From: Felis catus
Lineage: Eukaryota
Length of the DNA: 64,000 bases
Direction: 5' to 3'
Assembly (NCBI RefSeq): GCF_018350175.1
Contig: NC_058368.1
Location: forward strand, 1,054,001-1,118,000
Below, piece after piece: positions 1 through 64,000 of the stretch; the stretch's first letter is position 1, and every line of letters starts with the position of its first letter. Both the position numbers and the translations under genes were made by a program. The notes beneath the pieces were generated by a model. The model was given only the letters and a program-made list of their open reading frames with translations, was not told the DNA's origin and did not search any database.

Positions 1-10
1 AAGAGCCAAG
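1..10 (+). other. Possible 3' end of an upstream non-coding ZMYM2 exon
   Basis: Purine-rich aagagccaag followed by CAAG|gttaga, a donor-like site; truncated by the window edge. Confidence 0.3.
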
Positions 11-1508
11 GTTAGAATTCTCTCAGCTTCTGTTCTTTTCCTAGAGAAGAGGGTGTAAACAAATAGCAAATGTTTGAATCTTACTGAGTATCTTTTTAAA
101 AAGTTCTAGAACTGCAGTTGTCGATTAGATTATTTTACTGTCTTATTTAAAAACTGTATTTGAATCAGAAGTAATATGTTCCCTTTTTTCAGTATGTCTG
201 TATACATTTTAGGGTCTATAATTGTTTCCTAAATACTGCAACTTGAATGAGTATAACTTGTCTCGCGAGTTTAAAGCTCTTTTCAGGTATTAGATCATTC
301 AGATAAAATGGATCAAGGATCAGATCTTTCACATAAAAGGGCAAAGCTTATATTATTAACACATAGTTTCATGAAAGATTTAACTTTGTCATATTTTTTT
401 CCTTTGTTCTCAGCTGTGATGTGGGGAAGGTTGGTAATTGGTTTATATTTAATAGACATTTGGGGAGGAGGACGTAGAAAATGTATAATCTGGATTATCT
501 GTAATGTCAACACATATATACTAATGAAGGCCGTGGTTCGTTCTGATAATACCAAAATGTTGTCCTTGTTCTGCTTAATGATTTAGCTCAGAATTTAAAA
601 TTCCTTTGCTTAAAAGACACCAACTAATGGTGCTTTAATGTACCAGGTAGTAAGATGAAGATAACATGATTTTTAATTGACCTTGGCTAAATAAGTTCTT
701 TATTATACTTACTGTCAGACACTTAATGTGAGTTAGGTGCTTTTATGTGTACTTATGAAGTGTTTTGGCAGTTAAAAATACGTTGCATATTAATGGCATC
801 TTTCTTCAGAGCATCCTTAACAGTATGTATTCCCATCTCCTGCCTGCCCTTTTAAACACTTGGAAGAAAGATACAGGGTGGTTTCTACTTTTCCCTGTTA
901 TATATATAATCTCATGGGCTGGACCTTTGTATCTCATGTGGTGGGACAACCCCGTTTCACTCAAATATCAAGATATCACACAGGTGCTGACATGAATGTT
1001 TCAAACTTGCGTGATACGGAGCTTAATGTATGTACCGTCTTTGTATAACAGTGTTATTAAAGATTCTTCTATTTTGCCCTTGTTTGAGGTACATAAGTGC
1101 ATACTCTTAATACATTTGAGACAAAGTCTTAAAATCAGATGGTATGGTATATTACTGTGATGGAAAGAATATATATGAAATCCTGGAACACTCTCTTCAT
1201 TGTCAAAAGGTGTATAATCGGAAATTTTATATTTTTTGTTTTCTAGGCGTTAATATCTCTGTCTATCCCCTTAGCAGTGTTACTAATGTACGTATTATTA
1301 TATCGAATAATATTTATTTTAAGAAGATTGGCATATTCAGTTTGCCTGTATTTTTTAGGTGAGCACAGTGGATTCTCAAATAGTATTTTGTGAAGGACAT
1401 TTTAAATTAGGAAACAAGCATAGAGATTACTTTGTCTCTGCATTTCCCATTTTTTAATTTCAGTTTGTTAATTTTCTCCTGTTCCTGTGAGATCATAGAA
1501 TTGGGATT

Positions 1509-1709
1509 AAAAAAAAATTTTTTTTTAATGTTTATTTGTTTTTGAGAGAGAGACAGAGTGCCAGTGGGGCAGGGACACAGAATTTGAAGGAGGCTCCAGG
1601 CTCCGAGTTGTCAGTGCAGAACCTGACAATGGGCTGGAACTCAAAAACCGCGAGATCATGACCTGAGCCAAAGTTGGATGCTCAACTGACTGAGCCACCC
1701 AGGCGCTCC
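1509..1709 (-). mobile_element. Can-SINE (SINEC_Fc-like)
   Basis: Antisense tRNA-derived head (...gagccacccaggcgctcc) and T-tail; TSD gaattgggatt. Confidence 0.9.
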
Positions 1710-2618
1710 TGGAATTGGGATTTTAGACTTGAACAGGAGTTTTGAACTATTCAAATCTAAAAGTTCTCATGCGCAACTAATCTGTAAGACCTATAAAGTC
1801 TGTGAGAAAAATTGCTGTTGGATAAATTCATGAGTTTGAACTATGGAATTCTGGGTAATAACTGTAGTTTATTTTTTATTTTGGTTTGGCAAGAAAATTG
1901 TTTTACATAGTTGCAGTTGCACATTTTTTAAATCTGCAACCTGTTTTTTAAACAATTCACTTTGTAATCTTAGGTTTCTGTTATTAAAATAGAAATGGGA
2001 AGGGAATTATGCGGGCCAGCACCATTCACATACTTAGTAATAAGATAAGTTGGTCATCTTAAAATGTCTTAAAATTTGGATCGCAACACATTTTGAGCTT
2101 TTCTATTTTATTGCCTATTTTAAAATCTATTAATTTTTTGCCTCAAGTTTCATTCAACACTAGTAGCACTCTAGAACTGCAGAAAAAAAATTGTAAACCA
2201 ATGGAGAAATCTATTGTAGAGTTAAAAATTGATGTGTAGAGAGGTTTGCAAAATCACTTGGTCACATGATTAGTTTGGGATTTGTTCTTAGTTCTATTTT
2301 ATTTTTAACTTCATAGCAGTACATTGAAAGAAGTAATACAATTGAATAAAAATTCATGGTCTTTAATTTGAAAGAAGGATATGACCATTGGGGTTTTATT
2401 GTTACTGATTTGATTAGTGTCCTGTAAGTATTGATATTTACTGTTACAAGATATGATTTAAGAGTAAACTTCGGATATTAGGATAAGTAGGTAATGAATA
2501 TTTCACAGCTCTGATTTAAGAAAAAACTTCTGAATAAGTGTTTCATTATCCTGTTATCTAGTTTTTGTTTATCCTTCTTGAAGAGTTACATTACTGTTAA
2601 AGAATTTTAACCACTCTT

Positions 2619-3042
2619 ATTTTTATTTATTTTTTTAATGTTTTTCTTTATTTATTAAAAAAATTTTTTTAACATTTATTTATTTTTGAGACAGAGAGAG
2701 ACAGAGCATGAACGGGGGAGGGGCAGAGAGAGAGGGAGACACAGAATCTGAAGCAGGCTCCAGGCTCTGAGCCATCAGCCCAGAGCGCGACGTGGGGCTC
2801 GAACTCACGACCGCGAGATCGTGACCTGAGCTGAAGTCGGACGCTTAACCGACTGAACCACCCAGGCGCCCCTTATTTATTTTGGAGAGAGCATGAGCTG
2901 GAGAGAGAGAGAGGGAGACACAGAATCTGAAGCAGGCTCCAGGCTCTGAGCTGTCAGCACAGAGTCTGATGCAGGGCTTGAACTTGTGAACCAGCAAGAT
3001 CATGACCTGGGCCAAAGTTGGGCGGTCAACGCAGGGTGCCAC
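2619..3042 (-). mobile_element. Two nested Can-SINEs (young copy at 2657-2872 inside the tail of an older copy)
   Basis: Outer TSD taaccactctt (2608-18 and 3043-53); inner TSD ttatttatt. Confidence 0.9.
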
Positions 3043-3180
3043 TAACCACTCTTTTAGTGTCAATAGACTGCCAAGGGTCAGGTTTCTCTTCTCCAGAGGG
3101 TTCTAGATTTTTTTTCCTCTGGTGTTCTTAGTGAATTCAAAGATCAAATTTGTTACGTGAATTTAAAATTTAAAGGTTAA

Positions 3181-3400
3181 GGGATGCCTAGGTGGCTCAG
3201 TTGGTTGTGTCTGACTTTACCTTAGGTCATGATCTCGCAGTTTGTGAGTTTGAACCCCGCGTCGGGCTGTGTGCTCACAGCTCAGAGTCTGGAGCCTGCC
3301 TGGAATTCTGTGTCTCCCTCTCTCTTTGCCCCTTCCCCACTCACGCCCTGTCTGTCTGTCTCTCTCTCCTTCAAAAATAAACATTAAAAATTTTTTTTAA
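3181..3400 (+). mobile_element. Can-SINE
   Basis: ggg..cctaggtggctcag head, (CT)n, aataaa and A tail. Confidence 0.9.
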
Positions 3401-3655
3401 TTAAAATGTTAAAAAATATACCTAAACTAATAAAATGTTATATGTCAATTTGATCTTAAGTTTTAAAAGGTTTTACAACATTTTATTCTTAAATTATTAA
3501 ATATTTTAGTATGATTCTGATATTTAAAATTAATATTAAATTGTAATTTAAGATAATTGTAATTTCCTAGGAGTAGAATTGTTGCAACCTCATTAGAATA
3601 ATTGAGAATGATATTATAATTCTTAGAGTAAACTTCTTTTTAACTGTACCTTTAG

Positions 3656-3689
3656 GTTGGATTAAAAAATACTTAAATGGCTATTTTAA
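3656..3689 (+). other. Candidate 34-nt 5'-UTR cassette exon containing an upstream ATG
   Basis: cttctttttaactgtacctttag|GTTGG...TTTTAA|gtaaga in non-repeat sequence; aaATGg at 3677. Confidence 0.4.
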
Positions 3690-4308
3690 GTAAGATTGTG
3701 GTGCTTACTTCAGATGGAAGAAAGTTCCCAAAATGTGACAGAATGAGACAAATTCTTCAGTTGTTTTACTTTGTGGCCGTGCCATGTGTATATTACTTTT
3801 GCCGTAGTCACCTAGATAGAGCTGTTGTCTGGATTTAGTGTTACAAGAATTTGGAACTGATATTATGGTTCTGTAACCAAAAGACATTAAAGTTTGAGAC
3901 ATTTTTTGTAATACTATAACAATTTTATAATTTATTTCTAAGAAGCATGTCTTTTGACTAAGAAGAGGGATGTTTCTTGGATTATTGAGTTCACTGGACC
4001 AGACTGAATATAGTTTAGGGTAATCAGAAATCACTTATTAAAAAAAATTGTGTATTATAACATTTACTATATATCAAGTAATTGTAAGAAATGTGTTCTG
4101 TTAAGAGTTGGCCAGCCCTCTCTTTGCCTCAGTGCTTGGAAGAGCATTTCATTTAGACTTCTAATGCTATATTCTAGGACTTTAATTTGGAATTTGTAAG
4201 CTTTTGGTTAGGCCAGTGATGATCAGATTAGTTAATTGTGTTTCCAGTTCTATAGCATTAAAGAAATGTCAGAGTAGAAGTAAAAATTCAGTTTAAATAA
4301 AATTTTAA

Positions 4309-4478
4309 GGGGTACCTGGGTGGCTCAGTCAGTTAAGCATCTGATTCTTGGTTTTGGTTCAGGTCATGATCTCATGGTTTGTGGGATCCAACCCTGCGTC
4401 AGGCTGTGCACTGGCAGCACAGAGCCTGCTTGGGATTTCTCTCTCTTTCTCTCTATTTCTGCCACTCCTTGGACTTGT

Positions 4479-4523
<45 letters not shown>

Positions 4524-4540
4524 AAATAAACATTAAAAAA
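4309..4540 (+). mobile_element. Can-SINE
   Basis: ggggtacctgggtggctcagtcagttaag head, (CT)n, A tail. Confidence 0.9.
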
Positions 4541-4604
4541 TGAAATTTTTATTTTATCCTTTTGTTTTAGATCTCTTTGTATTTATTATGTATTGTCATA
4601 TTTT

Positions 4605-4609
4605 GTCTG

Positions 4610-4674
<65 letters not shown>

Positions 4675-4814
4675 ATCGAGAAGAGAGGCAGGGAGAGGGA
4701 GAATCCCTAGCAGGCTGTGCACTGTCACCTTGGAGCCTGGCGTGGGGCTTGAACTCATGAACCGAGCTGAAACCAAGAGTCGGACACTTAACTGACTGAG
4801 CCAGCAGGGGCCCC
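4605..4814 (-). mobile_element. Can-SINE whose tail has become a (CTAT)n microsatellite
   Basis: Antisense head ending at 4814; TSD tattgt(c/t)atatttt. Confidence 0.85.
4607..4675. repeat. (CTAT)n/(GATA)n tetranucleotide microsatellite
   Basis: About 16 tandem ctat units. Confidence 0.95.
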
Positions 4815-5529
4815 TTTATTGTTATATTTTAATTATTTCAGTTTATTTTAATTAATTCTGGCCCTCACATGGTATCTAAATTCTTACATGTTCATGGTTC
4901 TGTTTCTAAAGTAATGAAAATTTTGTTTTTGTTTCAATTTTATAAAATCATTACTATAAAATTAATCTAGTTTTAACTTTACAACTTTAATTATTATGCA
5001 TATTGTCTCACTTTGTGTTTTTAATTTTGTTGGAGTCTCTTAATAGTGTATAGTTCTGGTTCTTAAGTTTTAACTCTTGCCTAGGAAGTCCTGTCATTCC
5101 AGTTTTATGTTGCATATCAAAGAGAAGCTTCTGTTTAAGTTAGTCTTTGTCTTTCATGACCCTGACTCCTGACTTCTCTGATGCCTTATTTTCTTCATTT
5201 GTATATCACATTTTCCATCCTTATGTCCTTGCCCAGCTGTTTTCATCCTATCTTTCTCCTGGATTTAAGTGTTCATTTCTCTTCTTCATTTCTAACTCCT
5301 TTTGCATTTAGAAAAAAAAATACCGCATAGTCTGTGTACTTTTTTTGCTGTACTTGTATGAGGCATATCCAAATTTTAGTAAACTTTTGAATTTGCTGAA
5401 ATCGTGGAATGTGGGTGTGGTTCTAGTGGTATGTTGGGGCCTCACATGGAAGGGGGACTAGTGGGACTTAATTTTAGAGTTTTTTCTGCCTAAAATTTTT
5501 ATTTTTGTTACTTGATGTTGCTAGGGGAT

Positions 5530-5860
5530 TTGCAGTGTGACATGAGTTTGAAGATGAGAGATTTGGGTTCAAATCTACCCTTATGAGGGAATTTTGGGGT
5601 GATGAAAGTTTTCTTAAACTAGATTGTATTGATGACTGCATAAGTATATAAATTTACTAAAAATTTTCACTAAAATGAATAAATTTTTATCACATGCAAA
5701 TTATGCCCTGATGAAACTGTTAAAACCAATTTTGCTCTACCATTTATTTACTAGTTTGTGATCTCTGGTAAGTTATTTAACCTATGCGCCTTGGTTTACC
5801 CAATTGATAAATGTGTATGATGATGCCTGCTTTTTTGTGATTGTTATGTGATAAGAATTA
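5530..5860 (+). mobile_element. MIR interrupted by a sense L1MC-type 3' end (about 5585-5725)
   Basis: gatttgggttcaaatc...tttactagtttgtgatctctggtaagttatttaacc flanking ttttggggtgatgaaag...gcaaattatgcc. Confidence 0.55.
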
Positions 5861-5869
5861 AAAATAATA

Positions 5870-6600
5870 CAGAGTATATGACTGGCCAATAGATGTGTGG
5901 TTAACAGCAGCTAAGATCTATAATCTGTTTGAATGGACCAAATATCATGAGTTTCTTGCCAGTAGACTCACTGAATTGAATGCTTATCTGATCGAAGGAA
6001 TTCTCTTTATCTTCACTGACTTCTCTCTGCCTGCTCCTTTGTTGGTCTATAAGAATGCTAAAGTGCTCTATCCTTCAGCATCTCTACAGAATCTTTTGCA
6101 CATCTTCTGCTTCATTTTCCCATACTTTTCAAAAGAAATTTCACTGATTTCACTCACAACACTATACAGATACTTTTTTTGAGATCACTGGTGATTTAAT
6201 AGTCAAATCCTTAAGTGCTTCATTTTTGTCTTAATTCTGTAGCATTTGGAATTAAATACTCCTTGAAACTCTTGATTTCTGGGTCTGTGAAGTAACATGG
6301 TTTTATATTTCTGACCGTCTCCTTCACCTACCCTCGTTAGACTCTCAAATGTTGAGACCTTTAAGTGTTCTTTTATTCTAAGGCACTCCACTCTCTCTAG
6401 TTTTGTTTTGTGTGTTGACCATAGTCCGTTTTGTTAGATAATAGGGATTTATATATACAAAGCAACTTTCATTCTATTCCTTATTCCAGTCTACAACCAG
6501 ATTAATTTTTTCTAAAACCCGGTCTGATCACATCTCTTAGTTTGTAAAAACTTCAGTGATTCTTGTTGGCATGTGAAACAAAATAGGAACTAAGCTTTAA
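5870..6600 (+). mobile_element. L2 fragments
   Basis: Degenerate pyrimidine-rich L2-like motifs (ttctaaaacccggtctgatcacatctc...ttcagtgattctt). Confidence 0.5.
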
Positions 6601-6768
6601 AACCCTTAAAAAAAAAAGCAATTAGGAAATGTCATATGTGATTTTTAGGTAGGTTCTCTGTGTTCATTTTGAGGAGACAATCATGTAAATGAATGAATAT
6701 AAACGATGCATAATAGAAAATATACAGACATGAATAGTTACATGCATGTCAGAAAGGACAGTTCTTTC

Positions 6769-6966
6769 CTTATTTATTTTTATTTTATTTTAGAGAGGGA
6801 GAGAGCATGAGCAGGAAGAGGGGCAGAGGGAGGGAGAGAGAATACCAAGAAGGCTCCATGCTCAGAGGGGAGCCTGACTCTAGGCTTGATCCTACGAATC
6901 TGGGATCATGACCTGAGCCAAAATCAAGAGTTGGTCGCTCAACTGGCTGAACTACCCAGGCGCCCC
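6769..6966 (-). mobile_element. Can-SINE
   Basis: Antisense body ending ...acccaggcgcccc. Confidence 0.9.
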
Positions 6967-7013
6967 AGAAAGGAGTTTTTAATACTTTGGTTATAAAAAT
7001 AAAACATGCCCTA

Positions 7014-7228
7014 GTGGTGCCCGGGTGGCTCAGTTGGCTAAGTGTCCAACTTCGGCTCAAGTCATGATCTCATGGTGCATGAGTTCAAGCCCCACATCGG
7101 TCCCTGTGCTGAGAGCTCAGAGCCTGGAGCCTGCTTTGGATTCTGTCTCCATCTCTTTCTGCTCCTCCCCTCCTCATGCTCTGTCTCTCTGTCTCAAAAA
7201 TAAATAAACCTTAAAAATAAATAAAAAC
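7014..7228 (+). mobile_element. Can-SINE
   Basis: Head gtggtgcccgggtggctcag; TSD aaataaaac(a/g)tgccct. Confidence 0.9.
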
Positions 7229-7916
7229 AAATAAAACGTGCCCTTAAGTACTAAAATCTTCAAGTACTAAAAAAAAATGTGGTGGAGAAAATGGAAGTTC
7301 CTCCTAATCCCATTTTATATGAGATGTTTCTGTTTTTAAATGTATTCCTATAATTGTTTTCCGTTTAGCATACTAATATTTCGCATGTATACTATTATCA
7401 GTAATTGACATTTTCTACACAAGTCTGACATTCTTGTAATTCCTTCCCTATCCTTAGGTTGCAAAAGTCTTCAGTTGATTAATGTTTGAATTCTAGTGGT
7501 CGGTATATTAGAATGGTTCATGAGTCTCAGTTCTTTGTCATTAAGGGATGGTGTATAATGAAAGGTATGTGGACTTAGGCACAAAGTCCTAACAGTTGTT
7601 TGTACCTAACAGTTACAGTATACCATAGGAAAGCTACCTGATTACACAAAATAGCTTACTCATCTGCCAAGTGGGGTAATAATAATATATTTAAGATATC
7701 TATTATGAGGTATATTTTAAGGTAGTTGTAATGAGTATGGTACCAAGTATGTCTTTTAAAATTGGTAGTTGTTATATTAGGTGTGTGATAAAATTCAGAG
7801 AGAAAAAAGTAGAACTCAAGTCATGAAGGGGCTGAAGAAAAGGGATAAACTGAAATAAGACTGCCTCTGCTTCAGAGATTCACCTATTTATTAGACAGTT
7901 TAAAAAACAAAAAACT

Positions 7917-8130
7917 GTGGCCGTTGGGTGGTCAGTCAGTTGAGCGTCTCACTTTGGCTCAGGTCATGGTCTCATGGTTCGTGAGTTCAGTCCCCACATT
8001 GGGCTCACTGGTGTCAGCCTGTCAGTGCAGAGCTTGCTTCGGATCCTCTGTTCCTGTGTGCCCCTTCCCTGCTTGCGTTCGCCCAAAAATAAATATTTTT
8101 TAAAAAGTAAAAAAAAACCAAAAAAAACCC
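7917..8130 (+). mobile_element. Can-SINE
   Basis: ggctcaggtcatggtctcatggttcgtgagttc body and A tail. Confidence 0.88.
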
Positions 8131-8462
8131 AACTACATTGAATTGTAAATGATAGGTAGGATTGTATACTTAGTTTCCATAATTTGTCTACCAAGGAGAA
8201 GAAAACACAGATTTTCTTTGTATACTCCATGTTCTTTTTGTATTCCTTTCATTTTAAGAGCAATCAGTGAATCTCTGAGGAACATATCTCTAGGAAAGAA
8301 TTCTAGTAATAAATTGAGTCTTAAAAAACACAGGGAATAGATTTTTATTTAGTAGTAATCTGTATTGGAAAGGTAGACTCAGTACCTGAAGCTTTTTTGA
8401 ATCTGTGGTTTCATTTGCTTATTGATGCAGTTATTATTGTGTCTTTAGGTTAGATGAGTCAG

Positions 8463-8464
<2 letters not shown>

Positions 8465-8498
<34 letters not shown>

Positions 8499-8628
8499 TA
8501 GGCTCCATGCCCAGCATGGAGCCCAATGTGGAGCCCAACGTGGGGCTTGAACTCACTACCCTGAGATCAAGAGCTGAGCTGATACTAAGAGTTGGACGCT
8601 CAACCAACTGAACTACCCAGGCGCCCCC
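8465..8628 (-). mobile_element. Short Can-SINE variant
   Basis: Long T tail and antisense head; lacks (CT)n. Confidence 0.88.
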
Positions 8629-9383
8629 CCTCTATTTATTTATTTATTTTTTTAGTAAGATGGGTCTTAATCATGGGACTTTTGAATTCATGTAAAGAAG
8701 ATACATTCTTTTTAAAGCCATTTACTCAATCGTGTTAAAAAACATTGGGAAACAAAGTGATTACACTAGATCATAGATTAGGAATACCAAGTGTTTTAAG
8801 AATAAATGAATGTTTGTTTCCAAATTGACATATGTAGTTGAAGTTTACTTGTGTTGTTGTAGATTTTAAATTATGTTTGGAGAAGGAAGTGTGGGCTTAT
8901 TTAGCTTCTTTGGTTAAGGGTTAAAGAAGCTAGGGTAGGATAACCTTTTATTAGGGTCTAAGATTAACCATGTTACCAATTATGTATGTTGAGTATGGAA
9001 GTAGTAAAAAGTCATAACCAAAGATATGGGGCAGATTTCAGTTTTTCATCTTTTGAGGACTTTATTTTAATTTCCTATTCTATAATGGGTAAACTGAAGC
9101 TCAAGGGTGAAATGATTGTGCTTTGGACAACAGGAAGGGAGGGGGAGATAGAGTTAGAATTCACTTGTGGGGAGGTAATAGTGGGATAGCAGAAAAACAA
9201 AACAAAGAACAACCCAGAAAAGTTATTTGTTACCTCCCTTTATTAGAGAAAAATAGTAAATTTTGGCCAGACATTACGTTAAGTATGGAGGATGCAATAA
9301 TAGACAATAAGGACATAGGTCTTTGCCCTCATGGAACATACAGTATAATGGGGGATACAGATGACAAAGTAAACTAAATTACA

Positions 9384-9508
9384 GGGGCCCTTGGGTGGCT
9401 CAGTCGGTTGAGCGTCCGATTCTTCATTTTGGCTCAGGTTATGATCTCATGGTTTGTGAGTTCGAGCGTTGGTTCCAGGCTGTGTGCTGACAGTGCAGAG
9501 CCTGCTTG

Positions 9509-9568
<60 letters not shown>

Positions 9569-9640
9569 CCTCCCCCTCTCCCCCCCTCCTCCACTCGTGT
9601 CTCTCTCTAAATAAACTTTAAAAATCGAAAAAAAGCCCAT
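9384..9640 (+). mobile_element. Can-SINE with long (CT)n
   Basis: Head ggggcccttgggtggctcagtcggttgag. Confidence 0.9.
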
Positions 9641-10639
9641 AAAATTGCAAATTCGATAACTATAGCCGAGGAAATATGTGTGATAATATAGTAAGGGAGA
9701 ACTTACTTAGACCAGGGATGATGGGTTAATTAAATGTTTGACAGAGAAAGATCTTGGGAGAGTGACATTTACCTTTATTTTTTTAAGTTTTTATATAAAT
9801 TCCAGTTAGTTAACATACAGTGTAATATTAGTTTCAGGTGTATAATACAGTGATTCAGCACTTCCATACATCACCCAGTGCTCATCACAACAGGTGCCCT
9901 CCTTCATACACCATCACCTGTTTCACCCCTCCCCTCCCCCATCCACCTCCCTTCTGGTAACCATCAGTTTGTTCTCTGGAGTTAAGAGTCTGTTTCTTGG
10001 TTTGTCTCTTTTTTCCTTTTGTTCATTTTTGTTTTTTAAATTCCACATATGAGTGAAATCATACTGACTTATTTTCCTCAGCTTAATACTCTAGATTTCA
10101 TTCTTTTTTATGGCTGAGCAGTACCCTCCTGTGTGTGTGTACCACAACTTCTTTACCCATTTGTCGTGGACACTTGGGCTGTTTACATAATTTGGCTGTT
10201 GTAGATAATGCTGCTGTAAACATTGGGGTGCATGTATGCTTTTGAATTAGTATTTTTGTAATTTTTGGGTAAATACCTAGTAGTGTGATTGCTGGATGAA
10301 AGTTTTAACTTTTTGAGGAACCTCCATACTGATTTTCAGAGTGGCTGCACCAGTTTGCATTCCCCCCAGCAGTGCAAGAGTCTTCCCCTTTCTCCACATC
10401 CTTGCCAACACCTGCTGTTCCTTGTGTTGTTGATTTGAGCCATTCTGACAGGTGTGAGGTGACATCTCATTGTAGTTTTGTTTTGCATTTCCCTGGTAAG
10501 TGATGTTGAGCATCTTTTTACATGTCTGTTGCCATCTGTGTGTCTTCTTTGGAGAAATGTCCTCTCATGTCTTCTGCCCATTTTTTAATTGGGTTATTCA
10601 TTTTTTTTGGGTGTTGAGTTTTATAAGGTATTTATTTAA

Positions 10640-10846
10640 ACACTTTTAAATGTTTTTATTTATTTTTAAGAGAGAGACAGAGCGCGAGCAGGGGAGGGGC
10701 AGAGAGACAGGGAGACACAGAATCTGAAAGAGGCTCCAGGCTCCGTGCTGTTAGCACAGAGCCCCACGCGGGGCTTGAACCCACGAACTGTGAGATCATG
10801 ACCGGAGCCGAAGTTGGACGCCCAACTGAGCCACCCAGGTGCCCCT
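10640..10846 (-). mobile_element. Can-SINE inserted in L1
   Basis: TSD agttttataag(g/t)tattta. Confidence 0.9.
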
Positions 10847-10998
10847 AGTTTTATAAGTTATTTATATATTTTGGATACTGACCCTTTCAGATAGGTCGTT
10901 TGCACATACCTTCTCCCATTCCATAGGTTACCTTTTAGTTTTGTTGTTTCCTTTGCTATTGAGAAGCTTTTTATTTTGATGTAGCCCCAGTAGTTTGT

Positions 10999-11103
10999 TT
11001 TATTTATTTATTTTTTAAGTAAGATCAAGGCCCAGTGTGGGGCTTGAGTTCATGACCCCGAGATCAAGAGTTGTATGCTTTACCAGCTGATCCAACTAGC
11101 CCC
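10999..11103 (-). mobile_element. Short old Can-SINE inserted in L1
   Basis: ccccgagatcaagagttg head motif; TSD cagtagttt. Confidence 0.75.
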
Positions 11104-11149
11104 TCAGTAGTTTTTTGATTTTGTTTCCCTTGCCTCAGGAGATGAGGGA

Positions 11150-11530
11150 GTGACATTTAAACAGTGCCTGGAAAGATGTTCAGGAAAGATTGTTTCAGAC
11201 AGAGGAAGATTGTGTGCATAGGGTCCCTTGAGCCAAGGAGGATTTTGGGCTCTTCCATGAACTAAAAGAAAGCTTAGTTTAGCAGAACCTTAGTGATCGA
11301 AGTGGGGAAGAGCAGTGCTGAAATTGAGCCTAGCAGGTAGGCAGGGATCAATCAGGCAGGAATCGGGGCACCTGGGTGGCTCAGTCGGTTAAGCCTCCGA
11401 CCTTGGCTCAGGTCATGATCTCAGGGTTCGCGGGTTTGAGCCCTGCGTCTGGCTCTGTGCTGACAGCTCAGAGCCCGGAGACTGCTTCGGATTCTGTCTC
11501 CCTCTCTGCTCCTCCCTGGCTCACACTCTG

Positions 11531-11582
<52 letters not shown>

Positions 11583-12180
11583 AAAAATAAACATTTTTTA
11601 AAAAGTTAAAAAAAAGTTAAGAATGTTACAGGTCAGGGGGAAAATCTTAGCTTGTCTCCTTAGTACACTGGAAAGTCACGTAAGAAGTAATTGGCATTGT
11701 CTGATTTAATTTTTAAAAGGATCTTTGGGTACTCTGGGGAATATGGTAGATAATGTCAGTAATCCAGCATCAAAATGATGGCGAATTTTTAGGGTTAGAG
11801 GGATATCAGAAGAGATGGATTAAAGTGGACAGTTTCTTGAAATGAAAAAAAACAAAAACTAGAATTTAAATAAAAATTTGAAAAGAAAAAAATGGACATT
11901 TTCAATATTTATTTTGGAAGTAGGATTGGATTTGGGGATGACATGACTGGAAGTGAAGAAAAAAGAAATTGAGAATGACCTCCAGATTTCTGGTATGAAT
12001 AGCTAGACATAGCTGGCAACGACTGGAGGAGTTGCGGCTACAAGAGTGAGAAAGCGAGTTAAAAGAACTAGATGTAGGAAGCAGACAGTTTTGGGCTTTG
12101 AAACCACTTGATTGAGATAAATTAAGGAGACTAGGGTATTGGTAATATTTAAAATCAAGGGAATGGATGAAATCCCCACA
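11150..12180 (-). mobile_element. L2 fragments (continuing from about 9250-9760 across the L1 insertion)
   Basis: Purine-rich antisense L2 motifs (gtctttgccctcatggaacatacag; ttttaaaaggatctttgggtactctg). Confidence 0.55.
11365..11615 (+). mobile_element. Can-SINE
   Basis: ggggcacctgggtggctcagtcggttaag head. Confidence 0.9.
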
Positions 12181-12539
12181 GAAAGTTAAAATTACTTGAA
12201 AGTACTTTGCAGTTAAATTGTCCTGTGGGAAAGAAATGATTCCATATGCCTAGAAATTCTGTGCCCTAGAGATAACCTGAATGAGTTAATTGATTATTCA
12301 GTTATTAGATCAAAGAGATATTTGTTTAGATTCTATCATAACTCTTGAGTGGATTTTAGTATATTAATGATTTTCTATCAGTTTCTAAAACCACAGTAGC
12401 ATCATTTTGAGTAACTGATGAAGAACTGTTAAAAAGAAACTTGTGGCTATATTGTAAGCATCATGAGGGTATTGATCTATCTGTTAAATCGTCAGTCAGT
12501 GGTCTCTTGGCCTCTTTCTTCACTTCCTCAGAGATTAGT

Positions 12540-13990
12540 AGTAGTATTACCAGTTTAGTGTTTATTACTCCAGATACTTTTCAGTGCACATACTAATATG
12601 TACCCATAAGAATTATAATTTCATGTGTGCATTTGTGTGTGTGCGTGCGTGCGCGTGTGTGCGTTTTAAAAACGTATACTGTATATATCTTCCTGCTACT
12701 TGCTCTTCACTTACTGGTATGTTTTCTGTATCTTTGAGTTAGTACATAAGGATCTACTCGTAGCTGTTGTGTGATATTTCTTTTGGTGGATTTAATAACA
12801 TAGTTTAGACATTCTTCTGGTGGACATTTAGTTTATTTGCAATTTTTTATAACAGTGCTGCACAGAATATATGTGTAGTAGTTTCTCTGGGTTCATGTGT
12901 GGTTTTGCTGGGGGAAATTCTGATGATAGGTGTGAAAATAGGAATTGCTGAGTCAGAGTATATGTTTATGTATTTTAATAGATAATTGCCAAATTGTCTT
13001 CCTCTGGACCACTGTATTGACCGCATTTCCACTAGTTTCTCCACATTCTTGTGAACACTGGATATTATCGAATAATTAAATTTTTGTCAGTTTAATTTGT
13101 GTTCTTTCTAAAGTATAGATGTCAATTCTTTGTTATATCTATTAAAAAATATATGTAAATATAGAATGTATATTTTTTATTTTCTACATTTCTACACCTT
13201 GTTTTTTGTTTTTTTGCTATGTAAACATTTTATAAGGTAATGGGAAAAAAATCCATGTTAGTATTGCAAGATAGAATAATTATAATGAATATGCAAGGCT
13301 TTTATGAAGGAACTTATAAAATAATACCATAGGACATATAAGATAACCATAATGGAAAGGCATGCATATGTCTGAATGGGAAGGCTTCAATAATGTCAAA
13401 ACGTTAATTTTTTTGTCTCTAAATTAATCTCTAAATTCAGTGAAACCCTAATCAATTCCAAGGGTATATGGAAATGGTACCAAATTTAAAAGATAGAAAG
13501 GATAAACAGTGAGAAGGAAGACTTTCCTCTTCTCCCAACCCATTGGCACAGTTCTCTTCCCTAGAAGCAAACAACTGTTATCATTTTCTTAGATATTTAT
13601 CTAGAGATAATATACGCATACGTGTGTGCATATGCTTCTCTGTGTGTGTATGATGTTTGTGTTTATCCATTGTTCTGTACCTGGTTTGCACTTAATTTAA
13701 ATGAGAAGTTGTTCCGTATTAGTATGTAAGGAGATTTTTAGAGCTGCCTTGTGTCCAGGACTGCAAAATACTGTATTGTCTTCATCATCATTCAATTTAT
13801 CAGGCTTTTAAGAGAAATTTAGGGTGTTTCAATCTTTTTACTTTTCAACAAGTATCCTTTGATGTTTTGTTTTTAAAAAATGAGATAATGTGTCTGTAGG
13901 AAGGATGCTTAGAAGTGGAATTGCTTGGTTAAAAATATTTTTTTGAGGTGCCCTCCATAAAAGTTATACCAGTTTACACTGACTTATGGT
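12540..13990. mobile_element. Ancient L1 (L1ME-like) fragments, mostly antisense with a sense ORF2 piece at about 13230-13490
   Basis: Degenerate L1 3'UTR motifs (ggaattgctgagtcagagtatatg...gccaaattg) and an A-rich sense ORF2-like segment. Confidence 0.6.
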
Positions 13991-14019
13991 ATGAGGCTCT
14001 TCCTGTACTGTTAAGCCTT

Positions 14020-14890
14020 TATTTTTCTTAAGTTTTTATTTAAATGTTTATTTTGAGAAAGAAAGATTGCATGCACATGTGAGTGGGAGAATGGCAGAAA
14101 GAAGGGGGGAGAGAATAGACCCCGGGCTTATCCCATGACCATGAGATTACAACCTGAGCTGAAATCAAGAGTCGGACACTCAACTGACTGAGCCACGCAG
14201 GACCCCTCTTAAGTTTTTATTTAAATTCCAGTTAACATACAGTGTAATACTAGTTTCAGGTGTATAATGTAGTGATTCAACTCTCCTGTACGACACCTGG
14301 TGCTCACTATGACAAGTGCTCTCCTTAATCCCCATTACCTACTGAATCTCCCCCATCCACCTCCCTTCTGGTAACCATTAGTTGTCTATAGTTGAGAGTC
14401 TGTTTCTTGGTTTGCATCTCTCTCTTTTTTACCCTTTGTTTTGTTTCTTAAATTCTGCATATGAGTGAGATCATAGATATTTGTCTTTCTCTGACTGACT
14501 TATTTCCCTCAGCATAATACTCCCTAGCTCCATCCATGTCCTCGCAAATGCCAAGGTTTCATTCTTTTTTTTTTATGGCTGAGTAATACTCTATTGTGTG
14601 TGTGTATAAAGATACGTATATGTATGTGTATGTGTGTTCATATACATACATACATATATTTATATACATGTATATATATACATATACACACACACAGACC
14701 ACAACTTCTTTATCCATTTGTCAATCAGTAGACACTTGGGCTGGTTTCATCATTTGACTGTTGTAAATAATGTTGCTATATAAACATTGGAGTACATGTA
14801 TGGCTTTGAATTAGTATTTTTGTATTTTTTGGGTAAATACCTAGTACGATTGCTGACTCGTAGGGTAGTTTTTAACTTTTTGAGGAATGT
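14020..14890 (-). mobile_element. Carnivore L1 3' end with a SINE in its tail and a (TA/TG/CA)n microsatellite
   Basis: Strongly similar to the L1 3'UTR at 9785-10320 (ttaacatacagtgtaat...tagtttcaggtgtataat). Confidence 0.88.
14047..14206 (-). mobile_element. Can-SINE in an L1 tail
   Basis: TSD cttaagtttttatttaaat. Confidence 0.85.
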
Positions 14891-16933
14891 TTTGATCTTT
14901 GTCAATGTAAGTGAAAAGTGGTTTCCCTTTAGAATTTAAATTTGCATCTTATAAATATTTCATATATTTAAGAGCCACTGTATTTCTTTTTCTACTGAAC
15001 TGTATTCTTGTTTTTTTTTTTTTTTTTTTTTTTGCCCTTTATTCTCTTTGGTTGTTGGTTTTCTCTTATTGACCATAGGACCTTTTTGTCTTGATTTTTT
15101 TTTTTTTAGGATATGAGTTGCAAATAGTGCATCATTGAGGCATTCCACCCCCCCCCCCCCCCCCTTAAATGTCTGGTAAAATAAAGGAATGTAAAATTTA
15201 TCATTTTTTTTCTTTTAAGTATACAGTTCAATGGCATTAAGTATACTTACAAATGTTTTGCAAAGATCACCATTATCCTATCTAGAACTTTTTCATCATC
15301 CCAAACAAAAATTTTGTACTCTTTAAACAATAATACCCAGTACCCCTTTCCCCCACTTCCTGGTGACCTCTGTTCTATCTTTTTGTCTGTATTAGTAGGC
15401 ACCTCAGATAAGTAGAACCATAAAGTATTTGCCCTTTTTGTGTCTGAATTAGTTCATTTATTATAATTGTTTCCAAGGTTTTCTGTGTTGTAGCATGTAT
15501 CAGACTTTTTAGGGCTGAATAATATTCTGTTGCGTGTACATTTTGTTTGTCCATTCATTTGTTGACAGACTTTTGGGCAGTTTCCAGCTTTTGGCCATTG
15601 TGAATAATGCTGGTGTGAACATTGGTTCACAAGTAATCTATATGAGTCTCAGGTTTCATTTCTTTTAGGTATATACCAGGAAGTGGAATTGACTGATCAT
15701 ATGTTAATTCTGCATATAACTTTTTGGGGAACCCCGAACTGTTCTCCATGGTGGCTGTACCCCATTTTACATGACTCTGGCCAGCAATGCAGAAGTGTCC
15801 AAGTTTTTTTCAGAAGTATTCTAATTTTTGTGCATTTTTGCCTTGTTATTATTTATAAAAAAAGAACTCCTTCCTAATTGCTGTGAAGTGGTTATCATTT
15901 TGTTTTTTTTTCCCTTATTTTGTTTTAAATTGCATAAAACACATAAAATTTACTGTCTTAACCATTTTTAAGTATATAGTTCAGTAGTGTATAGCTCAGA
16001 TATCCACATTATCACACAGCGGATCCCCTGAACTTTTTCATCTTGAAAAACTGACACTGTACTCATGAACCAATTCCCTATGGATCCCTCTCCTAAGCCC
16101 CTGGTAACCACTCCTACTTCATATTTGTATGAATTTGGTTTGTTTAGGTATTTCATGTAAGTGTGATCATACAGAATTTTGTCTTTTTTCACTTCATGTA
16201 ATATCCTCACTATTCATCCATGTCATAGCACATAATAGGTATTCCTTTCTTTTTATGGCTGAATAATATTCCATTGTATGTGTATATACACATTTTACTT
16301 AGCTATTCATCTGCCCATGGACATTTGGTTGCCACCTCCTGGCTATTTGTGAATAGTGGTGCCATGACTGTAAATGTGCAAAAATCTCTTGGGAGATCCT
16401 GCTTTCATTTCTTTTAGATATATTTCCAGAATTGGGATTGTGGTATCATACATATGGTTATTCAGTTTTTAATTTTTTGAGTAACCTTTGTACTGTTTTC
16501 TATAGCTACTGCTCCTGTTTTAACCATCAACGCACAAGGCATCACATTTCTTCAGCCAGCCAACCAACCAACTGACCAGTTGCCCCTCACCAACAATTAC
16601 TACTTTTTGTTTGTTGTAGCCATCCTTATGGAAGTGAGATGATATCTTCTGGTTTTGATTTGCATTTCTCTAATTAATAATGTTGAGCATCTTTTCACGT
16701 GCTTATTGGTCATTTGTATATCTTTTTTTTTTTTTTGGTATATCTTTAAGATACAGAAAGTACTTAAGTCTTAAGGCCCATTTTTAAATTTTTTGTTGTT
16801 GACTTGTATGAATTGTTTATATATTCTAGATACAAATCTCTTTATCAGATGTATGAGTTGCAAATACTTTCTTTAGCATTTTTTCACAGAAGTTCTAAAT
16901 TGTTTTCAGCTTTACCAGTGAATTTTATACTTT

Positions 16934-17158
16934 TTTTTTTAAGTTTATTTATTTGTAGAGAGAGACAGCATGAGCAGAAGAGGGACAGAGAGAGCAAGAG
17001 AGAGAGAGAGAGAGAGAGAAAGAAAGAGAATAGATCCCAAGCAGGCTCCATGCCCATTGCAGAGCCTGACCTGGGGCTTGAACCCATAACTGTGAGATCA
17101 TGACCTGAGCCAAAATCAAGAGTTGGATGCTTATTTGATTGAGCTACTCAGGCGCCCC
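16934..17158 (-). mobile_element. Can-SINE
   Basis: TSD tgaattttatacttt. Confidence 0.9.
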
Positions 17159-17193
17159 TGAATTTTATACTTTCCATATGTTTTCCTGTTATT

Positions 17194-17394
17194 TTAATTT
17201 TTTTTTCAATGTTTACTTATTTTTGAGAGACAGAGACAGAGTGTGAGTAGGGAAGGGGCAGAGAGAGAGGGAGGCACAGAATTCAAAGCTGAGCTGTCCG
17301 CACAGAGCCCGACGCAGGGCTAAAACCCATGAACCGTGAGATCTCGATCGGGCCGAAGTCGGACGCCCAACCGACTGAGCCACCCAGGCGCCCC
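17194..17394 (-). mobile_element. Can-SINE
   Basis: TSD tgttttcctgttatt. Confidence 0.9.
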
Positions 17395-19134
17395 TGTTTT
17401 CCTGTTATTGTTTTAGATGAGAATTCTCTTTAACATGTCTTTTAAGGTCAGACTAGTGATGATGAACTCCAGCTTTTGTTAGTTTGGAAAATTCTTTATT
17501 GTCTTCAATCCTGATGGAAAACTTTACTAGGTAGAGTATTCTTGATTGTCAGTAGTTTTCTTTCAGCATAACATTTTTAATTTTGATGATGTCAAGTTTA
17601 TCTAGTTTTTCTTTTATTGCCTGTGTTTTGATGTTTTGTATCCAGGAAATCATTAACAAGTCCAAAGTCATGAAACCTTTCCTTTATTTGAAGAGTTCTA
17701 TAGTTTTACTTCTTTAAATGTAAGTCTTTGATCCATTTTGAGTTAATTTTTTATATATGGTGTAAGGGTTCTGTTGCACCTTTTTTTTGAAATGACCTTT
17801 ATCATTGATTGATCTTGGCATTCTTGTGAATTCACCTATCTGGAGATTTCTTTCTCGGCTCTATTGTTTGTCATTGGCCTATATATTTGTGTTTATGTCA
17901 GTACCAAGCTGTTTTAATGTACTGTAGTAGCTTTGTAATAAGTTTTGCAATCAAAGTGTCAGACCCCTCTGGCTTTGTTCTTTTTTTTCAAGATTCTTGT
18001 CCCTTGAGATCCACATGGATTTTAGGATGACACTCTGCAAAAAAAATTTGGGTTTTGTTAGGGATTGCATTAAATCTGTAGATTACTTTAGGTGTAATAT
18101 CGTCCTCTTCATGTTAATCTTTTCATCCATGAACATGGTATATCTTTCCATTTATTTGTGTCTTTAATTTTCTTTTAGCAGTGTTTTGTAGTTTTCATAA
18201 TACAAGTCTTTCAACCTCCTTGGTTAAATTTATTTCCATGTATTTTATTATTTTTGATGTTACTGTAAATGGAATTGTTTTCTTAATTTCCTTTATGGAT
18301 TGTTCATTGTTAGTGTGTAGAAATGCAACTGATTTTTCATGTTGATTTTGTGTTCTGAAACTTTGCTTATCTTTTCAAAATATAAGATTATGTCATCTGC
18401 AGAAATGATTTTACTTTTTGCTTTTCCTATTTGGATGCCTTTTATTTCTTGCTTAATTGCTCTGGCCAGAACTTCCTGTACTATGTTGAATTAAAATGGT
18501 GAGAGTAGGCATCTGTGTGTTCTAATCTTAGAGGAAAGACATTCCATCTTTTACCATTGAGTGTGATGTCAGCTGTGGTTTTTTCCATATGTGGCCTTTC
18601 TTATGTTGCAGAAGTTTCCTTCTCTTTGTAGTGTATTATTTCTATCATGAAAGCATGTTGTATTTTGTCACAAAACTTCTTTGCCTCAATTGGGATGATG
18701 ATGTGTTTTTCCCCCCTTTTTATGTATTAATATGGTATATTATTTTGATTTTCTTACGTTGAATTACCCTTGCATTCTGGGATAAATCCCACACGGTCCT
18801 GATACATAATCTTTTTTATGCTTCTGATTTTCTCCTGTTTTGTTGGGGATTTTTGCATCTATATTCATAAGGAATATTGGTTTATGGCTTTCTTGTAATG
18901 TCTTTGTCTGGATTTGATATCAGAGTAATGCTGGCCTTGTAGAATAAATTTGGAAGTGTTCTCCCCTTCAGTTTTTTGGGGAAGAATTTGAGAGGGAGCA
19001 ATGTTAATTCTTTAAATGTTTGGTAGAATTTATCAATGAAGTCCTCTGTTCCTGGGCATTTCTTTGTTTGGAGATATTTGATGACTGATTTAATCTTCTT
19101 GCTTGTAGATCTGTCTAGGTTTTACATTATCTTA

Positions 19135-19220
19135 TCCAATCTAATCTCTACACCCAGTGTGGAGCTTGAACTCACAACCTGGAGATCAAAAGTCTACCAA
19201 CTCTGCCAGCCAGCTGCCCC
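19135..19220 (-). mobile_element. Short old Can-SINE
   Basis: aatctctacacccagtgtggagcttgaactcacaacc motif. Confidence 0.7.
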
Positions 19221-20479
19221 TAGATTTTGTATTTCTTCCTAGGGTAAGTTTTGGCAGTGTGTGTATCTAGGAATTTAGCCATTTTATTTTGGTTATCTGA
19301 TTTTGTTGGCATATAATTGTTCATTGTGCTCTCTTATAATTGTTTCTATAAAATCAGTAGTGATGTCTTACTTTAATTTCTGATTTTGATAATTTGAGAT
19401 TTTCTTTTGCTTCATAGTCTAGCTAAATATTTAATTTTTTCAAAGAATCACCTTTTAATTTTGTTGATGTCTCTTTTTTTTTCTCTATCTGTGCACTAAT
19501 CTTTTGCATTCTTTCTGCTAGGCTTGGGTTTAGCTTGCAGATTCTGATTTCTTAAAGTATAAAAGTTATTGATTTCGGATATTTTTAAATGTAGGTGTTA
19601 ATAGCTGTAAGTGTTCTGCTGAGCACTGCTGTCATTGCATTCCATATTTTGATATGTTTGTTATGTTTGTGTTTTGTCTTGTAAATTATAGGAAAAAAGT
19701 ACTCATAAATTAACAGTACAGTAATACTGGCTTTCTGTTGATTTATGTAGGTAATTTCACTTACATTCTTTATTTCTTATGGCTTCAATTTATTCTGTAG
19801 TGTGTTTTTATTATTGCCTGAAGGGTAGCATTTCATGCAGGTAGTAACATTTCATGCAGGTAGTAAACTCCTGCTTTTGTTCTCCTGGAAATGTCTTAAT
19901 TTCTCCTTAATATTGGAGGAATTATTTGCTGGATTTAGAATTGTTAGTTGACGTTTTGTGTTGTTGTTGATCACTTTAAATATGTCATCTCACTAGCTTC
20001 TGGCGTCCATGGTTTCTGATGAGAAATGAACTGGTAATCTAAATTATATTGAGCATTCATTGCACGTGATGAGTTCTTTCTTAAAATTATCTATCTTTGG
20101 TGTCTATAATTTGATTATTATGTGTCTTGTTGTGGATATCTTTCAGTTTATCTGACTTGGAGTTTGTTGAGCTTGTTGGATGTGTGTCATCCAGCATTTG
20201 GGGCTTTTTTTGCCATTATTTCCTCAAATATTTTTTCCTGTCCCTTTCGTTCTGTTTATGATACATATGTGGGTATGTTTGGTAATGTTTTGTAGATTCC
20301 TCAGGCTCCATTCATTTTTCTTCCCTTTTTCCCTTGCTCCTCAGACTGGATAGTTTCAGTTATTCTCTCTTCCAGTTTACTGATTCTTCTGCCTCTTAAG
20401 ATCTGCTATTGATCTTCTCTAGTGAATTTTTCATTTGTTATTATATTTTTCATTTACAGAATTTTTACTTGGTTACTTT

Positions 20480-20700
20480 AAAAAAAATTTTTTTTTTTTA
20501 ACGTTTATTTATTTTTGAGACAGAGAGAGACAGAGCATGAACGGGGGAGGGTCAGAGAGAGGGAGACACAGAATCTGAAACAGGCTCCAGGCTCTGAGCT
20601 GTCAGCACAGAGCCCGACGCGGGGCTCGAACTCACGGACCGCGAGATCATGACCTGAGCCGAAGTCGGCCGCTTAACGGACTGAGCCACCCAGGCGCCCC
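20480..20700 (-). mobile_element. Very young Can-SINE (SINEC_Fc)
   Basis: CpGs intact; perfect 13-bp TSD acttggttacttt (20467-79 and 20701-13). Confidence 0.95.
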
Positions 20701-21849
20701 ACTTGGTTACTTTTTATAATTTGTATCTGTTTGTATTTTCATTTTGATTATGCATTGTTTTCACATTTCCTTTTGTTCTCTGTCAATGCTTTCCTTTAGC
20801 TCATTGAGCATATTTAAGATAGTTGATTTAATGTCTTTGACTACTTTTTCCAATGTTTGGGATTTTTCAGGGATGGTTTCTGTCAAATTCTTTTATTACT
20901 GTGAATAGGACATACTTTTTCTGTTTCTTTGTATGTTTTACAACATTATGAGTATATTATGTGTAACTCAGGATGTCTGACTCTCCCAGTCTTCACAGAT
21001 GGCTGAGTTTTTACTTGTTGAGGGATGGAGCCATTTGTTTTTTACTTTTTCTAAGTAACTTTTTAACAAAATGTATATTTCTTGTTGTCATTGAAGTTTC
21101 TGTTCCATTATTCCTATGGTGAACTAGTGACTGGACAAAAATTTCCTTAAGTATTGGGGTGAAAAAAAAATGAGATAAAGGGTCATGTCTCATTAGATAG
21201 ATGCTTTTGGGAAAGCTGCTCCTGCCTTATACAGATGAAACCAGGAGAAGATCTGCTCCAGACCACCCAAACACAGTCCCAAATTTTTAGAAGTTCCTCA
21301 CTGCCAGTCCTCTGACAAGCCAGACTCTCCAGGAATGCAGGATGCTAACCCCATAGCCAAGTGGGGGTGAGGAATGGGGGATGGTTGCCAGTTCATGCAT
21401 TTGCTCACTTGTGAATGATCAGCGTTATCTTCCTCAGGCACTACCCTGGTGATTAATGAGTGCGTTCAGTGGGGTTTCAGGGATCTATAATTGGTTCCAG
21501 TCACTCTGTCCAGCTCAGTGGTTACTTGGGTGGAGGGACCCTTACTTAGAACTTCCCACTTTGCCATCTTGTTGATACCTGTCTTGATTTATTTTTCATA
21601 TTGTACTTAAGAGGACCTATTGCTTTGTTCCTCTGAAAATTTTGTGGTGATCGGGATACTTTTTACCTTATGACACTTGAATCTTAACTACAAGTTTAAC
21701 TTTACTTGTAATTTAGTCATTTCAAAACTTTATTAGGTGTTAAAAGAATTTTACCTTTTTGAGGCATTCAGTCATGATGAATCCATGCTGTTCTGTTTTT
21801 CCTTTTCTAACATTTTTTATTGTAAATTTATGTTGTCTTCATTTTATTT

Positions 21850-22079
21850 TACTTATTGTTTATTTTTTTTTACATTTTATTTAATTTTGAGGGAGAGAGA
21901 GCACAAGTGGGCCACCTTGAGGTGCAGAGAGAAAGGGAGACACAGAATCTGAGGCAGGCTCCAGGCTCTGAGCTGTCAGCACAGAGCCCGATGCGGGGCT
22001 CGAACTCACAAACCGTGAGACCATGACCTGAGCTGAGCCGAAGTTGGACGCCCAACTGACTGAGCCACCCAGGCACCCC
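21850..22079 (-). mobile_element. Can-SINE
   Basis: Antisense body ending ...cccaggcacccc. Confidence 0.9.
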
Positions 22080-22784
22080 TCTTTATTTTATTTTATATAT
22101 TTTTAAATATAATTTATTGTCAAGGTAGCTAACATACAGAAGTAAAACAATTTGCTCATTGTAAAATAGCTAATTAGAATTGACTCGGTGCAGAAAAGGG
22201 CCTAATGATATAGGCTTTATATAGATAATGTAGAAGTGGTTAACTTTTAGTCAGATTTAAATCAGATTTAATCAGGTCAACTTTTAATCAGATAAAAGGA
22301 GTAAATTAAGTGTTTGGTGGTTGAAACATTCTCAGTGACATATAGAGGTGGCGAAATTTATTTACAGTCTAGGATTTGGGAACAGTTGTTATAGTTGAGT
22401 ACTTACTCTGTTTTTGAGAAGTTGATTACTGCAGAGAACTAACTGTGGTAAAGAAAGTTCTATTCTCTGCTCCACTGTTTTTTTCCGAGAAGAATGAATT
22501 GGTACCTAGCAGCCAGCCACCAGAGGGAAGTCAGTTCTAGCTTTTCTGTCTTGGAAATCGTCTTCTGTTTTAGGTGTGCTAAAACCATAGAAAGGATCCA
22601 GAGAACTCCTGCATTAAAAGCCTATACATTTCATATCATAACATCAATAGATTTATGCCTTATTCCTCCGAAAATTGTTACCTTGATAAGGATATTTCCT
22701 GCCTTATGGCACATGAATAGTAACTGCAAATTAAAGTTCATTTGTTTTTTTAAATCCCTTTTAGCCTGGCACTTGGGCTTGATA

Positions 22785-22788
<4 letters not shown>

Positions 22789-22815
<27 letters not shown>

Positions 22816-23020
22816 ATTTTTAATGTTTATTTTTGAGAGAGACAGATACAGAGCATGAGAGGGGGAGGGGCAGAGAGAGAGGGAGACACAGAATCCGAAG
22901 CAGGCTCCAGGCTCTGAGCTGTCAGCACAGAGCCCAACGCGGGGCTCAAACCCATGAACTGTGAGATCATGAACTGAGCCGAAATCGGACGCCCAACCAT
23001 CCGAGCCATCCAGGTGCCCC
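22789..23020 (-). mobile_element. Can-SINE
   Basis: Long T tail; TSD ggcttgata. Confidence 0.92.
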
Positions 23021-23231
23021 AGGCTTGATATTTCTTCTTTTGGATACTTGCATATTTTGAATATTGAGTTGGTTTTTGTGTTACTGAATTTTTTATTAAT
23101 AAGAACTGTGCTATATTATCTTATTGTTTAATATTTAATTACATACTGGATATCATGAATATTCAAATCCTGACATCTAACTTCTTGTCTGTGGTCTTGG
23201 GCAACTTAGCTTTGAAGATGATAATGATTAT

Positions 23232-23325
23232 TTTTTTAAGTAAGCTCTAGGCCCAACGTGGGACTTACACTTACATCCCTGGGATCAAGAGTTGCATGAT
23301 CAACCAGCTGAGCCAGCCAGCATCT
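23232..23325 (-). mobile_element. Short old Can-SINE inside a MIR
   Basis: gggatcaagagttgcatgatcaaccagctgagccagccag. Confidence 0.7.
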
Positions 23326-23908
23326 CTTGTTTTTAGATCTGTATAAAGAAGACAAAGTGATTTCCTTCATGGATTTGCTTTAACATGAATATTTGGCTCA
23401 TAACAAGCATCAAATAAATGTTAAATATTACTGGATGGATGCACTAATTTTTAAAAAATTTCATTGAGTTATGAAAATTTTGAATCAATGTTATTCAGCA
23501 TATTTCAACTTTTAATACCTTCTGTAGACTGGTAATGTTAAAAAATTTTTTGATGTTTACTTAAATTTATGTGAAGGCCTTATGTGAAGGTTTCCCTTAG
23601 TATATATTATTGTTTTACCATGAAGAAGTCTTCCTTAGTGAGGAACTGTTTTAGAGTAATGGTGTATATATATTTTAGTTTTTGGAAATATTTAAAACAT
23701 CTTAGAGTGTGGAATGGTAATTTGTAGATCTTTGTGAAAGGCAAGTAGTCACCCCTTACAGTTTTAGATACAATTATCCATTTTCTTTAAAGCAGATATA
23801 AATGTATCTTCTGCCATTTTTCAGTATTAGCATGTCATCCACACTGGTGCACATACAGCTCTTGCTCTCAGAGCAATGATTTTGAGACTGGTTTTGGAAT
23901 TCACCTTT

Positions 23909-24528
23909 TGTTTTTTTTTTTTTAATTTTTTTTTTTTAATTTACATTCAAATTAGCATATAGTGCAACAATGATTTCAGGAGTAGATTCCTTTGTGTCCC
24001 TTACCCATTTAGCCCATCCCCCCCCCACCCCCTCCAGTAACCCTCAGTTTGTTCTCCATATTTATGAGTCTCTTCTGTTTTGTCCCCCTCTCTATTTTTA
24101 TATTATTTTTGTTTCCCTTCCCTTATGTTCATCTGTTTTGTCTCTTAAAGTCCTCATATGAGTGAAGTCATATGATTTTTGTCTTTCTCTGATTAATTTC
24201 ACTTAGCATAATACCCTCCAGTTCCATCCACGTAGTTGCAGATGGCAGGATTTCTTTTTGATTGCCGAGTAATACTCCCTTGTATATATAGACCACATCT
24301 TTATCCATTCATCCATCAATGGACATCTGGGCTCTTTCCATACTTTGGCTATTGTTGATAGTGCTGCTATAAACATGGGGTACATGTGTCCCTTCGAAAC
24401 AGCACACCTGTATCTCTTGGATAAATACCTAGTAGTGCAATTGCTGGGTCATAGGTTAGTCCTATTTTTAGTTTTTTGAAGAACCTCCATACTGTTTTCC
24501 AGAGTAGCTGCACCAGCTTGCATTCCTA
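23909..24528 (-). mobile_element. Younger felid-type L1 3' end
   Basis: ORF 24203-24385 (MFIAALSTIAKVWKEPRCP..DEWIKMW) is the L1 ORF2 C-terminus; poly-T tail; TSD tggaattca(c/g)cttt at 23895-908 and 24529-42. Confidence 0.92.
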
Positions 24529-25151
24529 TGGAATTCAGCTTTATACATAGTACTTGAATTCTGATGTCTTGGAACCATGGGTAGTTTTAATGTATTGAAG
24601 TATGGCTTTATTATAGAAAAGTTAAAATCTATTTTATTTAACTCAGAAGAGGTTTTTGTCACAGTTAAGTGAAAATACAATAGCCATTCCTATAAAATAC
24701 TGTTTGTTACTACAAACATTTCATTACTATGTTAAATAGGATGTGATGCCCTCTGGAAACTAAACTTGGTTTAAGTAAGATGCTTAATGGTTAGAGAATA
24801 GCACAATATATATCAAATAAGGGATCCGAATTTTATAAGTAAAGGTTACTTAAAAATAACTCTGGTAATCAAAGTTAACATAGGGGTTTTTGACTTCTTG
24901 CCTTTCCACAAATATTTGGGAAAACTGAGTGTATACTCTGTGCCCAGGCACTATTTTAGACATGCAGTGAGAAGAGCAGTTAGTTATGGTCTATCTAGTG
25001 TTTTCATAAAATGGTTGATATACCCCTATTTAATGTCTATGAAAAGTGCTTAACCTGTATTCCTCTTATATCTGGTGATAATTCCTTCATCTTTAATGCT
25101 TTATCAACTTTTTATTATTTTCTGTACTGACTCCTGTCTTCCCCATTATTT

Positions 25152-25265
25152 GTTTTTAAAAAACATTTATTTATTTAAATAATCTCTACACCCAATGTGG
25201 GACTCGAACTCATCACCCCAAGATCAAGAGTCACATGTTCCTCTGATTGAACCAGCCAGGTGCCT
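25152..25265 (-). mobile_element. Short old Can-SINE
   Basis: aatctctacacccaatgtgggactcgaactc...ccagccaggtgcc; TSD ccattatt. Confidence 0.8.
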
Positions 25266-25345
25266 GTTTTTTCCATTATTCATTCGGGTGCTTAGCTGCC
25301 TGGAATTCTTTTTAGATTAATGTTGACTCTTAAGTACAATCTTGT

Positions 25346-25465
25346 GGGACTCCTGCGTGGCTCAGTCAATTGACTGAGTCTTGATTTTGTCTCAAGTCAT
25401 AATCCCAGGATCATGGAAATGAGCCCTGTGTTGGGCTCTATGCTGAGCATGGAGCCTGCTTGGGG

Positions 25466-25509
<44 letters not shown>

Positions 25510-25573
25510 TTCTCTCTTTCTTTCTCTGTCCCTCTACCTCTCTACCCCTCTGCCTCTCTCCTCTGCTTGTGCG

Positions 25574-25604
<31 letters not shown>

Positions 25605-25622
25605 AAAAAATATAAATAAATC
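25346..25622 (+). mobile_element. Can-SINE with long (CT)n
   Basis: gggactcctgcgtggctcag head and aataaa tail. Confidence 0.88.
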
Positions 25623-25879
25623 TGAAGTGCAACTTGTTGGTCACCTCTCTTACTCAGACTCCCTGCTTCTCCCATAAGCAATGTCTATCAGTATAGTGTG
25701 ATCCTTACAGAGTTTTTTTTCATGAATTTACATAAAAGTTATGTAATTTAGGAAAAATAGAATATGTGTGTGTATGGGTTTTTGGGGAATGCATAACGTT
25801 GTAGTAATAATACTCTGTTTTCTTGTAACTTTTTTTTTGGTCCACAGTAATCTTACTGATCTTTTCATGTTAGTAATAT

Positions 25880-27250
25880 CTGCTTTTTAAAAAACCCTAA
25901 TCTGTTCAGTTTTTTTCCATCTCCTGTTGTCACCTTTGTTTTCAGCTACCATCATCTCTCAGCTGGATCAATGGCCTTCTAGTTTCTTTGCCTCTAGTCT
26001 TGCCTTCTCATCCATTTTCCACATAGCAGCCCGGGAGATGTATTAAAAACATAAGTGACATGTTAACCTTTTGGTGGAAACACTGCAATGTTTCAACCTG
26101 TTACAGTAAAATCCAAACTTGTGTTTAAAATTCATGATTTCTGATTGCAGGGATGTGTTTTGTTTGTTGATTCCCACTCTCCCCCCACCGCCCTCAGGTG
26201 TCCAGATCAGTGTCCTGTGCATACTAGGTTGGATGCTTTGTAAATCTTTGTTGAATGCAGTTAATGAATTAACTTGTTGTCATTGGAAGCTTGTTCTGTG
26301 CATGTTTTTATATCTCCTACAATTCTTCCCTACCTTGTTCAGCCACATTGGTCTTTATTTTATTGCTTGGATTCACCAGCTTCATTGCCTTCAGGCTTGA
26401 ATGTAGGAATGCCCTTCCTACAATTTTGCCACAGTGAATCTTTCTTGTCATTCCAGATTTCAGTGTAAATGTCACCTGGCCAAAGAGGTCTTCTCTGATA
26501 ACTCTATTACCAATTTGTTGTTAAAAACTTTAAATTTTGCTTTAAAAACAAGTGAGAAATTGTGTTCAAAAATTAAGAAAAACAATGAAATATACAATGA
26601 ACAATTTCTCTATCCCTGTCCTTGTTACACCATCTGCCAAAGTGATATGTATAGTAGTGTCATCTTCATTGTTTCAGAAGCTCTTTATAGCAAAATAAGC
26701 AAATGGCAGCATATATGAAGTAGTAAATGTTCTTAAACCACCCGTTTTGTGTTTTATTTTTTTAAACCGGGCTAAATGACTTTATTAGAGAAAGAGGATT
26801 ACAAAAGACTCAAGAGTTGGCCTTGGGGCTCTTGAACCAGTCTTTTAAGACTTGTACAACCACTGTTTTCTCACCATCTCAGAAAACCTACTTTATGAAA
26901 ATTAGGCTACCATGTATAAACCACTTCAAATTCCCGTCCACCTTGTCTCCAAACTAACCTACACCCCCCCCCCCCGTCCCTTTTTTTTTTTTAACCTACA
27001 ATCTATATCCACCCTTTATCCTCTGCCTGTTCTATATTTTCTTTCCTGTTTAGTCACTGAAACTGAGGTGATTGATGTTCAAGATTAGTTCTGCTACCAC
27101 CTGTGTCCATGACCTCATCTTCTCCCATTGCTCAAGAACTTATCTTCTTTCTTTTCTGGCTCTTCACTGTTAACTCTTTGCAGTCTCTTTGGCTTCAGCA
27201 TAGCCCTGCATATTTATCAGGAGCTCAGAAAATAATTGGTTGAATACAGC
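25880..27250 (+). mobile_element. L2 fragments
   Basis: accatcatctctcagctggat, tccacatagcagcc, aaatgtcacctggccaaagaggtcttctctga and a 3' tgttgaatg-like end. Confidence 0.6.
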
Positions 27251-27254
27251 AGAG

Positions 27255-27420
27255 TAATGAAGAGTTTGGACTACTGAGTTATAAAGACCTGGGTATGCAT
27301 TTTAGCTGTGTGACTTTGGCAGGTTAATTAGCATCTCCAAGACATAAATTCTTCTTCATTAAAATGGGACAGAAATTATAACTATATCACGTGTTATATT
27401 GAAGATATAACTAGGAAGTA
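27255..27420 (+). mobile_element. MIR
   Basis: agacctgggt...tagctgtgtgactttggcaggttaatta...aaaatggg MIR core. Confidence 0.6.
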
Positions 27421-27425
27421 TAGTG

Positions 27426-27853
27426 TGTATATTTCCTGTGGCCATTGTAACAAATTACCATAACCTTGGTGGCTTAAAACAATAGAAAATTTTTGCTCTC
27501 ATAATTCTGGAGGTCAGAAGTTGGAAATCAGTGACACAGGGATCAAATCAAGGTGTCAGCAGGGCCAGGCTTCCTCTGGAAGCTTTGGCAGAGAATCCAT
27601 TCCTTGCCTACATTCTGGTGACTGCCAACATCCCTTGGCTGCATCACTTCAGTCTCTGATCTGCCTCTATGCTTGTAATCTCCTTCTACCTCCCTTTGCA
27701 AACTGGTGCATTTAGGGCCCACCTAGCTAATCTGTTTCTAAATTCTTGACCTTAATCATATCTGCAAAGACCCTTTTACCATGTAAGGTAACATTTACAG
27801 GTTCCAGGGATTGGGATCTGATATCTTTGGGGGCCATTATTCAGCCTGATACA
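27426..27853 (-). mobile_element. MLT1 (ERVL-MaLR) solo LTR
   Basis: gtaacaaattaccataaccttggtggcttaaaacaa...caaggtgtcagcagggcc...ggggccattattcagcct are hallmark MLT1 motifs. Confidence 0.88.
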
Positions 27854-28385
27854 TGGATATAAAGCATACAGCAATAGTGCCTGGCAAATAAGGATTTAAG
27901 CTTTCTGGATAAGGTCAACAAGGATTTCAGATTCTCAGAAGGATTCAATTATATAGTTGTAAGGGGGCCAGGGAATATGAAAAAAAAGGGATTAAAAAAA
28001 GATGAGGCAAGGGAAATTAGGGATTAGATCATGTCACCTTACTCAATACAGTAGATACATAGGATAAATGTATAGACAAGGGATTTTTATTGCCAGGTTT
28101 TTGTTATTTTCCTGCTCAAACGTATATTGAAGGATTTATCCATGTTTCCAATGGTAAAGTTTATAGCTTAAATAGTATGGTAGAAAGGTGGTGGTGGAAG
28201 TGGGAATATACTACATATCATTACTGAAAATTGGAGGATTACCTTTTTATATTGCAAGAGGTTCCCATGGAGACTATATGAAATTTAGTGAATGACATCA
28301 TAGAATGGATACCAAATTTTTCCTTTATTTAATAAGAATTGTCATTTAGAATAAAAAAGAAAATTACCTTTAAAAAGTTCTTTCA

Positions 28386-28611
28386 GGGGTGCTTTGGGTG
28401 GCTCATTTGGGCGTCTGACTCTTGATTTTGGCTCAGGTCATGATCTCATGGTTTGTAAGGCTGAGCCCCACGTCAGGCTCTGCATGGACAGTGCTGAACG
28501 TGCTTGGGATTGTCCCCCCCCCCCCCCCCCCCCCCCCGCCGTGCTTACATGTGCTCACATCCTATCTCAAACACATAAACTTTAAAAATAAAAACCAAAT
28601 AAATAAATAAA
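28386..28611 (+). mobile_element. Can-SINE with poly-C, about 70 nt upstream of the first coding-exon acceptor
   Basis: ggggtgctttgggtggctca head; TSD tctttcag. Confidence 0.88.
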
Positions 28612-28692
28612 TCTTTCAGTTAGAATAACAAAAGATCATACTGACATTTGTTTTCTTTTTCTTCTTTCCATCTCCTTGACAGGTTTTTTGGC

Positions 28693-29539
28693 ATGGACAC
28701 AGGTTCAGTGGGAGGATTAGAATTGACTGATCAGACTCCTGTTTTATTAGGGAGTACGGCCATGGCAACTAGTCTCACCAATGTAGGAAATTCATTTAGT
28801 GGTCCACCTAATCCTTTAGTTTCTAGATCTAATAAATTTCAAAACTCATCAGTGGAAGATGATGATGATGTTGTTTTTATCGAACCCGTACAACCTCCCC
28901 CACCTTCTGCACCAGTGGTAGCTGATCAAAGGACTGTAACATTTACATCATCAAAAAATGAAGAACTACAAGGAAATGATTCCAAAATTCTTCCATCCTC
29001 AAAAGAGTTGGCTTCTCAGAAGGGAAGTGTAAGTGAGACAATTGTCATTGATGATGAAGAGGACATGGAAACAAATCAAGGGCAAGAGAAAAATTCCTCC
29101 AATTTTATTGAACGGAGACCTCCTGAATCTAAAAACAGAACCAATGATGTGGATTTCTCCACTTCCAGTTTTTCAAGAAGTAAGGTAAATGCAGGAATGG
29201 GTAATAGTGGTATCACCACAGAACCAGACTCTGAAATTCAGATTGCTAATGTTACAACCTTAGAAACAGGTGTAAGCTCTGTGAATGATGGCCAATTAGA
29301 AAATACTGACGGGCGAGATATGAACTTAATGATTACACATGTAACATCACTGCAGAATACCAACTTGGGAGATGTCTCTAACGGACTGCAGTCAAGTAAT
29401 TTTGGTGTTAATATACAAACATACACCCCATCTTTAACTTCACAGACCAAGACTGGAGTAGGACCTTTTAATCCTGGTAGAATGAATGTGGCAGGAGACG
29501 TATTTCAGAATGGAGAATCTGCAACTCATCATAATCCTG
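28693..29539 (+). CDS. ZMYM2: ZMYM2 first coding exon (exon starts at 28683 with 10 nt of 5'UTR; codons 1-282 plus 1 nt)
   Basis: Translation [28 protein letters not shown]...ESATHHNP is recognisable as the ZMYM2 N-terminus. Branch-like ctgac, pyrimidine tract and AG at 28681-82; ATG 28693 in ggcATGg; donor G|gtaagc at 29540. SIM-like motifs DDDDVVFIE and TIVIDDEED. Confidence 0.97.
29185..29445 (+). other. ZMYM2: Candidate in-frame exitron (261 nt, codons 165-251) inside ZMYM2 coding exon 1
   Basis: AAG|gtaaat ... tttaacttcacag|ACC; length divisible by 3; removal gives SRSK|TKTG. Confidence 0.65.
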
Positions 29540-31440
29540 GTAAGCAGTACGTGATCTACCCCATGTAAATGAATTTATTTGTTTGCTCCTTTTTTATTGT
29601 AGTAATTGGTGCTACCTCGGTTAGTTTACTCATGTAAGATAAGTTAATTCTATTGACTTGTAAGTTTGAAATTTTAGCTAATAAGAGATGTAAAACCATG
29701 TATTTCTCTGCAGATTATTAGAAAATCACAGAAATTTATGTCTAAAGGATTGGAGAAAAATGCCTTTTACATTAACTACCACTGAAGTCTAACAGTTTGG
29801 CATCTTACTTGTCATGTAATTACTTTTTGCTAATACAATTTTAGTTCTGTCTAGTAGTAATGTGTAAATAGTGAAAAAAAGATAAACACACTTATGTAAC
29901 AACCTTGTATAATAGGCACATTTAGATTTGTTTTTACTTTACTTGTGTTTAATTTTGACTCTTATCTGATTTTAACTTTTTCTTACTAGCATTTTATATT
30001 TTAATATTTGAAGGCTGGTAAATTTCGCAACTATCTGAAAAATTTTTGTTTAGACAGTTTTGCTCTGTGAAAACATTAAAAAGAGAAGTTACAAGAACTC
30101 TGGCTTTTTGATGACCATGTCTTTGTATGTCCCTTTATCTTTCACCTCTGCCCCTAAACCTTTATATGTCTGTCTTTCTCATATATCCTTCTTTCTGTTT
30201 CTCTCATTTTTTCATCCTTTTAGGCTTATTAGCAACTTTATCAGCCTAGAAATTGTGGAGAATAATAAAGAATGACTAAAGCTTAGTGTAGAATGCTATA
30301 AAATGCTGGTCATTTTTCCTTTTTACTTATTTTTTTTGGTTATGAGTGATGTTTAATTGTTGAAGAATGTTTGGAAAATCTATAATTAAATCCCTGATAG
30401 TGTTTTATTAACTGAAGATTACCGCATCAGTCCTTTGAGTGGTTTTCTTTCAGTCTTTTTCCTTTGCATTATCACTTGGTTGACATGCAACTCTGAATAA
30501 TTTTGCTTCCTGTTTTTTTCCCATTTTAATATTATGTTGTATTTTCTCATACCAATAACATTTATATACAAGTTTTAATGACTGCATAGTGGATATGGAT
30601 ATATCATTCCCATATTTGGTGTTTACAGTTTCCCATATTTTGCTATTATAGATTTATGATGAACATCTTTGTTCAAATTTCTCATTATTTCTTTAGAGTA
30701 TATTTCTAGAAATGAAGTTACAAGGCCAAACGATATCACTGTCCCTATCCTTCCAAAGACTTTTGGTTGAAAAAAAAATCTATCTGGCTTATAATGACTT
30801 TGGAAGAAATAATGTTCCTTACTATTCAATTTGTAAAATATCTCATGCCTTCCAAGACCCTTTCCCTCTATGTGTGTATATGTATTTTCGTAGGCGAGTC
30901 TGGGTGTGGGCATGTATCTGTGAGTTTGTATGAGCATTTTAAAGTTGTAGAAATATACTGTCATATTGCCATCCAGAAAAGTCTTACAAACTTACACGTC
31001 AGCTGTCTATGTATGTTAGTTTCTTTCTCATTGTAACTTTCAGGCTCAAATAAAAGTTTAAGATGCTAATGCTCAAATTAATTTGAAAATAAGTATTTTG
31101 TCTTTATTGTAATTATAAATATTTTAAAAACATAAGAGTATGAGGAAGGAAATAATCTCACCATTGAGAATAGTACATTTAATTCTAACCTGAGATCATA
31201 GTTTAGGTATTGTTTTGTAAACTCTTTCCTCCTCCTACCCCTTTAAATACCTAACAAAACATCTTGAACTTTTGGCCATATCAAGTCTATATGTTTGATT
31301 TATTCTCTATTTAGCTTGGTTCCAGTTTTCACTATTTAAAAAACTCTTAAGGATATTTTTATGCCTGTATCTTGAAATACTTATTTCTTTAGGGATATTG
31401 TTGAGTCAAAGGGGCATATCATTGTAAGAATTGTGTTTCT

Positions 31441-31568
31441 GGGGGTGCCTGGCTGGCTCAGTTGTATAGTGTGTTACTCTTGATCTTGGGGTTATTGGTT
31501 CAAGCCCCATTTTGGATGTAGAGATTACTTAAGAAAAATAAAAAATAAAAAATCTTAAAAAAAAAAAC
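31441..31568 (+). mobile_element. Short old Can-SINE
   Basis: gggggtgcctggctggctcag...ggttcaagcccc...gtagagattact and A tail. Confidence 0.82.
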
Positions 31569-32095
31569 CAATTGTCTTCCTTTTTACTCAAGCTCTTATA
31601 CAAGGGAATGTATACTACTTATCAGAAAAAAACTGAACAGATATACCTTTTTGCTCTTTGTTTCTGAATTAGCTCTTGTTAAATGTGCTGTTTTTATTAG
31701 TAATAGGGAGTTATAAAATCTTGGCTATTTATACTAGCTGTCAGACTAATTGTGATCTGCTGCCCCCTGATGTCCTTTGAATAAAATAGAAGGTTTAGAC
31801 AAAACTTATCTTCCTAAAAATATTTTCATGTTGGAGGATGTGAAAATTTGGTAGCAGAAATATATAAGAACTGAAAAATAGATAAATGGAGACATATTAT
31901 TTATACAGGGTCTAAAACTAAATTAGAAAAAAAAGTATGCCTTTTTTTTTCAAAATCAAGTTAATAGATGCCCTTAAATTTAACTCATTTCTTTAAGAAT
32001 ATGTTCAAGTGATAAACCTACAAAATTGAGCATATGTTCAAATACAAGTTTTGATTGGAGGGCCTTCATAAGGTGGAATTTTCAATTAGTGACTA

Positions 32096-32464
32096 CAGTT
32101 GGCTCTTAAAAACATAGTAAGGGTTAAGAGTGTCAACTTCCCCTCTCTCCCCACCCCCCATGCACTTGAAAATCCATGTATAATTTTTTGACTCCTCCAA
32201 AACATAACTACTAGTAGCCTTCGGGTTTTGTTTTGTTTTGTTTTGTTTTTAACTAGTAGTCTACTGTTGACTGGAAGCCTTACTGATAACAGCATGTATT
32301 TTCTGTATGATATGTATTATATACTGTATTCTTATAGTAAACTAAGCTAGAGAAAAGAATGTTATTAAGAAAATCATAAAAAAATACTTTTACAATACTG
32401 TACTATAAACAAATCTGCATATAAGTGGACTCAGTTCAAACCCATGTTGTTCAAGAGCCAACTG
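32096..32464 (-). mobile_element. Tigger2a-like non-autonomous DNA transposon (TcMar-Tigger)
   Basis: Terminal inverted repeats cagttggctctt(a/g)aa / ttcaagagccaactg, with flanking TA duplications at 32094-95 and 32465-66. Confidence 0.9.
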
Positions 32465-33198
32465 TATTTTCTTTGTAGTCATTAATATTTGTATCTATTT
32501 ATTAAAACTGGTCTATTACCCTGATGATAGCAGAATAACAGGATTCCAGAATGCACTGTTTATTCAACGTATGAAGTATAATTTTGTGGAGAGGGGTATT
32601 ACAGACTAAGGTAAAATTTCAGTAGCAGTGTTATGTAGCCCCTTGAAATAATTATATTGATGGACTGGGTCAGAACCAGGAAATCTCCCTCTTCAAGGTT
32701 TTGAAAATAAAGAAGTTTCCCTGAGCTCTAGATAAATTTGAACTTCCTGTGGAAGGAAAAAGACCATTGTTTTTCATATAGAAGGGTAACTTTTTATGTA
32801 TGGAAGTTGAAAATTTGGAATAACCTAGAAAAGAAAAAAATTACTAGAGACAATAGTAGAATTTAGAAATGGTGGCCTGTAAAGTTTCAAAAGGAAAAAG
32901 GTTATGGTATTGATAGTGTAGTGAGAGATCTGTGGAGCAGTAACTAGTGTAGTAAGCAGGAGACTTTCTGCTAAGTACCAGCTTAAGAGAGAAAAAATAA
33001 ATTCTGCACTCTACTGTTAATGTTGCACATATCTTTTAATTCTGTGCTATGCTGAAACCGTTTGCAGTGAGACCGTAATAATGATGTTGGATGAGTCACT
33101 ATACGTTGGCTTATCATTTCTGTGTAACACTCTAATTTTTTTGGTATTATGTGGTCTATTTAGAGGCCATGGAACTAAACATGGGAAAAGCTGTTTTT

Positions 33199-33425
33199 AT
33201 TTTTAAAAATGTTTATTTGAGAGAGAGAGAGAGAGAGAGCGTGCACGCATGCGTGCAGGTACATGAGTGGGGAGAAGCAGAGAGAGATGGGGAGAGAGAG
33301 AATCCCAAGCAGGCTCCACGCTCAGTGTGGAGCCCTACGTGGGGCTCTGTCTCAGGATTGTGAGATCATGATCTGAGCTGAAATCAAGAGTTGGATGCTT
33401 AAGCAACTGAGCCACCCAGGCACCT
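33199..33425 (-). mobile_element. Can-SINE
   Basis: TSD gaaaagctgttttt-like. Confidence 0.9.
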
Positions 33426-33939
33426 TGGAAAAAGCTGTTTTTGAAAAGGTGTTTTGAATATAATCATATATACAGTTTATCAGACCTGTATTATATTTGT
33501 CAAGTGTTTGGCCAAAATTTTATTATAACTTTCATTATCAACTTTTATGTTTATGTATGTGTTCCTTACTTAAAGGAATATTCTGTAAATTCTTGTTTAA
33601 TCAATAATGGCTAATATTTTTTAATGCTTCCTCTATGCTACTTACTATGTTTTATTGCATGTATTATCTTATTTAATGTTACCATTCCTATGAGGTTGGT
33701 ACCATTTCCAGTTTAGAGAAGAGTTAGGTACAGAGTTTAACTTTCCAGTTTAGTAGGTGGAGTCTAAATGTCAACTAGGCATTCTTAGTCCTTGGGTTTT
33801 TACCTCTCTGCTACATTGCTGCCTTATTAATGTCTTAAACTTGTACAGGATGGGAAGTTAAAACTGTTTCTTTGATAGAGATCCCAATGTGTATAAATAC
33901 CTGTTTCATTTATTCTTCCTTGTGCATTTTGTTTTTAAG

Positions 33940-34225
33940 ATTCTTGGATTTCCCAGTCAGCTTCATTTCCTCGTAATCAGAAACAACCAGGGGTGGATTC
34001 TTTATCACCAGTGGCCTCACTTCCTAAACAAATTTTCCAGCCTTCTGCACAGCAACAACCCACTAAACCAGTTAAAGTCACTTGTGCAAACTGTAAAAAA
34101 CCTTTACAGAAGGGACAGACGGCTTATCAGCGAAAAGGATCAGCTCATCTCTTTTGTTCTACCACCTGCCTTTCTTCCTTCTCTCACAAGCCTGCTCCAA
34201 AGAAACTTTGTGTTATGTGTAAAAA
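33940..34225 (+). CDS. ZMYM2: ZMYM2 coding exon 2 (286 nt; MYM finger 1 and start of finger 2)
   Basis: tttaag|ATTCTTGG continues the frame ([10 protein letters not shown]...CANCKK...LFCSTTC...CVMCK); donor AA|gtaagg at 34226. Confidence 0.97.
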
Positions 34226-34241
34226 GTAAGGTTTACCTTTC

Positions 34242-34362
34242 TCTCCTTCTTTTTTTTTTTTTAAATTAAGTACAGTTGATACACAGCGTTACATTAGTTT
34301 CAGGTGTACAATATAGTGATTGGACAAGTCTCTAAGTTATGCTGTGCTCACCACAAGTGTAG
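34242..34362 (-). mobile_element. Short 5'-truncated L1 3' end (carnivore L1 / L1MA9-like) with 16-bp TSD
   Basis: Poly-T followed by typical L1 3'UTR (tacattagtttcaggtgtacaatatagtgat); TSD gtaaggtttacctttc at 34226-41 and 34363-78. Confidence 0.9.
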
Positions 34363-35733
34363 GTAAGGTTTACCTTTCAGCATAATTCCATGTGGTTGAA
34401 TATTGGTGGTATATAATTTTAGGAAAATTCTGAGTCTTAGAGGCAAATTATGATGTTTGGAAAATTGGTAAGCTAGTTGTTTGAATCTTAAAGCAAAACT
34501 CAGATTTGCAGTGGCTTTGGAGGATTACCTACTACCTCTGGGTGGCTGATGATTAAAAGGCTTCTTATTTGGGGTTGATTTAGATACCAGGCCCTTGTAA
34601 TTAATTTTGGCTCTAATCTCCATTGAACTCCTTGAATTTGTCAAAATGCATGTTTATTTGCATTATTAATTATTAGAATTCTAGCCAGATAAAATTGTTT
34701 TGCAATTTATATCACATTAAAATAGGTCAAATTTTGTACTATCTTCATATTAAGATTATTTTAAATTGGCAAGTCTTTGGATTTTATGTTTTTATGTTAG
34801 TTTTGAACATTCAGTCATTACAATGCCAGTGTTTTAAGACACAAGTAGCAGTTTTTGGATAGCTTTGGGGAGAGACAGTTCTGTCTTACATTATTTTTTA
34901 GTTCTTGCTTCACTAGTTAAAAATAGTGGAACATGGTATATTATGTGCACGGTCGAACCAGGTGGGCTTTCCTTCTGTGCCATCTCTTGGAGCGGCCCAA
35001 ATTTGGGAAGATAGTTTAGATCTTAGAACTTTGAAAAGGTTCTCTGTACAAGTTTAATAAATGCAAGTATTGGAACGGTTACATAGTTTTTAGATTGCTT
35101 TACAGTAGTAGACTTTTACATACTGTAGTATAGGATCTTGAAATTCAGAATTTCATTAAAGGAAAACTTCACAGGTCATCACTTTTGTTTCCTACCATTT
35201 CGAATTGCATTACAGAGCTGTACAGAATGGTAGGTGGGGTCCTTTTGGATTATGGCTATAGGGGTGTACCTAAATAAGTTCATATATCCTCTAGAATATA
35301 TGTCATATTTCTGTGACCTAGATCGTTCCAAGTTTTCTACTTACCTATGGGAAAGGAATTGACTAGGTGTTATAAGTTTGTATCTCAGGAAATTAGGCTT
35401 TGATGTTAAACTCCATATATAAATAATAACAACTGATTTTTTTTACTTTTATTTTTTAAAGTGTTTCCAATGTCTGAAAGCCTTGTTAAGGAGTTTGAAG
35501 ATAAATTGGGTACTGACAAAGATTTAATAGTATGAAATCATTTTGGTTCCTTATCTTCTGTGTTCACATTTTATTGCCAAGAGTTTTTAAATAGTAAACG
35601 TGATTTAATGGATCTAAAAATGGTGTTTGATTCCCAGGGTAAAATATGTGGAAATTAGAAATGTTAATTATTACTCTTACGTTTGATTTTTTTTAAATAC
35701 AAGTTGACTTTAAGCTGTTCACTTACTTTTCAG

Positions 35734-35899
35734 AGATATAACTACGATGAAAGGAACTATTGTCGCTCAAGTGGATTCAAGCGAATCCTTCCAGGAATTC
35801 TGTAGTACATCTTGTTTGTCTCTCTATGAAGACAAACAGAATCCTACTAAAGGAGCTCTAAATAAATCAAGATGTACAATTTGTGGTAAACTAACAGAG
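35734..35899 (+). CDS. ZMYM2: ZMYM2 coding exon 3 (166 nt)
   Basis: ttttcag|AGATATA; DITTMKGTIVAQVD...EFCSTSC...CTICGKLTE; donor GAG|gtttgt. Confidence 0.97.
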
Positions 35900-36631
35900 G
35901 TTTGTATTTTTGTGCCTTCTCTCTTAGTTCTAACTAATGTGAATATTCTTAGCTTTATTTAATAGTTACGACGTCATCAGTATATAGTTCTTTAAAAGTG
36001 GAGATGTATATTCCATTATGTAATCCCTGTGGGAGAATGATTTAGGAAATTTTAAAATATAATACTTTTTCCCTGAGGTTTGGAGCATGTAGAGACAACC
36101 ATAGTGTTTAAATATATAGACTTGACTCGAAACTACCATTCTTAAGAAAGAGAACAAATGGAGGAAATATTTTTAATACCTTAACATTATTCATGTGGTA
36201 TTAAAGTTTTTGCATTTGATTATATTAAAAGAAACCTGTGTATTATACATACCTCATCTGAATTATTTATAACATTGGTTTTCTCCTACCTTTCTAGAGC
36301 AGTGTATTTTATTTATAGTTCCTTTTGGATTTGTCTAAAGATTTCCAGTCTCTTTGTTTTAGAAGTTTTATCCAAACTGGGTTGTTTCCTATCATTTTTA
36401 GATCTCTCTAGAGAAGTTCGTAGTGATGTCGCTAATGCTGACCCCTCTGCCATAAGTGTATTTATTGTGTGTATAAAAATAAGTTCAAAGAATCACGAAC
36501 AGTACTTTGTCTTTCTTTTTCCCTAAATAAGCCTTCCACAGAAAAATTATTGAGGCATTTTCTATTGGAGCACCTTGTTATTTAGCTACTTGTGATACTC
36601 ATTTATTTTTTAAAATTTTGTTTGTTTTTAG

Positions 36632-36844
36632 ATTCGCCATGAAGTTAGCTTTAAAAATATGACTCATAAGCTGTGCAGTGACCACTGCTTTAATAGATAC
36701 AGAATGGCCAATGGTTTAATAATGAATTGCTGTGAACAGTGTGGAGAGTACCTGCCCAGCAAAGGTGCTGGAAATAATGTCCTGGTGATTGATGGTCAGC
36801 AGAAAAGATTTTGCTGTCAAAGCTGTGTCAGTGAATACAAACAG
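36632..36844 (+). CDS. ZMYM2: ZMYM2 coding exon 4 (213 nt)
   Basis: tttttag|[25 protein letters not shown]...CEQC...[12 protein letters not shown]; donor CAG|gtaact. Confidence 0.97.
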
Positions 36845-37108
36845 GTAACTCATGATCTAATCAAAATTGGCCATTCTTTTGAATATGTTTTAAATTGCTA
36901 TAATAGCTTTATTTTAGCAGCATTTATTTATACTCTAGATTTATCCTGGAATCTCACTTAATTCCATTGTTATCTTCATCTCTTGGAGATAACATATCTC
37001 AAATGAATACTGATATATGTAAATTACTAGAAATTGTGATTTTTCATATAATGGTAAATGCTAGCAGAATGATTACTCTTTTGAAATATTACATATGTAT
37101 TTTTTGCT

Positions 37109-37246
37109 GGGGCGCCGGGGTAACTCAGTTGGTTAAGTGTCCGACTCTTGGTTTCGGCTCAGGTCATGATCTCACAGTTTGTGAATTTGAGCCCCGTATA
37201 GGGCTTTGCGCTGGCTGTGCAGAGCCTGATTGGGATTTTCTCTCTC

Positions 37247-37279
<33 letters not shown>

Positions 37280-37282
37280 GTG

Positions 37283-37335
<53 letters not shown>

Positions 37336-37398
37336 TCCTCTCCTGTTCACATTGTCTCTGTCTCTTTCAAAATCAATAAACTAAAAAAAAAAAAAAAA
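37109..37398 (+). mobile_element. Can-SINE with long (CT)n
   Basis: ggggcgccggggtaactcagttggttaag head and A tail. Confidence 0.9.
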
Positions 37399-37902
37399 TA
37401 TTTTTGGGGCGTTGGAGGAGAGGTGTTGCAAATAATGATTTTTCAAAAAGCTTTGTTTAAGAAGATTATTTATATTTCAATTTTAAGGTCTTTTGATGTA
37501 GTTTGTTTTTGAATATATTCAAAAGTAAAATGTACGTTAAAATATATGTTCAGAGAAAACCAGCTCCTGTTTCTATCTTCTTTTGGTTCCTACTTATGTT
37601 TTATAGGTATCAGTTTTTCAGTTTTTATTCTTTTATAGTTTCTCTTCTTTATGAAGAATTAAGAAAGTATGTAATTCATTCTTCGTTTCTCTTTTTCCTA
37701 TACAAAAGGCAACATATTGTATGTACTACGCTGCCTCTTCAATGTTTCATTTCACAGCGTATCTTGGAAATCATTGTCTATCAATGATATATGGACTTTC
37801 CTCTCTTCTGTTTTTTAATGGCTGTTCAAGTTAAATTTTCAGGAAAACTATGAGCTGGTTATTCAAAACATTAAAAATAAATTGTATAAACATAGATAAA
37901 TT

Positions 37903-38130
37903 TATATTAGTCTTCTAGGGCTGCCATAACAAAATGCCAGACTAGAGGGCTCAAACAAATTTCTTTTGTCATAGTTCTGGAGTCAGTTCTGGAGTCTAGG
38001 AGTTCAAGTATCAAACTTGAACCCCCCCCCCCCCCCCCCCCCCCGCCTCTTGCTCACTTGTGCCCTCTCGTTCTTTAAAAAAAAAAAAAAAAAGATGAAT
38101 TTTGGGGGAACACAATTCAAACCTCAACAA
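37903..38130 (-). mobile_element. Internally deleted MLT1A/B-like LTR with a SINE 3' fragment in the middle
   Basis: Both MLT1 ends present (tagggctgccataacaaaatgccagact; atgaattttgggggaacacaattcaa), separated by poly-C, a SINE tail and poly-A. Confidence 0.7.
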
Positions 38131-39149
38131 TATTGAAAATAAAAGAAGTACACAAAACCTATTACTTCCTAATTAGTTTAATGTATTTTAATATTATTTG
38201 TATTCTTAAGGTTATTTGTGTCTTATGTTTATACAATGGACATTTTACAAATAATGGTGTGCTTCTGTGTGTCTCTTTCCAGTTTCATGTTTGGTTTTAT
38301 TTTGTAGCTGAAATTAGCCATAGTGGGAGTGTTTTCATGACAAATGTTGCCGATTATGGGGTCTCCCTTAATCTAAGAGCTAGTGGTTAACCATGTCCCA
38401 GACAGCACTGGGCTATATAATAGTTTATTTGATCACTTTGCTATTGGATGGTCTTCAGGTTATTTCTGGTACTTTGCTATTATAAATAGCAGGTGGTGAA
38501 TAACCTGATGTATTTTCTCTGTATTCGTGGAGGTATGGTTTTAGGGTAGACTCTTAGAAGCTGGCTGCTTGCCAAAGGAGTGCATATGTTAGTTAGTTGG
38601 ACATGTTAAATCCCCTTCTGTTGTAATTGTGCCAGTTTGTATCTCTCTTAGTAGTGTTGAGTGCCTGTGTCTCCACTCCCTCTCCAACAGAGTATTAACA
38701 CATAGTTTTGATTGGGAAAGATGGTATGTTGATATAGTTTTAATTCATATTCCTTTTATTAGGAATGATGAGCACTTTTTCATATTTCAGAGCTACTTGT
38801 CTTTCCTTTTCTGTGAACTGTTTATCTTTTACACATTTTTTCTTTGGGTTTTGATCTTCTCCGTTTTTTCCATTAAATTGAACATTTATTTTAATGAGCA
38901 AAATGCATTTGTAGTTTGTTTACAAACAATTGCCCCTACCATGTTGCAAGTATTGTCCTAGTTGCTGGAAATAGTATAGTGGAAAGTAAACATAGATCCT
39001 GCTTTCATAGGATTTTCATTGAGGTGGCATACTTCAAATTCATTAGTGTAAGGATCAGACTAATTATAATCTTCCAAGACCTCACTGTCATGTTTGATGT
39101 TGATGATTATGTTGCATTTATTATCTTTATTATACATGGAAGGTTTGGT

Positions 39150-39310
39150 TAAGAGTGCTAGCTTTAGTTAGTTGGCGTGTGTTAAAATCCTGGCCCCACC
39201 AGTCATCTATGTCCTGGGCAAATTATTTAACCTCCTTTGTGTCTTGCCTCATTTCACCATGTGTAAAGTTGTGGAAGTAGCAATCCCTGTCGCATAGTGT
39301 TATTAAAACG
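39150..39310 (+). mobile_element. MIR
   Basis: aaatcctggccccacc...tcctgggcaaattatttaacctc...tgtaaagt MIR core. Confidence 0.65.
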
Positions 39311-39573
39311 TGAAATCTGAGCCTCCTTGATTTTTAAGATCCTACTTCAAGAAACTGAACGTTACCAATTCAGCCCCTTTGTGTCCTCTCCCAGTGACTT
39401 TCCCCTTCTACCTCTTTAAAGATAACCACTGTCTTTGACTTCTAACATGGTTTGACTTTTTATAAAGTTTATTAAGTAATGATATCCTACCATGTTATAA
39501 ATAACTGTGTTTGGATGCTTATAAAAATTTTTGCCGTGTAAAATTTTTATTTTTTTAATTTGGTTTTAAGAAT

Positions 39574-39742
39574 CTTTTTTTAAAGTTTATTTATTTATTT
39601 TGAGAGAGATAGAGAGTGAGCAGGGAGGGGCAGAGTGAGAGGGAGAGAGAAAATCCCAAGCAGGCCCCACTCATCCTGGAGCCCCAACTTGGGGCTCAAT
39701 CTCAACGATTGTGAGATCATGACCTGAGCCACCCAGACACCC
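39574..39742 (-). mobile_element. Can-SINE with internal deletion in the head
   Basis: gagatcatgacctgagcc joined directly to acccagacaccc. Confidence 0.85.
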
Positions 39743-42700
39743 GTAATGTAAAATTTTTAATTATTTTCAAATTTAACAGTTTTTTTTTCTTTTTATTGTT
39801 TCAGGATTTTGTTTCACATACTTTCCTTACTCCCAGACTATAAAGGAATGCTTTTCTTATTTTCTTTCTAATGTTTGCAAGCCTTCATTTTAATATTTAA
39901 ATCTTTAATGCATGTAAGGGAATTTATTCTGGTATATTGTTAAATTATGGGTCAAATATTTTTTCCATCCAAAAGACTGTCATTGAGAATCAGCATCTTT
40001 ATGTCAAAATATCCCATTATAGAACAAGGGATTTCATTCTGTTAGATCAGTTCTTATTACACTTACTCATAAATACTTTATCTTTTTGTTACTATTTTAA
40101 ATGAGGTTTTCTCTTCCATTATTGTGTGTGTATATGTACATATATGTAGGTACATATATGTATGCCTACATATATTTTTAAATTGATTTTAAATAGCTGC
40201 TGTCTAACTAAATCATCATTATTGGTTGATTTTCTTGGATTTTTGACTAAGTCATCGTATCATCTGCAAGTAGAGAAAGTTTAGATCTTCCTTTACATTT
40301 CTTGTTCCCATTATTATTTTGTCTTGCATAATGGCTTTCCTAATAACTCCAGTAGAGTTATAAAGAGTGGAAGTATCTTTTTGTTTTTCCAGTGGGAATG
40401 CCTTTGGTATTTCCTCATTAAATTATTTGGCTTTAGGGTTGAGGTCAATATATATTAAATATATTAAAGAAGTACCCACTGATTTTTGTTTTATTAAGTA
40501 TTTCACCAAAAATGAATGTTGAGTTTTGAAGGTTTTCAGTGTCTATGGAAGTGTTATGTGATTTCTTCCCTCCTTTAAATCTATTAATATGTGACTTTTT
40601 GTAATGAATTTCCTAAACCATGTAACCATTCTTGCATTGCTAGAATAAGCCATACCAGGTCATTGTTATATTTTAAATGTTTAGTTGGAACTGTTAATAT
40701 TTTATTTAGTATTTTCCCATTAGTATTCATAAGTGACATCATGTTTAATTTTTGGGGGGATGCATTCTTTTAAGATATCAATAGGATATTTATTTTAAAA
40801 AATGCTTGAGTAAAATTCAAATCCATACATGCTTAAAACAATAAAAATGAAAATAAATGAATTAAATATTCAACTCAAAAAGTTGTAAAAAGAACAAACT
40901 AAAAGGAGAAGAAAGAAATAAAGGTAAAAGTAGAAATTAATGAGTTAAGAAATAAAAACAGTACCAAAATAATTCAGAATACTGCTTCTATGATAAATCA
41001 GGTCTGTGAAAAACTAGACCAACTGATCATCAATCTAATCAGGAAAAGAGGCTTAAAAAATGGGTAATTTCACAAAAATAAGTGACAAGGTAGACTGAAG
41101 CATCAAAACAGAGGAAGTTGAAGAAAATCAATTATAAGGGACTACTTTGTGTGCAGCTTTATATAAAAATACTGACAACCCAGACTGAGTAATTTTCTGT
41201 GAAAATAATTTTTTTGTGTGTGTGAAAATCTAATTTACCTAAATTGACTCCAGATGATACAGTAAAGCAGAGAATCTCCCTAGAAGAAATAGAGATAGTT
41301 ATCCGTGAACTAACCCACAAGGAGAAACAGACTCAGATGGTTTCATAGGAAAATTCCATCAGATTTAAACTAGGTAATCTGAGTGCTATTTTAAATCATT
41401 CCAGAGCATAAAAAAGGTGTAAAATAACTTGAAAAATTTTTAAAAATTGTGATAAATATATATAACCGAATTTCCAATTGTTCTGAAACATTTTTAAGTA
41501 TACAGTTTAGTGGCATTAATTGCATTCATAATGTGCAACCATTGCCTCTATTTTCAAAACTTTGCAATGACCCAAACAGAAACTGACAAACCAGTAACTC
41601 CTCATTTTCTCCTACCTCCCTGATCCCTGATAATCTCTAATCTTCTTTGTGTCTTTATGAATTTTCCTATTCTAGATATTTCATATACTTGAAATCATAC
41701 ATTACTTTGTCCTTTTGTGTCTGGTTTATTTCACTTAAACATTTGTTTTTTATTATAATCATCTCAGTAGGTGTGGGGTGGTATCTCCAGTTCTCATTTG
41801 CATTTCTGTGATTACTAATGCTGTAGAGCATATTTCCATGTGCTTATGGACAATTTGTGTATCTTTGAAAGTATTGAAGTCCTTTGCCCGTTTTGATTGA
41901 ATTGCATTGTTTTTCCTTTTATTTTTCAATTGTAGTAGTTTTTTATATGTTCTGAATATTAATCCCTTATTTGACATATGGTTGCAGATGTCGTCTCCTG
42001 TGTGTTGCCTTTCTGCTTTTTTGATAATGTCATCTAAATGTACAAAAATTTTGATGTTAATAAAGTCCAGTTAACCTCTTTTTTCCTTGTTGATTATGTT
42101 TTTGGTCCATACCTAAGAATTTGTTTGCAAAATCAAAAGTTAAGATGGTTTATCCCTATGTTTTCTTCAAGACGTTTATGGTTTTAACTCATGTTTAGGT
42201 CTTTGGTCCATTTTGAATTAATTTTTGTTTAGGATATGAGATAGGCATCCAGCTTCTTTCTTTTGTATGTGGAAATACAGTTGTCCCAGCAGCATCATCT
42301 GTTGAAAAGAGTATTGTTTCTCCCATGGAATGGACTTATTATACTTGTGAAATATTAATTGGCCATAGATGAGTAGGTTTATTTCTGGACTCTCATTGGA
42401 TATTCCATTCATCTACGTGTCTGTTCTTATGCAAGAACCACACTATTATGATAACTGTGTAGTAAGTTTTGAAATTAGGAAATGAGTCTTCCAACTTTGT
42501 TGTTCTTTAGAGATTGTTTGGATATTCTAGACTCATTGCAATGTTATGTGAATTGGAGGATTAGCTTTTCCATTTCTCCAGAAAAGGCTATTAGAATTTT
42601 GATAGTGATTGCATTGAACCTGTAGATTGCTTTGGGTACTATTGACATTTCAACGTGTTAAATCTTCCTGGCTGTGGATATGGGTTGTCTTCCTATTTAT

Positions 42701-43505
42701 TTAGACCTTTCTTAATTTCTCTTAGCAGTTTTTTCATAGTTTTCAGTGTACAAGTCTTCCATTTTCTTGGATATATTTATTTCTAGGCATTTTATTTTTA
42801 ACACAATTGTTAATGTAATTGCTTTATTAATTTCCCTTTCAGATTGTACACTGCTAGTGTTTAGAAATACAAGTGATATTTAAGTGTTTATCTTGTACCC
42901 TGCAACTTTGTTGAATTTGTTTTTTAGCTCTAGTAGCTTTATTGTGGATCCCTTGGAATTTTTCCCATCTAGTTATGTCATGTGCAAATAGTAGTAGTTT
43001 TACCTCTTTGTTTCTAATTTGGTTGCCTTTTCTTTCTTTTTCCTAAATGTTTTGGCTAGAACTTTCACTATTTTATTGACTAGAAGAAGTGACGAAATTG
43101 AGCATCCTTGTTTTGCTTCTAATCTTGGAAGAAAAGCCATCTATCTTTGACCATTGAGTCTGATGCTAGTTGTGGGTTGTTCATACATGGCATTTATTAT
43201 GTCACAGTACTTTTCTAATATTCTTAGTTTGTTGAGTGTTTTAGTCATAAAAGTATGTTGGATTTTGTCAAACTTCTTTACCATTTGATTATCATGTGGT
43301 TTTGCCTTCATTATAATCATGTGGTTTGTTACTTTCATTATTTTACGTTGAACCACTCTTTGCATTACTAAGATAAACCCCACTTGACTGTGTTGTATAA
43401 TACTTTCAGTATGCTGCTGAATTTGCTTAACGTTTAACCTCTTAAATTTATATCTAATTTAAGCTGGTAACAACTTAACTGGCATTTAAGAACTCTGCTC
43501 CTGTA

Positions 43506-43694
43506 GGGGCTTCTGGGTGGCACAGTTAAGTGTCTGACTCTTGGTTTCATCTCAGGTCATGATCTTGCAGTTTGTGAGTTTAAGCCCCACGTTGGGCTCT
43601 GAGCTGCCAGTGTGGAGCCTGCTTGGGACTCTCTTCCTCTCTCCTTCCCTCCACCCACCCTCCTTTCTCATAAACTTAAAAAAAAAAAAAAAAA
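43506..43694 (+). mobile_element. Can-SINE
   Basis: TSD gaactctgctcctg. Confidence 0.9.
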
Positions 43695-43885
43695 GGAACT
43701 CTGCTCCTGCTCCTGTATAGCTCCAGCCCCATTTATGTTACAATAAATTACATCTTAAACATTGTTTGCACAATAACAGGTTTACAGTTATGTTTTGTAC
43801 ATTTGTCCTTAAAATCATGTAGGAAGTAAAAAGTGGATTTATAAGCTAAAGTATTCCAGTACTACGTTTTATATTTGCCCATGTA

Positions 43886-44112
43886 GTTTTTTTTTTTTTT
43901 TTAATTTTTTTAACGTTTATTTATTTTTGAGACAGAGAGAGACAGAGCATGAACGGGGGAGGGTCAGAGAGAGGGAGACACAGAATCTGAAACAGGCTCC
44001 AGGCTCCGAGCTGTCAGCACAGAGCCCGACGTGGGGCTCGAACTCACAGACCGCGAGATTATGACCTAAGCCAAAGTCGGCCGCTCAACCGACTGAGCTA
44101 CCCAGGCGCCCC
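43886..44112 (-). mobile_element. Young Can-SINE without visible TSD
   Basis: Near-identical to the copy at 20480-20700. Confidence 0.93.
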
Positions 44113-45657
44113 TGCTAAAGAGTCTTATTTGTTCATTCTGTTACTGTCTAGTTTCCTTTCCATTTCAGCCTAAATCTTTGACTGTCTTTAACAATTCTTT
44201 AGAGTAGGTCTGGTGGTAACAAATTCCCACAGTTTTTTATTTGATATGTCTTTATTTGTCCTTCATGTTTGGATAACAGTTTTGCCGGGTATAATATTTT
44301 TGTTTGAAAGTTTTTTTTCTTTCAGCATTTTATATATGTCCTCTCACTGCCTTTTGGCTTCCATGGTCTCTGATGAGAAATTGGTGGAAAATCTTACTGA
44401 GGTTTCTTTGTACTTGATAAGTAGCTTGTCTCTTGCTACTGAAGATTCTCTGTGTCTTTCAACAGTTTGATTATAATTTGTACTGTTGTGTGTCTTTTTG
44501 AGTTTATCCTACTTATAATTTGTTGTGCTTTTCAGGTTTGTGGATTTCTTTACGATCATCAAATTTATGAAGTTTTCAGCCATTGTTAAAATAAAAATTT
44601 GCTTGTTCTCTCTATTCTTTTAGAGCTGTCATAATGTACATGTTGGTCTGCTTAATTTGTCCTATAGGTTCTTTAGACTTTGTTCACTTTTTTTTTTTTC
44701 ATTTTCTTTCTGTTCTTTAGACTATATTTAATTTCAATTTTGGCCTTAGTACTGCTGGTGAAAGTTTGACTCTGCTAGTTCTCATCTTGACTGGTAGGTG
44801 ACAAGGTACCTTGTTACTTTCTGATAGGTTAAGATGTTCAGGCTCCCTACTTGACCTTTTCTTATGTCACCCTAGCTGGGTTGCTGGCGTGGGGTACCTC
44901 ATTATAGCCAGGCAAAGGTGGAGTCTAGGCTTTCTACTTGTCCTTTCTAGTGTGGGTGGGATTGGTGCCACATTGCTCCTGTGGTGTTTGGATTGAGTGG
45001 AGGGTCTGTTGACTGAAAGTTTTCTGTCCTTCTAGGTTGTAATTCCAGTTGTATTTCTCCTATAGCTGTGTCGTTTCTGTTGCTGGTTTTAAGATTTTTT
45101 TCCTTTGTTTTTATTTTTATCCAAATTTTAATATTATTTAAAATTTTTCAGAAATTTGACTCTGATATATTGTGATTCCTTCAGTTTATCCTTCCTGGGG
45201 TTTGCTTAGCTTCTATCTGTAGGCTTATATCTTCTGCCTAGTTTGCAGTGTTTTCAGACATTTTTTTGAGAACTTTTTCAGCTTTATCCTCTTTTTCCTC
45301 TCCTTCCAGGACTCTAGTGATATGAAAGTTAAATATTTGTTACAGTCTTACAGATCCTTGAGGCTCTGTTCTTTTTTATTTTTTCCATCCAAGCCTGTTT
45401 TCTTTCTATTCAGATTGGATAATTTCTGTATTTTCCTTCACTGCTTCTTTCCTCTTTGTTCTGCTATTGTTTTTTTCTTGTTGTTTACTAATAATTTTTT
45501 TTAGAATGGTTTTAGTGTTACAGAAAAATTAAGAAGATAGTACAGTGTTCTCATGGTAAGGTCTTCTGTTGACACCTTAAATTAGTAAGGTAATATTTGT
45601 TACATTTACTGAACTCGCATTACGGAAAGTCCATAGTTTATTTGGATTTCCTTCAGT

Positions 45658-45864
45658 TAAAAAAAAAAAAAGTTTATTTATTTTTGAGAGAGACAGAGTA
45701 TGAGCAGGGGAGGGGCAGAGAGAGAGGGAGACAGAATCTTGAAGCAAGCTCCAGGCTCTGAGCTGTTAGCACAGAGCCCAGTGCAGGGCTTGAACTCATG
45801 GACCGTGAGATCATGAACTGAGCTGAAGTCGGATGCTTAACTGGCCCACCCATCCAGGTGCCCA
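45658..45864 (-). mobile_element. Can-SINE
   Basis: TSD tggatttcctt. Confidence 0.9.
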
Positions 45865-46404
45865 TGGATTTCCTTAACTTTTATATAATGTCTTTTTTCT
45901 GTTCTAGGATCGTATCTAGAGTACCACATTATACTCAGTAATCATGAAACCTTAGGGTAGTCTTGGTTGTGACATTTTCTCATAGTTTTGTTTTTAATGG
46001 CCTTAACAGTTTTTAGGATTTAGGTATATTGTAAAATGCCTTTCTATTGGAATTTGATGTTTTCTCATCACTAGATTGTAGCTGTAAGTTTTTAGGAGGA
46101 ATGTCACAGATGTGTTTACCTTTTACAGTTTTGACGTTTTCAGCATATCATAAGGGTGCTCCTATCAACATGATTTAAAATGACTGAAGTTGATGTTTAT
46201 CACCTTGCTGCAGTAGCATTTGTCAGGATTCTCCATTGTAAAGCCCGCCTCCTCCCATTTCCATGTTGTATTCTTGAAAATGAAGTCACTGTCTCCTTTA
46301 GGGTGGAGTATACAGTTACTAGGGCTTTTTCTGCATAAGAGATTTGTCTTTTCTCTTACATTTATTACTTTATTCAGTCATTTATTAATATCAGTAGGGA
46401 CTCC

Positions 46405-47081
46405 TGGGTCACATGGCAACAAAAGGCAAAAGAAAAACAATTCAGTTTATTTACAGTTTACAGCCCATTGACAAGTCCTTGAGACAGGCAGAGTGACCTT
46501 CCTCTAGGAATTCAATTGACTCAATATTAATACTTTAGCTTAACATTAGCTTGCCTCCAGGATCCTAGAAGTCTCCTTTAACATGTAAAAATTCCTTTGG
46601 AAGCTTCCTTTTATCTCTACCCCCAAGATGTATGTTAGTAATCATCCTCCAAGCTTATGTCTCCATGATATTTATCTGAAAGGTCTCCTGACTAAGGTTT
46701 TACTAGACCATAGTAAATGACCTTTTCCTAACAACAGCTGGCTACTAGCCCCTCAAGGTTCCAGAAACCTTGCTTCCAAACTTAGAGTCTTATGTTATCC
46801 CTAACTCCCTCCCAGCTTGAAAGTGTATAATCAGCCACTCCTCACAACCCCAGTGCAGCTCTTTCTGCCCTCGGGTCCTATCCCTGTGCTTTAATAAAAC
46901 CAACTTTATAGGGGTGCTTGGGCAGCTCAGTTGGTTAAGCATCTGAACTCTTGATTTTGGCTCAGGTCATGATCTCGTGGTTTGTGAAATTGAGCCCTGT
47001 TTCAGGCTCTAAGCTGACAGAGCGTTGTCTGCTTGGGATTCTTCTCTCCCTCTGTCTTTACTGTTCCCTGTTCCTGCTCTT

Positions 47082-47118
<37 letters not shown>

Positions 47119-47228
47119 ATAAATAAACATTAAAAAAACAAACAAACAGAAACACCCCTTTTGCACCAAAGACACCTCAAGAATTCTTTCTTGACTGTTT
47201 GCTGCTAAACCCCAACGTTATCACATCA
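46405..47228 (+). mobile_element. Solo ERV LTR (carnivore ERV1-like), sense to ZMYM2, interrupted by a SINE
   Basis: TATAA at 46826, ctctttctgccc..gggtcc..AATAAA at 46893, ends in CA at 47228; splits an L1MC-like sequence (gactc|atgggtattt). Confidence 0.72.
46911..47148 (+). mobile_element. Can-SINE inserted in the LTR
   Basis: ggggtgcttgggcagctcag head, 12 nt after the LTR AATAAA. Confidence 0.9.
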
Positions 47229-47508
47229 ATGGGTATTTTATAATTTGGGGCTATAATAAAATACAGGTTTCTTTTGTTAATCAAAATTTTCTAGCTTTGG
47301 CCATTGGGAGCATTTTCACTTGATTCCTATGTTCTTTTGACATATCTTATATATCCATTGATTTTTAAAATGTCTGTTAATAGTTTTTTTCGGTCTAGAA
47401 TTTCCATTTGGTTCTTTATGTCTTCTTTTCTTCTCTTTTGATGAGAATTTCTATTTTTCATTGCTAAATATTTTTATTCTTTATTGAAGCATTTTTATCA
47501 TGGCTGTT

Positions 47509-47688
47509 GGGGCACCTTGGTGGCTCAGTGGGTTGAGTGTCTGACTCCTGATTTCAGCTGATTTCCTGATTTCCTGATTTCCTGATCTTGTGGTTCATAT
47601 GATCAAGCCCTGCATTGGGCTCTGTGCTGACAGCACCGAATCTGCTTGAGATTCTCCCTCTCTCTCTCAAAATAAATATTTAAAAAAT
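47509..47688 (+). mobile_element. Can-SINE with internal (ctgatttc)n tandem expansion
   Basis: Head ggggcaccttggtggctcag; ctgatttc repeated about 4 times at 47548-47586. Confidence 0.85.
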
Positions 47689-48974
47689 CTTTGTCATATA
47701 ATTCTAACATTTCTGTACTTTCTATGTTAGCATCTACTAATTATCCTTTTCCATTTAAATTGTTGTTTTTGTGGTTTTTGGTAGGATTCATGATTGATCG
47801 ATCTATTGATTGATTGATTGATTTTGTTAGAAGCCTGGAAATTTGGGGTATTATGTTGTTATATTCTGGATCTTATTTAAACCTTCTGCTTTAGCTGGCT
47901 TTATTTGACACTGCTGTGGCAGGAGTCTGAAGGCCTCAGTATTGCCAGGTGCAGGTAGAAATCCAGGCTCTCCACTTGGCCTCTGTTGACACCCATGAGG
48001 TGGGAAGAGCTCCTTGTTACCTTGGAGAGGAGGGTAGGAGTTCTGGTTCCCCTCTGGGCTTTGACGGACCCACCCTAACTGGGAGGAGTAGGAATATCTT
48101 CTCACTGCTCCTCACCTAGCCTCTATTGACACCAAATGATCCTATTCTAGTGGGTATAGAAAATACTCTTTATACTGTCGTTAAATAAAATAAAAATTAT
48201 TTTAAAAATGTTTCATCTTTCATTCTATAAAATATCATTTTCATGTTTAATTCATATATTGCATGTTGATAATTTACAAGTAAGCAAATGGAAATCCATG
48301 CATACTGTGTTACTTGATAAAAGGACACAGACATTTTTGGAGAGCCCTACACATGATGCTGTAGTGAATGTCTCTTCCTATAGCCTGGGGAAACTGAAAT
48401 TGAGTGGTGATCTTATCCTTGCCTTCCCCTCCCCTTTTGACCTTTGTCTCTAACATTTTAACTTGGCTACCATTGTTGTTTATGCCCCCCCTTGGTGAAT
48501 TAGTTTCTGGGATATACTGATACAGGTAATTAATAATTTAGATCCTGGCAGCGGAGATTGTATGATACTTACCACTTCTCTTCCAGTATTTTATTTTCCA
48601 TTTTCTTGCATAGTATTTTGATTTTAATGGAAAGCAGGATGCTTTTCAGCAAGGAATAAAGGTGTAAATTCGTATGTGCTGTAAGCTGTCACGTGTTCTG
48701 AAAAGTTTCCAAAACAACCCATTTGCCGATAATGAAAACTGTAACTACATACTTTCCAAATCACTTCATTTAGAATGCTTTGAGGTACCAGAGGCTGTAA
48801 TGAGATCTTACAATACATTGTCGCCTAAGAGAAATAAGTAATTTTTCTTTTTGGCTATGTCAGAATAGAGGCAAGTCAAGTCTAAGGGTCTGTGGATAAT
48901 TTGTTACCTGTTGTTGTATTATTTTATTATCAAATGAGGTTTTTTTCCTATAAAGTCTTAAAATCTTTTTTCAG

Positions 48975-49046
48975 GTAGGTAGCCATCCAAGCTTCCTGAA
49001 GGAGGTTCGAGATCACATGCAGGACTCTTTCTTAATGCAGCCTGAG
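48975..49046 (+). CDS. ZMYM2: ZMYM2 coding exon 5 (72 nt, linker between fingers)
   Basis: ttttttcag|GTAGGT; VGSHPSFLKEVRDHMQDSFLMQPE; donor GAG|gtaagc. Too short for the ORF track; phase 0-0. Confidence 0.93.
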
Positions 49047-49589
49047 GTAAGCAGGAATGTGTCTCTGGTTAAGCCCTTGAGAATTCCCTATACTGCTTTA
49101 CTGTCTTTATTACGTATCTGAAAAATCACGGGCATTTTAAAGTATTATGTTAAAATTTATGAACTTAAAATATGTCAGATGATGATTGTTTTCTTATGTT
49201 ATTCTAGGCAAACTTTATTTCACTAAACTTTACATGTATTTTCTTGTGGTATGCTTGTTTGCTTTTAGGTATTTGTTATGAAAAATTATTTCCAGATAAA
49301 ATTTAGGCACAGTACCTTGTCTACAATAGGCACTTAAATTTAAGGTATAAAAGGCCCTTTTGTGCCTACTTCAAAGATATTACAAACCCTTTATTTCATA
49401 AAAATTTCCAAATTCACATTCCTTAATCCAGATGAATAAGTTGGTGTATAAATTAATATGTGAATGATAAATGTATACAACTAATAGTAACTGTAGTACA
49501 AGGAATTTCATATTGAGATAATGCTGCTATATGATTAATCTGTAGACCTTATTTGAATTTTAAAATATTGATGTCCCTTATGTAAATGA

Positions 49590-50310
49590 AAAACAATTAT
49601 TTCTTGTTTAGGATCAAGTCTAGGATCATAGGCCATTCATTATTTCTCTAAAAATGTGTATCTTTTTCCCTCCCTCTTCTTCTGAGACCCGACTTCCAGA
49701 TATATTAGATTTCCTGCTATTGTTCCATGGTCCGTGTGGCTCTTGTATTTATTGGTTTTCTTTCTTTTTTTTCTTCTTCATTTTGGACAGTGTTTACTGT
49801 GTCTTTAATTTTACTAATCTTTTCTAATCAACTGTGAGTCCCATGTGGTGTGTTTTACATCTTAGCTCTTGTATTTCTCATCTCTGGAAGTTCCATATGG
49901 GTCTTTTTTATATCTTCTTTTTCTTGCCTCATTATGTTCGTGTTTTCCTCTACCGATTTCTTGAATATATCAGCATATTTATCATAGCGCTTTTAACATT
50001 TTGCCTACTATTTTCATAGCTGTCATTTCTAGATCTGTTTCCACAGCTTGATTTTTTTTTTTAATTTCTACATAATGAGTTATTTTCTGTTTTGTGGAAT
50101 GTTTAAAAGCCATTGTTTCATATATTTGGTATAGTTTTCTAGTTTTTAAAAGTGGGAGGTTAAATCCAGCCTCGGATACTCCCATCGTGGCTGGAGTGGA
50201 AGTCCCGTCTGCTTTAATCTGAAGTAGTTCCCTAGTCTTTGTCTTTCATGACATTGACATTTTTGAATCCTGTAGGACATTTCATAGAGTGCCCTCAGTG
50301 TCAAGTAGAT
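49590..50310 (-). mobile_element. Ancient L1 (L1MC/L1ME-like) fragments
   Basis: Motifs aggatcaagtctaggatca and cctagtctttgtctttcatgacattgacatttttgaa typical of old L1 3' ends. Confidence 0.5.
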
Positions 50311-50919
50311 TAAACCTTTATCTCTTGAGTACCTTCCCACGTGGTTCACCGACTTGGTCAAAATGTAGTCAAAGAAATGTATTAATTAACATGTAAAAGG
50401 AAAAATTAAAGGGAAGTTTTAAAATCATGTGATGATTAATTTTGGTGTGCATATGGAATTGGTTAAACTTGAAATGTAAGGCACCATTTTTCAATGAGTA
50501 TACTGAAAATGAACCAACCTGCCATAAACTCCCCATCATATTTACCTTTTGCCTTACCAGTATCTCGTTTTAATTAGTTCTACCTTAATTCTTTTACACT
50601 GAATTTATAAGTAGGTTTATTTTCTCCCATGCCCGAATGAGGAATATAATAATGGTGAATTTGTTACAGTTAATTTTGTTTTAAAAATCACTCAATGTAT
50701 AATTTATAGGATGAATGAAACTTAAATATGATTATTTTGATTGTTTACATATAAAACAGAAAACATGGCATGAACGGATGTCCTTTTTTTTGCTGATGTT
50801 CTTTCATTAAGTGAGTCCTTTTATTTTTGATGTAGTGGTGGCTGTGAAAGTGGCTGTGTTAAAATATTTTCAATATTAATGATTCTATCTTTCTGATAGT
50901 ACTTTCTCATTCTCTTCAG

Positions 50920-50998
50920 ATAAAAGTATTTGTCAGTGTGGACCAGTTGCTTAGCTCCTTGTTTACTTGACCCAATTCAACTGGTCTACTTTTTATTG
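50920..50998 (+). other. Candidate 79-nt poison exon
   Basis: ctgat..ctttctcattctcttcag|ATAAAA...TATTG|gtacgt; in-frame TGA at 50968-70; internal 12-bp stem. Confidence 0.35.
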
Positions 50999-52935
50999 GT
51001 ACGTCTTAAAACTTACTAATTACTTAACCATTCTGCCAATAAAATTATTGTCAACTTAAAGGATGTTTCTAATAAGTTAAAACAAAAATCTAATCTGAGA
51101 TTAGATTAGATGGTTGTACTTCATTTATATTGGGAAAAGAAATCTTTATGAGTGCTGCTACATGCAGGTCTTGTACAAACATCTACTGAGAGCTACTTGG
51201 CTTTATCTCTCTATAATCCTGTGATCTAATGGCAAGTGTCCTGATAATTTTAGTATTCCTAATTTGTACTGTGGTGCCAGATTTTAAACATTCTTTTTTT
51301 CTTTCATTGTTTTATTGATGTTTTCTTTTATCCTTTCCCCATTATAAAAATTTAAATTATCATATAGGCCTCAGGAAAATATTTTGTCATTTCAAACAAA
51401 AACCAGCATTCTCCTCTTTGTAACATTGGGAGAGTCATAATTAGATTTCATAGGTTTGCAGCTATTCTTTTTTGTTCCTTGTTACCATTCTTTTGCTGTT
51501 GATAAGTATTTCCTTTTGCAGTCTGTCAGATGTTGAAGAAGGAGTTGATTTCTACTTTGAAAAGTAAAACTTAGGACTTATGTTGAAGTAATATGAGACT
51601 TAAGTAAATGAGGAGTAGACAGCGTTGGTTACTTTCTCACAGTACCAGAATGCATATAACATACATTCCTGGCACATAAACAGCTCTGCTTTTTTTAATA
51701 CCTCTTCTGTTTGTTGCATGCTAAGAAAGTTTTTTTCTTTATTTGATGTGGATGTTAGTTATTTGTTTTGGTTATTTTCCCTTCAACTTACTACCTTTAT
51801 TTCCTAAAACCCTGTGGCGCTCATGAAATTTGTCCATGCAATTTACCCATTTTCTTATTTTTGGCCTGCTTGTTATCTTCTCCGATGTCTATTTATCAGT
51901 CATCTATTTTAAGGCCTTTTAATATCATATTGTACTGAATGCTTTGGGGTATGATGAGGAGAAATAATCTCAACACCAGGTAGAAAGGTGGATACAATTA
52001 TTTTGCAACATGATACGTGATACTTGATCTAAGTAGTTATGATGATTGTATAACCACTCAGAAGACAGCTCAAATACAAGTTGCACCTATCACTTTTCCG
52101 TATGTTTGATTTCTAATGTGACTATTTGTGTTTTTCATATACACATACCAGTTCATCCGAATTGTATTTTTGTAAGACTCTATATTTCAGTAATACTGCT
52201 TTTGTCTAGTAATTTTCAACGTGTACCTCCTTTAGTCTTACCATCATGTATTTTACCTTGTTGCTTTGAATTAGTGTTGGCAAATATTCACTCTTGCCAG
52301 AAGGATTGACTATTCTTATCTGTGGACTAATTATTAGCTTTAGTTAATAGCCCAAAATCATGTTGAATGACTTTGTTTTAGTTAAAAAAATTTTTAAATA
52401 CGGTGTTTTGTGGTTGAATGAGGTTTTAAATGTAGAATACAAAGGTATGGTTAATTGGTTTTAAGAGAAGTTCCATAAGTTTTTGAGACAGCAGCACAGC
52501 TCAGTGCAAAAAGTATTTAACATCAGACTTTTCTCTGAAGGACCATAGTCATTTGATTATTAAGGCTTACATTTTATAGACACATTTAATTTCTTCTGTC
52601 AGATGACAAAGAAGTGTGTCATGGTCAATAGAAAACACTGTGTCTTTGTTGTTTTCAGTTTTTACTTAAGTATATATAGGGATTCTGTTAAACTAATTAA
52701 TAGGGGAAAAATCCAGTTTTTGAAAGAGACTTAGCTGAGATCATTACTTTTGTTTGAACCTAATTTAGATGCATTGCAGTTAACAGTTTGCATCCAGATG
52801 AAGATTTCTGACCCACTAAACCTGATTAGAGATTAACAGAATTATTTTGCAGAGAGAAAAGGTGTACTGAAAAATAGAATTTTTTTCTAATTAAATTGTG
52901 ATTTTCTTAATTTTCTTTTTTGTTTCAAATTTTAG

Positions 52936-53086
52936 AAATATGGAAAACTGACCACTTGTACTGGTTGCCGAACACAGTGCAGGTTTTTTGATATGACTCA
53001 GTGTATAGGTCCTAATGGATATATGGAGCCATATTGTTCAACTGCTTGCATGAACAGTCACAAGACAAAATATGCAAAATCACAAA
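52936..53086 (+). CDS. ZMYM2: ZMYM2 coding exon 6 (151 nt)
   Basis: ttttag|AAATATGGA; KYGKLTTCTGCRTQCRFFDMTQC...PYCSTACMNSHKTKYAKSQ; donor A|gtaagt. Confidence 0.96.
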
Positions 53087-53237
53087 GTAAGTTTCAGGTA
53101 TTTGGAAAGTTAAAAAACTTCAATAACATGACTAATTTCTTAACTGCACTTTCCCTTTAACTTTGTTTTTATACTTGTTTTTAACTGCATAAACTATTTT
53201 TATTCATCACATTAAACTTTCTTACTGCAGACTTCTT

Positions 53238-53444
53238 AAAAAATTTTTTTTTAATATTTATTTTTGAGAGAGAGACAGAGTGTGACAAGGGAGGGGCAGA
53301 GAGAGGGAGACACAGACTCTTAAGCAGGCTCCAAGCTCTGAGCTGTCAGCACAGAGCCCACATCGGGGCTCGAATTCACGAACTGCGAGAACATGACCTG
53401 AGCTGAAGTCAGATGCTTAACTGACTGAGCCACCCACATGCTCC
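53238..53444 (-). mobile_element. Can-SINE
   Basis: TSD actgcagactt. Confidence 0.9.
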
Positions 53445-53792
53445 CACTGCAGACTTTTTTAGTGGTTTTTAACCATTCCATATATCTTTCATTTTCTTTA
53501 ATTTAAAGTGATTGGTGAAGTTCTGTCCATGGCTGCATTCTTAGCAAAATTGTTTTTCCCTCAGAGATTAAAACTGAGATTGTTTCATATATTCATGTTT
53601 GTTTTAGAGATATGATATTGGACTCTTTATAACAGTATATTTTAAGGTGGACATGATCTTGGAAATTTATTTTAATAAAAGAATAGTTTACAGAAGGTTC
53701 CATTAAAAATTACTCTCAGAGGTCAAGTAGGATTTGTTTTTAGGCTTTTATTACTTTATAAAGAAATCAGATATGTACTTTTTCTCTCCTAG

Positions 53793-53908
53793 GTTTGGGA
53801 ATTATTTGCCATTTTTGTAAGCGAAACTCCTTACCTCAATATCAAGCCACAATGCCTGATGGGAAACTGTATAACTTCTGCAATTCCAGTTGTGTGGCTA
53901 AATTTCAG
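53793..53908 (+). CDS. ZMYM2: ZMYM2 coding exon 7 (116 nt)
   Basis: ctctcctag|GTTTGGGA; SLGIICHFCKRNSLPQYQATMPDGKLYNFCNSSCVAKFQ; donor CAG|gtttgt. Confidence 0.96.
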
Positions 53909-55591
53909 GTTTGTTATTTATTTTGGATCTTTCCCACTCCCAACAAAATACACACGGGAAATAAACAGTGTAATATGCTTCATCTTTATTTAATATGTTA
54001 ACTTGCGTGTTGTTTGTTGAGGGCCAGACTGCAGGCGGAGGTCATAGGGTCACGGTAATAGACATGGCTGCAGATGCTTACTGTGTGGCATGGAGACTCT
54101 GATTGACTTTTCAGCTGTTATTTATAGAACAGACTTGAAGGAAAATAAGTTTTAGTATAATTGAGCGCGATGCCTGATGTGTACTATTTTCTTAGTGGTT
54201 TCAATAACATGTGACTCTGAAGGAGACTTCTGTTTTATGATAAAACAAAAAACTATGACAAAACTATGACCAACATGAACAAAACATACGACAACTATTT
54301 GTCAGAAATCTGCCAGTTAAAAAGGGGATTGGACTTGTTACAGTGGGCCCTAATTTAATACAAAATCAGTTTAGGGAGACCTTTTTCATTTTTGTAAAGG
54401 TAAAGAACTTTCTGGCATACTTCTTCAAAGTTGGGGTTATGGATAATTTCAGAAGATGTGTTACTGGAAGTGTTCAGACTTAAACTGACCACTGGGAGGG
54501 AATAGTTGAAAATGGGATTCAGCACTAGTTAAGTGGCATGAGTAGGTTTACTTATGTGAAAAATTCAAAATGTTTTTGAAATACTTGTGAATACTTGAAA
54601 TATGTATGAAATACCTATGTGAAAAATTCAAAGATTCAATCCAGTACATAAAGTGATGCTTCATGATAGTGAATCTTCCAGCAGTTCCACAATGTTGTAG
54701 GTACTGTATTCTGCATTATATAGCCTGAAAATGTAGTCTCTTAAGTATGTGACAGTAGTTGTAACCATTATTATCACTTAAATTCAGGTGGTTTTTAATT
54801 CAACCAGGTAAATGTTGTTTTTGTTAATAGTTATATCCTCCACTGGGTTAAGTTAATAAGCCATATTCATAACTAAACTTTTATTTTGGAAGCTGGGATC
54901 GTGGCAATTGAGAAATCCTTTAGAGTGGTAAAATACTGCTTCTGACTTGGCTTTTCCAAAACTAGAAATTAAGGAATAAGGAAGGATTAATTAGATGAGA
55001 GAATGACAGAGTCTTTGACATGCTGCTTCTCAGACTTCACCTTTATGTATTACTTTTTGATGTTTGAAGTGTTAGTGGAAAATGTTTTTTAAAAAATGTT
55101 TTCACTACTTTTTTCATGTAACTGAAACTTGTATTGCCCATGATTTGATGAGACCACTCGTATATGTGCATTGTATGTACACTGTATCTTGTAAATACTT
55201 AATGTGGATTCTTATAGCCAGATAAGCCTGTAAGCAGCCTCCTCACTATAACGGCGTAAAAGTAATACAAAGTTGACAAATAGACAAGCAGCATTTTTTT
55301 TCCTTTCTCTGTATCTTAAAGCAAACCATAGATTTTGAGCTTTATGTCTTTATTAGATGTTTTTCCATTTCAAAATAAGGTAATAGGATAGTATTTCATT
55401 TGTTTTGAAAGAATACTTAACTTTAATGGACTTGCAGTTTTTTTGAAGTATAAGGACACTTGCTGGTTTTTATTTAAAAAATGTATTCACCTGATGGTTA
55501 CTGTCTTAATTCTGCATGTTTTGTTTTTTCACAAATCTTGATTGTGTTGTATGTTGTATGCAGAAGTTTTAAGAAATGTTTAAAAAACATC

Positions 55592-55778
55592 TTTTTTTAG
55601 ATGTTTACTTATTTATTTTGAGAGAGTGCACACGCGTGCGTGCGAGCAGGGAAGAGACAGAGAGAGAGGGTGAGAGAGAGAATCCCAAGCCTGTCACGGG
55701 GCTTGATTTCACAAACTGAGATCATGACATGAGCCGAAACCAAGAGTCAGATGCTAAACCTAGTCACCCACATGCCCC
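55592..55778 (-). mobile_element. Can-SINE (partly deleted)
   Basis: gagatcatgacatgagccgaaaccaagagtcagatgc. Confidence 0.82.
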
Positions 55779-56364
55779 AAATTTTTTTTAAATAATTTTT
55801 TTTTCCTCTCCTAACTGCCACCCTGAAAAAAATTTAACTTTAATATATTCTGAAGATTATATATGCCATGTAATATATTAGAGAATAAAGATTACAGCAT
55901 CCTCACCACTCACGTTAGAAACTCAAACAAAACTTTTAAAACCCATCTATGCTTATATCTTTTCCTATTCTGTAAGTTGTTTGAACTTTTAAAAATGCCG
56001 TAAAATTAAGACTATTGTTATCAATACCAGTCTGTTCATCTTTCCCCCCTGCCTAACTTTGTAAAAGAAATGACCAATTTAAAAAGGTATTATAGGCTGT
56101 TTTCCCTGATGGAATTGGAGTAAAAATGATAGCAATATTGCATGTAGGACAAATTACTACTTAAACTAGGAGCTAGGCTTTTTTAAAGATTTAATTACTA
56201 GTTCAGAACTTGGTGAACTTAACTCTTATTTGCTTACGTTTTCTTAAAGAGAAAAAAATCATACTTGAACTGTATGGTATTTTGTCCTTTTTCATATTAT
56301 TTTAAATAAGTACTAGTAATCCTGTAGTAAAAGAATTTGTTTCATAAAACTTTACTAGTGTAGT

Positions 56365-56550
56365 TTTTATTTATTTGGTTATAATGTTTTATTTTTGAGA
56401 GAGAGAACACAAGTGGGGGAGGGACAGAGGATCTGAAGCAGGCTTTGCGCTGACAGCAGAGAGCCTGATGGGGAGCTTGAACTCATGAACTGTGAGCTCA
56501 TGACCTGAGCTGAAGTCGATGCTCAACCTACTAAGCCTCCCAGGTGCCTC
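56365..56550 (-). mobile_element. Can-SINE
   Basis: TSD actagtgt. Confidence 0.88.
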
Positions 56551-56715
56551 ACTAGTGTCATTTTTAAAGACAAAATTGAGAAATGTAATTTTATGTGTTG
56601 AGGAAATATTTAAGCAAAATACTGTTTTCTGGACATAGTCAATATTTGACAGTAGTTACAAATAAAAATTCTAAAATCTGTGTCAGGCTCAGAATGTTTT
56701 TATTCTTTGTTTTAG

Positions 56716-56832
56716 GCTCTAAGTATGCAGTCATCTTCCAATGGCCAGTTTGTAGCTCCAAGTGATATTCAGTTGAAATGCAACTATTGCAAAAATTCCT
56801 TTTGTTCAAAGCCAGAAATCCTGGAATGGGAG
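56716..56832 (+). CDS. ZMYM2: ZMYM2 coding exon 8 (117 nt)
   Basis: gttttag|GCTCTA; ALSMQSSSNGQFVAPSDIQLKCNYCKNSFCSKPEILEWE; donor GAG|gtaagt. Confidence 0.96.
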
Positions 56833-57378
56833 GTAAGTTCAATTTTGTTATGTATATTATCTTGCTTAAATGAGAGTATAGTCAACTAATAATGGTGTTT
56901 CAATTTGAGGATCTATTTCTTAGTGTATAGGGATTCTTCAGAATTTGTGATGATTGAATTCTTTACTTTCTTATGGGAATAGCATCGACAAAGGACATGT
57001 TTATTTTTAGGTCAAACAAAAATTATTGAAGTCATATTCATATATTGACATTATGTTTGTGATAGTGTATGGAATGTTACTCTGTTTAGCTACATATCTG
57101 GAACATCTGTTTTACCGTGTTTTTTCATTTTTACTCTCATCCTTATAAATATTGTCTTTGAACTGTAATATCTTGTATTGCCTGCTACCTGTATAAATTA
57201 AAATTTCTTAGTCACTTAACATATTGTCATTTAACATTATATAATTGTCTTAATAAAAGAATCCTAATATAAATTTATTTTATTTTCCCTTCTCATCACT
57301 CTTGCTTTTACCAGTTTGACATACACTTTTGCCATTAGTAAAGTCCTATCGTTATTGTTTATTTAAATAAGGGAACAG

Positions 57379-57430
57379 TGATGGATGGATGGATGGATGG
57401 ATGGGTGGGTGGACGGACGGACGGAAGGAT
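57379..57430. repeat. Compound tetranucleotide microsatellite (GATG)n(GGTG)n(GACG)n
   Basis: Visible directly in the sequence. Confidence 0.9.
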
Positions 57431-59000
57431 TAACAGACAGGTGGACCTGGCTGAACATTGCTTTCTTGATCAGTGTTCACCCTTGGCCATTCTTTCTTTT
57501 CTCCTTTTTTGATGGCATGGAATATGTAATAAAATGGTGTATAAGACATTAGTATTAACAATAAATTGCTCTTGAACCAAAATTTGTTAGTGGCTATTGG
57601 CAGTCACTCAGTATCTGAGTCTTAGGAGAAAGGTGTAACCAGAACGTGACTACATGAATACTAAAGTATTCTGGGAATCTGGAATTTCATTGTTTTAAAT
57701 TTAGTCCCTAGAAAATTGTTTAGTTTGTTAATTTGTTTGGTGCTTTCTCAAGAGCACTTAAACCAATTCTTGGAGACTGTTGTTGGTACCCAGTGATGAC
57801 TTTTAGTGACTGTAACTCTCTCTAAATCATAACAGGAAAAATGTTGAAGGCCTAGTAAGAATAAAGGAATGGTGGGGAATGAGGAAAGAAATCCATAAGC
57901 AAGCACATGGAATAATATCATATAGGGAATAAAGATCCTGCCTAAACTGAATTTTGATCATACTAGATGAAATGGAGGTCCTTTCTGTCGATCTCCATGT
58001 TAGAACTACCTGGCTTTTGTAGTCTTGGTGTTGATTTTATTTACATGAAGGTTAAGTATTAGGAGGAGTTAATAAACATTGTCTATCAAACTGAATTAGA
58101 GTTGAGCCATTCCCTCAGGTGATTGAGAATTCAGAGGCTTTGTTCTTCTCATTCCATGGTTGGCAGTTGTGGTTTCTTTGTTGCTGTTTTTCCTCTTATA
58201 AGTTAGATGTCCATGATGGGGCAATTTTCCACTGATGATTGCCTTACTACTTGAGTTGCTTCCTAGACTCTTTCACCTTCCTTATCTTGGTCTTCAGCTA
58301 TCTTTGCCAAGCGTTAGGTAGATAGATTAGACCTAGTCTGTATCCTTCATAATAACAAAGGGGAAAAGGTGCTGCCCTGTAAATTTTAACTTGATTGTGT
58401 TTGGCTGCATATTTGGAGAGTGTAGCTCTGGCTTTATAGGTTTGGGGCCAGGAGAAGTAACTAATAATACTAACCTAGCTCCATTCAAGGGAACCAACTG
58501 AGTCTCAAGTTTAGCAGCATACTTACGATGGCCCCAAATGAATACTTTATCCATCATAGGTCTGTGATAGGAATGTGATTGAGTCTGCTTGGCTGTACCT
58601 ATGAAGAATATTTCTTTTTGAGTGAAACTGGTGTTAATGTCATATTTCTCATCTTTTCTTAGTTTACCCATGTTTTATCTTTCATTGTTTTCTACCCATT
58701 AATCCAGTTCCCTTAGCAACACCAGACTGCCATCTTGTTTTAGTGGTACCTTTACTATTTTACTGAGTAATTTTGGGGTAGTTAATGGTATTGAAGTTTG
58801 TGGAATTATGTCTAAATATAGCAGTGAATTAGTTAAATTAGCTGTCTGTGGCCTATTGAAAATGTATCCCCAGGGATTATCAATCACATTAACTAGGTAA
58901 ATGATTTAAGTTTATTTCTGTAAAAGTGGCTTGTTTATTTCTTAAACTTGTTCTTGAGGTGGTTGTCATATACTTACCAAGGTTCCCATTGTGCATTTAG

Positions 59001-59151
59001 AACAAAGTGCATCAATTCTGCAGCAAAACTTGTTCAGATGACTATAAGAAGTTGCATTGCATAGTTACATATTGCGAATACTGTCAAGAGGAGAAGACTC
59101 TTCATGAAACAGTAAATTTCTCTGGCGTTAAGAGACCTTTCTGTAGTGAAG
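59001..59151 (+). CDS. ZMYM2: ZMYM2 coding exon 9 (151 nt), ends at a GC donor
   Basis: catttag|AACAAAGTG; NKVHQFCSKTC...CEYC...RPFCSE; donor AAG|gcaagt at 59152; frame joins exon 10 (G|GC = Gly). Confidence 0.95.
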
Positions 59152-60878
59152 GCAAGTGTATATACAGTGTTGTTCATAACTTTTATTAATATTTAATGTT
59201 AATTTTGTGCCAAAATATTCTCAAATATATTAACTACATATGTCCAGGGTAGCTGTGCAATTTTAGTGTAGCTGAACAAAAAAATTGAATTTGATTTTCT
59301 ACTGACTTGTTTTGTTATTTTTATTTGTAGACCTCTGGGCCTCAAGGTGTTTTCTCTCTAAAAATTTGATAACCTTTTTTCCATTAAAAGGAAGTCTTGA
59401 AAATAAAAACATTATCATATGTCAAATCTAAGCATAGACAATGTGATCTGAAAGTTGATTTTCCAAGTGGAATAGAATTATTTTCCTTTGGGTTTGTTTT
59501 CCTGCCCAGCTTACTGCCTAGCCTACAGAGATTTTCTGTATACCAGAAAGAAAACCATATGTGGCATTACTACAGTGGAAAAATACTTTTAGGTTTTAAA
59601 CAGGCAAACACTGGCTCTTACTATTGTATATTCAAGAATTCTTTTTCTTCTCATTTGCACCTTTGCTGCTCTGGTGCCAGGCAGCTGATTATAGAAATGA
59701 ACTCCTGTTCTTGATTCTGATTGTTCAGAGATAGGAACCAGTATTGTAACTATGGATTTGGGGTTCTTGGTTATTATTACTTTCCCCCCCAAGTGACACA
59801 TTCTTGCTCTACACTGGCTTTCACTTTCTATTCTTTCTTTGGTCCTAGGCACTGAACTCTCGCAGCTGTTCTATCTGCTGTCCTCATCTGTGTTTCCTAG
59901 TTAGATTCAACTCCTCCCCCCCTGATCCATGTTTTATATGGTTTTCTACTGTTAGGGGCAAGAAAAAGGTTGGAGAGTCCTCTAAGTGCCAGCAGTAGTG
60001 AATGACCAAAAGCCCAGAAGATTATCTGTCCATTCAGTTAGTGTCTTCATCTAATATGTTATACATTTCACATAATAAGATTATGTATAAAAGAGGGTAT
60101 TGCTTATAAAACAAGGCATTCCTGTTTTTATAGGTTTAATTGAGTACATTTCACCTGGAATGAGAAAGGTAAACATGTTTACTGTTAAGATCACAGCTGT
60201 GATGAAAAGTGACATAATGTTTCACTGAAAAGATTGATTCTTTATTTTGCTCATTATACCTGAATTTGTATGCATTGACAATCTTTAGTGATTCATTAAG
60301 TCTGAACATACTGGTGTTGATGGCTAATATACCCATACGTGATCTTGTATCCTTTAGGTAATGTAGATTTTACTAAAATGAATAGACAATAGCAGCGGAT
60401 AGAGAATTGACATTAAAGAAAATTTTCAATTAGAGGGACTTCTATCTTTAGGCAATAAAAGTTTCAAAAGGATGTGTGTCTTTTTCCTGTTCAGTAATCT
60501 ATTTTGTGCTTTCTCTGACTACACCTAGTTCTCTGCTGGAACTTGGCAGAAATAACAAAACATGTAATACCTGATACTACCATCAAAATCTAATTAGAAA
60601 GATAAAGCTTTAATAAGGTAAAATATTAAAAAGACTTAAATTTCAAGATAACAGAAAAGAAGTCATAGGACAGTACATAAATAATTGCCAAATAAAGTAA
60701 TAGAAAAACAATTAACAGTTTGAGTTCACAGATAAGTAGGATCCCTTAAAACTAAGTTAGAGTACAGAGTTTGTGGAGAAGGCGTAATTTGAGCTCCTTA
60801 TTAGTATGGGTAGGATTTCAGTAGATATGAGTGCATGGGCATTCTTATGTGGCACAGCATGAGTAAAAGTATGGAAAC

Positions 60879-61089
60879 TTTTTTAATTCTTTTTTTTTTA
60901 AGTGTATTTTTGAGAGAGAGAGAGTATGAGTGGGGGAGAGGCAGAGAGAGAGAGGGAGGAGAATCCCAAGTAGGCTCTACATTTCCAGCATAGAGCCTGA
61001 TGCAGGGCTTGACCCACGAACCATGAGATCATGACCTGAGCTGAAATTAAGAGTCAGACACTTGACTGACTGAGCCATCCAGGCGCCCC
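60879..61089 (-). mobile_element. Can-SINE
   Basis: Antisense body ending ...aggcgcccc; TSD aaacttt. Confidence 0.9.
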
Positions 61090-61682
61090 AAAACTTTAAC
61101 AGAGATATTATAGAGATTAAGGCTGATACGTGAAAACACTTAAACTGCTGCATTCATATAATAGACAAAGGAAATACTTATTAATAAGAATAACAACGTT
61201 TTCTCTAAACAAGTCTATATACCACTTTTTTTTTTCTGAAGGTCCTTGTAGGTTGACAGAAAGGTAAGGCTAGAAATTTTGGCTAAAATGCCTACTTAGC
61301 TGAGTATATCTTTATGTTTACTCAGTGCTTCTCAACAGTCTACATTGTTTCATTTCTCTAATGCCTATTTGTGGTGTGTTTGCTGTATGATACTTCTATT
61401 TAAATAGAGCAAACAAAATAGTTATGAGGCATTGCTAGATTTGAAAGTCTTAGAACATTAATTATTTGAATTCACATGAGATCTAATAAAGTATTCCATA
61501 TTCTGTTTCAATATTTACAGGTTGCTGATCATACTAGATTTCAGTTTTGGTCAGGAGAAAAGAGAACTTTATATGCAAACTTATAGACTCTTCTATAAAG
61601 CTAATGAACTATTTGACCTCTAAGTACTTTCTTAATGTGTTTTTGTTTGTTTGTTTGAATATGAAAACCTTGTGTTTTTCAG

Positions 61683-61855
61683 GCTGCAAACTATTGTATA
61701 AACAAGATTTTGCACGACGTTTAGGACTGAGATGTGTTACTTGCAACTATTGCTCTCAGCTGTGTAAGAAGGGAGCAACTAAAGAACTTGATGGTGTTGT
61801 GAGAGATTTCTGTAGTGAAGACTGCTGTAAGAAATTTCAGGATTGGTACTACAAG
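61683..61855 (+). CDS. ZMYM2: ZMYM2 coding exon 10 (173 nt), probable GC donor; gene continues beyond window
   Basis: tttttcag|GCTGCAAA; GCKLLYKQDFARRLGLRCVTCNYC...DFCSEDCCKKFQDWYYK; AAG|gcaagt at 61856. The next exon is not in the window, so the 3' boundary is inferred. Confidence 0.92.
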
Positions 61856-62199
61856 GCAAGTAACTAAAATTTTTTATTACAGCAGCTGCTTTAACCAATC
61901 GTTGATAAGACATTACAGTTATTATCATTACACTTATGGTAGCTTATGTATTTAAAAAATGTGCACACATTAAGCTTAATCCAGATTATGAAATTCATTA
62001 AAATTTTTATCATTTCAGTTTTTCTTTATAACTTGAATAGCATTTTTACTTGTTTTATAACTTAGCTATTCCCCAAAACTAGGATATAGCTTTGTTTTCA
62101 GCAAAACAGAATCTTTGTTTTCATTTTAAACTATATTGCTTAAACAAAATAGATTATTTCTTTAAAATTTGTTGGGTTTTTATTTCACCAAATAGAAAC

Positions 62200-62395
62200 T
62201 TTTTTTTTTTTTAATGTTTATTTTTGAGAGAGAGAACAGGGGAGGGGCAGAGAAAGGGGGGGGGGGGACAGAGGATCTGAAGCAGGCTCTGTGCTGTCAG
62301 CAGACAGCCTGATGTGGGGCTTGAACTCACAAACCGTGATATCATGAGCTGAGCCGAAGTCAGACACTTAACCAACTGAGCCGCCCAGGCACCCC
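62200..62395 (-). mobile_element. Can-SINE
   Basis: TSD caaatagaa. Confidence 0.9.
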
Positions 62396-63123
62396 ACAAA
62401 TAGAAGTATTTTTGATGAACATGATCAGTGTTGAACAGTAGCAGGTAATTGTTTTAGGCACTTATGATGTGTTTTGAAACACTTTGTTCTTTTTTACCTT
62501 TTAAATTGTCAAATTGAAAAGACACTATATGAATAGAGACCAAAAATATTTAATTTGAAACTGTGAATAAGTGTGTGTGTGTGTGTGTGTCTGTCTGTCT
62601 TATTAAAATCTACTTCTAGAAGAGTGAAGATAAGTCACTTGTTGTCCGCTGTATTTTTTCTATATAAGAAAAATGAGTGTATATTTGAGCTTTGTTTAGT
62701 CAGATATTACCCAAGAAAATGTTATTAGTTCATATGTCCGTAACAAGGAAAACCATGTCAATGTTAAAACTTCATTATAGTTGCACTTCTAAAGCATGTG
62801 AAGACAGACATCATCATAACTTCAAAACTGAAATATTGCTAAAAGAAATATAGAGTAAAATGGCTGAAACATATAGAATATTATTTAGTTCACTTAGTGC
62901 AAGTGATTATTGTTAAATGATACTATTTAGGAGAATTCTTGGTGTAGTTCTTGAATGTCTACAGCTCAACATATTAAGTAACATTTTTTAAATAAAAAGA
63001 AGATACTTTCCAAGTTGTAAGAGTTGTGGAGGCTAAGAGTTTTGGTGCACTTCATTATTTCACTGTTGCTTCTGACTAATTTAAGTCTTACAGTTAAGGT
63101 TCAAATTTTAGAAACACACAGGA

Positions 63124-63360
63124 CGGGCGCAAAGGTGGCTCAGTAAGTTGAGTGTCCGACTTCGGCTCAGGTCATGATCTCTGGGTTTGTGAGCTTGAGC
63201 CCTGCATCGGGCTCTGTGCTGACAGCTCAGAGCCTGGATTCTGCTTCGGATTCTGTGTGTCCCTCTCTCTTTGCCCTCCCCTGCTTATGGTCTCTCGCTC
63301 TCTCTCTCGCTCTCGTTCTCAAAAATAAACAAACATTTTTTAAACATTAAAAAAAAAAAG
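63124..63360 (+). mobile_element. Can-SINE
   Basis: TSD gaaaca(c/t)acaggac. Confidence 0.9.
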
Positions 63361-64000
63361 AAACATACAGGACAAACATACTAACACCCTCTAACATGCA
63401 TTTCTTTTAGTCTAAACCAACCTCTTATTTTGTTATAGACAGTGGCAACTTTGAGAACAATCGCTCGTAATGTTACTTTAGTACCTTTAAAACCTCAATT
63501 TTAGTTTAGCACACGTGAACACTGTCCACTGTTTAGGAGGTTTTATTTTTGAAAATTCGTTTTGGGTAACCTCAAAACAGTAAAGTGGCTACAGATGGGA
63601 GAATTCCATTTTATTCTTACGGTTACCTTTTTGATAATTTATTTCATAGTTTGAGAGGCAAACTTGTTACCATGTGATAATGATGATTTCTCTGTTATTT
63701 CACTGTATAAATTTCTGCTTAATTGTGAATCCAAACCTTTAATTAAAAAAAAAATTTTTTTTTTGGAGGATTTTGTTTTTTGTTCAAAGGACACTGACAG
63801 TATTTCTCTGTTTGGCTTCTTTCTTTGAATGAATTCTTGTTTTCCTTTTATATTAAAATAGAGAAATCTTCTGGTGGGTTCTCCCCCTTTTTTTGGGAAA
63901 GCAAAGAAGTGTTCTTTGGCAAATGACCACATTATTCTAGATGTTGCCATTTGTTCCATTTTGCTATTTATTTTAAAGGATAATTGTATCTAATGTTTTT

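Follow-up and report, generated by a model that had tools for sequence, protein, structure and literature searches.

A second 5' splice site sequence, stronger in appearance than the native one, lies 137 nt downstream of the donor of ZMYM2 coding exon 2. It is best explained as part of a fixed, old L1 retrotransposition scar, the decoy donor being little used and tolerated (probability roughly 0.75). The analysis covered a 64,000-nt stretch of a 2.43-Gb genome (Felis catus; the whole stretch is hereafter called the window), and all coordinates below are those of the window unless stated otherwise.

Results

Coding exons of ZMYM2: The window carries the 5' half of ZMYM2 on the + strand. Coding exon 1 was assigned by protein search (431 proteins at E ≤ 1e-20; the best 120 of the 431 were almost all ZMYM2), with 98% identity over 282 aa to proteins that bear the name ZMYM2 in their sources. 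The best match, the ZMYM2 protein P0002, was aligned to the window by tblastn and gave ten matching blocks across it, the first four at 28693-29538, 33939-34226, 35732-35902 and 36632-36847; residues 1-282 of P0002 were the query for exon 1. The exons are as follows.

ZMYM2 coding exon 1: 28693..29539, + strand; open frame from the start codon to the donor CTG/GTAAGC; protein match and tblastn.

ZMYM2 coding exon 2: 33940..34225, + strand; 286 nt, in frame; MYM finger 1, with CVMC as the first half of finger 2; phase 2 end (AA/).

ZMYM2 coding exon 3: 35734..35899, + strand; second half of finger 2; donor GAG/GTTTGT; Pfam and alignment with P0002.

The number given to exon 2 in the earlier note was right, coding exon 1 being that at 28693-29539. 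The frame of exon 2 reads ...FCSTTC...KKLCVMCKK and runs beyond the exon end into AAG TAA; the exon holds an MYM-type zinc finger (Pfam zf-FCS, E 2.4e-10), matches PDB 2DAS (ZMYM5) with E 8e-27, and is colinear with residues 283-381 of a ZMYM2 protein. Exon 3, preceded by ...ttttcag, was found by Pfam to hold the second half of another finger (E 1.8e-8), finger 2 being divided between exons 2 and 3. P0002 reads CVMCKKDITTMKG across the 34225/35734 junction, and joining of the native donor to 35734 restores the ZMYM2 reading ...CVMCKK DITTMKG... of that protein. The introns that flank exon 2 measure 4.4 kb and 1.5 kb. In a ZMYM2 intron further downstream an older L1 body was noticed (40000-45000), with minus-strand broken frames typical of L1 ORF2 at 41759-42070 and 43141-43458; its 3' end gave no match to the insert studied here.

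Direct repeat and insert: The repeat search gave two 16-nt copies of GTAAGGTTTACCTTTC, 100% identical, at 34226-34241 and 34363-34378 (spacing 137 nt); the first begins exactly at the GT of the intron after coding exon 2. Between them lie 121 bp (34242-34362). The elements follow in order.

TSD copy 1: 34226..34241, no strand assigned; the opening 16 nt of the intron; identical to copy 2 (100%); a single homologous 16-mer in the paralog described below.

Non-T stretch of 8 nt, TCTCCTTC: 34242..34249, − strand; between TSD copy 1 and the T run; not common to the relatives.

T13: 34250..34262, − strand; L1 poly(A) tail on the opposite strand; relatives are T-rich at the same place.

5'-truncated L1 3' end, 100 nt, antisense to ZMYM2: 34263..34362, − strand; genome matches, relatives, ORF2.

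TSD copy 2: 34363..34378, no strand assigned; followed by sequence homologous to that after the single 16-mer of the paralog.

The T13 run is thus separated from TSD copy 1 by 8 nt; read in the L1 sense, the tail is A13 and then an octamer rich in purines (34242-34249). This octamer could be the end of a patterned L1 tail or a very short 3' transduction. The 100-nt piece has at least 2476 candidate places in the same genome, and 39 other places that were scored showed 86-90% identity; a wider query gave the same picture. All nine relatives inspected (9/9) have a T-rich run at the place of T13, and all share the same further sequence beyond ...GTGTAG; the window switches there to the second 16-mer, which places the 5' truncation of the insert at 34362/34363. 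In one relative, followed over 7.5 kb, broken frames were found on the opposite strand within 1.5 kb; one of them aligns with residues 874-921 of human LINE-1 ORF2p (E about 1e-12; five PDB sequences). Pfam assigned none of four short L1 ORF remnants to an L1 family, and one remnant was without a match among the PDB sequences. The genomic relatives and the ORF2p match show the insert to be the very 3' end of an L1 in antisense orientation to ZMYM2; the 121-bp antisense L1 3' fragment that had been reported 16 nt past exon 2 was thereby confirmed.

Both 16-mers abut the insert to the base, one on the tail side and the other at the truncated L1 end. Non-simple 16-mer pairs no more than 300 nt apart arose 0.04 times per shuffled window (fifty dinucleotide-preserving shuffles of the whole window). 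The nick site on the + (primed) strand reads CCTTTC/AG. The L1 endonuclease consensus is TTTT/AA, of which this is a one-off variant, and the likeness to an L1 endonuclease site claimed earlier for TTTC/A holds. All hallmarks of target-primed reverse transcription that were tested (exact target-site duplication, T tail, homology to an ORF2-bearing L1, TTTT/AA-like nick) were found, and an origin of the insert by this route is evident from them.

Two more diverged antisense L1 3' ends were observed in the window (9788 and 14214). A perfect 20-nt direct repeat (14026-14045 / 14207-14226, spacing 181 nt) surrounds an apparent antisense carnivore SINE that sits in the tail of the antisense L1 at 14214; this repeat probably arose by target-site duplication as well. 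Two more non-simple perfect direct repeats (≥16 nt, within 300 nt) were found at 19829-19847 (spacing 19) and 54553-54569 (spacing 63).

Paralogous empty site: A ZMYM5-like paralog of exon 2 was found 130 kb upstream, on the opposite strand; it has an intact 96-codon frame, 88% amino acid identity and the LTKPAKITC signature of the PDB chain named ZMYM5.

ZMYM5-like paralog exon: G000:C1:957363-957647 (locus L013, 1498-1785), − strand; donor AAA/GTAAG with a stop just beyond.

Similarity to the window at the DNA level (87%) begins 24 nt ahead of the exon and stops exactly at 34241, the last base of TSD copy 1. The start of its intron is a single 16-mer, differing from that of the window at 3/16 positions, with no insert; after 8 nt the paralog resumes as the window does after TSD copy 2, with the same 8-nt offset (21/27 identical). 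The homolog of the sequence from 34379 onward thus stands directly after the 16-mer of the paralog, and no pyrimidine tract is present. Since the paralog has one 16-mer and lacks the insert, ZMYM2 has 137 extra bases (121 + 16), as an origin by target-site duplication predicts. A degenerate pattern (exon end + GTRAG) was found in none of the stretches of the metagenome contigs (0).

The reading that the 16-nt repeat arose by chance, or by a local duplication unrelated to the L1 piece, is accordingly left with next to no probability and looks already refuted: no point was found in its favour, and the shuffle level, the exact abutment of the copies on the insert ends, the single copy in the insert-free paralog and the TTTC/A nick site all stand against it. 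The perfect 16-bp duplication that the earlier note had described as starting at the intron GT was borne out by the same results (16/16 in the repeat search).

Age of the insertion: The 100-nt piece was aligned to 29 relatives, selected because they resemble the query, under the assumption of a star tree. The mean Jukes-Cantor distance was 0.160 from the window copy to the relatives and 0.162 among the relatives; the star-tree branch of the window copy (0.079, with an error of about 0.03 on 100 nt) equals the family median (range 0.033-0.140). The mammalian neutral rate is near 2e-9 per site per year, and a branch of 0.079 then makes the insertion probably tens of millions of years old, as judged from sequence divergence, and not recent. 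An L1 divergence of ~0.08 speaks against a recent event. The TSD copies are unchanged and the insert is ~8% diverged; about 2 changes would be expected in the two 16-mers, and P for none is about 0.13 (estimate). The lack of changes in both is not significant, yet it gives no argument for decay of the copy.

Comparison of the two donors: Both sites were scored by fixed-register U1 pairing, by duplex energy and with a position-weight table.

Native 5' splice site AAA/GTAAGG: 34223..34231 (cut 34225/34226), + strand; 5 contiguous U1 pairs and 1 isolated; −5.0 kcal/mol; 4.47 bits.

Decoy donor look-alike TAG/GTAAGG: 34360..34368 (cut 34362/34363), + strand; 8 contiguous U1 pairs, one of them G-U; −9.9 kcal/mol; 5.97 bits.

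The exonic TAG of the decoy comes from the truncated L1 end, and its GTAAGG from TSD copy 2. That the copy fits the consensus better at −1 had been noted before and is correct (TAG vs AAA); at −3 the copy is worse (T vs A), which partly offsets the gain. None of the other GTs in 33940-34700 exceeded 3.7 bits (same table). In four contexts the native site had a predicted unpaired probability of 0.18-0.25, the copy one of 0.28-0.33; the predicted accessibilities are similar, and this modelling does not tell the sites apart. The 16-mer contains UUACCU (in 34232-34241 and 34369-34378), a sequence similar to the 5' end of U1 snRNA and able to pair with the donor before it. This stem is two pairs longer at the copy (AG at −2/−1), where a 30-nt piece folds with −5.1 kcal/mol vs −2.9 kcal/mol for the native site. 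As a silencer, the hairpin at the copy was rejected: it is no better than chance (z −1.5; 15/200 shuffles fold as well).

Word shares in sequencing runs: For the region 33940-34420, a share of sampled words of about 0.57 is expected from exon 2 alone and of about 0.87 from the exon extended to 34362. All six RNA-labelled runs (6/6) hold 0.52-0.61 of the words by run index. Another 14 runs of unmarked kind, from eight studies and with one organism label, hold 0.87-0.96; the run list was ranked by share and is silent on absence, and these runs show only that the insert-bearing stretch occurs in several samples.

Discussion

Formation of the scar: In the proposed course of events, the L1 endonuclease would have nicked the + strand at CCTTTC/AG, 16 nt into ZMYM2 intron 2 (coding numbering); target-primed reverse transcription would have copied the last ~100 nt of the L1 RNA and its tail; the insert would have been joined after severe 5' truncation, and a staggered second nick would have left the 16-bp duplication. 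Since the stagger began at the first base of the intron, the intronic part of the donor (GTAAGG...) was duplicated with it; a good exonic half would by accident have come from the truncated L1 end (...GTGTAG), so that the copy looks stronger than the native site.

Predicted consequence of use of the copy: Were the exon extended to the copy, translation would meet a stop at once.

In-frame TAA, read when the exon is extended past the native donor: 34227..34229, + strand; 133 nt upstream of the would-be 34362/35734 junction; from translation.

The usual rule for nonsense-mediated decay (NMD) is a stop more than ~50 nt upstream of an exon junction, and the stop at 34227-34229, 133 nt before 34362, lies within its range. 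Finger 2 being split over exons 2 and 3, a transcript stopped here encodes one finger only. Both the immediate stop (AAG-TAA) and the stated outcome, NMD or a one-finger truncation if the copy is used, were therefore correctly foreseen in the earlier note. Leakage through the copy would be removed by NMD.

Choice between the donors: The antisense L1 tail has left a long pyrimidine tract beside the native donor.

Pure pyrimidine tract, 27 nt: 34236..34262, + strand; +11 to +37 of the native donor; composed of the TSD end, the 8-nt stretch and T13.

PTB and hnRNP C classically bind tracts of this kind. The U13 core of the tract begins at +25 of the native donor; the copy has no such tract after it. 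Three published rules would point to the native donor when applied to this arrangement. The first is proximity. Exon 2 would be recognised by exon definition between long introns, and the donor nearest the upstream 3' splice site would be preferred at similar strengths. Carranza et al. (2022) described a bias towards the upstream 5' splice site in exon-definition events with delta MaxEnt within 2.5, and exclusive use of the upstream donor in minigenes with two identical strong donors (PMC9225289). On these grounds no special silencing is needed for the exon-proximal donor to be the expected winner when flanking introns are long and the donors are about equally strong (PMC9225289). The second rule concerns TIA position: a U tract 10-28 nt downstream of a donor favours the intron-distal donor (PMC2964331; Wang et al.); the tract overlaps this interval, TIA binding being predicted here, and TIA-type proteins on it would favour the native, intron-distal site. 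The tract can only be a helper, since the native donor was functional before it arose and no tract is present in the paralog. The third rule is LINE repression: MATR3 and PTBP1 are reported to repress splicing in and around LINEs (Attig et al. 2018), and the antisense LINE sequence may recruit these repressors.

Taken together, the analysis suggests that the copy is a silent or rarely used pseudo-site and that the native donor does essentially all productive splicing, as we infer from these three rules; the overall change in ZMYM2 output is likely to be slight and not a target of selection. Among the points that count against a silent scar are the following. The copy is the better match to U1 (−9.9 vs −5.0 kcal/mol; +1.5 bits), and the pyrimidine tract, an AG (34269-70 or 34274-75) and the copy form an exon-like unit of 87-92 nt, which could help U1 to settle on the copy.

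The same two points support the view that the copy is a working alternative donor, with a sizeable share of 34362→35734 splicing that leads to TAA and NMD and lowers or tunes ZMYM2 dosage, as a cost or as a selected valve. The undecayed state of the copy (16/16 identical) and the distance of 133 nt from stop to junction, as usual for NMD, are also in line with it; in the competition events of PMC9225289 the stronger site was dominant in 86%. The word share of 0.52-0.61 in 6/6 RNA-labelled runs fits the exon alone, as far as word shares can be read, and no sign of selection on the copy beyond chance was seen. ZMYM2 is described in the literature drawn upon as dosage-sensitive, heterozygous loss of function being harmful in people and mice, so that a large constitutive loss, and its fixation, is unlikely. 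The exon-definition proximity and TIA position rules favour the native site (PMC9225289 and PMC2964331), and no mechanism was found that links the ZMYM2 protein to donor choice. Use of the copy on this scale is on balance improbable.

A slightly smaller chance is given to silencing of the copy by a specific local device, either the AGGUAA/UUACCU hairpin or hnRNP C/PTBP1 bound to the U tract. The lower folding energy of the 30-nt piece at the copy (−5.1 vs −2.9 kcal/mol), the 27-nt tract as a textbook PTB/hnRNP C site (predicted binding) and the repressors reported on LINEs (Attig et al. 2018, as above) speak for such a device; the hairpin is matched by 15/200 shuffles (z −1.5), longer contexts predict the copy to be slightly more open than the native site, and the tract lies 100 nt upstream of the copy, beside the native donor.

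The choice offered by the earlier note, an actively silenced copy or a lineage-specific dosage valve, omits the exon-proximal preference, and nothing was found to support the valve; from the sequence evidence, the regulatory reading of the copy appears unsupported. The further claim that the ZMYM2 product is linked to retroelement silencing is in print: ZMYM2 represses transposable elements according to PMC10629813 and PMC10415128. The presence of an L1 in the gene of an L1 silencer is a coincidence unless shown otherwise.

A more far-reaching version, in which the L1 scrap acts as an exon-like decoy, its recognition keeps 137 nt and the stop in the transcript, and MATR3, PTBP1, hnRNP C and TIA1 set the productive fraction of ZMYM2 as a dosage control of the carnivore lineage, is very doubtful; if it were true, an L1 fragment would control the dosage of ZMYM2, a repressor of young L1s. 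A cassette exon formed from the L1 piece was considered and rejected: the distance from the native donor to the candidate AGs (34269-70, 34274-75) is only 45-50 nt, which is below the minimum length of an intron.

Relation to known systems: The old and probably little-used scar in ZMYM2 resembles other 5'-truncated L1 insertions made by target-primed reverse transcription in its 16-bp TSD, T13 tail, extreme L1 3' end, severe truncation, TTTC/A nick and empty site in the paralog. It differs from the usual ones in that the stagger starts at intron +1, so that the TSD carries the donor core, and in the 8-nt non-A stretch that follows the tail. The event is an ordinary kind of event and a tidy example of it.

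De novo L1-endonuclease insertions in NF1 are comparable, with L1, Alu or poly(T) sequences that lie between a few and about 200 nt away from exon-intron borders and interact with the choice of splice site, including a ~120-bp poly(T) insert 3 nt from the border (PMC3219598). The NF1 insertions are new and disease-causing and all those described there disturb splicing (PMC3219598), whereas the ZMYM2 insert is old, apparently fixed and has left the coding junction intact. A literature search on splice sites duplicated by TSDs, made at the level of listings, gave no paper devoted to the phenomenon, the NF1 cases being the nearest.

The arrangement is also that of competing tandem 5' splice sites (PMC9225289): donors 137 nt apart and of similar strength, one 3' splice site and long introns, for which upstream use is predicted. 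Unlike the donor pairs of that study, the ZMYM2 sites are identical from +1 to +16, one being a copy of the other, and the usage given here is a predicted one. As in donors controlled by TIA1/TIAL1 (PMC2964331), a U/pyrimidine tract stands at +11 to +37 of the intron-distal donor and none follows the intron-proximal one; unlike in those cases, the U13 core begins at +25, at the edge of the interval of TIA action, the native donor predates the tract, and the role of TIA is a predicted one.

A copy that was both used and regulated would amount to an L1-derived switch for unproductive splicing, placed in a dosage-sensitive L1 repressor; nothing was found in support of this. As a scar, the locus is a clean natural example of how a target-site duplication can clone a splice-donor core; with the antisense orientation, the U tract must come to stand next to the original donor, and the copy at the opposite end of the insert. 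The result is a natural minigene, in which a weaker exon-proximal donor is set against a stronger intron-proximal one.
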